Origin: Mustelus asterias
Lineage: Eukaryota
DNA length: 64,000 bases
NCBI RefSeq assembly: GCF_964213995.1
Contig: NC_135808.1
Coordinates: 34,658,001 to 34,722,000, forward strand
Direction of reading: 5' to 3'
This document shows positions 1 through 64,000 of the stretch, piece after piece. Numbering within the stretch: the stretch's first letter is position 1; each line of letters begins with the position of its first letter. The translations under genes were made by a program, and so were the position numbers. The notes under the pieces were generated by a model. The model searched no databases, was not told the origin of the DNA, and was given only the letters and a program-made list of their open reading frames with translations.

Positions 1-311
1 CACTGTCCAAACCCATGACCACTTCCATCTAGAAGGACAAGGGCAGCAAATAAATGGGAACACCACCATCTGCAAGTTCCCCTCCAAGTCACTCACCATC
101 CTGACTTGGAAATATATCGCCGTTCCTTCGCAGTCGCTGGGTCAAAATCCTGGAATTCCCTCCCGAACAGCATTGTGGGTCAACCCACAGAACATGGACT
201 GCAGCCATTCAAGAAGGCAGCTCACCACCACCTTCTCAAGGGCAACTAGGGATGGGCAGTAAATGCTGGCCAGCCAGTGACACCCATGTCCCACGAAGAA
301 GTAAAAAAAAA
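1..311 (+). mobile_element. 3' end of a non-LTR retroposon with an A-rich tail
   Basis: ORF-end-like segment FKKAAHHHLLKGN-stop, short 3' UTR, A tract at 303-311; family not assigned. Confidence 0.55.
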
Positions 312-600
312 CATCCCGAGTTCGTCTGTCTCGTCATTGCCTCATGGCTGACATCCTCTCCCTTCAGGACCTCTGCAGCTTCATTCCCTTTGACATCCTT
401 CTCATCAAAAGAAATGTGTCACTCCCCCAACTCCTCCTCTGGCAGTTCCTCCCCCTATTGCAGTGCCAGGTTATTCAAGGTGCAGCAGATAGAAACATAG
501 AAACATAGAAAAAATACAGTTTAGAGGGATGTCTAAACAGGCCCTTCGGCCCACAAGTTGCGCCGGTCATGTCCCTATCTACCTAGGCTTATATATAGGC

Positions 601-3506
601 CTACCTATAACCCTCAATCCTATTAACTCCCATGTACTCATCCAGAAGTCTCTTAAAAGACCCGATCGAGTTTGCCTCCACCACCACTGACGGCAGCCGA
701 TTCCACTCACCCACAACCCTCTGAGTGAAAAACTTACCCCTGACATCTCCTCTGTACCTACTCCCCAGCACCTTAAATCTGTGTCCTCTCGTAGCAACCA
801 TTTCAGCCCTGGGAAAAAGCCTCCGAGAATCCACTCGATCTATACCTCTCAACATCTTGTACACCTCTATCAGGTCACCTCTCATCCTTCGTCTCTCCAA
901 GGAGAAAAGACCGAGCTCCCTCAACCTATCCTCATAAGGCATGCTACCCAACCCAGGCAACATCCTTGTAAATCTTCTCTGCACCCTTTCAATAATTTCC
1001 ACATCCCTCCTGTAATGAGGCGACCAGAACTGAGCACAGTACTCTAAGTGGGGTCTGACGAGGGTCTTATATAGCTGCATCATTATCCCCGGACTCCTAA
1101 ACTTAATCCCTCGAATGATGAAAGCCAGCACACCATACGCCTTTTTAACCACCTCCTCTATCTGCAAGGCCGATTTAAGAGTCCTATGGACCCGGACCCC
1201 AAGGTCCTTCTGATCCTCCACACTGCTAAGAGTCTTACCCTTGATATTATACTCCTTCATCCCATTTGACCTGCCAAAATGGACTACTACACATTTATCC
1301 GGGTTGAAGTCCATCTGCCACTTCTCTGCCCAGTCTTGCATCCTATCTATGTCACACTGCAGCTTCTGACATCCCTCTAAACTATCCACAACACCACCAA
1401 CCTTCGTGTCGTCGGCAAACTTACCAACCCATCCCTCCAGTTCCTCATCCAGGTCATTTATAAAAATGACAAACAGCAAGGGTCCCAGAACAGATCCCTG
1501 GGGCACTCCACTGGTGACCGACCTCCATTCAGAAAAAGACCCATCTACAACCACTCTCTGCCTTCTGCAGGCAAGCCAGTTCTGGATCCGCAAGGCAACA
1601 GCCCCTTGGATCCCATGCCCTCTCACTTTCTCGAGAAGTCTTGCATGGGGGACCTTACCGAACACCTTGCTGAAGTCCATGTAAACCACATCTACTGCTT
1701 TTCCTTCGTCAATGTGTTTAGTCACATTATCAAAGAACTCCACCAGGCTCGTAAGGCACAATTTGCCTTTGACAAAGCCTTGCTGACTACTTTTGAGCAT
1801 ACTAAGCTTCTCTAAATGTTCATAAATCCTGTCCCTCAGGATCTTCTCCATCAACTTACCAACCACTGAGGTTAGACTCACCGGTCGATAATTTCCTAGG
1901 CTGTCCCTATTCCCTTTCTTGAATATAGGAACCACATCCGCAATCCTCCAATCCTCCAGAACCTCTCCCATCTCCATGGACGGCGCAAAGATCATCGCCA
2001 GAGGCTCTGCACTCTCTTCCCTCGCCTCCCACAGTAACCTGGGGTACATCCCATCCGGTCCCGGCGACTTATCTATCCTGATGCTATTCAAAATTTCCAT
2101 CACATCCTCTTTCTTACTGTCCACATACTCAATCTTTTCAGTCCACCGCAATCCTGTAGTACAACCACCCAGGTCTTTTTCCACCGTGAATACCGAGGTA
2201 AAATATTCATTAAGCACCTCTGCTATTTCTTCCGGTTCTGTACAGACTTTCTCACCTTCACATTTTATAGGTCCTATTCCTTCACATCTCATCCTTTTAC
2301 TCTTCACATATTTATAGAACACTTTAGGGTTCTCCTTAATCTTACCTGCCAAGGCCTTCTCGTGACCCCTTCTGGCTCTCCTAATTTCCTTCTTAAGTCC
2401 CTTCCTACAAACCGTACACTCATCTAGATCCCTATCATCGCCGAGCTCTCTGAACCTTTTGTACGCTTTCCTTTTCTTTTTGACTAGGTTCAGCACAGCT
2501 TTTGTGCGCCACGGTTCCCGTAACCTACCAAAACCTCCCTGTCTCATCGGAACGTTGTCATGCAGAACTCCAGACAAACATTCCTTGAAAATCTGCCACC
2601 TTACTTCGGTACTTTTCCTCGAGAATACCTCCTTCCAATTTATGCCTCTAATCTCCTGCCTGATGGCCTCATATTTCCCCTTACTCCAGATAAACACTTT
2701 CCCAGCTTGCCTGATCCTATCTCTTTCCAATGCTAGCGTAAAGGAGATAGAGTTATGATCACTATCCCCAAGATGCTCCCCCACTGAGAGATCCGACACC
2801 TGTCCAGGCTCATTAGCCAGTACCAGATCGGGTACAGCCTCTCCTCTTGTAGGCTTATCCACATGCTGTGTCAGGAAACCCTCCTGAACACACCTAACAA
2901 ACTCCTCCCCATCCAAACCCCTTACCCTAGGGATATTCCAATCGATGTTTGGGAAATTAAAGTCTCCCATCACGACAACCCTGTTATTACTACATCTCTC
3001 CAGGATCTGTTTCCCTATCTGCTCCTCAACATCCCTGTTACTATTGGGCGGCCTGTAGAAAACACCCAGCAAAGTTATCGACCCCTTTCCGCTCTGAACT
3101 TCCACCCACAGAGACTCCGTAGACAACCCCTCCACGGCGTCCACCTTCTCTGCAGCTGTGACACTATCCCTGATCAGCAGTGCCACTCGCCCCCTCCTTT
3201 GCCTCCCTCTCTGTCCTTTCTGAAACATCTGAAACCCGGCACCTGAAGTATCCAGTCCTGTCCCTGTCCCCAAGTCTCCGTAATGGCCACCACATCACAC
3301 TTCCAAGCATCGATCCACACTCTAAGCACATCCACTTTATTCACTACACTCCTGGCGTTAAAATAGACACATCTCAAACCTTTAGTCTGAGCTCTCCCCT
3401 TCTCCATCACCCGTCTATTCTCCCTCTTACACTGTCTACAATCCTTCTCTATTTGCGGGCTAACCTCCTCACTCTCAGTCACCTCATCACGATTCCCTCC
3501 CCCCAA
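601..3506 (-). pseudogene. CR1 ORF2 (APE endonuclease and reverse transcriptase), one frameshift near 3270
   Basis: YFNARS and VAITETW in the 3174-3506 frame; [21 protein letters not shown] and FADD in the 601-3273 frame. Confidence 0.92.
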
Positions 3507-3511
3507 CCATT

Positions 3512-4443
3512 CTAGTTTAAAGTCTCCCCAGTAGCCTTAGCCAACCTTCCTGCCAGGATATTGGTCCCCCTGGGATTCAAGTGCCACCCGTCTTTTTCAT
3601 ACAGGTCACACCTGCCCCTAAAGAGGTCCCAATGATCCAGGAACCTGAATCCCTGCCCCCTGCTCCAGTCCCTCAGCCACACATTCATCCTCCACCTCAC
3701 TCCATTCCTGCTCTCACTTTCCCGTGGCACAGGCAGTAATCCCGAGATTACTACCTTTGCATTCCTCCTTCCCAACTGTCTACCTAACTCCCTATATTCC
3801 CTTTTCATGATCCCTTCCCTCTTCCTACCTATGTCAGCGGTACCAATATGTACCACGACCTCTGGCTCCTCTCCCTCCCACCTCAGGATATCTGGGACAC
3901 GATCAGAGACATCCCGGATCCCGGCACCACGGGAGGCAGACCACCATCCGAGACTCCCGTCTGCCTCCGCAAAAACGCCTGTCCGACCCCCTTACTGTTG
4001 AGTCCTCGATTAACACTGCCTTCCTCCTCCTTTCCTTAGCCCTCTGAGTTACAGGGCTGGTCTCTGCTCCAGAGACACAGCCACTGCTGCTTCCCCCAGG
4101 TGGGCTGTCCCCCCCAGCAGTACTCAGACAGGAGTACTTATTGTGAAGGGGCACATCCACCGGGGTGCTCTCTATCACCCGAGCTTTCCCCTTCCTGGAC
4201 GTTACCCACTTGTCTGCCTGCCGTGGCCCTGGTGTGACCACCTGCTGATAGCTCCTGTCTATCACCTCCTCATTTTCCCTAACCAGACGAAGATCCTCGA
4301 GCTGCAGTTCCAGTTCTCTAACACGGTCCCTTAGGAACCGCAGCGCGACACACCCATCACAGATATGGACGTCTGGGAGGCCAGGAGCCTCCAGGACCTC
4401 CCACATCCTACATTGGGAACAACAGACTGGCCTCACACTCATA
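3512..4443 (-). pseudogene. CR1 ORF1 (Zn-finger/leucine zipper and SGNH/GDSL esterase), frameshifted
   Basis: CSQC..HICDGC; zipper LRDRVRELELQLEDL; VLIEDS(GDS-like); VHIGT; DGWHLN. Confidence 0.85.
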
Positions 4444-6121
4444 ATTTCCCTTTTTATTTCAAGGAACACAGAGAAATGTACTTAAGAATTAAACTTACCC
4501 CGCTTCGTCCTTTCCGCCTAAGCCCTTAGAGCCAAAGCCCTCACAGCTCTCACTCTGCGCCCTTCTCACTCTGCTGCCCGCTCTCAATGCTGCCCGCTGG
4601 ATACTGCGGCTTGCTTTTTAAACCTCCCTGCGCTTAAAAAAATACTAAATGCCTTCCCAGGTCGCCCCGCGGGCGGCCTACTTCCGCTTTTCAAATTTAA
4701 ACTACTACCACAAGAAAACCCGCAGAAAAGTAAGTAGGAATAATAAATTTCTTACCCCTTTAGCTGAACTCACAAATCGCTCCTCTCTTCTTTGCTCTGG
4801 TCGAACAAAGATGACCACAATGTATGACACCCTTTGTGGATTGTATTGCAGGGCTCCACCAGGCCGGTCTCAGCACCAGAACCTCATCTTCAGCATCCCG
4901 TGGTCTCCACCAAGGAGTGAGTTGCAGCAAGAGCCTGATTGTATCTGGTCTCAGCTGCACTCTGTGGCATCATCAATCACCTCCTCAGTGGGTATCCCTT
5001 ATTGCCGATGAGCCAACCTGTAGATGCTGTCGACCCTCAAACATGTCAGGGATTTGAGAGCAACTCAGAATATAGGAGTCATGAGCACTCACTGGGAATT
5101 GAGGAAACACCTGGAGGATCTGCTTAATGTGGTCACAGACCAGCTGAATATTCAGTGAGTGGAGGCCCTTGTGGTTCGTATAGTCCACTGCCGAATGCCC
5201 TGGAGATCTCAGTGCAGTTGGCGGCACCCTGCACCTGTGGAAAGCCAGACATATGTGCAAAATCTATCGCCCTGGCATGTCTGATCCCGCTTGAAGTGGA
5301 CAAGGTTGTGTGTCCTCGTCCGTCACCCCCCCGAATACACTTGTATGCGGAAACTTGCAAAATCCTACAGGGGTCATGTGTGGAGCCCTGAGCAACTGGC
5401 TACAGCTTTGACCGCTCCATTGTATCCTGAGCTCATATCTCAAGCGCAGGCATTATCCCAAACTTCACTCCAAAGCCTGCACTCAACCTGGAACATGGGG
5501 AAGAGTGGGGGTGGGGGGGATGGGGGGGATGGGGGGATGGGTGGATGGTGGGGATGGTGGGGGTGGGGGGGTGGCAGTTGTCACTACACACCTCAGCACA
5601 CAGCACAAGTTTAGGAGCAGTCTCCTCAAGCCATTGCCAACACTCTAAGGGAATGTAGTTGCTTGCTCATTCGGCAATGATACAGGCACACCATGGCAGT
5701 CAGCGATTTTGGAAACCAGTGCATCAAGAGTTAATTGCTAAGTGGCAATTGCTGGTACTGCCACACATACTGAGTGGGCAAAAATTGCATTAGTAGTTGG
5801 ACTCCAGGCATGTCAACTGAGTTATAGTTGAACGATCTTAGTTGCAGCAAGGTGATTATTATTGACATGTCTTTCCATGAGACTTGCCCTTGTCAATAAT
5901 CTGACTCCAGAGGCCATCCCCAATTTGAGTAGAACCATCAGTCAGTGATAATTACCCACCCACCACATTGCTCCAAGCTTCCTTTCCCTCTGTGAGGCCC
6001 TTCCAAGAAACCTGTGGGCCAGCAGCAGAAGGCAACCTCAGGAACAGTGCTTTTCACACATGGCAGTCTTCCCATTTTACCCCAAGTTACCCCCCTCCCA
6101 GAATCCTAGTCTCCCTTGAGT

Positions 6122-6317
6122 CATGATGTGGAGATGCTGGCGTTGGACTGGGGTAAACACAGTAAGGAGTCTAACAACACCAAACAGGGCACGTAAAGAT
6201 TTGCTGTTTATGAGCAGATCTCCCACTCACCTGACGAAGAAGCAGCGCTCCGAAAGCTAGTGGCATTTGCTACCAAATAAACCTGTTGGACTTTAACCTG
6301 GTGTTGTTAGACTCCCT
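6122..6317. mobile_element. Short Penelope-derived terminal repeat in inverted arrangement, with a hammerhead-like motif at 6228-6262 (+)
   Basis: Matches the 3' terminus of the Penelope at 15660-15792; CAC-CTGACGA-stem-GAAA-GCTA-GTG. Confidence 0.7.
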
Positions 6318-6731
6318 TGAGTCGACATATTACATCATTGTATCATAATGATGTACCTGATGTTGAATGGTGGGGAACACGGCCTGCCACTGACGGGTGG
6401 CAGGAAACATGGCCTGCACAAAGTAAAATGCGACTTTGGCCTTCTCGCAATATTTTCCACTCCTGTTGCCAAACCCACCTGACGCTGACAGGAGCAGAAA
6501 ATCCCGGCCTCAGTCTCTGCGTACCCATATCATCTTATTGTATCAGCCCAAACTGAAGGTGAATCCTACACCTCGGTCTTTGGCCAGCTGAACTGAAAAG
6601 CCATGTGACAGAATCCCTCAATGGGCTCTGACATCTGATTCTTGTGAACTATTATTCATTTCTGTAGCCTCTTGTACTGTAAAACTCCTTTACTCTATTT
6701 CCCTCACACTTACCCCCGCCTTTACTGACTC

Positions 6732-6756
6732 TGTGTGTGTGTGTGTGTGTGTGTGT
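6732..6756 (+). repeat. (TG)n microsatellite
   Basis: About 12 TG units. Confidence 0.9.
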
Positions 6757-8099
6757 CGGAAGTGGGATATTGCTAACATTCCTTCCCTGCATTTTGAATG
6801 TGAAACATAAACTAACCTTCTAAATTAATGCTAACTCGAGTTTGCTGTTAATAATCAGTAAAATTGGATTGCAAAATCTGAGGGGAAATTGAGAAAACAC
6901 CGCAGATTTTAAAAAAAAACTAATTGAAAACACCTTCTGCCTACGGACAGGTGTGAAGAGGAAATCGGTGCAGTTTTACTGATTCTCGCCTGTCTGTAAA
7001 AGTAGTCTTAAAAAACTGGATTAAGGAAAAGACAGATTCATCCTTCCCTCAATCTGTGAATAGTGACTTTAACAATCTGACTGGAAGTCATGTTTTGTTT
7101 TATAATGTCCCTGTGAAGCACTTTTGCCAATTATAACATAACAAAATGGCCAATTGAAATCTAATTTGTTGTTGTAGTTTTGTTTCCTTGAAAGCATTGC
7201 TGCCTGTTTACTATTCTATGCTTTTATTTCTGTTATCCATTTAATCTAACTTAATTAGCCATATTACTAATAGCCCTTTTTCAAAGTGTCCTGCTTTTCC
7301 TACAATCCCCTCTTTCCTGAGGTTATTTTCACTCTTAAGGTTTAAAAGTCTCTTAGATTATCAGAAAGGTAAACACAACATAAATGTGTGTCAATATTCT
7401 TGAAATTACAGGTCACAGTATTCTAACCGATATATTTTCCAGTTAAACGCTTATCCCAATATCAATATGCTGAACAAACAATAAATCCCAGCTGGAAGAA
7501 TTCTCTTCAGACTGCTGTTGCAGTGCAAAACTCTTCCTTGTACCTCAATAATTAGGTCTCACCACAATATTATCTTCCAACTCTACATAATTGGTGCCTT
7601 CAGTTGAGTTTATATTATTAAAAAGCGGTAATGTAGGCACGTGTTGAATGGTGAAGAAGCAGATGCACCAGTAATAGTCAAAGGAAATGAGATAATCATT
7701 TGGAGGGAAAATATTTACTGGAGCCGGGATGTACAACTAACTGAATAGCTCTATCAAAGACACAGCACAGACACAATGGGCTGAACAACCTTCTTCTGTG
7801 CTGTATCATTCTCGTGTTGTGGGAGGGGGGATCCTTCATGAACATATGTAAGAATAAGAGGTATAATTTTAAACTTTTATGTGAAGCAATATCTGGACCA
7901 ACAGAGGTGCAGATGTTGTGAATTACCTGAAGAATGCCTGGGGCCATCGCTGAAGTTCGGGATGGAATCCACCAGCAATCTTAGAACCCAGAACTCAACA
8001 ACAGTGGGTGGGAGGAAATATTTATCAGGTGGAACTTCCAGCTTCTACCATTGAGGAGGTCCATCTTCTTCAATGGTGGGTCAGCTGCCTTTTAAATAT

Positions 8100-8375
8100 G
8101 GCACCTGGGTGGCCTCACAGAACCAGGGACCCATGTTCAATTCCCAGCTTGGGTCACTGTCTGTGTGAAGTCTGCACGTTCTCCACGTGTCTGTGTGAAT
8201 TTCCTCCGGGTGCCCTGGTTTCCTCCCACAGTCCAAAGATTCAATGGTTAGGTGGATTAGCCATGGGAAATGGGGTTACGGGGTAGAGGGCTGGGTAAGA
8301 TACTCTAACGGAGAGTCAGTGCAGACCCACCATTGAAGAAGATGGACCTCCTCAATGGCAGGCCTCCTTCTGCCT
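8100..8375 (+). mobile_element. HE1-like V-SINE (degenerate)
   Basis: GGGTCACTGTCTGTGTG..TCCGGGTGC..TTTCCTCCCACAGTCCAAAGA core shared with other copies in the window. Confidence 0.75.
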
Positions 8376-9336
8376 GTATGATAATGGTGCGACCTGCTCC
8401 ATGTCCTCCACAGAATATCAAATATTGTCATCAAACCAGCAGACAAAGGAGGGGCCACCGTCATACTGAACCAAACAGATTACTGCAAAGAAGTGTACCG
8501 ACAACTGAACAACCAGGAACACTACAGACAGTTACCCACAGATCCGGCAAAAGAACATACGTGCCAACTCAGACTGATCAAGACAATTGATCCGGACCTT
8601 CAGAGCACCCTCCGTGCTCTCATCCCATGTACTCCCCACGTTGGAGATCTCTACTGCCACCCGAAGATACACAAGGCAAACACACCCGGCCATCCCACCG
8701 TATCGGGCAATGGGACCCTGTGTGAGAACCTCTCCGGCTATGTCAAGGGCATCCTGAAACCCATCGTACAAAGAACCCCCAGCTTCTGTTGCGACACTAT
8801 GGACTTCTTACAGAAACTCAGCGCACATGGAGCAGTTCAAACAGGAACACTCCTCGTCACAATGGATGTCTCGGCACTCTACACCAGCATCCCCCACGAT
8901 GACGGCATTGCTGCAACTGCCTCACTACTCAACACCAACAACTGCCAATCACCAGATGCAATTCTACAACTCATCCACTTCATCCTGGACCACAATGTCT
9001 TCACCTTCAACAACCAGTTCTTCATCCAGACACACGGAACAGCCATGGGGACCAATTCACACCTCAATATGCCAACATCTTCATGCACAAGTTCAAACAA
9101 GACCTCTTCACCGCACAGGACCTTCGACCGACGCTATACACCAGATACATCGATGACATTTTCTTCTGTTGGACTCACGGTGAAGAATCACAGAAACAAC
9201 CACGTGATGACATCAACATTTTCCAACTCACCATCATACTCACCATGATGAGTATGATCGGTTGCATTCTTGAACACGCATCTCCATCAAGGACGGTCAC
9301 CTCAGCACTTCACTGTACCGGAAGTCCACGGATAAC

Positions 9337-12300
9337 ATAGAACATAGAACAGTACAGCACAGAACAGGCCCTTCGGCCCACGATGTTGTGCCGAGCTTTA
9401 TCTGAAACCAAGATCAAGCTATCCCACTCCCTATCATCCTGGTGTGCTCCATGTGCCTATCCAATAACCGCTTAAATGTTCCTAAAGTGTCGTGACTCCA
9501 CTATCACTGCAGGCAGTCCATTCCACACCCCAACCACTCTCTGCGTAAAGAACCTATCTCTGATATCCTTCCTGTATCTCCCACCACGAACCCTATAGTT
9601 ATGCCCCCTTGTAATAGCTCCATCCACCCGAGGAAATAGTCTTTGAACATTCACTCTATCTATCCCCTTCATCATTTTATAAACCTCTATTAAGTCTCCC
9701 CTCAGCCTCCTCCGCTCCAGAGAGAACAGCCCTAGCTCCCTCAACCTTTCCTCATAAGACCTACCCTCCAAACCAGGCAGCATCCTGGTAAATCTCCTCT
9801 GCACTCTTTCCAGCGCTTCCACATCCTTCTTATAGTGAGGTGACCAGAACTGCACACAATATTCCAAATGTGGTCTCACCAAGGTCCTGTACAGTTGCAG
9901 CATAACCCCACGGCTCTTAAACTCCAACCCCCTGTTAATAAAAGCTAACACACTATAGGCCTTCTTCACAGCTCTATGCATTTGAGTGGCAACCTTCAGA
10001 GATCTATGGATATGAACCCCAAGATCTCTCTGTTCCTCCACATTCTTCAGAACCCTACCTTTGACCCTGTAATTCACATTTAAATTAGTCCTACCAAAAT
10101 GAATCACCTCACATTTATCAGGGTTAAACTCCATTTGCCATTTTTCAGCCCAGCTTTGCATCCTATCTATGTCTCTTTGCAGCCTACAACAGCCCTCCAC
10201 CTCATCCACTACTCCACCTATCTTGGTGTCATCAGCAAATTTACTGATCCACCCTTCAGCCCCCTCCTCTAAGTCATTAATAAAAATCACAAAGAGCAGA
10301 GGACCAAGCACTGATCCCTGCGGCACTCCGCTAGCAACCTGCCTCCAATCTGAATATTTTCCATCCACCACCACCCTCTGTCTTCGATCAGACAGCCAGT
10401 TACCTATCCAATCGGCCAACTTTCCCTCTATCCCACACCTCCTCACTTTCATCATAAGCCGACCATGGGGGACCCTATCAAACGCCTTACTAAAATCCAT
10501 GTATATGACATCAACTGCCCTACCTTCATCAACACACTTTGTTACCTCCTCAAAAAATTCTATCAAATTTGTGAGGCACGACTTTCCCTTCACAAATCCG
10601 TGCTGACTATCCCGGATTAATCCGCATCTTTCTAAATGGTCGTAAATCCCATCTCTAAGGACCTTTACAATCAATTTACCAACCACCGAAGTGAGACTAA
10701 CCGGTCTATAATTACCAGGGTCATTTCTATTCCCTTTCTTAAACAGAGGAACAACATTCGCTATTCTCCAGTCCTCTGGCACCATCCCCGTGGACAGCGA
10801 GGACCCAAAGATAAAAGCCAAAGGCTCTGCAATCTCATCCCTTGCCTCCCAAAGAATCCTAGGATACATTTCATCAGGCCCAGGGGACTTATCGACCTTC
10901 AGTTTATTCAAAACTGCCAGGACATCCTCCCTCCGAACATCTATTTCCTCCAGCCTATTAGCCTGTAACACCTTCTCTTCCTCAAAAACATGGCCCCTCT
11001 CCTTGGTGAACACTGAAGAAAAGTATTCATTCATCACCTCGCCTATCTCTCCTGACTCCATACACAAGTTCCCACTACTGTCTTTGACCGGCCCTAACCT
11101 CACCCTGGTCATTCTTTTATTCCTCACATAAGAGTAAAAAGCCTTGGGGTTTTCCTTGATCTGACCCGCCAAGGACTTCTCGTGTCCCCTCCTAGCTCTC
11201 TTAAGCCCCTTTTTCAGCTCATTCCTTGCTAACTTGTAACCCTCAATCGAGCCATCTGAACCTTGTTTCCTCATCACTACATAAGCTTCCCTCTTCCTTT
11301 TCACAAGACATTCCACCTCTTTCGTGAACCATGGTTCCCTCACTCGGCCATTTCCTCCCTGCCTGACAGGGACATACCTATCAAGGACACACAGTATTTG
11401 TTCCTTGAAAAGGTTCCACTTTTCATTAGTTCCTTTCTCTGACAGTTTCTGTTCCCATCTTATGCCCCCTAATTCTTGCCTAATCACATCATAATTACCT
11501 CTCCCCCAATTGTAAACCTTGCCCTGCCGTACGGCCCTATCCCTCTCCATTGCAATAACAAAAGACACCGAATTGTGGTCACTATCTCCAAAGTGCTCTC
11601 CCACAACCAAATCTAACACTTGGCCCAGTTCATTTACCAGTACCAAATCCAATGTGGCCTCACCTCTTGTCGGCCTATCCACATATTGTGTCAGGAAACC
11701 CTCCTGCACACACTGCACATAAACTGCCCCATCCGAACTATTTGACCTACAAAGGTTCCAATCAATATTTGGAAAGTTAAAGTCCCCCATGACAACTAAC
11801 CTGTGACCCCCACACATATCCATAATCTGCTTAGCAATTTCTTCCTCCACATCTCTATTATTATTTGGGGGCCTATAGTAAACTCCTAACAACGTGACCG
11901 CTCCTTTCCTATTTCTAACCTCAGCCCATATTACCTCAGTGTGCAGATCCCCCTCGAAGTGCCTTTCCACAGCCGTTAAACTATCCTTGATTAACAATGC
12001 TACTCCTCCACCTCTTTTACCAGCTTCCCTACACTTAGTGAAACATCTATACCCCAAAACGTCCAACACCATTCCTGTCCTTGTTCTACCCACGTCTCCG
12101 TAATGGCCACAACATCGTAGTCCCAAGTACCAATCCACGCCCCAAGTTCATCTACCTTGTTTCGGATGCTCCTTGCATTGAAGTAGACACACTTCAACCC
12201 ACCTTCCTGTCTACCGGTACCCACCCTTGACCCTGATACCTTCCCCAATACCTCACCACCCTCACTGACTTCTGGACTACAACTCCTTTTCCCACTCCCC

Positions 12301-13710
12301 TGACAAATTAGTTTAAACCCCCCTGAAGAGCCGTAACAAATTTCCCTCCCAGGATATATATGGACTTCAGCAAGGCGTTCGATAAGGTCCCCCATGCAAG
12401 ACTTCTTGAGAAAGTGAGAGGGCATGGGATCCAAGGGGCTGTTGCCTTGTGGATCCAGAACTGGCTTGCCTGCAGAAGGCAGAGAGTGGCTGTGGAGGGG
12501 TCTTTCTCTGCATGGCGGTCAGTGACCAGTGGAGTGCCCCAGGGATCTGTTCTGGGACCCTTGCTGTTTGTCATTTTCATAAATGACCTGGATGAGGAAG
12601 TGGAGGGATGGGTTGGTAAGTTTGCTGACGACACCAAGGTAGGTGGTGTTGTGGATAGTTTGGAGGGATGTCAGAAGTTGCAGCGAGACATAGATAGAAT
12701 GCAAGACTGGGCGGAGAAGTGGCAGATGGACTTCAACCCGGATAAGTGTGTGGTGATCCATTTTGGCAGATCCAATGGGATGAAGCAGCAATATAATATG
12801 AAGGGTACCATTCTTAGCAGTGTAGAGGATCAGAAGGACCTTGGGGTCCGGGTCCATAGGACTCTTAAATCGGCCTCGCAGGTGGAGGATGCGGTCAAGA
12901 AGGCGTACGGCGTACTGGCCTTCATTAATCGAGGGATTGAGTTTAGGAGTCGGGAGATAATGCTGCAGCTTTATAGGACCCTGGTTAGACCCCACTTGGA
13001 GTACTGCGCGCAGTTCTGGTCACCTCATTACAGGAAAGATGTTGAAGCCATTGAAAGGGTGCAGAGGAGATTTACAAGGATGTTGCCTGGATTGGGGGGC
13101 ATGCCTTATGAGGATAGGTTGAGGGAGCTTGGTCTCTTCTCCCTGGAGAGACGAAGGATGAGAGGTGACCTGATAGAGGTTTACAAGATGTTGAGAGGTC
13201 TGGATAGGGTAGACTCTCAGAGGCTATTTCCAAGGGCTGAAATGGTTGCTACGAGAGGACACAGGTTTAAGGTGCTGGGGGGTAGGTACAGAGGAGATGT
13301 CAGGGGTAAGTTTTTCACTCAGAGGGTGGTGGGTGAGTGGAATCGGCTGACGTCGGTGGTGGTGGAGGCAAACTCGTTGGGGTCTTTTAAGAGACTTCTG
13401 GATGAGTACATGGGATTTAATGGGATTGAGGGCTATAGATAGGCCTAGAGGTGGGGATGTGATCGGCGCAACCTGTGGGCCGAAGGGCCTGTTTGTGCTG
13501 TGGCTTTCTATGTTCTATGTTCTATGTTCTATGATATTGGTGCCCCTCTGGTTCAGGTGCACCCCGTCCTGTTTGTACAGGTCCCACCTTCCCCAGAATG
13601 TGTTCCAATTATCCACGTATCTGAAACCCTCCCTCCTACACCATCCCTGCAACCACATGTTTAACTGCACTCTCTCCCTGTTCCTCAACTCGCTATCACT
13701 CGCTATCGCT
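9337..13710 (-). mobile_element. CR1 LINE, subfamily B, 5'-truncated in ORF1, inserted in the Penelope
   Basis: 888-aa ORF2 frame at 9472-12138; ORF1 end [12 protein letters not shown]; ATAAC duplicated at 9332-9336 and 13711-13715. Confidence 0.92.
12358..13532 (+). mobile_element. 5'-truncated CR1 subfamily A nested in the subfamily B copy
   Basis: Open 360-aa RT C-terminus at 12360-13442, near-identical to the 601-3273 protein; (TTCTATG)n tail; GATAT duplicated at 12353-12357 and 13533-13537. Confidence 0.92.
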
Positions 13711-14588
13711 ATAACCTCACGATGCTCCACTTCTCCAGCTTCCACTCTAAACACATTAGAGAAGCCATCCCCTACGAACAAGCCCTTTGTATATCTGCTC
13801 AGGTGAGGAGGAATGCAACAGATATCTATAGACACTGAAAGGCACCCTCGTAAGAACAGGATATGGTGCTCGACTCATCGATTGACAGTTCCGATGCGCC
13901 TCAGCGAAAAACCGCACCGACCTCCTCAGAAGACAAACACGGGACATGGCGGACAGAGTACCCTTCGTCGTCCAGTTCTTCCCCGGAGGGGAGGAGCTAT
14001 GACATCTTCTTCAGAGCCTTCAAACTGTCATCGATGAAGATGAACATCTCGCCAAGGCCATCCCCAGACCCCCCCATTACTTGCCTTCAAACAACCGTGC
14101 AAACTCAAACAGACCATTGCTCGCAGCAAACCACCCAGCCTTCAGGAGAACAGTGACCACGACACCACACAACCCTGCCACAGCACCCTCTGCAAGACGT
14201 GCCAGATCATCGACACGGATGCTATCATCACACATGAGTACACCATCCTCCAGGTACACGGTACATATCATGCAACTCGGCCAACGTTGTCTACCTGATA
14301 CGCTGCAGGAAAAGACGTCCCGAGGCATGGTACATCAGCGAGACCATGCAGACACCAAGACAACGGATGAACAGATGACGCTGGACAATCACCAGGCAGG
14401 AGTGTTCCCTTCCTGTCGGGAAACACTTCAGCGGTCACGGGCATTCAGCCTGCAATCTTCGGGTAAGCGTTCTCCAAGGCGCCCTTCAAGACACATGACA
14501 ACGCAGAATCGCCGAGCAGAAACTGATAACCAAGTTCCGCCCACGTGAGGACGGCCTCAACCGGGATCTTGGGTTCATGTCACACTAT

Positions 14589-15465
14589 GGGCCTGATTTT
14601 ACCATTTTCATTCTCAGTGATGAATCTAGGTGCAATTCAGATCCGACTTGGAAATCTGCTTTCAGACGCTCCCATAAGCACTCAGCCTGAAAAACAAATT
14701 GCGGGTCTGAATTGCTCCGTGGGCGGGGCTCAGCACGCCCGAAACGATCGGAGCTCTGAACTGTGCATGCGCAGTTAGAAAAAAATTGAAAAAGCGCAAG
14801 CTGTCAGATCGCTCCCGGGCCGCTTTCTCCGCTTTCTGCGGCCCGGGAGTGAAAAGCGGGAGCCGGGGCCCCCACAGACATCACTGTCCCCCTTATCCAC
14901 CCACCCCCCGCTACCCAGACCGATCGCGACGCCCTACCGCCGTTCCCCCCCCATCGATCGCCCGCAGAGTGGCAGCGGACCCCCCCTGCCCCCCCCACCA
15001 GTGATCTGTCTGGGCCCCCCACCAGAAATACATCTTACCCACCTCCCTCCTCCTCACAACGCCCCCCCCCCCCAGAGAATGGTCTGGCCTCACTCCCCCC
15101 CCACTACCAGGGAAACATCTGATCCGCCTCCTCCACCCCTCCCCCCACCCCCACCTCCACCCCCACTGATTTGAGTCAGAGAGCCGCTGGAAGCTCTGAC
15201 CTCGCTCTTCAGCAGCTGGAGCGCCCGATTCTGACTTTTATTCAGCAGGTTCGTTTCGGCATGATTCCGGATCGGCGAACGCGGCGGCAAAGGGGGAAAT
15301 GTTGATAAAGTTGGGCGGGCGGTTCAAATGCATTTAAATCGCTGTGGTTCCCGTTTCAGGTGCGAATCGGATCGCGGCCATTCCCGGGTCTCAGTAAAGT
15401 GGCGATCTGGGTGCGGACTGCGTTCATGGCCTCACACCCGACTTTACCACGGTAAAATCGGGCCC
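14589..15465. mobile_element. Non-autonomous DNA transposon (PIF/Harbinger-like MITE), 877 bp
   Basis: TIRs GGGCCTGATTTTACC and GGTAAAATCGGGCCC (14/15); 3-bp TSD TAT; CpG-rich interior. Confidence 0.85.
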
Positions 15466-15954
15466 TATGTGTAACCACCATTTGCCTGGGTTTGCAAAAT
15501 CGTACTAACTGTCTAATCCACAACCTCTTTAATCTGTGATTATCCCTCTCTCCACTCACATTGTCTGTACCTGTAAAGACTTGATTACCTATTAAGACTC
15601 GCATTCCAACCATTATCTTGCAATTGAATCTGTGTCTATATATGCTGTGTTTGTGAACCCAACTCTCCACTTACCTGATGAAGGGGCAGTGCTCTGAAAG
15701 CTCGTGATACCAAATAAACTTGGACTTAAACTGGTATTGTGAGAATTTTTACTGTGCCCACTCCAGTTCAACACCGGCATCTCTACATCATGGTGCCACA
15801 GAATATGGCACTGAACCCCAGGTGTAATTAATTAGTGATTTGCAATCGGCCTCTAGAGCGGGAAACATTCCCTGTCCCACAGACTCAGTCCCAGACAGGA
15901 GAATTCCAGCCCCGACTGCACTGAAGGAGCTGATTCATGTTCACCTAAAGATAT

Positions 15955-16085
15955 TAGTCCAACAGGTTTATTTGGTAGCTCGAGCTTCGGAGTGTTGCTC
16001 CTTCATCAGGTAAGTGTCGACTTAACCTGGTGTTGTGAGGTTTCTTACTGTGCCCAGTCCAATGCCGGCATTTCCACATCATGCC
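15955..16085. mobile_element. Short Penelope terminal-repeat fragments, inverted pair
   Basis: Same terminal repeat family; degenerate hammerhead core on the minus strand. Confidence 0.6.
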
Positions 16086-16144
16086 TAAAGATATTAATGA
16101 ATCCCTCTGATTATTTCCCCCTCCAGATGCAGCTTCCTGTGGTG

Positions 16145-16460
16145 AGGACAGTAAGGTGGCACAGTGGTTAGTGCTGCTGCCTCACTGGGTTCAATTCCTG
16201 CTTGGGTCACTGTCTGTGTGGAGTTTGCACATTCTCCCCGTGTCTGCGTGGGTTTCCTCCGGGTGCTCCGGTTTCCTCCCACACTCCAAAGATGTGCGGG
16301 ATAGGTGGATTGACTATGCTAAAATTGCCACTTAGTGTCAGGGGGCCTAGCTAGGGTAAATGCATGGGGTTATGGGGATATGGCCTGGGTGGGACTGTGG
16401 TTGGTGCAGACTCGATGGGCCGAATGGCCTCCTTCTGCACTGTTGGATTCTATGATTCTG
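16145..16460 (+). mobile_element. HE1-like V-SINE directly upstream of the class II promoter
   Basis: tRNA-like head, V core, CR1-derived tail ending ATTCTATGATTCT. Confidence 0.85.
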
Positions 16461-16524
16461 TGACATTGCTGTCTCCCACTGACCTGCCTGCGCTGGGGAA
16501 GTTTAAATGAACCGCCCAATCCTG

Positions 16525-16568
16525 CCTGGCAACAGATGATGATAACTCCTATCCCCTTCTGATTGGTC
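16525..16568 (+). promoter_or_regulatory. MHC class II X box / Y box module (RFX and NF-Y sites)
   Basis: CCTGGCAACAGATG (13/14 to HLA-DRA X1 CCTAGCAACAGATG), a 20-bp spacer, then CTGATTGGTC (Y box); same spacing as HLA-DRA. Confidence 0.85.
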
Positions 16569-16903
16569 CCTTACTGACAGAGACAGAGTCTCGGTCTCAG
16601 TTTTGATTGGTCTGTTGGATCCAGGAGCGGAACCATTCTCTACTCTGATTGGTCCATATCAAACCGGGACCGGGTAACCACTCATACCCGCCTCTGATTG
16701 GATTGTTCTGTCCGCCATCCCGCCTGTGATTGGCTACCTGTTCCCAGCTCTGATTGGCTCCTCTGTCTCCCTGCCCGTGCTCTTGTTGCTGATTGGTCCC
16801 TGCTCCCTGGATGTATGGGTTTGATTGGGTGATTTCCCTGCTCCTTATTGGTCAGTGTGTTGCTATGTGATTGGTCAGTCTTCCTGCTCCGTTGTGATTG
16901 GTC
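16559..16903 (+). promoter_or_regulatory. Array of 11 same-orientation inverted CCAAT (Y-like) boxes
   Basis: ATTGG at 16562, 16606, 16648, 16697, 16729, 16753, 16792, 16824, 16847, 16870 and 16897; ten are in the context TGATTGG. Confidence 0.85.
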
Positions 16904-16913
16904 AGTGTCTGTG

Positions 16914-16948
16914 TTTAAAGCCTGGCGGGGCTCAGTCCCGGTTCAGTC
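16914..16948 (+). promoter_or_regulatory. TATA-like TTTAAA and initiator-like TCAGT (putative core promoter)
   Basis: TTTAAA at 16914-16919 with TCAGT about 29 nt downstream; ATG at 16973. Confidence 0.45.
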
Positions 16949-16972
16949 GGTCTCGGAGCCGCTGCGGGGGAA

Positions 16973-17075
16973 ATGTGTCTGTTCACAGCGACTGGCTCCC
17001 GCTCCCTGTGGATCCGGATCTCCCTCCTCATCTTGAGCCTGCTCATCTTCAATGGAGAGAGAGAGAGCGGAGCCG
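16973..17075 (+). CDS. mhc2b: MHC class II beta exon 1 (signal peptide [34 protein letters not shown])
   Basis: ATG just downstream of the X/Y-box promoter; hydrophobic core; donor CCG|GTAAG at 17076; phase 1 joins exon 2 in frame (G+GG = Gly). Confidence 0.9.
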
Positions 17076-20000
17076 GTAAGGACCCAGTTAGAGAGCGGGG
17101 AGGAGGGGGTCCGGAGCCGGTAAGGACCCAGTTAGAGAGCGGGGAGGAGGGGGTCCGGAGCCGGTAAGGACCCAGTTAGAGAGCGGGGCGGAGGGGGTCC
17201 GGAGCCGGTAAGAACCCAGTTAGAGAGCGGGGAGGAGGGGGTCCGGAGCCGGTAAGAACCCAGTTAGAGAGCGGGGAGGAGGGGGTCCGGAGCCGGTAAG
17301 GACCCAGTTAGAGAGCGGGGCGGAGGGGGTCCGGAGCCGGTAAGAACCCAGTTAGAGAGCGGGGCGGAGGGGGTCCGGAGCCGGTAAGAACCCAGTTAGA
17401 GAGCGGGGAGGAATAAAATAAGTGCCTTTCTCTTTAGATTTAAGTGTGCGATATGACTGGGAAGTTTGTAAATAAAACCGATCAGCCGCGTAGTGAAGAA
17501 TCAGTTTTACAGCACAGAAAGAGGTCCTTCGGCCCATCATGTCTGTCCCGGCCATCAAACACCAATCCACACATCTCAATATCCTGCACTTGTTCCTAGC
17601 TCTGGTCTTTCAATTGATCATCTAAATGCTGAGGTTCCCGTCTCCATCCTTTCAGTCGGTGAGTTCCAGATTCTCACCACCGGCTGGGTGGAAATGTTTT
17701 TTCTTCAAACAATGGTTCTATGTTCTAATGGTTAGCACTGCTGCCTCACAGCACCAGGGACCCAGGTTCAATTCTGGCCTTGAGTGACTGTGGAGTTTGC
17801 ATGCTTTCCCTGTGTGGGTTTTCTCTAGTTTCCTTCCACACTCCAAAGGTGTGTGGGTTTAGGTGGATTGGCCTTGATAAATTGCTCCTTGGGTGTAGCT
17901 TGGGGGGATTAGTAGGATAAATGTGTGGGATTGCATTGATGGGGTGGACCTGGGCAAGATGCTCTGTTGGAAAGTTGGTGCAGACTTGATGGCTCAAATG
18001 GCCTCCATCTGCATTGTAGTGATTCTATGAAATCTCCTCAATTCCCTGCCCCTTGCATCTATGCCTCCTGGTTATTGATCCCTCTAAGGGGGTGGGGGGT
18101 TAAATCTTATCTTTGCCCTTAACTTTCACTGAGGTCCCCCTAAGCCTTCTGTGCACTAAGGAAGACAATTTGAGCCTAACCAGCCCTTTATAGCTGGAAT
18201 GCTCCAGCCCAGGCAACATCCTGGTGAATCTCTGCTGTTTAGAGAATGTCAATAGTTTGAGTGGACAAGTATCTGGGGAGGGCAAATGGAGCAAGAGAAT
18301 AATCAATAACTGGGAAGATGTTGAGGAAATGAGACAAGATGCCAAGACAGGTGGACTGGTGTGAAGAAAGCATATGGAATTGGCCATGCTGGAGTTTTGT
18401 CCCCTTCTGGTCACCATGTTACAGGAAGGACATTAATGCTCTGGAGTGCAGAGGAGACTTATTGGAATTTGCCAGGGCTTGAATTTAAGCTGAGATTAGA
18501 TAGGCTGGGGTCATTTTCCTTAGCACAGGAGGTTGAGGGGTCTAGGCAGGATAGATAGACTTGTTTTCCTCCTATCTGAGGGGTCATTATCAGGAGCATA
18601 AATTAAAAGATGATTGGTAGTGATCATGAGGATTTCTTATGACTAATTATCAGCTGCTTCACAGCTCCAGGGACCTGGGTTTGATTCCTGTCTTGGGTCA
18701 CTGTCTGTGGAGTTTGCACATTCTCCTCGTGTCTGTGTGGGTTTCCTCCAGGTGCTCTGGTTTCCTCCCACAGTCCAAAGATGTGTGGGTTAGGTTGATT
18801 GGCCATGCTAAAAATTGCCCTTAGCGTCTTTATGTGTAGGTTAGAGGGATTAGTGGGTGGATATGGGGGTAGGGCCTGGGTGGGATTGTGGTCGGTGCAG
18901 ACTCGATGGGCTGAATGGCCTCTTTTGGTACTGTAGGCTTTCTATGATTTCTATGATTAATAGGGTGTCTGGAATTCACTGCCTAAATTGGTGGCTGAGA
19001 CTAACACTAAACTCATTTAAAAGGAACCTGGATCTGCATCTGAGGTACTGTAACCTGCAAGGCTATAGATGGATGTTGGAAGGTGGGATTAAAATGAATG
19101 ACTTGTTTTTTTACTTAACTGGTGTAGATAATGGGCTGAATGGCCCAGGCTAGAGCTTTATTTTGTTTGGGTACAGTGAGTGAGTGGAAAGGTTTTCACT
19201 CATTTCCAGCCAGTAAACTGAGGCTGCAGATTATTATATTTATGCAGCCTGGTGTTGGTGCTAGTTATTATCAGATATCATGATGCATGAGAATTGATCA
19301 CATCTCTCTGGACAAACTGCTACAGATGTTTGAAATACTACTCTGGACCTAAAAAGAGGGCAGCATCTGTGGAGTGGATGGTGTTTGGTCAATTTCTACA
19401 TGTTTAAAGTAGTGATAAAGGAATGGGATCAAGAGGTCAGAATGAAAATGAAGATCTGATCAGTTGAAAGGCAGAAGAAATTAGTGTGCAAGGAGGTAAT
19501 GAGGCAAGTGAAACAACAGTAAGAGCTCTGAATGAGAATGCAGAACCCCTCTTCACACACATGTCTCTATCTGCTTCAAGAAGATGACCATTATCCCAGT
19601 ACCCAAGAAAAGCCAAGCAGTGTGCCTTAATGACTCAGTGGCTCTGACATCCATGAAGTTCTTCAACAGGTTAGTCATGGCAAGAATCAATTCAAGCCTC
19701 ATGGATTGCCTGGATCCACTAAAGTTCACCTACCTCCACAACAGGCACCATCTCCCTGGCCCTGCACTCAACACCAATGGCAGACTCATATTTATTGACT
19801 ACATCTCAGCCTTCAACACCACTATTCTGATGAAGCTCAGCTCCTCCCTCTGACTGGATCCTGAGCTTCCTAATGCACAGACCCAATCAGTAAGGATGGG
19901 CAATAACACCACCTCCTCCATCCTCAACACTGGTGCTCCACAAGGCTGTGTTCTTGCTCCTTATACTCCTGATACACCTATGACTGGCCAAATTACTCGA

Positions 20001-23000
20001 CTTGATTTTCAAGTTTGCTGATAGCACAGTAGTGGGTCAGATCTCAAACAATGACAAGACTGAGTACAGGAATGAGAATCTGGTGACCGGGTGCAGCAAC
20101 AATCTCTCCCTCTGTCACCAAAATGAAGGAGATTGTTATTGACTTCAGGAAGCAGTGGAGAAGATGCCCCTGTCTACATCAATGGGGACAAAGCAGAAAT
20201 GGTCAAGAGCTTAATGTTTTTAGGTGTCCAGATCACCAACAATCTGTCCTGGTCCCTCCATACCAAAGCTATAGTTACAAAAGCCTACCAATACCTTTAC
20301 TTTTGCAGAAGACTAAGGAAATTTGGCATGTCAGCTAGTACTTGACTTTTACAGATACAACCAGAAAGAATGCTTTCTATGGCTACTGCTCTACACAAGA
20401 CAAACTAAAGGATTGTGAACAAAACCCAATCCATCACTCAAACCAGCCTCCCATCCATTGTCTCTGTCTACACTTCCTGATGCCTTGGGAAGGCAGCTAG
20501 CATAATTAAGGATGACATTCTTCCACTTGTTGGAAAAAGATACAAAAGTCTGACTCAAGAACAGCTTCTTCCCTGCTGCTGTCAGACTTTTGAATGGACT
20601 TGCCTTGCATTAAGTTAATCTTTCTCTACACCCTAGCTATGACCAACACTATCTGCTCTCCTCTTTTATGTCTAGTATGCTTTGTGTATATAGTGCAAGG
20701 AACATACTTTTTGCCAAACTAATACATGTGACAATAAATCATTAGTAGTCATGATCTGTTTTTGAACTCTATGGCAAGCTGAAATGCTGTTCCTCCAGCT
20801 TCACCACTCAGACCTTTGTCCTCCAACTCCTAAACTTGATGTGTTGTTGAAAGTCTGCATTTTGTATGCACACAAATTAAAGTACCTGTGTGCTTGTGAT
20901 TTATTCCCCTTTGTTTTTCCATTATACTCCTGATTACTTACCCATATTCTGTAGTGGCTGCAACAGTTGAATATTGCACTCCAGGAAATGGGCCACCCCA
21001 GCTTTTTACACATTACTGTGATTACTTTGGCATCACTGAACTTGCTCTGTTCTAAGTCCAAGGTAAGAAGTCCAACAGGTTTATTTGGTAGCAAAAGCCA
21101 CTAGCTTTCGGAACAGGCTGTCCCTTCATCAGGTGGGTGGGAGTGAGAACTGATGAAGGGACAGCCTGTTACAAAAGCTCGTGGCTTTTGCTACCAAATA
21201 AACCTGTTGGACTTTAATCTGGTGGTGTTAGAATTCTTGCTGTTTGCCACAGTCCAATGTTGGCATCTCCACATCATGACTCTGTCCAAGGGACAGACTT
21301 TAACATATCAGCTGCCAAGACAAACATCAGCTGTTCTGGGGAATCATTGACTCTGTGCAAGACACTTTGATCTGCCTGAAATTTGGTTCCTGATCAAGTA
21401 TTGCTGCTATTTAGCATATTCCAAGGCTCAGGACTACATGCTGAGGGAGGCACTAAAGCTTGGGGTAGCTGATCCCCAAGGTCCAGTGGGGAATGGCCAG
21501 AAGCTGGTAACTGGGTAAAACCATGCAGATTGTGCTTAATCCTAACCATACATAACTAAATTGAAGTGCCTTGAGTGCAACATGACTAATATAGTTTGAG
21601 CAGTATTCTACTGTGTAGTACCTCAAGTGTGTATCTTGATCTATGGAGGAAATGTGAATGTCATTACACTTTAGAAAGACATTTCCAATTGTAACAATAT
21701 TCATGAAATCTGAAAGAAACAACATGTATTGCAAAAATCTGCTGCAGAATTGGTTTGACCATCATTGCTATTGGGGACCCTGATATAGGGCTGAGGACAA
21801 AAACCTACATTACCAACTGTCTTTCATTCTTTGTCCTTGCAATAGATTCAAAGTCAGTTGGGAGCATTGATTGTCCTGTTTATCACCACCCCATTCTTTC
21901 TGTGCACTGGTCCTGAATCCCTCCCCTGATCTCTGGATCTCATGGATAAAATGTACTCCCTTGACCCCATTTCCCTTCAACTGCTGATCACCTAACCTCT
22001 CATCCTAGCTCCCTAATGTTAGATGACATTGTATTCACTTTTCAACCATTCCTTGTCCTCAAAATGCCCTCCACTCTAGTCATTAACCCTTCCATCACCA
22101 ACCTCCCCTTCCCCTCGTCATTGCACATGTTGAGTCCCGAACTCGTGCTCACCTTGTTTAAATCTAACCTTCCCAGCACACAGCAAATAACAGCTGAGGT
22201 CCCCTACTGACCTGTCGGCAGCTTTTGACCAGTTCACCACGCCCTCGAGGAAAGCCAATATGTTCATCTGGGGTTATGGCGACTATCTTTCACTGACCAC
22301 CCCATCCTTTAACACTCTGCTGTCATCACTGGGACTGTCCTCCACTCAGTTTCTCTTTCAGCCTATGGGAAATCGTAGCTTAAACATCTGTCATGGCTGA
22401 TTTAGTGTTTCATCGTCACCTTGAGTTCCACATGTCCAGGCAGTGCTGTGGCTGGGGTAGGGGAGTGACCCCACAGCTGTCCTGACCCTCTCTACACAGG
22501 GTCAGGGTGTGATCTACTGGAGATTACTGTCACAATGTGGGGTTTCCCGGAGGGGAGTGGGTCTGGGACCCGCACCCCTTCCCCATGTTGTTGTGATGGG
22601 GCTGGGCGGGCAGGAGGTGGAAAGATTCCCCATTCCTGGGTGGCTCTGGTCACTGGGCTGTCTGTCGGGCAGTAACTCGGTCTCTCTCTCTCACAGGGGC
22701 TCATGTCGGGAACTTCATTCACGGATGTGAGTTTAACGACACCGGGGTCTGGACCTATATTGAGCAGTATGTCTATGACCAAGAGCTGCTCGCGTATTTC
22801 GACTTTAACCCGAGGAAGTACATCGCGGTGAAGGACGGGATGGAAAGGACTGTGAAGACATGGAATAAAGAGTTAGCGGAAGCGACCTACCAGCAAGCGC
22901 TCACCATATGTCACACCAACATTGACATCGACGAAAGTGAGGTGCTGCCCCGGAGAGGTGAGAGCCCCGGGGGGGAGGGGGTTAAATGCCATCAGCGGCC

Positions 23001-26000
23001 TATGCTGGGATCGGCCTGTGCCCGGAGCTGCTGAGTCCCCGGGACACTCGGTGCTTTCTCTGAGGCTGAGCTTCCTCCAGCCGCGGGAATCCCGCTCTGG
23101 GGAAAGTCACCGCGCCTCCGCACACTCCCTCCACACACTCCCTCCCTTAACCCACCTGTACACTGGAGACAGAATAGCAGCAATACTCTCCTTCGTTTGA
23201 GGGTGTTAAAGTGTATGTAGTCAGTGAGGTTAAACAGCACCAGCAGTCTGAGTTACTTCCCAGTATCTCCATCCACAGGGACCTGTCCTGCTTCTGGAAG
23301 CTGGCCTCAGACTTCAACTTGACTTGTCACTGGATTTTATTCTAGATGTGGAGATGCCGGCGTTGGACTGGGGTAAACACAGTAAGAAGTCTCAACACCA
23401 GGTTAAAGTCCAACAGGTTTATTTCGGAGCCTCAAGCTCCTTCAGGTGAGTGAGGGCTTGTGTTCACAAACTGGGAATATGTGGGTTAGGTTGATTGGCC
23501 AGGTTAAAAAAATTGCCCCTTAGAGTCCTGGGATGCGTAGGTTAGAGGGATTAGCGGGTAAAATATGTTGGGGTAGGGCCTGGGTGGGATTGTGGTCAGT
23601 GCAGACTCGATGGGCCGAATGGCCTCCTTCTGCACTGTAGGGTTTCTATGATTCTATAATAAAGACAAACTCCATTTACAAGATAATGGTTGGAATGTGA
23701 GTCTTTACAGGTAATCAAGTCTTAAAGGTACAGATAATGAGTGGAGAGGGTTAAGCACAGATTAGAGATGTGTATTGTCTCCAGCCAAGACAGTTAGTGA
23801 GATTTTGCAAGTCATGGGGGTTACAGATAGTGACATGAACCCAAGATCCTGGTTGAAGCTGTCTTCGTGTGTGTGGAACTTGGCTATAGTTTCTGCTCAG
23901 CGATTCTCTGGTGTTGTGAACCACAGGAACAGGAAGAGAACACTCCTGCCTCATGATACGCTGCAGGAAAGGATGTCCTGAGGCATGGTACATTAGGGAG
24001 ACCATGCAGACACTACAACAAATGAATGAACACTGCTCGACAATCTCAATTCCCCTGTGGGGGAACACTTCAGCAGTCACAGGCATTCAACCTCTGATCT
24101 TCGGGTAAGCATTCTCCAAGGCAGCCTTCACCAATACATGACAACGCAGAGTCACTGAGCAGAAACTGATAGCCAAGTTCCGCACATGAGGATGTCCTCA
24201 ACCGGGATCTTGGGTTAATGTCACACTATCTGTAACCCCCACGACTTGCCTGGGCTTGCAAAATCTCACTAACTGTCTTGGCTGGAGACAATACACATCT
24301 CTTTAACCTGTGCTTAACCCTCTCTCCACTCCTTATCTGTACCTTTAAGACTTGATTACCTAGAAAGAGACACATTCCAACCATTAGTTTGTAAATTGAG
24401 TTTGTCTTTATGCCCTGTTTGTGAACAGAACTCCCACTCACCTGAAGGAGCTTGAGGCTCTGAAAGCTAGTGCTATGAAATAAACCTGTTGGACTTTAAC
24501 CTGGCGTTGTGAGACTTCTTACTATTCTAGTCATTGTGCTCACATTATTTAGTTTTTTTTCGCTCATTGTTCATTTCTCTGCATCCTTAATTTTTAATTT
24601 CCCCTTTTTAATCCCATACCGTACAGGGCAGTTTTACTGAATATCCATTTGTATAGATGTGTTCTGTGTTCCTGCTCTTTAAACTTCTTTCCCAGTGCAC
24701 TCTGAGGAAGGGGAAAAAGGTTTCAGTGTTCCATTGGAGCAATTCTTTTTCTTTGTAGCAGTAAGTTATATGGAGGGGATGGAAGTGAAGGCAGTGCAAT
24801 GTACCTCCTGCAGAATGTTTGAGGTGAGGGACACCGTCAGTGTCCCTGCTGATTACACCTGTGGGAGGTGCACCCACCTGCAGCTCCTCCAAGACCACGT
24901 TAAGGAGCTTGAGTTGGATGAGCTTGGGGTCATCAGGGAGGCAGAGGGCCATAGACACAAGCTTCAGGGATATAGTTGCTCCAGGGAATGAAAATAGATG
25001 GGTAACAGAGGGGCTGGGAGGAAGCAGTCAGTGCAGGGATCCCCTGTGGTCATTCCCCTTAGCAACAAGTATTCCACTTTGGATACAGGTGAGGTGACCT
25101 ACCAGTGGTAAGCCGCAGTGACCAGATTGCCAGCGCTGAGTCTGTCCCTGTGGCTCAGAAGTGCAAGGGGGAGAGCGGTAGAGCTATAGTTATTGGGGAC
25201 TTGCTTGTTAGAGTGATAGGAGGTTCTGTGGCAACAAGAGAGACTCACGGATGTTTTGTTGCCTCCCGGATGCCAGGGTCTGTGACATCTCCAACCATGT
25301 CTTCAGGATTCTGAAGGGGGAGGGGGAACAGTCAAGTCATGGTGCACGTCGGCACCAAAGACATAGGTAAGAGAGGGGATGGGGATTTAAAACAGGAATT
25401 CAGGGAGCTAGGGTGGAAGCTGAGAGCCAGGACAAAACAGGTTGTCGTCTCTGGTATGTTGCCGATAGCAAGTTGAGGAACAGGGAGAGTGCAGTTAAAC
25501 GCAGGGATGGTGTAGGAGGGAGGGTTTCGGCATGTGGATAATTGGAACACATTCTGGGGAAGGTGGGACCTAAACCAACAGGACGGGTTGCACCTGAACC
25601 AGAGGGGCACCAATATCCTGGGAGGGAAATTTGCTACAGCTCTTCAGCAGGGGGGGGGGGGGGGGGGGGGGGTTTAAACTAATTTGTCAGGGGGATGGGA
25701 AAAGGAGTTGTAGTCTGGAGGTCAGTGAGTGTAGTGAGGTACTGGGAAGGGTATCATGGTCAAAGGTGGGTACCAGCAGGCAAGAAGGTGGGTTGAAGTG
25801 TCTACTTCAATGCAAGGAGCATCTGAAATAAGGTAGGTGAACTTGGGGTGTGGATTGGCACTTGGGACTACAATGTTGTGGCCATTACGGAGACATGGGT
25901 AGAACAAGGACCGGAATGGTTGTTGCAAGTTCCGGGGTATAGATGTTTCAGCAAGTGTAGGGTAGCTGGTAAGAGGTGGAGTGGCACTGTTAATCAAGGA

Positions 26001-29000
26001 GAGTGTAATGGCTGCAGAAAGGCATTTCGAAGGCGATCTGCCTACAGGGGTAATATGGGCTGAGGTTAGGAATAGGAAAGGAGCGGGCACATTGTTAGGA
26101 GTTTACTATAGACCCCCAAATCTTAGAAATATTAGAAACCCTACAGTGCAGAAAGAGGCCATTTGGCCCATCATGTCTGCACTGACCACAATCTCACCCA
26201 GGCCCTACCCCCAGATCCCTACATATTTACACCCTAATCCCTCTAATCTACACATCCCAGGACACTAGGGGGCAATTTTAGCATGGCCAATCAACCTAAC
26301 CTGCACATCTTTGGACTGTGGGAGGAAACCAGAGCACCCAGAGGAAACCCACACACACAAGGAGAATGTGCAAACTCCACAGTGACCCCAAGCCAGGAAT
26401 CAAACCCAGGTCCCTGGAGCTGTGAAGCAGCAGTGCTAACCACTGTGCTACCTTGCTGCCCTAATAGAGATGTGGAGCAAGAAATTGCTAAGCAGATTAT
26501 GAATAGGTGTGGAGGTCACAGGGTAGTTGTCATGGGGGACTTTAACTTTCCAAATATTGATTGGAACCTTTGTAGGTCAAATAGTTCGGATGGGGCAGTT
26601 TTTGAGCATTGTGTGCAGGAGGGGTTCCTGACACTATGTGGATAAGCCGACAAGAGGTGGGGCCACATTGGATTTGGTAATGGGAAATGAACCGGGCCAA
26701 GTGTTGGATTTGGTTGTGGGAGAGCACTTTGGAGATAGTGACCACAATTCTGTGTCTTTTGTTATTGTGAGGGAGAGGGCCATGCGGCAGGACATAGTTT
26801 ACAATTGGGGGAGAGGTAATTATGATGCAATCAGGTGGGAATTGGGAAGCATAGGATGGGAACAAAAATTGTCAGGGAAAGACACTAATGAAAAGTGGAA
26901 CTTTTTCAAGGAACAAATACTGCGTGTCCTTGATGGGTATGTCCCTGCCAGGCAGAGGGGAAATGGCCAAGTGAGGGAACCATGGTTCACAAGAGGTGGA
27001 ATGTCTTGTCAAGAGGAAGAAGGAAGTGTATGTAAGGTTGAGAAAACAAGGTTCAGTTGGCTCAATGAAGGGTTACAAGTTAGCAAGAAATGAGCTGAAA
27101 AAGGGGCTTAGGAGAGCTAGGAGGGGGCATGAGAAGTCCTTGGCGGGTCGGATCAAGGAAAACCCCAAGGCTTTTTACTCTTGTGTGAGGAATAAAAGAA
27201 TGACCAGGGTGAGGTTGGGGCTGGTCAAGGACGGCAGTGGGAATTTGTGCATGGAGTCAGATAGGAGAGGTGATGAATGAATACTTTTATTCGGTGTTCA
27301 CCAAGGAGAGGGGCCATGTTTTTGAGGAAGAGGGTGTCACAGGCTGATAGGCTGGAGGAAGTAGATGTTCGGAGGGAAGATGTACTAGCAATTTTGAATA
27401 AACTGAAAGTTGATAAGTCCCCTGGGCCTGATGAAATATATCCTAGGAGCCTTTGGGAGGCAAGGGATGAGATAGCGGAGCCTTTGGCATTGATCTTTGC
27501 GTCCTCACTGTCCACAGGGGTGGTGCCAGAGGACTGGAGAGTGGCGAATGTGGTTCCTCTGATTAAGAAAGGGAATAGAAATGACCCTGGTAATTGGAGG
27601 CCTGTTAGTCTTACTTCGGTGGTCAGTAAGTTGATGGAAAAGGTCCTCTGGGATAGGATTTATGACCTTTAGAAAGATGCAGCTTAATCTGGGATAATCA
27701 GCACGGATTTGTGAAGGGCAAGTCTTGCCTCACAAATTTGATAGAATTTTTTGAGGAGGTAATGAAGTGTAGATGAAGGTAGTGCAGTTGATGACATATA
27801 CATGGATTTTAGTAAGGCATTTGATAAGGTCCCCCATGGTCGGCTTATGAAGAAAGTAAGGATGTGTGGGGTAGAAGGAAGTTTGGCCGATTGGATAGGT
27901 AACTGGCTATCTAACAGAAGACAGGGTGGTGGTGGATGGAACATTTTCGGACTGGAAACCAGTTACCAGCGGAGTGCCACAGAGATCGGTCCTTGGTCTT
28001 CTGCTATTTGTCATTTTTATAAATGACTTGGAGGGGGCTGAAGGGTGGATCAGTAAATTTGCTGATGACACCAAGATTGGTGGAGTAGTGGATGAGGTGG
28101 AGGGCTGTTGTAGGCTGCAAAGAGACATAGATAGGATGCAAAGCTGGGCTGAAAAATGGCAAATGGAGTTTAACCCTGATAAATGTGAGGTGATTCATTC
28201 TGGTAGGACAAATTTAAATGTGGATTACAGGGTCAAAGGTAGGGTTCTGAAGAATGTGGAGGAACAGATCTTGGGGTTCATATCCATAGATCTCTGAAGG
28301 TTGCCACTCAAGTGGATAGAGCCATGAAGAAGGCTTAGTGTGTTGGCATTCATTAACAGGGGGTTTGAGTTTAAGAGCCGTGGGGTTATGCTGCAACTGT
28401 ACAGGACCTTGGTGAGACCACATTTGGAATATTGTGTGCAGTTCTGGTCACCTCTCTATAAGAAGGATGTGGAGACACTGGAAAGAGTGCAGAGGAGATT
28501 TACCAGGATGCTGCCTGGTTTGGAGGGTAGGTCTTGTGAGGAAAGGTTGAGGAAACTTGGGCTTTTCTCTTTGGAGCAGAGGCGGTTGAGAGGAGACTTG
28601 ATAGAGGTTCATAAGATGATGAGGGGGATAGATAGTGAATGTTCAAAGACTATTTCCTTGGGTGAATGGAGCAGTAACTAGGGGGCATAACTATAGGTTT
28701 CATGGTGGGAGATATAGGAAGGATGTCCGAGGTAGGTTTTTTACTCAGTGGTTGGGGTGTGGAATGGACTGCCTGCAGGGATAGTGGAGTCAGGAACTTT
28801 AGGAACATTTAAGAAGCTATTGGATAGGCACATGGAGTACTTCGGGATGATGGGGAGGAAATAGCTTGATCTGGGTTTCAGACAAAGCTTGGCACAACAA
28901 CATGGGCTGAAGGGCCTGTTCTGTGCTGTACTGGTCTATGTCTATGTCGATTATAGTGAACGTTCAAAGACTATTTCCTTGGGTGGATGGAGCTATTACA

Positions 29001-32000
29001 AGGGGGCATAACTATAGGGTTAATGGTGGGAGATAGAGGAAGGATGTCCGAGGTAGGTTTTTTACTGTGGTTGGGGTGTGGAATGGACTGCCTGCAGTGA
29101 TAGTGGAGTCAGACGCTTTAGGAACATTTTAAGCGGTTATTGGATAGGCAGATGGAGCACACCAGGATGATAGGGAGTGGGAAAGCTTGATCTTGGTTTC
29201 AGATAAAGCTTGGCACAACATCGAGGGCCGAAGGGCCTGTTCTGTTCTGTGCTGTTCTGTTCTATGTTCTATAGGGTCAAACTTGATAATTCTGGCATTC
29301 CTTAAGTGGATCGCAAGTTGAAGTCTGAGGCCAGCCTCCAGAAACAGGACAGGTCCCTGTGGATGGAGATACTGGGAAATAACTCGGACTGCTGCTGGTG
29401 TTTAACCTCACTGACTACATACACTTTTTAAAAAGAGAACCCTCAATGGGAGGAGAGGTGTAGAATTGCTGCATTGGAGGAATGCTCAGTAAACTCACTC
29501 CTACCCAATTAGCCAAATAATCCACTGGTAGCTTAGTCAAAAATTGTTCCATCTTCATTGTAGTCCAGTGCCTTGAGGCAGTGGCTCCTGTCAGCCTGTT
29601 TCAGGAGACACCAGTCCAATCAGGGCTGCATGATGAACATGAACAGATGATTTTTGTTTCAGTACCTGTTTTCACAAGTGCATGGTCTCACTCCTGGAAC
29701 TGATGGTCATTTGGGCTCCTTGTTCCAATTGTTTGAAGAATGTGAACAAGAGATGAGCTTTGTTTTACATTGTGGGTGGCAGTGGTTAGCACTGTTGCCT
29801 CAGTGCCTGGGATCCAGGTTCAATTCCAGGCTTGGCTGAATGTGGAGAGTTCTCCCACGTGTGGGTTTGCTCCAGTTTCCTCCCACAATCCAACAATGTG
29901 TAGTTGGGTGGATTAACCATGGTAAACCTGTAGCATTATGGAATTGGACCAGCTCTTTCAAAGTTGATGTCAGCTGGCCTCGCCTACAGTGTACTGTTGA
30001 CCATCAGAACTACCACCAGAATACTTGTTGACCATCAGAACTACCTCAGCACAGGTTTCCAGGAAGCTGCCTTGTAATCTCATTATTTCATATAGTAAAC
30101 CTCAAATGGATAGCAGGGGTGTACTAAAATAAATTGAACCTGGTGGTGCCAAAACATACAAACCAAATGGATAACGGGTGAATATTCCTGTCTGGGTGGT
30201 TGCTGTTAGCATAGCAACTACAGGAAGAAGAGACAATGTGAAAGTGTGGTAATGGGAGTTGGAAAGGAATCCAGGTCAGATTGAGGCCATTTCCTGTTCC
30301 TTCAGTGAGGTTGAACCTCAATGGCAAATCCAATGTTTATGGGAAGCTAATTTGCAAAATATTCCTGTATGATGTTCCCAGTAAACTGTCCCAAATAATA
30401 CCCTGAGCAATATGGTGTCAATCCCACAAGTCTCTAGCTGCTGCTATACATATAATTGTGGCCTGAAGCTAAAATATGGATAATAGTGGACTGATCCAAG
30501 TCCACATGCCTACATTTATTTATAATTGTGGACTGATTTTGGGAGAGCGTTTGGTTCCTTTGCTAAATGTCATATTCTTAACTCCTAACAGCAAGATGCA
30601 GCTCTGCTGCCTGGGTTGCTCTGGCAGGGCCCTCTAGTACAGGCCCCAGAGGATCTCCTGCATCCTGGTGGTCTGCTGTGCATTCCACAACTTGGCACAG
30701 CAGCAGGGAGACCTCCTGGAGGGGGACCAAGCAGATGCCTTTAGGAAGGAGGGGGCCCAGGAGAATGTGGAGGACTTGGGCTGAGAGCTGGAGGATAGGA
30801 GGTGGCAAGAGTCGGGCAGGATGGTGAGGGAAGCCTTCATTGCCACAAGGCTCTCACAATGAGTCTTGGGGTCCACCAGCTCCAAACCCCCTCACCCTGC
30901 CACTGTCCCCTTCACACCACACCAGGGTGATGTGCCTAGGTTGGCCATGTTAGTGAATTACTCCTCCAGGCAGGAGGGTGATGACAACTGTGGCACAGTG
31001 ATGCTTCTCTGACGCAAAACCAGTCTGATTCCTACCTGTTCTGACTGCACACGGGTGCCCAAGTCCACTGAATGAGGCTGGGGGGGCACCCATGTGGGCC
31101 CAATAACCCAGGGGGTGGGGGGAAAAGTGTAAGGGGCCTAGGTTCAGATCATGACAAGGATCCACCCCAGGCTGTCTGTCACTGGGCTTACAATGCTGGG
31201 GCTGGCAGGGAATGGGGCAGAGGAGCTCAGACCAGGAGTCCCACATCAACATTAGGGGCTGGTGACCTCGTAACCCTAATTTTTTGGATGAGCGCCTGGA
31301 ATACCAACCAGGTGCATGGCACTGGGAACTGCATGACTCTGGTGGTAGGTATGGTTGGTGCAGACTCAGTGGGCTGAAGGGCCTCTTGCAATCAACAAGA
31401 CTGAGCCTCACAGGGATTCTCTAACATCAACTGTACCCAGTGACATGGATCTCAGTCAGCAGAGTCAACTGTGGGGTGCAAGAATATTTAATAGTGCATA
31501 CTACAGTGACTGCCCTCTTGGTGACCCTACAGCTTTTTAATCTTGTGTGACCTACCGCTAAATCTAGGTGATCTCCTAGGATGCACATCGGAGGTAGAGG
31601 TGGTCAGCTGTGTTCCACACCCCATGGTCTGACATGGTTGGCATTACCCTGGGGGGGGGTGGGGGGCACAGGACCTGATGGAATGTGGCCAACTTGTTGT
31701 AGCTGTGCCACTCTGATCAGCCCACTGCCCATGAGATGCACCAGTGTCAGGAAGTGGGTATTTGGAAGGGCTGGGGACAGCCAGAGTGGCCTGGTGGAAG
31801 GCCTTGGCATGGGCTCCAGGCCTTCAGCCTCCCTTGGTGCTCCCAGTACCCACCATTGGGCAGAGGGGCAGCTGGAGTGAGCTCCAGAGGCCTCCATCAC
31901 CTGGTTCTGCTAGTCTTGGAGGCCCAACTGCATCTGTCCATGGCATGCAAGCCCTCAATGATGGTCCTCTGAATCTGGGCCAAGCTCCAAAGCCCCTCAG

Positions 32001-35000
32001 GTGCCCTCTGACAAGGCAAAGCCTGTAGTCATTACCATCTGTCTTGAGCATGCTCTTGGGTCCTCAGCGACTTGACCATTTCCTGCCCCAGGCTTTCCAC
32101 TCCAGGTGCCACCCTTGCTGTGCTGGCACCATCTGTTACTGAAGGCTGTGGAACTCCTCCTCCAAACAGTCTTGCTGTTGCTGACAGCCCCTCCTGGCAA
32201 TCCCTGGCTCTTCCTCTGCATCTCCAGCTTCAGGATAACCGATCCCAGAGGCCTGGCACCTGGCTGGGGCTCAGCTGTCTTCTTGGCTCTGGAAGATCTC
32301 CATGCCTGTGTCCTCAGATTTTCCCAATTCCACCTGAAGGGTATTAACAGCTGGGTGGTGCACCCCAGAATCCTGACTGCCTACATATTGCACTGAGGTA
32401 ACTGTATCTGTGCTGGTGGATGGTGCAGGTGATGCCTGTCCTCGGGATGTGTCAACTGGTCTGGGGTGGGGCTGACTCCTGACAGCCTGGCCTCATCAAG
32501 GTCCCCTCCTGCAAAAGAAGACATGTGCAAGGGAGGGACAAGTATCTGGGCAGCTGGCAACTTGAGAGAGGTCATATTAATGAAGGTTTTGTGGCTCAAC
32601 ACTTTGCATGCCAACCTGTCAGTCACGGCTCCTCTGTTTCTCCTGTCAGCACTATGACCCCACCTGATTTTTCTCCCGGTCCTCCCCTGTTATGGGCCAT
32701 CTTCTCCTGCAGGGACAGAAGGGAGAATCGAAAACCTGATGGATGGTAGTGTGGAATATCAGGATGGGTGCAATCAGCTGGCATATGTCAGTACTGTGCC
32801 TCTGCAGGGAGAGGGGGTTTGCCAGAGTGATTGGAGGAAGGTGCTAGGGGGTCAGGTGCTGGGAGGCTGCAGGGTGATGGGGGTGGATCAAAATAAACAT
32901 TCCAGCCAGGACAGGATGGACTCCTGCCTAAACAGTCATTTATTTTCTTGCAGCATTGATCCTCTGCCAGTGCACAGGCACCCACTGCCACAGCTTCCCA
33001 GGTGCATTGCTAGCTTGACCCCCAGTTTGCCAACCACCTTGGGGGAAGAACCCTCTACTGCATCCAGCAACCATCCCAGCTCTTGGTGAACTGTGGGGCT
33101 GCTCTACATGGTGTCATCTTCCTGGTGTGACTGTATCATTAGTGTTTAAATGCAGCTTGCCCTGCTTAACAGTGCATAGCTGTGGCCACTTTGGGGTGAG
33201 TCAGGTTCCAGGAGCCCCAATAATGGTGTGAATCAGAGCACTAAGTGTAGAAAGATTGCTGTGCACACCCAAGAGACTGGCACAGTTCACCCCATGTTTC
33301 TTACTGTTAAGACACTTTTTTGGGGGACATTTCCACCAGTGTTTTTGACTGCAATTATCCCAAAGACTGCTGCTGCCACCAGCAGGAAAATCCGTTGCTT
33401 CCCACTGGCAGTACTAATGAAGTGGGACTCAACTGGAAAAACCACCCCCATATGAATCATGCCAAGCCAAACTCCCCAGGGTCTGAGGCTCTCCAATCAA
33501 TCAGCTGACATTCAAGGACACTTCCTGCCTCCTTTCAGAATAACTGACCCAGTCTCTCAATGCAGCAATCATTTCATGTTAAATCTTGAGACCAGTCTTG
33601 TGATTTTATAACTGTGGATTTACCTGACAGTTTCTATCGTTGAATCTTGTAACCAAACAGATCCAAAGATTTAGTTCATTATAAGACTCAGTAGACATGA
33701 CCCACAATGTCCATTTTTAAATGTGAAGCCACTGAATCAAATGTCTGGATTTCTCAATGAGAACTGCATCTCAGTGGTTTAATCTTTCTCACATACCCAT
33801 AGAATGAGGTTTGGTTCTGAAATTGTACCTCATGCAGGAGCATCAGGGTGGCAGAGTGCACCAGGACTTTGAGCTTGTATGCAATAAAATAGATATAGAT
33901 ATTGACTCACCTGATGAAGGGCAGTGCTCCAAAAGCTCATAATACCAAATAAACCTGTTGGACATTAACCTGGTGTTGAGACTTCTTACTGTGCCAGATG
34001 TAGATAAGCACTACAAAGGCTCCTGAGTTTCCAATCTCTAATCACTGGCAGGCAGACCTCCTAGTGACCAGCTGCCCACCATCTCACTCAAAGATGCCTA
34101 ATGATGAGAACCATCATAGAAATCTTGTATAGCACCTTATGTCCTCATGGTGTTCCAGAGTGCCAATGAGTTCATTGAAATTTTATTCAGTTCTTCAAGC
34201 AAACATTGAGGAGATAAAAGAAGAACCATGCAGAGAGAATCTGGTGCTTTAACAGTTTTCTCATGTAGGATCTGGCATGTTTCAGTGTGGATAGAACCAA
34301 TGTTCAAATGGACAAGATTCCTCATTTTGTATGTCATTGGCAAAATTATTCTGTCTTATCTAACTGATAGGAATGATCCTGAGGATATCATTGGGTGATG
34401 AGGAGATTGACTGCTTTCTCTGCTATTCTATAGTCAGCTCATCAGATGTCTGCCAGCTGAAAGATTCCATTTTGCAGCCCTTGGCAGTAGCCCCATAAAT
34501 CATGGTATTTCTAATGCATAACCATGCACTGCATGTTTTATTTTATGCTAATCTAGTGTATACAATATGATTTTGCTGCAGAGACATATCTAAACTTTGT
34601 GTCATTTTTCAATAAACCAATTCTGTCAATAGCAGTTAGTCTTGCCTTGCCCTGACTGAACCCAAACTGAGTGCAGTGAGCAGATTATTGCTAAGGTAAG
34701 TGCTGGTTGACAACACCTTCCATCACTTTGCCAATGATACAGAATGGGCAGTAATTGGCTGGGTTGGATTTGTCCAGCTTTTTGTGCACAAGGGCACCCT
34801 AAACAAATTTCCGTATTGGTGGGTGGGAAGCTGCCATTGTAGCTGTACTGGAACCGCTTGAATTTTGTTTCTTTATGCTCTTGGGTACTCTGCTTTAAAC
34901 TAGAAAAACTCAGCCGATCTGGCAACATCGAAGGAGAGATTGTCAGCCCTTCATCAGAAGTGAAGAGGGGGGGAGTTGTAAGACACCGGGGGGGTGGGGG

Positions 35001-38000
35001 GGCACAATGTAGAGAGACCACATTGGGAGAACCAAATACTGTCACTAAATTGTAGAAGGTGCAAGTGAAATGTTGCTTAACCTGAAGTGTTTGGGTCCAT
35101 GTGCACTGAGGCAAAAGGGCAGGTGTTTCACCTTCTGCAATTACATGGGATGGGGAGTTGTGGGTGATGTCAGAACAATCCCTGTGGAATGCTGATCAGG
35201 AGGACAGTGGGAAGAAATACTTTGTAGTGGCATGTTGGAGTTGGCAGAGAATGATCCTTTGAATGTGGAGACTGGTGGGGTGGATGAGGGGGCCCTATCA
35301 TCCTTCTGGGAGGAGGGGAGAGGTGCAGGAAATGGGTCAAACCCAGTTGAGTGCCCTGTCAACTACAGGTAGGGGAGGATTATCAGTTAAGGTAAAAAGC
35401 AGATGTCAGAAGTGCCATTTTCAAAGGTGGCATCATCAGAGTAGATGTGGTGGAGGTGGTCCACATAAACAAAAGGACAGGCATAATAGGGGCTCATGCA
35501 AGTACATCTTTGCCAGACCTGAGTTTTTTCAGTGTTTTTGCTTATTTTTTTATGCTTGTTTTATGGTGTTACCTATGCCTGTCTTTGGCAAATAGAGCTC
35601 TTTTAGGGAGTATACACTGATTTTATCAACTTTTTTGAACACTTCTCCAGAACTGTTCCTTTTTTACCCATTTAATATTCTTGCCCAGTTTATTATGTCT
35701 CTAATTGAAGTTCGTCTTGCCTAAATCTAGGATCTTGGTCACTGTTTCATATTTTTCCCCTTCAAACATTGAACTTGATCAGATAAATATACCATCAGGC
35801 TATCATTACATTTGACATTTTACTGAAGGGCATGATGAGCTAGTGCCCGGCCACTCTGATATTTTGTGATGCAGCCAGCCAGTTACTTGAATATCAAAAA
35901 TTACCCCTTGGTTCCTGCTTCAGGTGTCACCATTTCCAGTTTACATGAGATTCTTAATCAAGTTTGAGCCATTTGGCATGATGACAAATGGACCAATCGC
36001 AAAAAGTTGCCAGAAACCACGACCAATAGGAGGCCTGGTATCTCATTTCACTACTTCCATTCGTCTTACTGAAGCCACCACTTGGTAAAGGTGTTTCCAC
36101 TCTTCAGGGCAACACTCTTCTCTGTGGATCTGTGTTCCAATTCCACAACTTGCCAATCTTGCCTGATTCGAAGGCCAGAACATGTAGAAAAGGACTTGAG
36201 TGAAGGTCTTCCAAAACTCTCCACAAATAGTAACAAGGCTCAAGGAAAATCAGACACTTGCTGCCATTATACTATGTTCTTTATTTCTAAATTGACTCTT
36301 CTGTTTCTATTCCAGTCAAACCAACAGTCACTGTCCGACCTAAAACAATGCCACATTCTGGAAAGTCAGCCCTGCTCTTGTGTCATGTTACTGGATTTTA
36401 CCCTCCTGAGATTGAGGTCACATGGCTGAAAAATGGAGTGCCGGTTCCCGATGGTGTCATCAACACTGCCCTGTTATCAGATGGTGACTGGACCTATCAG
36501 GTGCAGGATCTCCTCCAGTATCAGCCTGTGTCTGGGGATAAATATACCTGTCATGTGGAACACAGCAGCCTGAATGAACCCAAGAAAACAGACTGGGGTA
36601 AGAACATAATGTATGGAGTACAACTTGAAATAAAGCAAAATTCTGGAAACACTGAGCAGGTGTCAGAATCTGTGGGGAGAGAAATAGTTTACATTTCGGG
36701 CTAATCTGTCAGTTCTAGCAGTTATTGCTGCAAGCAGTGAACAAAAGGCAGCCCCAGAACAGATCCTGAGAGGAACCACTACCTAGCATCACTTTGTAAT
36801 AAATTGGCTATGCCTTGCTGTAAATTTCCTCCAGTGAGGAGCCTTGTCAAGGGTTCTCTGGTCTGTCCATTTTTACCCTAACCTTTGGGTTTCTCTACCT
36901 GTTCAATTTTGGTGTGCTTCTAATCACTTAGTCTTTTCATTCTATTGTACCATCTTTCCAAAATCTGTCACTTTTTTTACTATTCTTGTTCTGGAATGAC
37001 CATTATTGGACTCGAGGTGCTAACCAGACTTTACTCATCATTAGCTCTAGCAGTCTCCTTTTATAGATGTCACATGTTGTAGAAGGAATCCTACATATTA
37101 GAAATTGAACTTCCTTGTCACTGATATAACAAATCTAGCTTTCCTGCTTTATTCACAATAGATTACCACTTATCCTGCTTTGTCACTGCACACCTTTGTA
37201 CTATAAATTCCTCCAACTGAACTGCCCTCAAAAGCCTTTTATCCCTAAAACCTTCTAAACACATCATGCCACCATTTTAATACAATTTTTGTTAGTTTAA
37301 GAAGTTTACAAGGAAGATCTTAAGCTGTTTCTCTTTTATTGGTCCCTACTTACCTCTGTCTTCCCTTACTGGGAATTTTTTTACTTCTCCCCAGCTTTTG
37401 CCTCCATTTTTGTACAAGTGCACAGGGACTTTTGTCTTCAACTTCGTGGTCGGCATCTCCAATTCCCAAAGAACCTGGGATCTCCTGTGCATGTGTCAGC
37501 CAGGCAAGGGCTACACAAGGTACTCTGTTTAATGTTGGTAATCCAAACTGCATGTGCCTGCTGGAAAAGTCACATGCATGCTTCTGATTTTTTACATCAG
37601 TTAGGCTACACGCATGGTTTTGGGCCTATTCCCAGCCAGTGCATGTGTGGGAGGCTCAAGGTTCAGCAGGATTTGGAGATGCCAACCACAGCTGAAAACT
37701 AATTGGATTTATTTCATTTACATTAATGTTAATTTTTAATCATTGGTGTGCTGTGAAGGCCCCACAATGTGCTGCTGCACACCAGTTGGAACCTTTAAGC
37801 TTCCTCCTAAACTCCTTTCACATAAGTTGATCATTCCAGAGCTTGATAGTCATGTGACTACCCTCCAGCTCTGTTTGAGAATGCTGTCAAGTTCAATAGA
37901 ACACCCTGTGCTGCTCTAACACCTGGATTGTTTCTCATGTACAGAAGTGGGAAGCACAACTGAATCAGAGAAACACAAGATCATTGTTGGAGCTGTGGGA

Positions 38001-41000
38001 TTTGGAATTGGGCTGATCATCCTGCTGGCTGGAGTGATTATGAAGCTGAGGAATGCTAAAGGTAAGATTCTGTTCAGTGAGCACAAAACCCCTACCCTCA
38101 GGATGTGACTCTGGGTAGTCTGATTTCATAGAAGGCTCTACAAAAGAAAGATCAGGATGATGGCTGGGAACATCCAAATATTTTAAGCCTTCCTGGCTTC
38201 CAACCTAAAGTTGACATGTTAACCTTGCTTGTGGTAACAATCCTTGTATTGGGAGTCAGCTAGTTTGAGTCTTGGTGCAATGTGAGGGAAGAAACTAATC
38301 AAAACCGGAGCAATTTCACTGGGAAACTTTTATTGAAGGCAACACCACAGGCAGGAAATTCCTTCCCTCTGAACAAATTTCTTACTAAAGTAGTTGGTGG
38401 AATCATTGGATATTTCCAAATTGTCCTTCTGGAGCTGAATATGTAATAGTAACAGCGGTTAATGCAGTGCTGATTTTTCCACAATTATAAAAGGTGGCTT
38501 GAGTTAACCTGCTATCAAAGCACAGGAACAGGCCCTTCAGCCCACCAAATCCATGCTGACAGATGCCTGATCTAATTTTTTTGCCTGTGGTCCATAATCC
38601 CTCTATTCCCTGCCTCTTCACATATGTATCCAGTTACCTCTGTAATGTTTAGCTACATCCCATAGTAGCTTGTCAAACCCAATGAACAAGGCCTCACTTT
38701 AAAAAAAAATTGGTGTAACAAATCAAAACATTATATTGGCAATTTAAAGTGATTTTTTTTAAAATTTGAGGTGTAATTTGCCTGTTAATGTTTTGGGTTT
38801 AATTGTTATGGCTGTAGAAAATTGTGGAAGACTACAAGCTCTTGCTCCCACCCCTCACAATAAATGTCATCAAGAGTAGATGGAACTATTCCCACTGAAA
38901 GGATCAAGAACTAAAGGTCACAAGTGCACACTCTGCACTATAGGCACATGTATTCTATACATTTAAAATTAAGTTGAGCTACATTAAATTGCAATGTAAC
39001 CAGATATTTATTTTAAATATTGTAGACAAGTGTTACAGGTTCTGTCAGTATCTCGGTGAAATGAGGGATTGAGAACAGACAACCAAACAAGTTCAAAGCT
39101 GATAATGTGCAGGGGAAGTGAGACCCTGAATTCCATATAGCATTGTGTTGTGGGTTTGTCTGTGGTTGGCGGGGGGGGAATGTTGCTGACATGTGAATTT
39201 GACTATGCTGAACACCACTAGAACTGAAACTTTGGCTTTCAGGCACTGAGTTAGCAATGCAGCGAGCGAAGCTGTGACTGTCTGAAGGGACATTGGGCTT
39301 GAGTGAAGTAATTGTCCACATCAGGGCTGTGGAACTTGAGACCTGTTTCCAGAATCTTAAAGTGCAGAAGGAGGTCATTCAGCCCATTGTGTCTGCATTG
39401 GCACTCTGAACAATTCACTTCTCCTGCCTTCTTTATCGTCATATTACAGCACAGAGGCCCTTTGGCCCACATGACGCACTGGCCATCAAGTACCAGTCTA
39501 TTTTATAGTTCCTTTTGAATACTTTGATTAAACCTGTTTTCACAACTCCATGCATTCTAGACCATAACCAATTAATGCATGATTTTTTTCTCTTCGCTTT
39601 TGCTGCTTTTTGTCAATTACTTTAAACTTGTGACCTTTAGTTCTTGATCCTTTCAGTGGGAATAGTTCCATCTACTCTTGATGACATTTATTGTGAGGGG
39701 TGGGAGCAAGTGCTTGTAGTCTTCCACAATTTTCTACAGCCATAACAATTAAACCTAAAACATTAACAGGCAAATCACACAAATTTTTAAAAATCACTAA
39801 ATTGCCAATATAATGTTTTGGTTTGTTATTGCTAAATTGAGACCTTTGTTGGTTGTTTGACAAGCTACTATGGGATCTAGCTAAACATTGCAGAGGCCAC
39901 TGGATAGATACATGAATAGGCAGGGAATAGAGGGCTATAGACCGTGCAGAGGCAAGAAAATATTAGAGGCATCTGTCAGCACAGACTTGGGGGGGCTGAA
40001 GGGCCTGTTCCTATGCTGTACTGTTCTTTGATAGCAGGTTAACTCCAACAATCTTTTATTATGGTGGAAAATTCAGCACTGCTCAATTTATCTGGCTGAC
40101 CTCATCCTGGTCAATGCTCCTCAGACAAGTTTTCATATATTATCTGGATAACACTTGCTCCAAGTTTGATCCAAATCTGAACTTGTAGTCTTTCACAACC
40201 ACTGTCTCAAAACATTTACAGTCGATGAAATCTATTGTAATGTAGGAAACCGGACAAAATTTATAAACCACAAACTCCCAGATGGGCAATGCTATAGAAC
40301 CATAACATTGTAGCACAGAAACAGGCCTTTTGGCCCTTGGCAGTGCTGAACCATTTTTCTGCCTAGTCCCACTGAACTGCACCTGGACCATATCCCTCCA
40401 CACCCCTCATCCATGTACCTGTCCAAGTTTTTCTTAAATGTTAAGTGAGCCCGCATTCACCACTTCATCTGGCAGCTTATTCCACACCCACCACTCTGTA
40501 GAAGCCCCCCTAATATTCCCTTAAACTTTTCCCCCTTCACCCTTAACCCATGTCCACTAGTTGTTTTTCTCCCCTAGCCTCAATGGGAAAAGCCTACTTG
40601 CATTCAGTCTACCTATACCCATAATTTTATACACCTCTATCAAATCTACACTCCAGAGAATAAAGTCTGAACCTATTCAACCTTTCTCTGTAACTCAGTC
40701 TCAAGACCCAGCAACATCCTTGTCAACCTTCTCTGCACTCTTTCAACCTTATTAATATCCTTCCTGTAATTGGGTGACCAAAACTGCACACAATACTCTA
40801 AATTCGGCCTCACCAATGTCTTATACAACCTCACCATAACATTCCAACTCCTATACTCATTTATAAAGGCCAATGTACCAAAAGCACTCTTTACAACCCT
40901 ATCTACCTGTGACACTTTTAGGGAATTATGTATCTGTATTCCCAGATCCCTCTGTTCTACTGCACTCTTCAGTGTCCTACCATTTACCTTGTATGTTCTA

Positions 41001-44000
41001 CCTGGGTTTGTCCTTCCAAAGTGCAATACCTCACACTTGTCTGCATTTAATTTCATCTGCCATTTTTCTAGCTGGTCCAAATCCCTCCAAGTTTTGAAAA
41101 CCTTCCTCACTGTCCACTACACCTCCAATCTTTGATCATCAGCAAACTTGCTGATCCAATTTACCACATTATCATCCAGATCATTGATACAGATGACAAA
41201 CGACAATGGACCCAGCACTGATCCCTGTGGCACACCACTAGTCACAGGCCTCCACTCAGAAGCAATCCTCCACTACCACTCTCTGGCTCAATGGAAGAAG
41301 CCAATGTCGAATCCAATTTACTACCTCCATGTATACCTAGCAACTGAACCTCCCTAACTAACCTCCCATGTGGGACCTTGTCACAGGCCTTACTGAAGTC
41401 CATGGAGACAACATCTGCCTTCCCTTCATCCACTTTTCTGGTAACCTCCTCACAAAACTCTAATAGATTGGTTAAACATGACCTACCACGCACAAAGCCA
41501 TGTTGACTTTCCCTAATGTCCCTGTCTACCCAACTATTTGTAGATCCTATCTCTTAGTACTCCTTCCAATTTACCTACTACTGACGTCAAACTTACTGGC
41601 CTATAATTTCCCACTTTACTTTTTGAGCCTTTTTTAAACAATGGGACAACATGAGCTATCCTCCAATCATCCGGCACCTCCCCCTTGGATACCGGCATTT
41701 TAAATATATCTGCCAGGGCCCCTGCAATTTCAACACTAGTCTCCTTCAAGGTCTGAGGGAATACCCTGTCCAGTTCTGGGTATTTATCTACTCTGATTGC
41801 CTCAAGACAGCAAGCACCACCTCCCCTTTAATCTGTATAGGTTCCATGACCTCCCTACTTGTTTGTCTTATTTCCATAGACTCCATGCCAGTTTCCTTAG
41901 TAAATACGGATTCAAAAAACCCATTTAATATCTCCCCCATTTCTTTTGGTTCCATACATAGCTGTCCTCTCTGATCTTCAAGAGGACCAACTTAATCCCT
42001 TACTATCCTTTTGCTCTTAATGTACCTGTAGAAGCTCTTAGAATTATCTTTCACCTTGTCTGCCAAAGCAACCTCATGTTGTCTTTTAGCCCTCATTTCT
42101 TAAGTAGTTTCTTGCATCTTTTATACTCTAAGCATCTTATTTGCTCCCTGTTGCCTATACATGTCATACATCTCTCTCCTTTGAGAGTTGAGAGTTCCAA
42201 TATCCCTTGAACCAAGGTTCCTTATTCTTATTCACTTTGCCTTTAATCCTGACAGGAACATACAAACTCTGCACTCAACATTTCTCTTTTGTAGGCCTCC
42301 CACTTGCCAATCACAGCCTTGCCAGAGAACAGCCTGTCCCAATCCATGCTTTTTGGATCCTTTCTCTCATTTCTTCAAATTTGGCCTTTTTCCAGTTTAG
42401 AACCTCAACCTGAGGACCAGATCTATCTTTATCCATGATCAAGTTGAAACTAATAGCGTTATGATCACTGGAACCAAAGTGTTCCCCTACACATACTTCC
42501 GTCACTTGTCCTAACTCGTTTCCTAATAGGAAATCTAATATTGCATCCTCTAGTTGGTACCTCTATATATTGATTTAGAAAATTTTCCTGAACACATTTT
42601 ACAAACTCTAACCCGTCTAGACCTTTAACAGTATGGGAGTCCCAATCTATATGTGGAAAATTAAAATCCCCTACTATCACAACTTTGTTTCCTGCAGTTG
42701 TCGGCTATCTCTCTGCAGATTTGCTCCAATTCTCACTGACTATTGGGTGGTCTATAATACAACCTCATTAATGTGGTCATACCTTTCCTGTTTCTCAGCT
42801 CCACCCATATGGCCTTGGTAGACTAGCTCTCTAATCTGTCTTGCTTGAGCACTGCTGTAACATTTTCCCTGACTAGCAATGCCACCCCCCCCACCCTTCA
42901 TCCCTCTGCCTCTATCATGTCTGAAACATCGGAACCCTGGAACATTGAGTTGCCAGTCCTGCCCCTCCTGTAGCCAAGTTTTACTAATGGCTATAATGTC
43001 ATAATTCCATGTGTCAATCCACACCCTCAGCTCATCTGCCTTCCCCACAAGACTCCTGGCATTGAAATAGACACACCCTCCCCAATAACACTAGCAAACC
43101 TCCCTGCAAGTATATTGGTCCCCTTGTAGATCAGGTGTAACCCGTCTCTTTTGTACAGGTCCCACCTGCTCCAGAAGAGGTCCCAATGATCTAGAAATCT
43201 GAAACCCTGCCCCCTACACCAGTTCCTCAGCCACATGTTCATCTGCCTGAGCATCCTACTCTTGCCCTCACTGGCACATGGCACAGGTAGCAATCCTGAG
43301 ATTACTACCCTCGGGGTCCTGCTTTTTAACTTCCTACCAAACTCTCTATACTCTTCCTTCCTATGTCATTGGTACCGATGTGTACCATGACATCTGGCTG
43401 ATCACCCTCCCATTTCAGAATGCTGTGCATGCGATCAGAGACATCCCTGACGCTGGCACCTGGGAGGCAACAAACCATCTGGGAGTCTGTCACAGCCACA
43501 GAACCTCCTGTCTGTACCTCTGACTATCGAGTCCCCTATCACTACCGCTCTCCTCTTTCTCCACCCTCCCTTCTGCGCTGCAAAACCAGCTGCTGCAACT
43601 TGCCCCAGGTAAGGCATCCCCCACAACAGTATCCAGATTGGTATACCTGTTGTGGAGGGAAATGGCCACAGGGGAACCCTGCTCTGCCTGCCCTTTCCCT
43701 TTTCCCTCGCTTGATGGTAACCCAATTGCCTGTGCTCTGCCTTTGGCGTAACTACCTCCCTGAAGCTACTATCAATAAACTCCATTCTCCCGAATGATCC
43801 AGAGGTCATCCAGCTCCTGCTCCAGTTCCCTAACGTGGTTTGTTGGGAGCTGCAGCTGGATGGTCCTCCCGCAGGTGTCGTTGTCAGGGACACTGGAGGT
43901 CTCCCTGACTTCCCACATCCTGCAAGAGATGCATTCCAATATCCTGCCTGGCAATGATGACCAGATAATCTGTCTGTAATGTGCGATGGTTTAATATTGG

Positions 44001-47000
44001 TCCAAACCAGGAATGACTGTCCTGCTTGTCACCATTGTGTATTAACCTCTGATCAAGTCTGAGAATAAGATGTAAACCCACAACCTTCTGACTTGGTGAA
44101 CTAACCATGTTTGTTGTTTTCTTTCAGCCATCCTGGATTCCAGCAATCACGGCCCACGTAAGTATTTCAGCAAATAACTATTTCAAATCTGTTGTGGATT
44201 TCTATCACTGCATTGACAGCTAGAATTACCCAGCTCAGATACAGCAGTTTGGACAGAGTAAAGCTTCCTCTGCACTGATTAGGAATTGGATTCAGAATGT
44301 CCCAAACTCCAGTGTTGGTGAAAGCCAGTTTTTATCAAGATTTATGGGGTTCACTTGTTTACAATAACCCCACCAATCATAAATCGGATCAGGTTCTAGA
44401 GACATAACCACATGACAAGAACACTTTAAATGGTGAATTCAGGAAGTTTATTCACTTAAAAATAAGTCCGAATTTAAAAAGCAAAGTATCAGAAGAGAAA
44501 GCTCTAACAATTGAATAAACTTCTCTCCATCCTTAGAGCAAGTAATATATTGACAACATTGAAAACAGCTCTCAGCACCTCAAATATTGTCTTCCCATCT
44601 CCTTCTGTCTGCCCCCTCTTCCTGTCCCTCTCCCCATGTGGGAGCAAACCCACACACTGGGAGAACATGCAAACTCCACAAACAGTGGCCCAAACTGGGA
44701 ATCAAACCCAGGTCCCTGGTGCTGAGGCAGCAGTGCTAACCACTATGCCACCCCACTGTATGAAAGACCATGCCTCTCTCGGTAGGCTGAGGGAGTATAG
44801 CTCAGTGGTAAAGCAATTTGACTATGTGGAATAGTGACAGTGGTTAGACTGGTGCCTCTCGGCACCAGGGAGCCAGGTTTGATTCTGGCCTTGGGTGTCT
44901 GTCTTGTAGCACTTGCACATTCTCTCCATGGGTTTCCTCTAGTGCAAAAATGTGCAGGTTGGTGGATTGACCATGCTACGTTGCCCCTTAGTGTGGGATA
45001 GGGCAGGGGGTGGGCCTGGATAAGGTGCTGAGTTGGTGCAGATTTGATGGGTTGAATGGCCCCCTTCTGCACAGTGGGGATTCTGTCATGGCCAATAAGT
45101 GATTTACTTGGCTGTCATTGGGAGTTGAGGTCCTGCAGACCTATTCAGCCACCCTCTTAGTCAAGGTTAACACATTGTTGCTTTTGTCTGTTGCCTGAGC
45201 ATTTTCAGACTAATTAATAAAACATTTGTGTTCCAAATAACATTTCCAGGCTTTCTAACTTGAATTACTTTGTGTCGCAATTAAGTTATCTACTTGACTT
45301 ATCTAGCTGGTTTCCAATAATGGTTTGTTTTTATTAATGGCTTCCATCAATTTTAGCAGAAAATGCTGAAGAACCTAGTGATTCAAACTGCAAAATGATC
45401 ACACTGAAACTACCAACAGTCCCCAGGTTGAGGGTGAAATATTGTCAATTTATTGATCCCTCGCTATCCAATTCACCCTTGTGGGTTTCACTTGGGCCTC
45501 AGAATTTATTTCTAGTCCAAATCCATTGAATTTGTAGCCTCCTGTGAAGACAAATAACAGGATGAACAGAACAACAATTGTGGTCATTTGTATGAGCACA
45601 AAGATGGTGGAAATGGGTCTTAACCAGGCTGTTCACTTGCATTAAAAACAGTTGCCATGTTGTTGCATAGTTATATAACATCTGTGAAATTGCCAAATTC
45701 GTCTAGTCAGTCTCTTGGGATGCTGGCATTGGTCCTGGGGCTTCCATCCCTGTTGGCTAGATGTTAATTCTTGGAAAAGGCAGGATGTGAAGAGTCAGGA
45801 CATCTGTAAATAAAGTGCAGTAGTTACTCTTTAGTTAATTGACTAATACTGTCCCATTTATTTTCTCTGCTTTCTCTTTTGCCTTTCATGGTGGCAACAT
45901 GTTTGCCCACATTGGGGTAATCTGTACACTACTTTGTTCCCTTTCTCCACCACTTCAGAAGATTATGGATGGTGAGGTAAAGCTTGTGTGATTCCAAGGA
46001 ATTTTTGCAATTAAGTGAAAATGTTTCTGGGGTGAAATGTGACCCTCGGCACTATCAATCTGTAGTAATTGTCCCCACCTACAGATTACCTCAATCAATA
46101 CCCAGTCCTCCTTAAAGCTGCAACCAATTTCATACTCCACATTACTTCCTAACCTTCCATCCCAATTCAAAATTCATTGAACTTTAATGTTCATCTAGCA
46201 GTATTGATACTTCAGTTGCGAGCAATTAAAGAACTAACTTCACAAAGTGAACCAAAGATAAAGATTTAATAAAGAAACTTCATTGCACCAACACAGGCCA
46301 CACAAAGCTCCCCACAATTCCCACCTGCTTTCTTTATATACTGGATCAGCTGGTCCCTCAATGTAACTAATAGTTACATGTTAACACTTTGACTCCGAGC
46401 AGTATCTTTGTTTTAAAGTCAGCTTCTCTATGAAGTAGGTGTCAATGCCTCTAATTTAAGGATGTTTCATGCTGGTTGAAGTAGTTATACATGACTGAGA
46501 CCTATTTTTAATGTGACTGAATACAAGATCAAGTGTAGTATCAATGTGCTGCACTTGTTTGAAGTCATGAGATTACACTGAGGCTTCATTTGAAGCAATT
46601 TAAAGCAGCATCTTGGCCTTTTGGTTAAGATGCAAATGAGATCAAGCCTTGGAGGTGCTATGCCTGCTCCAATCAGCTTGGATCATGTAGATCAAGCCCA
46701 AGATGGTGAGGCCTGGATTGGGAATGCCTCACTGGCTGAGACTCTGAATTGGACTTTGATTGGATTGAATTGGATATATAAACAAAAAACATTTGCCTGA
46801 ATATCTCCTGATCTTTGAACCAGCTGATTTCCCATATTCTCATTTTGATTTATTGTCAATGTATTAACAAAGTCATTCTTGCACACATGCCATTCATAGG
46901 GAAGGAAATGAGAGAGTGCAGAATGTAGTGTTAGTCATAGCTAGGGTGTAGAGAAAGATCAACTTAATGCAAGGTAAGTTCATTCAAAAGTCTGACAGCA

Positions 47001-50000
47001 GCAGGGAAGAAGCTGTTCTTGAGTTGGTTGGGACATGACCTCAGATTTTATCTTTTTCCCAACAGAAGGTGGAAGAGAGAATGTCTGGGGTGCATGGGGT
47101 CCTTAATTATGCTGGTTGCTTTGAGGCAGTGGGAAGTATAGACCGAGTCAATGGATGGGAGGTTGGTTTGTGTGATGGATTGGGCTACATTCTCAACCTT
47201 TTTGTAGCTCCTTGCCATCTTGGGCAGAGCAGGAGCCATACCAAGCTGTGATACAACCAAAATGCTTTCTATGGTGCATCTGTAAAAGTTGGTGAGAGTT
47301 GTAGCTGACATGCCAAATTTCCTTAGTCTTCTGAGAAAGTAGGTGTTGGTGGGTTTTCTTAACTATATAGTGTCGGCATAGGGGGATTAGGACAGGTTGT
47401 TGATCTGGACACCTAAACCTGAAGCTCTTGACCCTTTCCACTTCGTCCCTGATGTAGACAGGGGCATGTTCTCCTTTCGACTTCCTGAAGTTGATAACAA
47501 TTTCCTTTTGTTGACTTTGAGGGAGAGACTATTGTTGCTTCACCAGATTCTCTCTCATTCCTGTACTCTCATTGTTTGAGATCTGACCCACTACAGTGGT
47601 GTCATCTGCAAACTTGAATATCGAATTGGTGGGGAATTTGGCCACATGGTCATAGGTGTATGTAGCGGGATCTTTCTCTTTACTCCACTTATAGGCCGGT
47701 ATTTGGGGGTCTGCCGATAGCTGCGAGTGTCTCTCTCTCACAGGCCTTGAAATTTCAAAGGCCGGGGAATGCTGCACTGGGGCAACTCCGCAGGAGAGAG
47801 CGCTGAACCAGGCTCACCGTTTATACCTGACCGGTAACCTGATACTTATATCACACAGCCATCCCAAAACCACCACCAAGGCCTGAGTGATTCTCTCCCT
47901 TGTCGGTGGGACAACTGCCACCCTGCACCCACTCCACTCGAGTAGGTCTCCAAGAGAGAGAACAGAGACTCTGTTCTTTATCTCCTGACCAGCAGTCTCC
48001 CTTGAGTGAGTGGGTTCGAATCACTCAGATCACCCTTGGTTCTAGACTCTGGATTTATGGTAAGGGATATTGAAACTGTGACCTTGTCAGTGCGCTGATG
48101 GAACAAGAGGCAAGACTAACTCCAAACGAGTTTCAAAACTTAGTGATTTAACAATAGAATCAACCTCTCCAATACCACACATGAATAAAACTTAGCATTT
48201 CTCTCATAGTGATAGTATAAAGTATAACAGGTACAATGTAAAATCTTTACACAGTTCAAAACAAGATTACTGAACTTTAAAATTACAATACACCACCCCT
48301 CCCCTTGCCTCAACCTCTATCCTATCCTCGGGAGCTTCACAAGGTTGGCTGGGATACTCACAATTCTAAAAGGGGTTCCTTTGTGGTGGGCTCAAACATC
48401 TTCATGCAGGGTTGAAACTGGGCTGCTGTTGGTCTTCACCTCTGCACATGAGCTTGCTCTGGCTTGTCTGCCTCGTTTGATCTTGACTTCAGCCTAATTT
48501 AACAACCAACTTCCCTGCCCCCATAGGTGATTTTCAAGGACAAAGGGGCTTTTGATCACCGGCAGTCTCCGTTTAATTGAGTCAAGTCCAAACAAGGCTG
48601 GGACTGCCTTGACCCCCGTTGGTCGTTATTTTAATGTATTTTTAATGCTCCTCTGAAGCTTCCTGAACGGTGTCCCATTAGTGGGATGGGTGGTCTTGTC
48701 TTCTGTGGATGGGGCTGATTTCTGTGGCCACTGTCTCCCTGCTGGCCTGTTTACTGTTCGTCTGCTGGTCTCCATCTCCCTTTGTCCTTCTGATGATTAG
48801 ATCACTGTCTGCCTTTCTGCTGCACCTGGCCACTTGCACCTTTCCTTAGCACAGTCCACAGCTTATGTTTGTCCTACCGAGCCTTCTGGGAGGTTTTATC
48901 AGACAGTTGGCCACTTTTAAACTGTCAGGTTTCTCCTGAGTCCTTTTAAAATATGGAGGATTGCCCTGAAACTTGGTGTATAAGGACTATAGTAGGGGGT
49001 TAAGAGCACAGCCTTGTGGGGCACCAGTGTTGAGATCATAGAGGTGTTGTTGCCTATCCTTGCTGATTGCGATCTGAGTTAGGAAGTTCAGGATGCAGTC
49101 AGAGGGAGGTGCTGAGGCCCAGGAGATGAGTTTGGAGATGAGTTTTGTGGGAATAATAGTGTTGAAGGCTGAGCTATAGTCAATAAATAGGTGTCCTTGT
49201 TACCTGTTTACTTCACACACAACACATCACATCTGCACACTTATGCAACATCTCTATCATGCAGACATATTCTAGACTGAGCTGATCTTCACAGCCTTTG
49301 CTCATCTGTCTATATTTAGTCCTGATTCAGTTAGTGGCCAGACTAATGAATTTGGTTCTGAGGCAAGGACACTAATCTCCGAGAGGAATCTGTTAATTTA
49401 ACTAGGGTGGGATCCTCCTAGCTGTGTTTCTTGGTGCAGTATGATCTCCTGGTCCCACCACTGTCATGAATTTGCTATTGATTCCACCCCACACTGGGAA
49501 ACCTGCAATGGGGGTGTGCCATCAGCAGGACTGGAGCATCCAGCTTGTGTGAGCAGCCAGAAAAATTCCAGCCCCAGTCTAATTCTAGTGAAAGGAAAGT
49601 GCACCCAATGTGATCTTGCTAACACATGATAGTTGCCACCTAATCTTTGAGCTCTGGAGAAACTTTACAGTTCAATAAAATGTCCTCCTACCTTTAAAAC
49701 AGAAATCAAATATCTTTGATTCTAACCATTAGCATATTTTGCTTGTTCATTATTTTGGATGGCATTTCCTAAATTACACCAGACATTCCCAATTCCAAAT
49801 TATGATTTTGTTTATGCACTAACAAGTTTCCTTTTTACTCATTTACCTTGAATGCTCTTCCTAAATAAGGAAAAAATACTTAGAAATGGCATTTGCATAG
49901 TTTTGTCTTTAACTTGAAAATAGCTTTTAATCTTATTCATGACATAGAACTGCATCTATTGGCACCTGGATTTTGAAAGAAAAATCCATTGTGGTTCTGG

Positions 50001-53000
50001 TCAGGAACCCAATGAGTTAACAGACAATCATACCTGTCAAATACTTAATTTGCAAGAAGTTAATTTTAAAAAGCTGTGGAGATTTTTCTAAATCCAGTCA
50101 ACTGAGGCTTCCTTTCCACAGAACCTAAAGAGCTGGTGCTAAACCTTGGAGTTGCATATTTGCATAGTCCTATGTAACTTGCACCATATTTAACTCCACC
50201 TTCTTAAATATTATGCTGTTCTTTCCAATTCTAATTTCTACATTTTTTCCCCAGGCAATTAAACAAACTTATTAGCATTAAAGAAAACTAATTTTACTAT
50301 GACAACAATCGCATTCGAACACTAATGAACAGATAAAAGCACAATGCTACAAATGCTGAATCAGACTAAAACAATGCTGGAAAATCTCAGCAGGTCTCGC
50401 AGCATCTGCGGAGAGAGAATAGAGTCAACGTTTTGAATCTGGATGACTCTTCATCAGAGCTGAAGACAAGGAAAAATCAGACGAGATTAATACTATAGGA
50501 GATGAGAACATAAGAAATAGAATCAGGAGCAGGCCATCTAGCCCCTCGAGCCTGCCCTGCCATTCACTAAGATCATGGCTGATCTGAAGTGAATCAGTTC
50601 CACTTGCCTGCCTGCTCCTTATAACCCCTAATTCCCTTACCGATCAGGAAACCATCTATCTGTGACTTAAACATATTCAACAAGGTAGCCTCATCCACTT
50701 CAGTGGGCAGAGAATTCCAGAGATTCACCAACCTCAGAAGTTCCTCCTCAACTGTCCTAAACTGACCCCACTTTATTTTGAGACTGTGCCCTCTAGTTCT
50801 GGTTTCCTTTCTAAGTGGAAAGAATCTCTCCACCTCTACCCTATCCAGCCCCTTCATTATCTTGTATGCCTCTGAGATCACCCCTCAGCCTTCTAAACTC
50901 CAATGAGTACAAACCTAATCTGCTCAATCTCCCCTCATCTCCGGTATCAACCTGGTGAACCTTCTCTGCACTCCCTCCAAGGCCAATATATCCTTTCGCA
51001 AGTAAGGGGACCAAAACTGCACACAGTATTCCAGCTGCGGCCTCACCAATGCCTTATACAGATGCAGCAAGACTTCTCTGCTTTTATATTCTATCCCCCT
51101 CGTGATAAATGCCAACATCCTATTTGCCTTCTTGATCACCTGTTGTACTTGCAGACTGAGTTTTTGCGACACATGAACAAGGGCCCCCAGGTCCCTTTGC
51201 ACAGTAGCATGTTGTAATTTTTTTCCATTTAAATAATCCAATTTGCTATTTCTTCCAAAGTGAATAACCTTGCATTTGCCAATGTTATATTCTATCTACC
51301 AGATCCTTGCCCACTCAACCTATTCAAATCTCTCTGCAGACCACCTGCTTCCTCCACGCAATTCACTTTCCTACTTATCTTCGTGTTGTCAGCAAACTTT
51401 GTTACCCTAGACTCAGTCCCCTCCTCCAGATCATCTATGTAAATAGTAAACCGTTGAGGCCCCAGTACCGATCCCTGCGGCACGCCACTAGTCACCATCT
51501 GCCAACCAGAAAAGCACCCATTTATTCCAACTCTCTGCTTCCTGTTGGATAGCCAATCCCCAATCCATGCTAACACCCTACCCCCAACTCTGTGCCCCAC
51601 TCTTCTGCAGCAACCTTTTGAGGCACCTTATCTAATGCCTTCTGGAAATCCAAAAACACCGCATCCACCGGTTCCCCTCTGTGGAATTGGATTATTTAAA
51701 TGGAAAAAAATTACAACATGCTACTGTGCAAAGGGACCTGGGGGTCCTTGTTCATGTGTCGCAAAAACTCAGTCTGCAAGTACAACAGGTGATCAAGAAG
51801 GCAAATAGGATGTTGGCATTTATCACGAGGGGGATAGAATATAAAAGCACTAGTCACATCTTCATAAAAATCCAGTAAGTTCGTCAAACACTACTTTCCT
51901 CTCATGAATCCATGCTGCGTCTGCTTGATTGAACCATTCTTATCCAGATGGCCTGCTATTTCTTCTTTAATGATGGATTCCAGCATTTTCCCAACTACAG
52001 ACATTAAGCTAACCGGCCTGTAGTTACCTGCCTTTTGTCTACTTTTTTTAAACAGTGGCGTAACAGTAGCTGTTTTCCAATCAGCTGGCACTACCCCAGA
52101 GTCCAGTGAATTTTGATAAATAACCACTGACGCATCTGCTATTACCTGACATTTCTTTCAGTACCCTGGGATGCATTCCATCCGGGCCCGGGGACTTGTC
52201 CACCTTCAGTCCCGTTAGTCTACCAAGCACTGCCTCCCTGGTAACATTAATTGTATTGAGTACCTCTCCTCCTACCAACCCTCTATCGTTAATATTCAGT
52301 AAACTATTTGTCTTCCACCGTGAAGACCGACACACAAAACCTATTTAAAGTCTCAGCCATTTCCTTGTTTTCCACTATTAAATCCCCCTCTCGTCCTCCA
52401 AGGGTCCAACATTCACTCTAGCCACTCTATTCCTTTTTATATATTTGTAAAAACTTTCACAAGATGTGACGTAACATAGAAATGGCATAGGCAAGGGAAT
52501 GTAAGTGGTGATAAAGGCAAAGAATAGTGCTGAAGAGATCAGTGTGTAAATGGCAGAACAAAGGTGTACTGTAGGAATGTCGCAGTTGACCCCAGTGGGG
52601 TGGGGGCAGGGGGTTGGAAAACAATGGCAAGTGAGACTTTAGAAGTGGAAAAATAAAGTAATAAGATGGATGAAAAGACATGAAATGAAGGTGGAAGAAA
52701 GAATTCATGCTCAAGTTGTTGAACTCAATGAATGTTCAGTCTGGAAGGCTGTAAAGTGCCCAATCGGAAGATGAGGTGCTGTTTCTCAAGTTTTCATTGG
52801 GCTTCACTTGAACATTGCAAAGTCTCAGCCTCTCCTTATAACTTGGTGTTGAAATGGCAAGTGACAGGAAGGTCTGGATCTTGCTTGTGGACAGACCAGA
52901 GGTGTTCAGCAAAGCAGTCACCCAGTCTGCCTTTGGTCTCTGGTGTAGAGTAAACCACATTGGGAGCAGTGAATGCAATAGACCAGATTAGCAGAGGTGC

Positions 53001-55808
53001 CTTTTGGGCCCTGGAATGGTGAGCAGGTGTTGCACTTTCTATGATTGCATGGGAAGGTGCTGTGGGCAGGGGGTGAGGTGTTGGGTGTGAAGAAGTGGAT
53101 CAGGGTATCCCAAGAGAACAGTCCCTGCAGAATGCTGATGGGGGTGGTAGTGAGGGAAGATGTGTTGAATGATAGTATCATGCTGGAGTTGATGGAAATG
53201 GTGGAGGATGAGCCTTTGAAAGTGGAGACTGGTGGGATGAAAAACAAGGACAAGGCTGTCCTGGTTTTGGAGGGAGGGTGAGCAATGCCCCTGTGGGTCA
53301 ACACGGTTGAGAGCCCTGCCCTCCACAGTGGGAGGAAACTCCGATTTAAAGCTCCTTGAAAGTGGAGTCACAGGTGGACAGTCGTGAAGTCATTCAGCAT
53401 GCTTGGTTTCATTGGTCAGAACATTGAATACAGGAGTTGGGACGTCTTGTTGAAGTTATACAAGACATTGGTAAGGCCACACTTGGAATACTGTGTGCAA
53501 TTCTGGTCACCCTATTATAGAAAGGATATTATTAAACGAGTGCAGAAAAGATTTACTAGGATGCTACTGGGACTTGATCGATGGAGTTATAAGGAGAAGC
53601 TGAATAGACTGGGACTTTTCTCTCTGGAGTGTAGGAGGCTGAGGGGTGATCTTGTAGAGGTCTATAAAATAATGAGGGGCACAGATTAGCTAGATAGTCA
53701 ATATCTTTTCCCAAAGGTAGGGGAGTCTAAAACTCAAGGGCATAGGTTTAAGGTGAGAGATACAAAAGTGTCCAGAGGGGCAATTTTTTTCAGAGGGTGA
53801 GCGTCTGGAACCAGCTGCCAGAGATAGTAGTAGAGGCAGGTCTAATTTTGTTAAGCATTTAGATAGTTACATGGGTACAATGGGTATAGAGGGATATGGG
53901 CCAAATGCAGGCAATTGGAATTAGCTTGGGGGTTTTTTAAAAAAAAAGGTGGCATGGACAAGTTGGGCCGAAGGGCCTGTTTCTATGCTGTAAACCTCTG
54001 ACTCTATAAAGAAGGAAGTCTTATCAGCAGTGCCATTTTGGAAAGTGGCATCAGCAGAGGCAAAAGAACTGAAAATAGGATGGAGTCCTTGCAGGATGTG
54101 GGGTGTGAAGAGTTGGTGGGCTTGTAATGGATACTGGTTGACAGTTTGTTTCCATTTCTGGTGATAGAGGTCAAGGAAGGGAAAGTGACAGGTGGACCAT
54201 GTGATGTTGGTGGAGGGGTGGAAAGTGAAAGCAAAATTGATAAATTTTTCCAGGTCCAGACGAGAGCATGAAGCAGCACTGAAATAGTATTGATGTATTG
54301 ATAAAGGAGTTGTGGAAGGGGGCCAGAATGGAGAATGCTCCATATAACCCATAGAGACGGGCATAACTGGGACCCATGTTGGTGCCCATAGCCACACCTT
54401 TTATTTGGAGGAAGTGAGGAGAACCAGTTCCACCAGTGGTGGTGGATGGGAATTATTCAGAGGAAGAAACAGAGCTCCTGTCTTCATCCAGAACTGGATT
54501 CTGTTTCTGGTTTTGGGGACACTGACAATAGTTTCTTGCTTTCTAACTGTACTTTTCCTTAACTCATCAAATTCTGGATCATCTTGATTCAAGTCTGCAA
54601 AATGCCTTTTCACAGAATAAATCCTATTTCTCCCTAAATCTATTCCTCCTGCCTCCCTTATTAAAAGGAGTGAAGGATGGGGATCTGACACATTTCCGAG
54701 AAGCTGCCTTATTCAATCACAGCTAATCTGTCTGAAATGATACTGATGAGAATAGTCCATCTCTGCTCTTCCATCAAACACTTCCTAAAATCTGAATGAT
54801 GCATTTCCAGTTCAAGACAATCTCTTCCTCAGCTTGTGAAAGTCTCTACTTTGAATAACATTAACCACTTCCTTAAATTGGACATTGCCAGTTTTAAATA
54901 AGCATTCAGAGCATAACTCAAACTTTCCCAGATCAATGGTCTAGATTCACTTGGTACTAAGACAAAATAGAACAGTTGTGCTTGCTTCATTTTAAAGTCT
55001 GTTATTGTCAGTTAGCTGTTTCCAAACTTGCAGCATTAGCTGTTATCACTAAAGTGCTCAATCTTAGTCACATCTCTGCTGCTTGGTTACCATTATTTTA
55101 TTTACCTGAACTAAGATTTATGGAGTTCACTTTGCAATAACCTCAATTGTAAATCACGCCAGGTTTTGGAGACTTGATTGTAATGGCAAGAAAACACTTT
55201 TTAAATGATTTCAGTTTATTAACCATTAAGGTAACAAGTCAAAGATAAAAAGTAAAATGTCACTGAACAGTAAGAGAAGAAAGTAACTTTAACAATTGAA
55301 CAGACTTCTCACGCCCTCAAGTGACAACTACTAAGAACGTTGAAAACAACTCTCAGCACCTCTCCATGAACAGTACTCTCTTCCCACCTCCCTCCTCTTT
55401 TACCCACCCCCCCCCCCCCATCCATATCTTTCTCTGCCTCTGCTTGTCCGAACCCAAAATGTCTAAAGGGTGTAGCCAATGTATAACCCTATTTCTACCA
55501 GTCTCTGGGGAAAAAAAAAGTACAAATAAGGCAGGTTACTTGGCGATGATGGGAACTATGGTAGTTTTGCAAGGCAGGACTCCATGTCGACAGTCTTGAT
55601 CATTTCTGAGTTGTACAATACAATTCCAAAGAAGCTTCCAATCTTGTATATATTGTTGAGCTATACTGTCTCAGTCTGTCAAACAAGTGCCCATTGAAGC
55701 TAACTGCAGGCTGACCATGTACAGTTTGGAGCTCTATACCAAAATGGACCCTGTACTTTCTAACCCTGAATCTTTGTTTCAGGTCTGATGGGTCCAGCTG
55801 TCAGTTAA
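16973..55808 (+). CDS. mhc2b: MHC class II beta chain gene, 6 coding exons joined (16973-17075, 22697-22957, 36316-36597, 37945-38061, 44128-44157, 55783-55808), 272 aa
   Basis: Manual splicing gives an uninterrupted 819-nt ORF: leader, beta1, beta2 Ig-C1, connecting peptide/TM, two cytoplasmic exons. All five introns are GT..AG and phase 1, the standard class II beta layout. Lineage name not assigned. Confidence 0.95.
17069..17412 (+). repeat. 44-bp minisatellite, about 7.8 copies, overlapping the exon 1/intron 1 junction
   Basis: Unit GGAGCCGGTAAG(G/A)ACCCAGTTAGAGAGCGGGG(A/C)GGAGGGGGTCC; GTAAG at 17076, 17120, 17164, 17208, 17252, 17296, 17340 and 17384. Confidence 0.97.
17725..18030 (+). 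mobile_element. HE1-like V-SINE
   Basis: Similarity to the other copies. Confidence 0.75.
18650..18958 (+). mobile_element. HE1-like V-SINE
   Basis: Similarity to the other copies; TTTCTATGA tail. Confidence 0.8.
19570..20740 (+). mobile_element. Degenerate Rex1/Babar-like LINE 3' fragment
   Basis: [52 protein letters not shown] and RRLRKFGMS; ends ACAATAAATC. Confidence 0.75.
21069..21279. mobile_element. Head-to-head pair of Penelope terminal repeats, each with a hammerhead-like motif
   Basis: 21069-21132 is the imperfect reverse complement of 21150-21213. Confidence 0.75.
21099..21135 (-). ncRNA. Minimal type I hammerhead-ribozyme motif (Penelope-associated)
   Basis: Minus strand reads CAC CUGAUGA A GGGACAG C CUGUUCC GAAA GCUA GUG: intact core, helix II, helix I CAC/GUG and palindromic AGCU in place of helix III. 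Activity untested. Confidence 0.6.
21880..22340 (+). mobile_element. Highly degraded L2-like LINE fragment
   Basis: LLDLSAAFD-like segment near 22200-22235 (CTACTGACCTGTCGGCAGCTTTTGAC). Confidence 0.45.
22697..22957 (+). CDS. mhc2b: MHC class II beta exon 2 (beta1 peptide-binding domain)
   Basis: Pyrimidine tract plus CAG acceptor; 261 nt; [87 protein letters not shown] with Cys pair, N-glycosylation site NDT, WN and CxxN; donor G|GTGAG. Confidence 0.95.
23346..24522. mobile_element. 5'-inverted Penelope fragment (minus 23346-~23915, plus ~23916-24522) with a partial SINE at ~23478-23655
   Basis: Both halves match the 3' part of the upstream Penelope; TATTCTAG duplicated at 23338-23345 and 24523-24530. 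Confidence 0.8.
24740..28947 (+). mobile_element. Degenerate near-full-length CR1, subfamily B, in intron 2
   Basis: Fragmented ORF1 ([13 protein letters not shown]) and ORF2 pieces collinear with the 9472-12138 protein. Confidence 0.88.
26122..26461 (-). mobile_element. HE1-like V-SINE inserted in CR1 ORF2
   Basis: Interrupts YRPPN|NRDVEQEI. Confidence 0.85.
28951..29274 (+). mobile_element. Second CR1 subfamily B 3' end, in tandem
   Basis: Repeats 28633-28947 with a variant 3' UTR and its own TTCTATG tail. Confidence 0.8.
30585..33450. mobile_element. Degenerate autonomous-type PIF/Harbinger element: transposase C-terminus (+, ~30590-30860) and convergent Myb/SANT-like gene remnant (-, up to ~33110)
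   Basis: Plus strand [22 protein letters not shown]; minus strand [25 protein letters not shown]. Boundaries approximate. Confidence 0.65.
33905..33995 (+). mobile_element. Penelope terminal-repeat fragment with a mutated hammerhead core
   Basis: CAC CTGATGA..GCTCC AAAA GCTC..AATAAACCTGTTGGAC. Confidence 0.65.
34895..35460 (-). mobile_element. Degraded Penelope-like fragment (second family)
   Basis: [18 protein letters not shown]-like remnant; similar to 52700-53350. Confidence 0.55.
36316..36597 (+). CDS. mhc2b: MHC class II beta exon 3 (beta2 Ig C1-set domain)
   Basis: 282 nt; [28 protein letters not shown] and [10 protein letters not shown] motifs; TCCAG acceptor and G|GTAAG donor. Confidence 0.97.
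37945..38061 (+). CDS. mhc2b: MHC class II beta exon 4 (connecting peptide and transmembrane)
   Basis: [39 protein letters not shown] with the class II beta TM glycine pattern; ACAG acceptor and G|GTAAG donor. Confidence 0.95.
40292..43949 (-). mobile_element. Degenerate CR1 LINE (third subfamily) in intron 4
   Basis: Fragmented ORF2 and ORF1 ([24 protein letters not shown]); GGCAATG at both flanks (40285-40291, 43950-43956). Confidence 0.88.
44128..44157 (+). CDS. mhc2b: MHC class II beta exon 5 (cytoplasmic, [10 protein letters not shown])
   Basis: Strong acceptor (CTAAC branch site, TTTTCTTTCAG); 30 nt, phase 1/1; consensus GTAAGT donor. Confidence 0.85.
44640..45085. mobile_element. Two diverged V-SINE copies, head to head (- ~44640-44755; + ~44830-45085)
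   Basis: Similarity to the HE1-like SINEs. Confidence 0.6.
46525..46647 (+). pseudogene. U2 snRNA 5'-derived fragments
   Basis: 46525-46542 equals U2 nt 23-40 exactly (AAGATCAAGTGTAGTATC); 46608-46631 matches U2 nt 4-27 at 21/24. Confidence 0.6.
46845..49200 (-). mobile_element. Rex1/Babar-like LINE fragment, split by a 1.3-kb insertion
   Basis: [17 protein letters not shown] and [18 protein letters not shown]; same family as 19570-20740. Confidence 0.75.
47661..48974. mobile_element. Non-coding insertion of about 1.3 kb, solo-LTR-like
   Basis: GGTGTA duplicated at 47655-47660 and 48975-48980; starts TGTAGC; no canonical CA end. Confidence 0.55.
50505..52456 (-). mobile_element. 5'-truncated degenerate CR1
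   Basis: [23 protein letters not shown] and FAD fragments. Confidence 0.88.
53351..54005 (+). mobile_element. CR1 3' fragment
   Basis: [19 protein letters not shown] and 3' UTR. Confidence 0.85.
55783..55808 (+). CDS. mhc2b: MHC class II beta exon 6, coding part (RLMGPAVS-stop)
   Basis: CTAAC branch site and TTTGTTTCAG acceptor; in frame with exon 5; TAA at 55806-55808; resembles the shark class II beta tail as I recall it. Confidence 0.8.
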
Positions 55809-56001
55809 CTGACCCACTCATGGATGTGATTGGAGATTTTGGAACGACAGACGGGATGAAGCAGCTTTAAATGCACCTTTTTAACTCTTCCTGACTCTGA
55901 ATCCAGTGTGATTACAGCTCATGCTGCTTGACCTTGGCTTTTGATTACTTGCAAATAACATTTTGCTGTTATGGGATATTTTTACACTGCAGCTTGTTTA
56001 T

Positions 56002-56007
56002 AATAAA
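56002..56007 (+). terminator. Candidate polyadenylation signal AATAAA of the class II beta gene
   Basis: First AATAAA, about 195 nt after the stop codon; use not demonstrated. Confidence 0.5.
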
Positions 56008-56049
56008 TACACAACTAAACTGGAATATAATCAATGTACAGCTTACGTC

Positions 56050-56372
56050 ATAGAAATAGAATCCCTACAGTACAGAAAGAGGCCCATCGAGTCTGCACTG
56101 ACCACAATCCCACCCAGGCCTTACCCCTATATCCCTACATATTTTACCCGCTAATCCCTCTATAACATCCCAGGACACTAGGGGGCAATTTTAGCATAGC
56201 CAATCAACCTAACCTGCACATCTTTGGACTGTGGGAGGAAACCGGAGCACCTGGAGGAAACCCACACAGACATGAGGAGAATGTGCAAACTCCACACAGT
56301 GACCCAAGCCGGGAATCGAACCCAGGTCCCTGGAGCTGTGAAGCAGCAGTGCTAACCACTGCTACTGTGCCG
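56050..56372 (-). mobile_element. HE1-like V-SINE
   Basis: Near-complete copy on the reverse strand. Confidence 0.85.
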
Positions 56373-57546
56373 CTGAGTCCTGATGAGTGAGTGACACCTT
56401 CCCAACTCCCTCCCACCCAGAGATGTGATACACCCAGCACTGATCCCTGTAAGTCTGAATCTTTCCTGTTTTAGCATCTTTGCTGTTCATTCAGCCTTAA
56501 CCTTGTTGTAAATGATTAGAAATCTACATTATTTACTAGTCCAATTTAGTATCTGTACATGATTTTATGCAGATTTTGAGTTTAATCTTTGAATTTGTCT
56601 GTCATAGTGGAACCAATTTGATTAAAGATCATTTGTACTTCTGCTGTTGCTGCTTTAGTCTCTCTGCAGTAATTTAAGGGCTTTTCATTCCCCAATTAAT
56701 TACCTTGGGGACTCCACAATCAAATCACTGGAGCAGTGCAGAAATTCTCTTCCACTTTTCTGCTCTCAGTAAGGGGCTGGTGCACTTGGCTTTAGTTATA
56801 AGCCCCTCCCTGCTGTGCACATTCTAACAACCATCTCACACAGTACAGAATTAACTCAGGAAAGAGACCTGGGTATCCTGTAATATCCAAACCCCACAGT
56901 AAGACTATTGACCACACCTTGATTTATAGCCACAAGACTACATTCACCACCATTCAAAGCAGTTTACTCAATTTAGGGTCAATGCTGGATTCGATGTAAA
57001 TATAGCTGGTTACCAGAGCAACCACTGGGAGCCAGACTGGAGCAGTGCTGGTTGGAAAGGACACTGATTAGTTTTCTGTTCAGACTAGATCTGTGCCGAT
57101 TGGACTGGAAATAAATCCCAGTTGGTTTATTGTCCTCACTATTTCATTAGAGGTACCAATAGATGACTGGACAGTCAAAGAATAACTATCCATATCTAGG
57201 GAATTGGTGTTACAATAACTGGGCATTTGTATCAATGGCCCTGGGTAGTTTCTGCAAGTATTGGCTGAGTATACAAATTGACGAAGTGCCTCTTGGTTTC
57301 CAGTTGAATCTGACTAATCAAAAGGAAGAATAAACTTTTACTGGGAGAGCACTTAAAATCTGACTGAATTGCTTTACTGAGCAGGCTTGAATTGAGGTTC
57401 CTGGCTCAGTCACTGAGCTGTCTTTGATGGTATCAAGTGGTTAGAGTTGTGCTGAACTCACTTGAGGTGAATATAACTCTACCATGGATCACAAAGGATG
57501 AAGTCCCAAGCACTCAGCAAGAGAATAGCAGAATTAAACACATGTA

Positions 57547-57893
57547 GGGCGGCACGGTAGCACAGTGGTTAGCACTGCTGCTTCACAGCTCCAGGGTCCT
57601 GGGTTTGATTCCCGGCTCGGGTCACTGTCTATGTGGAGTTTGCACATTCTCCGTGTCTGCGTGGGTTTCCTCCGGGTGCTCCGGTTTCCTCCCACAGTCC
57701 AAAGATGTGCGAGTTAGGTTGATTGGCCAGGTTAAAAAAAGTGCCCCTTAGAGTCCTGGGATGTGTAGGTTAGAGGGATTAGCAGGTAAAATGTGGGGGT
57801 AGGGCCTGGATGGGATTGTGGTCGGTGCAGACTCAATGGGCTGAATGGCCTCCTTCTGCACTGTAGGGTTTCTATGATTTCTTTCTATGATTT
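57547..57893 (+). mobile_element. HE1-like V-SINE, full length
   Basis: GGGCGGCACGGTAGCACAGTGG head with A/B-box-like motifs, V core, CR1-type tail. Confidence 0.9.
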
Positions 57894-57899
57894 CTTCTA

Positions 57900-58580
57900 C
57901 CTGACTGCCATTCACGAGTTCTTTGAAGATGTAACAGGTAGATAAAAGGGAATCAGTAGATATAATATATTAGGATTTCCAGAAGTATTTGATTAACAGT
58001 TACTGCACAAGGTAAGATGGTGCTCATGATGTCAGGTAGAGGATTGGCTAATAGGATAAATGGATCATGTTCAGGTTACAAACTAATTTTGTGGAGTGCC
58101 ACAGGGATCAATGCTGGTGCTTCAACTATTTACAATCTATCAGCAAACTTAGAATAAAAGCAAATTTAGGATGATGCAAAGAACATTGATAAATTGAATG
58201 GGCAAAAAGTTGGTAGATGAATATAATGTGAAGTTGTCCATTTTGGCATGTAGAATAAAACAGAATCTAAAGAGAGACTGCTGCAATAGAGCGATCTGAG
58301 TATTCTTGCACATGAATCACAAATTTAGCAACAGGTGTGGTGAATTAGGAACACAACTGGCATTTTGGCCTCCATTGCCAAGGGGAGGGAATATAAAGGT
58401 AGAGGAGTCTTGTTTCAATTATACATAGTAAAGACTTGCCTTGGAGCAAATCCCAAAGGTTCACTAAGTTGATCCCTGAGTTGAAGGGGTCGTCTTAGAT
58501 GTTAAGCAGGTTAGGCCTATATTCATTGGGGTTTACAAGAATGAGATGATCATATTGAGACATGGAAGATTCTGAGGTGG
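57900..58580 (+). mobile_element. Highly degraded CR1 RT fragment
   Basis: GVPQGS-like and DFQK-like remnants. Confidence 0.55.
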
Positions 58581-58591
58581 AGGGGATAGTG

Positions 58592-59150
58592 AACATAGAA
58601 CATTACAGCGCAGTACAGGCCCTTCGGCACTTGATGTTGCGCCGACCAGTGAAACCAATCTAAAGCCCATCTATCCTACACTATTCCAATATCATCCATA
58701 TGTTAATCCAATAACCATTTGAATGCTCTTAATGTTGACGAGTCGTCTACTGCTGCAGGCAGGACATTCCATGCCCTTACTACTCTCTCTGAGTAAAGAA
58801 CCTACCTCTAACATCTGTCCTATATCTATCACCCCTCAATTTAAAGCTATGTCCCCTAGTGTTAGCCATCACCATCAGAGGAAAAAAGCTCTCACTATCC
58901 ACCCTATCTAATCCTCTGATCATCTTGTATGCCTCTAAGTCACCTCTTAACCTCCTTCTCTCTAACAAAAACAACCTCAAGCTCCTCAGCCTTTCCTCAT
59001 ACGATTTTCCCACCATACCAGGCAACATCCTGGTAAATCTCGTCTGCACCCTTTCCAACACTTCCACACCCACCCTATAATGTGGTGACCAGAACTGTAC
59101 GCAATACTCCAAATGCGGCCACACTAGAGTTTTGTACAGTTGCAACATGA
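58592..59150 (-). mobile_element. CR1 3' fragment
   Basis: [27 protein letters not shown]. Confidence 0.85.
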
Positions 59151-59369
59151 ACTCCTGGAATAGTCAAATCAGGCAATAACCTGCAAGGCTGTGGATCAGG
59201 TACTGGAAAATGGGGTTGAAATGAACAGCTAGTTTATTTATTGGTCAGTTTATTTTGGCCAGCACAAGCGCAATGGGCTGAATGGCCTCTTTCTGTGATG
59301 TTTCTATAGGTGAGGTTTCCAGTGGTAGACGGACAATTGTTATACAGAAGGCATCCAACCAGTCTTTAT

Positions 59370-60290
59370 TAGGTGTCTCAAAGCGCTTTGCAGCCAGTGA
59401 AATACATCTTTGAAGTCACTGTTGTAAGGCAGAAACACAGCAGCCAATGTTTGGCCCCTCAAACAGCAATATGATAATGACCAGACATTCATTGCGGGAT
59501 TAATGTTGGCAGGGAAACCAGGGCACTTAACCCCTGTTAGTCTTTTAAAATATTATCATAGGATCTTTTACATCTAATTACATCACCAAATTACAGGAAG
59601 ATATTAATAAGGTTGAAAGAGTGCAGAGAAGGTTTACAAGGATGTTGCCGGGACTTGAGAAACTGAGTTACAGAGAAAGGTTGAATAGGTTAGGACTTTA
59701 TTCCCTGGAGCGTAGAAGAATGAGGGGAGATTTGATAGAGGTGTATAAAATTATGATGGGTATAGATAGAGTGAATGCAAGCAGGCTTTTCCCACTGAGG
59801 CTAGGGGAGAAAAAAGCTAGGGGAGAAAAAACTAGAGGACATGGGCTAAGGGTGAAGGGAGAAAAGTTTAAAGGGAATATTAGGGGGGGCTTCTTCACAC
59901 AGAGAGTGGTGGGAGTGTGGAATGAGCTGCCAGATGAAGTGGTGAATGTGGGCTCACTTTTAACATTCAAGAAAAACTTGAACAGGTACATGGATGAGAG
60001 GGGTGTGGAGGGATATGGTTCAGGTGCAGGTCAGTGGGACTGGGCAGAAAATGGTTCAGCACAGCCAAGAAGGGCCAAAAGGCCTGTTTCTGAGCTGTAA
60101 TGTTCTATGGTTCTATCTACCTGAGAGAACAACGCAGGCCGTGGCTAAAATAATCTGATCGAAACAACAGATCATGTGACCGTGCAGCACTCCCTTAGTG
60201 CTGCACTGGATTGTCAGCCTTAAACTTTGTGCTCAAACCCTGGAGTGGGCCTCGAGCCCACAATCTTCTTACTCGGAGGCAAAAGTGCAA
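59370..60290 (-). mobile_element. Deu-domain SINE (SacSINE/AmnSINE-like) split by a CR1 fragment
   Basis: GCAGCACTCCCTTAGTGCTGCACTGGATTGTCAGCC and GGATCTTTTACATC..CCTGAGAG motifs on either side of the CR1. Confidence 0.6.
59577..60114 (+). mobile_element. CR1 3' fragment
   Basis: [25 protein letters not shown]; ATCTA at both flanks. Confidence 0.85.
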
Positions 60291-60418
60291 CCAACGCCTG
60301 TCAAAACTCAAAAGCTCAGCTCAAGGTTCCAGGTAGTCTGGTTTAGCCCGAGGCCAGAGGCAATAAGAGGCATGGAATCAGTGACAAGTTCAGAGATTGT
60401 GCAGAGGGCCAAAGACAA

Positions 60419-60690
60419 TGCTGGAATCTTATCACCACTCACACCAGTGGGATTTTCCCATCCGGCTGCAGTGAACGGAGACTTGGCTGGACCCCAGGAG
60501 CCTGGCGTAAGCGACAGGTAAGATTGCACCCAATGGGCAGGGATTTTCCACGCACTAATGGCATGTTTTGTGGCAGGATCTTCTGGTCCCGCCATTGTCA
60601 AGGGGATTTCCCGTTGAATGTACCCCTCGCCGGATATGCCATCAGTGTGCTGGAAGATCCCACCAGCATGAACAGCCGGAATGTTCCAGC
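60419..60690. mobile_element. Small MITE-like element (related decayed copies near 6370-6510 and 49405-49575)
   Basis: Imperfect termini GCTGGAA..TTCCAGC and an internal motif shared with the other copies. Confidence 0.45.
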
Positions 60691-60879
60691 CTATAACTTC
60701 GGTCATTCCAATATTCAACAAGAGGAAATTGGTGGTGATCCAAGTCTGCTAGTTGGAGGTGCAATCTGCTAAATAAAGAGTCAGTGGGGGAATCATTACA
60801 GATATCAGGGAGGTAGATATTTGTGTAGCATGAATGTTGAAGCGAACTCTGATAACAGAAGAGGATGAGGAGAAAGTGA

Positions 60880-62170
60880 AAGATAGATCCTTTGGAGAGG
60901 AGCACTGAGTTTCTGCTAAAGATGCTTCATCCATGGTCAAATAGGAAAGAGTGGAGCCAAGTGGGGACAGACCATTGAGCAGATCAGCAGGGAGGTGTTG
61001 GAGAAGGATGGTGTTAGAGCAGGATGGTGTTGGAGCATCAGGATGGTGTTTGGCATAGTTTACTATGCCAAAGGCTGGATTTGAGGAGGGATAGTGCACC
61101 CTGATCGCAATCACAGAGGATGATCTTTATGATGTTGATGTGGACTGTTTCAGTACTGTGGTAGGAGCAGAAATCTGGTTGGGGTGGGGGGGGTGGATTC
61201 AAATAGGCAGTTGAAGAAAAGATGATGATGATTGATTTAGGAAGTGACAACACGTTGAGTGATCGTGGCAAGAAAAAGAGATTTGAGATGGTGCAGTGGT
61301 TTGCAAGGTCAAGAAAAGTTGGGTTTTGTGAAGAGGAGGGTGAATACTGCAGACGTGACGGGGGGTAGAATTATTCACACTTTCAGTTAACATGGAACCA
61401 GGTAAGGAAATTAGATGGTCAGCAGTCAGATGGGAAAGGGGTTGAGTGAACAAGGAATGGGTTTCTCAGACAAGATGAAGTTGGGGAAGAAATTAGATGA
61501 AATAAGAGAGAAACGAGAGAAAGNNNNNNNNNNNNNNNNNNNNNNNNNNNNNNNNNNNNNNNNNNNNNNNNNNNNNNNNNNNNNNNNNNNNNNNNNNNNN
61601 NNNNNNNNNNNNNNNNNNNNNNNNNNNNNNNNNNNNNNNNNNNNNNNNNNNNNNNNNNNNNNNNNNNNNNNNNNNNNNNNNNNNNNNNNNNNNNNNNNNN
61701 NNNNNNNNNNNNNNNNNNNNNNNAAAGATATTCAGTGCCTACCCTTATTCCCCATGTCAATCCTGAAGTGATTAATAGGTCGGGTGTTAAAGAGTGAGGC
61801 CCACAGGAGAGATGGGGTCCAACAACATCTGGTGATGATGGTTAAACCAGTCCTGTACCAGACATGCTCAAATGTGCAGTCTGAAACGTCAATGCACAGA
61901 TATCAGAGCCATACCCAAGTAGGAAGAGAGCAAAGGTTAGACAGATTAACAACGACGGAAATATTGATAGAGGGTGAAAAGTTGAGAGTTGAACCTTATT
62001 CGTGCTGTTGTAAGAGATTCGGGGGAAGCTTTTTTCTTGGGGTAGGTGTAGAAGGCAGTGGGTTGGACAAGATTGTGAAGAATGTAATGAAGTGGTTAGA
62101 GAGTGCATCATCTGTAAGTGTCGAGGTGTCACAGGACAGACAACTTCAAGAGGGTTGTCATGAATATGGA
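60880..62170 (-). mobile_element. Degraded L2-like LINE fragments flanking the gap
   Basis: FCSYHSTETVHINIIKIILCDCDQG, resembling the L2 GFRxxHSTETAL motif. Confidence 0.45.
61524..61723. other. Assembly gap (200 N)
   Basis: Run of N. Confidence 1.
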
Positions 62171-62199
62171 GGAAGAAGCTAAAGGAAGGCAGCAGAGTA

Positions 62200-64000
62200 A
62201 AGGAAGAAGCTAAAGGAAGGCAGCAGAGTAAAAATAAGAGGGGCTGGTCGGCAGTGTGAGAGGGAGGATAGGCGGGTGAAGGGGAAGGGGAGCTCTCAGA
62301 CTGAAGGGTTGAGGTGTGTTTATTTTAACGCAAGGAATATAGTGAACAAAATGGATGAGCTTAGAGCGTGGATCGCTGCTTGGAAGTGTGATGTGGTGGC
62401 CATTACAGAGAATTGGTTATCTCAGGGTCAGGACTGGGTACTTCAAGTGTCGGGTTTCAGATGTTTCAGGAGGGACAGGGAAGGAGGCAGAAGAGGTGGG
62501 GGAGTGGCACTGTTGATCAGGGATAGTGTCACAGCTGTAGAAAAGATGGATGCCACGGAAGGATTGTCTACAGAATCTCTGTGGATGGAGGTTAGGAACA
62601 GGAAGGGGTCGGTAACTTTACTGGGTGTTTTCTATAGGCCGCCCAATAGTAGTAGAGATGTGGCGGAGCAGATTGGGAAGCAGATTCTGGAGAGATGTGA
62701 TAATAACAGAGTGGTCGTGATGGGAGATTTTAATTTCCCAAATATCGAATGGAATATCCCTAGGGTAAGGGGTTTAGATGGAGAGGACTTTGTTAGGTGT
62801 GTTCAGGAAAGCTTCCTGACACAGTATGTGGATAAGCCTACAAGAGGAGAGGATGTGCTTGATTTGGTATTAGGGAATGAACCTGGGCAGGTATCAGATC
62901 TATCAGTGGGAGAGCATTTTGGGGATAGTGATCATAACTATATCTCCTTTACGCTAGCATTGGAGAGAGATAGGATCAGCCGAGCTAGGAAAGTGTTTAT
63001 CTGGAGTAAGGGCAACCATGATGCTATTAGGCAGGAAATTAGAGGCATAAATTGGAAGGAGGTTTTCTCAGGGAAATGTACGGAAGAAATGTGGCAAATT
63101 TTCAAGGAAAATTTGTCTGGAGCTCTGCATGGCAATGTTCCGGTGCAACAGGGGAGTTATGGTAGGTTACAGGAACCGTGGTGCACGAAAGCTGTAACGG
63201 ATTTAGTCAGGAAGAAAAGAAAAGCCTACAAAAGGTTCAGGGAGCTAGGTAATGTTAGAAATCTAGAATAGTATACGACTAGTAGGAAGGAACTAAAGAG
63301 GGAAATTAGAAGAGCCAGGAGGGGACATGAGAAGGCCTTGGCAGACAGGATAAAGGAAAATCCCAAGGCATTCTACAAGTATGTGAAGAGCAAGAGGATA
63401 AGATGTGAAGGAGTAGGACCTATCAAATGTGACGGTGGGAAAGTCTGTATTGAACCGGTTGAAATGCAGAGGTACTCAATGAATACTTTGCTTCAGTATT
63501 CACAGTGGAAAAGGATCTTGGTAGTTGCAGTGCAGACTTGCAGTGGACTGAGAAGATTGAGCATGTGGACATTAGGAAAGAGGATGTGTTGGAGCTGTTG
63601 AAAAGCATCAAGTTAGATAAATCGCCGGGACCGGATGGGATGTACCCCAGGTTACTGTGGGAGGCGAGGGAAGAGATTATTGATCCTCTGGCGATGATCT
63701 TTGCGTCATCAATGGAGACGGGAGAGGTTCCGGAGGATGTGGTTCCGTTATTCAAGAAAGGGAGAAGAGATAGCCCAGGAAATTATAGACCGGTGAGTCT
63801 AACCTCAGTGGTAGGTAAGTTGATGGAGAAGATCCTGAGAGGCAGGATTTATGAGCATTTGGAAAGGAGTAGGATGATCAGAAGTAGCCAGCACGGCTTT
63901 GTCCAAGGCAGATCATGCCTTACGAGTCTGATTGAGTTTTTTGAAGATGTGACTAGACTCTTAGACGGGGGAAGAGCAGTAGATTTATATGGATTTCAGT
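62200..64000 (+). mobile_element. CR1 subfamily A-related ORF2 (APE and RT start), degenerate, runs off the window
   Basis: 331-aa APE frame at 62276-63271 close to the 601-3506 protein; stop at 63269 and later frameshifts. Confidence 0.9.

What the first reader, a model, noticed from the sequence alone, without database searches (positions are those of the whole stretch)
16516..16948. Shark class II promoter: DRA-like X-Y module followed by ten extra, co-oriented Y boxes
Seen: CCTGGCAACAGATG, 20 bp, CTGATTGG, nearly the human HLA-DRA X1-Y geometry. Ten more ATTGG follow on the same strand (spacings 44, 42, 49, 32, 24, 39, 32, 23, 23, 27 bp) with largely dissimilar spacers, so this is not a recent tandem repeat. 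Known: mammalian class II promoters carry one Y box, within roughly 100 bp of the TSS, in the RFX/CREB/NF-Y enhanceosome that recruits CIITA. Inference: here the X-Y module sits about 380 bp from the putative TSS with an NF-Y polymer between. That could be a distinct promoter design giving a nucleosome-free region or partly CIITA-independent expression.
Basis: partly seen in the sequence, partly recalled or inferred. Interest (0 to 1): 0.78.

Follow-up and report, generated by a model that had tools for sequence, protein, structure and literature searches.

The report
Shark MHC promoter with CCAAT array
The promoter of a shark immune gene (MHC class II beta) has the mammalian-type control module about 400 bases upstream of its likely start site, followed by ten extra CCAAT boxes; the six that could be tested are spared by mutation in related copies and likely hold the chromatin open across the gap.

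Summary
Observation confirmed: eleven co-oriented ATTGG at exactly the stated spacings (shuffle mean 0.65, maximum 5 in 5000), behind an RFX-type X1 box and a 20-bp spacer. The gene is an intact class II BETA gene (exon 1 ATG 16973), not alpha. None of 49 variable positions falls in the 30 core bases of extra boxes 2-7 (5.2 expected, P about 0.002); spacers drift by substitutions and 1-2 bp indels. No multi-copy element covers the array at 80% or more identity. In human cells, moving the S-Y module 80-150 bp from the start site cripples HLA-DRA (PMC2677874), so the array likely extends the nucleosome-free region from the distant X-Y module to a TATA-like/Inr core. It likely arose by old tandem duplication; unchecked scan notes describe CCAAT repeat promoters at other shark genes, so it need not be class II-specific. 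No S box at the mammalian distance. Start site, NF-Y binding and CIITA independence are untested. New variant of a known kind.

The parts
16145..16464 (.). Dispersed repeat (SINE-sized) that bounds the promoter upstream; not part of the module
   Evidence: about 300-bp matches at 76-83% to at least four other places in the window; SINE identity is inferred
16516..16520 (-). Twelfth CCAAT pentamer, opposite orientation, 5 bp upstream of X1; weaker NF-Y match (7/10)
16525..16538 (+). X1 box (RFX-type), 13/14 to the recalled HLA-DRA X1
   Evidence: (only match within 2 mismatches in the window); no listed change in 16531-16538 in any laid copy
16537..16543 (+). X2 position: TGATG in this copy; the second copy, X5 and X7 all read C at 16540, which gives the CRE half-site TGACG
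16539..16558 (+). 20-bp X-Y spacer, 7 of 20 positions variable; length kept in the second copy and X7, 18 bp in a low-depth X5 contig
16559..16568 (+). Canonical Y box (inverted CCAAT, 10/10 match)
16606..16901 (+). Ten extra co-oriented ATTGG boxes (16606, 16648, 16697, 16729, 16753, 16792, 16824, 16847, 16870, 16897)
16688..16724 (+). Three CCGCC GC-box-like pentamers between boxes (16688, 16712, 16720); the latter two carry changes in the second copy
16914..16919 (+). TATA-like TTTAAA, 12 bp after the last box
   Evidence: no listed change in X7; role inferred
16943..16947 (+). Inr-like TCAGT; its A (16945) lies 31 bp from the TTTAAA start: predicted start site
   Evidence: predicted, not mapped
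16973..17075 (+). Coding part of exon 1 (leader) of the class II beta gene
   Evidence: 35/35 aa to P0001
17068..17412 (+). Young 44-bp minisatellite (7.8 copies, 97% matches) repeating the exon 1 splice donor
22697..22957 (+). Exon 2, beta-1 peptide-binding domain
   Evidence: PF00969, 23.2 bits, cut-off 20.9
36316..36597 (+). Exon 3, beta-2 C1-set domain
   Evidence: PF07654, E 6.9e-25
37945..38061 (+). Exon 4, connecting peptide and transmembrane
44128..44157 (+). Exon 5, cytoplasmic tail part (last exon not located)

Best explanation
This is the promoter of an intact shark MHC class II beta gene in which an X1-X2-Y module lies about 390-420 bp upstream of a predicted TATA/Inr start site, and the gap is filled by ten extra conserved CCAAT boxes that likely bind NF-Y side by side and would keep the whole stretch free of nucleosomes. 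Shown: the gene, the motifs, their excess over chance, and selective sparing of boxes 2-7 while spacers drift. Inferred: RFX, CREB and NF-Y assemble on X1-X2-Y and recruit CIITA as in mammals; the NF-Y array carries the open region to the core promoter and so fixes the start site downstream, solving the distance problem that cripples HLA-DRA when its S-Y module is moved 80-150 bp away; the array grew by old tandem duplication of a 23-45 bp Y-box unit, after which only the cores were kept. Cell-type and interferon control most likely still comes from CIITA; the array would add openness and some basal activity.
For: Gene identity. Excess of boxes. Conservation: second copy in runs X1 and X3 (49 changes, 4 gaps in 350 bp), X7 (45 changes, 1 gap in 606 bp), X5 (9 changes, 2 gaps in 232 bp). 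In 16569-16819, 0 of 49 variable positions lie in the 30 core bases of boxes 2-7 (base-stratified expectation 5.2, P 0.002); P 0.003 without changes on this copy's own branch; P 0.009 for the second copy alone; 0 of 250 circular shifts of the 45 listed positions give zero hits. All 10 spacings are 23 bp or more (P 1.6e-4 under random placement) and several match the 24, 31 and 41-43 bp classes of human double CCAAT sites (PMC4982600 passages, PMC4889920 section 14). X-Y spacer keeps its length but not its sequence, as in mammals (PMC4381081 passages). Mechanistic precedent: PMC2677874 section 19; bioRxiv 10.1101/369389 passages (NF-Y maintains the nucleosome-depleted region and start-site choice).
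Against: No binding, chromatin or reporter data. Start site not mapped. X7 alone gives only P about 0.05. The compared copies are close (86-96% identical), so depth across sharks is unknown. Boxes 9-11 could not be fully tested: 4 of 30 X7 differences in 16500-16935 were not listed, and by kind up to 2 could touch a core. Regular spacing also follows from tandem duplication alone. Spacings shift by 1-2 bp between copies (45, 33, 22 in the second copy; 24 in X7) and helical phasing is weak (Rayleigh p about 0.02 at 10.5 bp, above 0.1 at five of seven periods tried). No S box at the mammalian distance; this copy's X2 is degenerate; X5 shows an 18-bp X-Y spacer in one contig of depth 3.6.
Confidence: 0.6

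Rival explanations
1. The CCAAT array plus GC boxes and TATA-like element is a self-sufficient, housekeeping-type promoter, and the X-Y module acts only as a nearby inducible enhancer (like the mammalian distal S'-Y' modules), so the gene is partly expressed without CIITA.
For: Multi-CCAAT platforms are enriched in active promoters (PMC4889920 section 14); distal SXY modules work as enhancers (PMC7866136 passage); class II transcripts come from many tissues in cartilaginous fish (PMC8010645 passage); no canonical S box and a degenerate X2 in this copy.
Against: PMC8010645 itself attributes the broad signal, as likely but unproven, to infiltrating leukocytes; the mammalian SXY complex including NF-Y is inert without CIITA (PMC7866136 passage); the listed changes spare X1 and Y and two of three copies keep the 20-bp spacer.
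Confidence: 0.2
2. The extra boxes mainly multiply docking for the class II machinery (RFX tethered to paired NF-Y, extra CIITA contacts) or bind other CCAAT/Y-box factors such as the repressor YB-1, tuning level rather than chromatin reach.
For: RFX5 co-binds double CCAAT sites without its own motif (PMC4889920); three RFX half-site-like words lie just before boxes 6, 7 and 10 (16740, 16785, 16859); YB-1 repression through the Y box is reported (PMC2191494, listing and abstract start only).
Against: The half-site-like words at 16740 and 16785 carry changes in the second copy or X7 (16740, 16745, 16786); their orientation and distance differ from the functional X-Y geometry (PMC4381081 passages).
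Confidence: 0.12
3. A neutral, decayed minisatellite or LTR/transposon remnant that happens to carry ATTGG and merely pushed the X-Y module away.
For: Residual unit likeness; a young minisatellite lies 170 bp downstream; LTR12 elements carry 24- and 41-bp CCAAT repeats (PMC4982600 passages); short high-depth contigs resemble 37-46 bp pieces of the array at about 84%.
Against: Cores spared while spacers diverge (P 0.002-0.009); only two long versions in the own species and one in X7; no second copy in the window.
Confidence: 0.08

Closest known systems
Mammalian MHC class II S-X-X2-Y promoter module (RFX, CREB, NF-Y, CIITA; PMC7866136, PMC4381081, PMC2677874)
   Same: X1 box, CRE half-site position, Y box, fixed-length variable spacer, same order and orientation, upstream of a class II gene
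   Different: About 390 bp from the predicted start instead of 50-100 bp; ten further co-oriented Y boxes; no S box found at about 16 bp upstream of X
Double/multiple CCAAT NF-Y platforms of human promoters (24-28, 31-37, 43 bp classes; PMC4889920, PMC4982600)
   Same: Direct-repeat orientation, spacings in the same range, GC boxes between sites
   Different: Eleven sites in a row rather than two or a few; attached to a tissue-restricted immune module
LTR12/ERV9 CCAAT repeats (PMC4982600, PMC4889920)
   Same: Many co-oriented CCAAT at about 24 and 41 bp
   Different: Not dispersed: no multi-copy element covers the array at 80% or more identity in the runs laid; no LTR features tested
CCAAT minisatellite promoters of other cartilaginous-fish genes (unchecked scan notes e1-9277519, e1-9806141, e1-9360954, e1-9339848)
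   Same: Promoter built from repeated CCAAT modules, cores reported as better kept than spacers
   Different: Those have a recognisable period; this array is aperiodic and sits behind an X-Y module; no shared sequence words found
CD74 (invariant chain) promoter: upstream S-X-Y plus proximal GC box and CCAAT (recalled; searches found no paper to check it)
   Same: Split design with a distant X-Y and proximal NF-Y/Sp1 sites
   Different: One proximal CCAAT as recalled, against ten here

Membership tests
MHC class II beta gene | beta-1 domain, C1-set beta-2 domain, transmembrane exon, intact frame and splice sites | tested here: met
   P0001 is 100% identical over the 86-aa query and labelled class II beta by its source
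Elasmobranch DBB lineage | Lineage-specific beta-2 residues / tree placement | tested here: inconclusive
   published lineage primers match 13/20 and 10/20 (DBB) versus 12/20 and 11/20 (DAB); no tree built
S-X-Y module | X1 box | tested here: met
   13/14 to the recalled HLA-DRA X1; the listing counts that string once in PMC2191754, but the held text did not show it
S-X-Y module | X2 (CRE-like) box overlapping the 3' end of X1 | tested here: inconclusive
   TGATG in this copy, TGACG in the second copy, X5 and X7
S-X-Y module | Y box at fixed distance (20-22 bp for NLRC5 modules, PMC4374748; length kept, sequence free, PMC4381081) | tested here: met
   20 bp here, in the second copy and in X7; 18 bp in one low-depth X5 contig
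S-X-Y module | S/W box about 16 bp upstream of X | tested here: not met
   that position reads TTTAAAT; compared by eye with a recalled consensus, so a divergent shark S box is not excluded
S-X-Y module | Position 50-100 bp upstream of the start site (PMC2677874) | tested here: inconclusive
   Y lies 414 bp before the ATG and 386 bp before the predicted start; the start is not mapped
S-X-Y module | RFX/CREB/NF-Y binding and CIITA dependence | not testable with these tools
   needs EMSA, ChIP, reporters
Multi-CCAAT NF-Y platform | Co-oriented sites matching the extended NF-Y motif, spaced by at least one footprint, conserved above flanks | tested here: met
   (boxes 1-8; boxes 9-11 only partly testable)
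Multi-CCAAT NF-Y platform | NF-Y occupancy in vivo | not testable with these tools
   no ChIP data
LTR / dispersed repeat | Many genomic copies | tested here: not met
   2 long versions in X1 and X3, 1 in X7 at 80% or more identity; none elsewhere in the window; no repeat library or whole genome was available
Recent minisatellite | Periodic, similar units | tested here: not met
   no TRF call at score 30 or more

The most novel reading that the evidence does not exclude
Shark class II beta genes use a two-part promoter: a 450-million-year-old CIITA module plus an NF-Y polymer that keeps the gene poised or transcribed without CIITA, which would explain broad class II transcription in cartilaginous fish and make CCAAT amplification a lineage-wide way of uncoupling enhanceosome position from start-site choice.
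Probability: 0.2. Interest if true: 0.7.

Novelty: new variant of a known kind. Interest (0 to 1): 0.46.

Why it matters
Mammalian class II promoters are the textbook case of rigid geometry, and moving the module 80-150 bp breaks HLA-DRA. A natural class II gene from the oldest lineage with MHC that places the module about 390 bp away and fills the gap with conserved NF-Y sites is a ready test of whether NF-Y alone can extend a nucleosome-free region and set the start site, and of how old strict CIITA dependence is. My five shark- or class II promoter-directed searches listed no description of a shark class II promoter, and term look-ups found no 'promoter' in PMC8010645, PMC10751288 or PMC4219347; older subscription papers on nurse shark class II genes and all supplements were not seen. 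Both parts are known kinds, so the gain is moderate.

Tried and rejected
No whole genome is held, so no genome-wide count of CCAAT arrays and no alpha-gene promoter comparison. Run search: no RNA holder listed; no inference drawn. Two high-depth runs (X11 kind unknown, X12 RNA by guess) cover only 16945 and 16953 onward, but they stop at different places with loose ends and contigs cannot show a start: not used as evidence for the start site. X10 covers only 16822-16935. Helical phasing: weak and period-dependent, not claimed. Lineage assignment by published primers: inconclusive. Relaxed scan for further X-Y modules in the window: 6 other hits, none with a full TGATTGG plus a good X; rejected. 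Look-ups of earlier findings by sequence or relatives were empty. Searches for the CD74 promoter layout gave no usable paper. PMC2118753 and PMC2191754 were held only as abstract and references. No tool reached more distant sharks, rays or chimaeras at DNA level; P0003 (whale shark label) is protein only.

Full report
Observation. Eleven pentamers compare with a mean of 0.65 and a maximum of 5 in 5000 dinucleotide shuffles of the same 433 bp, and with at most 4 in any other 340-bp stretch of the window. Ten of eleven are TGATTGG; 10 of the window's 30 such heptamers (both strands) lie here. A twelfth, reversed pentamer lies at 16516. Tandem Repeats Finder calls nothing in the array, but short unit families remain.

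The gene. An ATG at 16973 opens a leader exon; further exons lie at 22697-22957, 36316-36597, 37945-38061 and 44128-44157. Exon 2 matches PF00969 (class II beta) above its cut-off and exon 3 PF07654. The homologue search (longer proteins only; 3 hits among 19 candidates) returned P0001 at 100%, labelled class II beta-like, Mustelus asterias, a paralogue P0002 at 77% with the same species label, and P0003 at 56% labelled whale shark. So this is a beta-chain promoter. Lineage (DAB or DBB of PMC8010645) stayed open by primer match.

Core promoter. TTTAAA at 16914 and TCAGT at 16943-16947 put a predicted start at 16945, 31 bp from the TATA-like word, 28 bp before the ATG, 386 bp from the first Y box and 420 bp from X1. 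This is a prediction from sequence. A dispersed repeat ends at about 16464, 60 bp upstream of X1.

Conservation test. No genome is held, so I used contigs of public runs (7 of 13 listed runs laid). Runs X1 and X3 (organism A, two samples of one study; one may be the source of the window) each hold two versions of 16500-16849: one identical to the window and one with 49 changes and 4 gaps; both join one shared contig from 16820 on. The divergent version is most simply the promoter of P0002 with a homogenised proximal part (inferred; an old allele is not excluded). X7 (organism C) spans the whole 606 bp in one contig of depth 2.6 with 45 changes and 1 gap, 37 listed; within 16500-16935 it has 30, of which 26 are listed; the 4 unlisted most likely lie in 16843-16906, where other contigs dilute them. 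X5 (organism B) covers 16488-16719 with 9 changes, 7 listed, and two one-base deletions in the X-Y spacer. Result: in 16569-16819 none of 49 variable positions (45 listed plus the 4 C changes) lies in the 30 core bases of extra boxes 2-7; expectation 5.2 after stratifying by base, P 0.002. Dropping changes on the window copy's own branch gives P 0.003; the second copy alone P 0.009; X7 alone about 0.05; none of 250 circular shifts gives zero hits. One change touches the 7-mer (16791 in X7). Box 8 has no listed change in X7; boxes 9-11 are not fully testable. The X-Y spacer varies at 7 of 20 positions while its length is kept in the second copy and X7, the pattern reported for mammals (PMC4381081, passages). 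All three other copies read C at 16540, which gives a CRE half-site at the X2 position that this copy has lost. No S box is recognisable about 16 bp upstream of X (recalled consensus).

Repeat origin. At 80% or more identity only these one or two long versions cover the array, and the window has no second copy, so it is not a dispersed element by this test; no repeat library was available. Short high-depth contigs match 37-46 bp pieces at about 84%; one continues into another GATTGG, which points to a separate CCAAT tandem repeat elsewhere in these genomes. Unchecked scan notes describe CCAAT repeat promoters at TSC22D4, HPF1, WRN/PURG and a zinc-finger gene in cartilaginous fishes, a class II alpha promoter 131 kb upstream called ordinary, and distal X-Y modules. 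These are leads, not support; they suggest that CCAAT amplification is a general habit of these genomes, and they lower the claim of a class II-specific invention. The 44-bp minisatellite at 17068-17412 shows that local tandem duplication is active here.

Mechanism. All human class II genes have the S-Y module 50-100 bp from the start; inserting 80 or 150 bp leaves RFX and CIITA binding intact but moves the start out of the nucleosome-free region, reduces induction and shifts initiation upstream (PMC2677874, section 19 read whole, other passages). NF-Y keeps promoter regions nucleosome-depleted and fixes start-site choice (bioRxiv 10.1101/369389, abstract start and passages). Human double CCAAT sites cluster at 24-28, 35-37 and 43 bp (PMC4889920, section 14 read whole) or 24, 31, 41, 51 bp (PMC4982600, passages). 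The shark spacings are all 23 bp or more, so all sites could be occupied at once (inferred); strict phasing is not supported. The most likely reading is therefore a CIITA module at the far end and an NF-Y bridge to the core promoter (0.6). A self-sufficient CCAAT promoter with partial CIITA independence is the main rival (0.2): the mammalian complex is inert without CIITA (PMC7866136, passages), and the broad tissue signal in cartilaginous fish is attributed by its authors, unproven, to leukocytes (PMC8010645, passages).

What is known. [quoted passage not shown] Searches listed no paper describing a shark class II promoter or a Y-box array in any class II gene; PMC8010645, PMC10751288 and PMC4219347 have no occurrence of 'promoter' in the held main text. 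Subscription papers on nurse shark class II genes and all supplements were not seen and may hold such a description. The CD74 comparison, the X1, S-box and NF-Y consensus words, and the 450-million-year age are recalled.

Verdict. A real, selectively kept feature and a new variant of two known kinds (S-X-Y module; multi-CCAAT platform). It works like a class II enhanceosome promoter but is not filed as a canonical S-X-Y proximal promoter, because the S box was not found and the position is likely far off. Interest 0.46; 0.7 if partial CIITA independence were shown (probability 0.2).

Noticed in passing
window 17068-17412: 44-bp minisatellite (7.8 copies, 97% matches) that repeats the last bases of exon 1 with its splice donor: eight GT donors at 17076, 17120 ... 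17384.
   Followed up: partly
window 16820-16935, runs X1 and X3: The two promoter versions are 86% identical upstream but share one contig from 16820 on, which suggests recent gene conversion of the proximal promoter and leader between the two beta copies.
   Followed up: partly
window 16540: This copy has T where the second copy and two related organisms have C, losing a CRE half-site at the X2 position; the two paralogues may differ in strength.
   Followed up: partly
window 16747-16783, contigs of X1, X3, X10: Short contigs (depth 246, 111, 5) match 37 bp with 6 differences and run on into another GATTGG, pointing to an unrelated CCAAT tandem repeat of about 32-bp period elsewhere in these genomes.
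   Followed up: no
window 16502-16520: A reversed CCAAT with TTTAAA 8 bp beyond it mirrors the downstream box-plus-TTTAAA end of the array; possible weak upstream antisense start.
   Followed up: no
window 601-3294, 9472-12147 (minus) and many fragments: Long reverse-transcriptase-type ORFs (897 and 891 aa) and many LINE fragments fill the flanks and introns; the gene spans more than 27 kb. Family not tested.
   Followed up: no
window 61524-61723: 200-base assembly gap (N run).
   Followed up: no

What the first reader, a model, noticed from the sequence alone, without database searches (positions are those of the whole stretch)
17069..17412. Minisatellite that multiplies the exon-1 splice donor eightfold; only the first copy is productive
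Seen: the 44-bp unit includes the last 7 nt of exon 1 and the donor (GGAGCCG|GTAAG), giving eight essentially equal 5' splice sites. Donor 2 (+44) and donor 3 (+88) shift the frame and hit TGA inside exon 2. Donors 4-8 include the in-frame TAA at 17165. Each unit also has G-runs, potential hnRNP H/F or G-quadruplex sites. Inference: copy number could act as an allele-specific dial on class II beta output through competing donors and NMD. Alternatively, something must silence seven decoy donors that lie closer to the acceptor.
Basis: partly seen in the sequence, partly recalled or inferred. Interest (0 to 1): 0.8.

Follow-up and report, generated by a model that had tools for sequence, protein, structure and literature searches.

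The report
Splice-donor-repeating minisatellite in shark MHC gene
A 44-base tandem repeat at the end of the first exon of a shark MHC class II beta gene copies the splice donor eight times, an arrangement already known from several human genes, where normally only the first copy or first few copies are used.

Summary
Tandem Repeats Finder gives 17068-17412, period 44, 7.8 copies, 97% matches. A 31-nt unit pattern matches 8 times against 0 in 100 shuffles. The first unit holds the last 8 nt of exon 1 plus the donor, so CCG|GTAAG occurs eight times. Only the first donor (exon end 17075) keeps the frame. Donors 2 and 3 reach TGA in exon 2, and donors 4-8 include the TAA at 17165. The gene is an apparently intact class II beta gene with five exons found.

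The arrangement is not new in kind. Borensztajn et al. 2006 (PMC1557585; abstract, introduction, one results section and discussion read) describe the same anatomy in human F7 intron 7. They list IFI6 (6-16), CBS, LMNB2 and PDGFA as further cases. Only the upstream-most one to three donors are used there.

My best reading is an ordinary intronic minisatellite. Donor 1 is used and the decoys are mostly silent, helped by G-runs between the donors. Any leak would carry a premature stop.

The copy-number "dial" idea therefore stays untested, and the precedents mostly argue against it. The scan's notes held no earlier finding of this kind.

The parts
16560..16901 (+). Promoter region with ten co-oriented TGATTGG (Y-box/inverted CCAAT-like) motifs just upstream of exon 1
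Evidence: 10 of the window's 30 TGATTGG matches lie at 16560-16901, all on the + strand. groups them into families D2-D5. Function was not tested.
16973..17075 (+). Coding part of exon 1 (leader peptide, 34 codons plus 1 nt, phase 1)
   Evidence: BLASTP of its translation against the leader of homologue P0002 gives 13/29 identical, E 5e-6, and ends three residues before the junction. My reading of the residues beyond it puts GAG|AH here opposite GVG|AH in P0002.
17068..17412 (+). 44-bp minisatellite, 7.8 units. The first unit spans the exon 1/intron 1 boundary.
   Evidence: TRF; 8 matches, 0 in shuffles; family D1, spacing 44.
17076..17077 (+). GT of donor 1, the only donor that keeps the reading frame. 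Copies of it lie at 17120, 17164, 17208, 17252, 17296, 17340 and 17384.
   Evidence: frames and stops; identical in-register U1 pairing for all eight.
17165..17167 (+). TAA in the exon 1 frame, inside unit 3. It stops any mRNA made from donors 4-8.
   Evidence: ORF 16973..17167.
17097..17408 (+). 15 G-runs (GGGG and GGGGG in each unit), lying 22-34 nt downstream of each donor and 7-22 nt upstream of the next
   Evidence: positions; two-tetrad G-quadruplex candidates only.
22697..22957 (+). Exon 2, beta-1 domain
   Evidence: Pfam PF00969 MHC_II_beta 23.2 bits against a cut-off of 20.9. PDB class II beta chains match at E about 5e-4. P0002 aligns at 47.8% identity.
36316..36597 (+). Exon 3, beta-2 Ig C1-set domain
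   Evidence: Pfam C1-set 87.6 bits. 72.6% identical to P0002.
37945..38061 (+). Exon 4, connecting piece and transmembrane segment
44128..44157 (+). Exon 5, short cytoplasmic exon ([10 protein letters not shown])

Best explanation
This is an ordinary, probably young minisatellite at the 5' end of intron 1 of an intact shark MHC class II beta gene. Its first unit happens to include the last 8 nt of exon 1 and the splice donor, so the donor is reiterated eight times.

Productive mRNA is made from the upstream-most donor (17075|17076). The seven downstream copies are functional-looking pseudo-sites that stay largely unused. I infer two reasons.

1. The splicing machinery commits to the first suitable donor it meets in a run of consecutive donors. 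This is the upstream-first selection shown experimentally for the F7 intron 7 minisatellite. For a first exon, cap-proximal recruitment of U1 (recalled knowledge) would act the same way.

2. Every decoy is preceded by two G-runs, and donor 1 is followed by them. G-runs enhance a donor upstream of them and silence when they would be exonic.

Any leak through donors 2-8 gives mRNAs with premature stops, which should be cleared by NMD.

Shown here: the anatomy, the frames, the equality of the donors, the intact exons, and a homologue's leader/beta-1 junction at the position of donor 1. Inferred: which donor is used in this animal, the role of the G-runs, and NMD.
For: Array and donors.

The gene looks functional. 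Five exons are open, with GT donors and AG acceptors and phase 1 junctions. There is a class II beta-1 hit and a C1-set hit.

Homologues P0002 and P0009 (273 aa) lie on contigs of only 1260 and 1332 nt, so they are read from spliced RNA-like contigs. Their leader aligns to exon 1, and the leader/beta-1 junction falls at the position of donor 1, with no 44-residue insertion.

Precedent (PMC1557585; abstract, introduction, results section 6 and discussion read). In F7 intron 7 only the most upstream of 5-9 identical donors is used. When sites are inactivated in turn, the next upstream one takes over. LMNB2 and PDGFA use only the authentic site. IFI6 and CBS use the first three.

G-run logic (bioRxiv 10.1101/2024.10.07.617118, passages read). 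G-runs act as enhancers downstream of a donor and as silencers in the exon. Deleting the four G-runs between the TP53 exon 6 donor and a stronger cryptic donor 63 nt downstream switches splicing to the cryptic site.

Here the first G-run is at 17097 and there is none in exon 1.
Against: There is no RNA evidence from this genome.

Predicted local RNA accessibility does not favour donor 1. The unpaired probability of GGUAAG is 0.10 for donor 1 against 0.11-0.66 for the others. Structure therefore offers no help.

F7 exon 7 is an internal exon of a mammal, whereas this is a first exon of a shark. IFI6 and CBS show that the next two sites can leak. Here donors 2 and 3 would both be frameshifts.

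Classic work on duplicated donors (recalled, and mentioned as contradictory in the discussion of PMC1557585) sometimes found the acceptor-proximal copy preferred.
Confidence: 0.68

Rival explanations
1. The decoy donors compete appreciably with donor 1, so part of the pre-mRNA is spliced into PTC-bearing forms and removed by NMD. Alleles with more units would then give less class II beta chain.
For: All eight donors are equal in U1 complementarity. All decoy products carry premature stops. IFI6 and CBS use two pseudo-sites besides the authentic one (PMC1557585 introduction). The title of Lievers 2001 in that paper's reference list links the CBS VNTR to reduced activity (title only).
Against: In the five human cases listed, use never goes beyond the third site although copy numbers run from 5 to 26. 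Loss should therefore saturate and not scale with copy number. In F7, 50 additional subclones per transfection showed no other splice variant. Nothing was measured here.
Confidence: 0.15
2. A crippled allele or pseudogene. The expansion diverted splicing to downstream donors, so this copy makes little or no protein although its exons still look intact.
For: The array is 97% uniform and so probably recent. Decay of the exons would not yet show. An earlier unchecked note reports a class II beta pseudogene 14 kb beyond the window (s1-892548), so gene death occurs in this region.
Against: Five exons are open with canonical splice sites. A rich Y-box promoter lies directly upstream. The precedents favour use of donor 1.
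Confidence: 0.07
3. The array is real but its copy number in the assembly is wrong (collapse or expansion of a tandem repeat). 'Eightfold' would then be an assembly figure, not a biological one.
For: Tandem arrays of near-identical units are error-prone in assembly. No reads could be laid.
Against: The units carry two variable positions in all four combinations. That is what a real minisatellite looks like. At 344 bp the array is well within a single long read.
Confidence: 0.1

Closest known systems
Human F7 (coagulation factor VII) intron 7 minisatellite (Borensztajn et al. 2006, PMC1557585)
   Same: A minisatellite of a few tens of bp (37 there, 44 here). The first monomer spans the exon-intron boundary (last 4 bp of the exon there, 8 here). 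There are 5-9 copies there and 8 here. The authentic donor is followed by pseudo-sites of identical sequence, and use of the pseudo-sites would give aberrant mRNA.
   Different: F7 exon 7 is an internal exon and its donor is weak (UGG/gugggu). Here it is the first exon with a good donor (CCG/GUAAG), and each unit carries two G-runs. Donor use is shown by experiment for F7 and is not shown here. The F7 authors excluded intronic auxiliary elements for F7, whereas I propose that G-runs contribute here.
Human IFI6 (6-16) exon 2/intron 2 minisatellite, and the CBS 31-bp VNTR at the exon 13/intron 13 border (as summarised in PMC1557585; original papers not read)
   Same: Tandem units reiterate the donor. 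The authentic site plus the two nearest pseudo-sites are used. For CBS, repeat number was linked to enzyme activity (title only).
   Different: The 12-nt IFI6 unit keeps the frame (recalled), so the extra donors give protein variants. Here no decoy gives an open frame.
Human LMNB2 (100-bp unit) and PDGFA (81-bp unit) intron minisatellites that reiterate the exon/intron junction (PMC1557585)
   Same: Only the authentic, first donor is used despite 10-18 copies.
   Different: The units are longer. The original papers were not read here.
G-run intronic splicing enhancers between a native donor and a cryptic donor (TP53 intron 6; bioRxiv 10.1101/2024.10.07.617118)
   Same: G-runs lie between an upstream donor and a downstream competitor and are needed for use of the upstream one.
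   Different: That is a single-copy arrangement with a weak native donor and a stronger cryptic one. Here the G-run block is repeated with every donor. No experiment was done here.

Membership tests
Minisatellite whose first monomer spans an exon-intron boundary and reiterates the 5' splice site (F7 IVS7 type) | Head-to-tail array of units of roughly 10-100 bp | tested here: met
   Period 44, 7.8 copies, 97% matches. Spacing is exactly 44 between all 8 pattern matches.
Minisatellite whose first monomer spans an exon-intron boundary and reiterates the 5' splice site (F7 IVS7 type) | The first unit contains the end of the exon and the authentic donor | tested here: met
   Unit 1 starts at 17068 and the exon ends at 17075. 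The exon end is fixed by the frame into exon 2 and by the homologue's junction (plus my reading).
Minisatellite whose first monomer spans an exon-intron boundary and reiterates the 5' splice site (F7 IVS7 type) | Downstream pseudo-sites identical, or nearly so, to the authentic donor | tested here: met
   Positions -8 to +5 are identical in all eight. Position +6 is G in four and A in four. In-register U1 pairs are 8 of 11 in all.
Minisatellite whose first monomer spans an exon-intron boundary and reiterates the 5' splice site (F7 IVS7 type) | Only the upstream-most donor or donors are used in vivo | not testable with these tools
There is indirect support only: the leader/beta-1 junction of transcript-like homologues matches donor 1.
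Minisatellite whose first monomer spans an exon-intron boundary and reiterates the 5' splice site (F7 IVS7 type) | Copy number polymorphic between alleles | not tested
   Other individuals or haplotypes were not examined. The four combinations of two variable sites suggest exchange within the array.
MHC class II beta chain gene | Beta-1 domain exon of the class II beta type | tested here: met
   PF00969 scores 23.2 bits against a cut-off of 20.9 (weak, E 8.4e-5). Four PDB class II beta chains match at E 5e-4 to 7e-4. The named homologue P0004 is an 'MHC class II beta chain N-terminal domain-containing protein' of Chiloscyllium punctatum.
MHC class II beta chain gene | Ig C1-set beta-2 exon, then a connecting piece/transmembrane exon, with phase 1 junctions | tested here: met
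   C1-set 87.6 bits. Transmembrane exon at 37945-38061. Phases were read.
W-category MHC beta chain (WB; Okamura et al. 2021, PMC8713811) | No tryptophan at position 61 of the beta-2 domain, where class II beta has an invariant W | tested here: not met
   The beta-2 exon reads ...[10 protein letters not shown].... I take this W to be the class II W61 by its place in the domain. The equivalence is my reading, since no alignment to the paper's figure was possible. The feature itself comes from the legend of Fig. 4.

The most novel reading that the evidence does not exclude
The array is not neutral. Each added unit brings two more G-runs (hnRNP H/F sites or two-tetrad G-quadruplexes) to the first 350 nt of intron 1. 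Unit number could then tune how efficiently the cap-proximal donor 1 is used, or how well the gene is transcribed. That would give an allele-specific expression setting for an MHC class II beta gene in a shark. The dial would work through enhancer dosage and not through decoy competition.
Probability: 0.1. Interest if true: 0.5.

Novelty: new member of a known kind. Interest (0 to 1): 0.25.

Why it matters
If the reading holds, this is a non-mammalian and first-exon example of a donor-reiterating minisatellite. The phenomenon has so far been analysed in a handful of human genes. The shark case would be a natural test of whether upstream-first donor choice is general among jawed vertebrates. 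It would also test whether G-runs within the unit contribute.

For annotation it matters practically. Gene finders faced with eight equal donors can pick the wrong one and call this class II beta gene broken.

It does not by itself change what is known about MHC regulation.

Tried and rejected
RNA structure as the silencer of the decoys. By eye I saw a possible GGGUCC/GGACCC stem around donors 2-8 that donor 1 lacks. A local-folding calculation (window 150, span 100) did not single out donor 1: the unpaired probability of GGUAAG was 0.10 for donor 1 and 0.11-0.66 for the others. Half of the units carry A at +6, which breaks that stem. I rejected this idea.

A second start codon rescuing a decoy donor. 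Reading by eye, the only other ATG between the first ATG and the array (17052) runs into TAA at 17121 and has no signal peptide. I rejected this idea.

Canonical G-quadruplex. There is none in 16973-17430, only two-tetrad candidates.

Paralogous exons in the window. A tblastn of the translations of exons 1-3 found only themselves.

W-category identity. I rejected it on the beta-2 tryptophan.

scan_promoters_terminators uses bacterial consensus patterns and says nothing here.

Prior reports. Searches (listings only; 15 of 285 and 12 of 47 papers listed) showed no title about a donor-spanning minisatellite in an MHC class II gene. Passages of PMC8010645 and PMC9992475 do not mention one. PMC8010645 has 0 occurrences of 'intron'. 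One search (cap-proximal donor) found 0 papers, so that point rests on recall. Supplements were closed. The supplementary sequence lists of PMC8010645 and Table S1 of PMC8713811 might bear on which class II lineage (DAB or DBB) this gene belongs to. I did not assign one.

Not done. I did not run the spliced protein model as a joined query in any search. Exons were searched one by one.

Full report
WHAT IS THERE

The region 17068-17412 is a clean tandem array with period 44, 7.8 copies, 97% matches and no indels. A 31-nt pattern from the unit matches eight times, all without mismatch. The matches are exactly 44 nt apart and lie only here in the 64-kb window. None of 100 shuffles gave a match. 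Units 1-7 are full length, and unit 8 leaves the unit after 37 nt.

Two positions vary among the units: G/A at unit position 14 and A/C at position 34. All four combinations are present. This fits a real array that has undergone exchange and is young.

THE GENE

The ATG at 16973 opens a 34-codon hydrophobic leader that ends at 17075 in phase 1. The other exons are:
- Exon 2, 22697-22957. It follows a pyrimidine tract and AG and encodes a beta-1 domain. Pfam MHC_II_beta scores 23.2 bits against a cut-off of 20.9. Four PDB class II beta chains match at E 5e-4 to 7e-4.
- Exon 3, 36316-36597, a C1-set domain (87.6 bits).
- Exon 4, 37945-38061, the connecting piece and transmembrane segment.
- Exon 5, 44128-44157, a short cytoplasmic exon.

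All the junctions I read are GT-AG and phase 1. The three larger exons are single copy in the window. A LINE-like reverse-transcriptase ORF cluster sits in intron 2.

A full scan of 1.84 billion representative proteins with the exon 2 translation gave only 8 hits at E up to 0.001. The best are shark proteins. P0003 is from Rhincodon typus. P0004 is from Chiloscyllium punctatum and is named an MHC class II beta N-terminal domain protein. P0002 and P0009 are 273-aa full-length chains.

The beta-2 domain keeps the tryptophan of GDWTYQ. I read this as the class II W61 that W-category beta chains lack, so the gene is class II and not W-category. I did not assign it to the DAB or DBB lineage of Almeida et al. 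2020 (PMC8010645, passages).

All of them hold.
- Donor 1 gives 103 nt from the ATG, phase 1, and an open frame through exon 2.
- Donor 2 (147 nt, phase 0) stops at TGA 22829.
- Donor 3 (191 nt, phase 2) stops at TGA 22728.
- Donors 4-8 all contain the in-frame TAA at 17165-17167.

The only other ATG before the array (17052) meets a TAA at 17121. So only donor 1 can give a class II beta chain.

The eight donors read CCG|GTAAGG or CCG|GTAAGA. Each has 8 of 11 in-register pairs with the U1 5' end, and duplex energies are -8.7 or -8.2 kcal/mol. This is as good as the donors of exons 3-5, which score -9.2, -9.5 and -7.6.

Two small corrections apply. Eight exon nucleotides are shared with the unit, not seven. 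Exon 2 ends at 22957.

WHICH DONOR IS USED

This could not be measured. The look-up of sequencing runs on exon 2 listed four runs of one study that hold 0.61-0.96 of its words. Their kind is unknown and none is on record as RNA. I also did not look for this gene in contig or read collections.

Indirect evidence comes from P0002 and P0009. They sit on contigs of 1260 and 1332 nt, too short for anything but spliced RNA. Their leader aligns to exon 1 with 13 of 29 residues identical at E 5e-6. The residues beyond that alignment, read, put GVG|AH opposite GAG|AH here. The ancestral junction is therefore the one donor 1 makes, and the relatives carry no extra residues there.

IS IT NEW?

No. One search led to Borensztajn et al. 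2006 (PMC1557585). I read its abstract, introduction, results section 6 and discussion.

The human F7 gene has a 37-bp minisatellite whose first monomer holds the last 4 bp of exon 7 and the donor, with 5-9 copies. Physiologically only the most upstream site is used. Each pseudo-site is functional, because inactivating sites in turn activates the next one downstream. Sites with up to 91% consensus value do not compete. The authors' structure predictions found nothing specific.

The introduction lists four further human cases:
- IFI6 (6-16): 25 pseudo-sites, with the first two used besides the authentic donor.
- CBS: 15-20 repeats, also with two pseudo-sites used.
- LMNB2: only the authentic site is used.
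- PDGFA: only the authentic site is used.

MECHANISM PROPOSED

Donor 1 wins because it is first in a run of consecutive donors (shown for F7, inferred here). It is also the cap-proximal donor of a first exon. That point is recalled knowledge, and one search found no paper for it.

The unit adds something F7 is not reported to have. Two G-runs sit 22-34 nt downstream of every donor, which puts them 7-22 nt upstream of the next donor. There are 15 runs in all, and exon 1 has none.

G-runs enhance a donor upstream of them and silence when they would be exonic. [quoted passage not shown] By that logic every unit both supports the donors upstream of it and handicaps its own successor. Donor 1 is the only donor with no handicap. 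This is inference.

Predicted RNA accessibility does not distinguish donor 1. There is no canonical G-quadruplex motif, only seven two-tetrad candidates.

THE DIAL

If decoys leak as in IFI6 and CBS, donors 2 and 3 would give frameshifted mRNAs that should be NMD targets. In the known cases use stops at the third site whatever the copy number, so output should not scale with unit number beyond three.

The title of Lievers et al. 2001, seen only in a reference list, reports an association of the CBS VNTR with reduced activity. A modest effect therefore cannot be excluded. I give the dial 0.15.

VERDICT

The finding is a new member of a known kind and not a new mechanism. Donor usage, copy-number polymorphism and read support remain unchecked.

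Noticed in passing
window 16560-16901: There are ten co-oriented TGATTGG motifs (Y-box/inverted CCAAT-like) in 342 bp directly upstream of exon 1. That is 10 of the 30 matches in the whole window, where shuffles gave a mean of 15.7. Together with the minisatellite, this makes two local tandem amplifications on either side of exon 1.
   Followed up: partly
window 16407-16443 and 17509-17545: A 37-nt inverted repeat, 81% complementary, brackets the promoter, exon 1 and the array with 1065 nt between the arms. It looks like two copies of a dispersed repeat in opposite orientation.
   Followed up: no
window 22697-22957 (exon 2) and proteins P0001-P0004, P0009: The beta-1 domain scores only 23 bits on Pfam MHC_II_beta. 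It found just 8 relatives at E up to 0.001 among 1.84 billion representatives. P0002 and P0009 differ from each other mainly in beta-1, as alleles of a classical gene would. The lineage (DAB or DBB) was not assigned.
   Followed up: partly
window 25800-28700: There is a cluster of reverse-transcriptase-like ORFs (LINE-type) on the + strand inside the 13-kb intron 2 of the class II beta gene.
   Followed up: no
window 61524-61723: A run of 200 N, either an assembly gap or masked. I left it alone.
   Followed up: no
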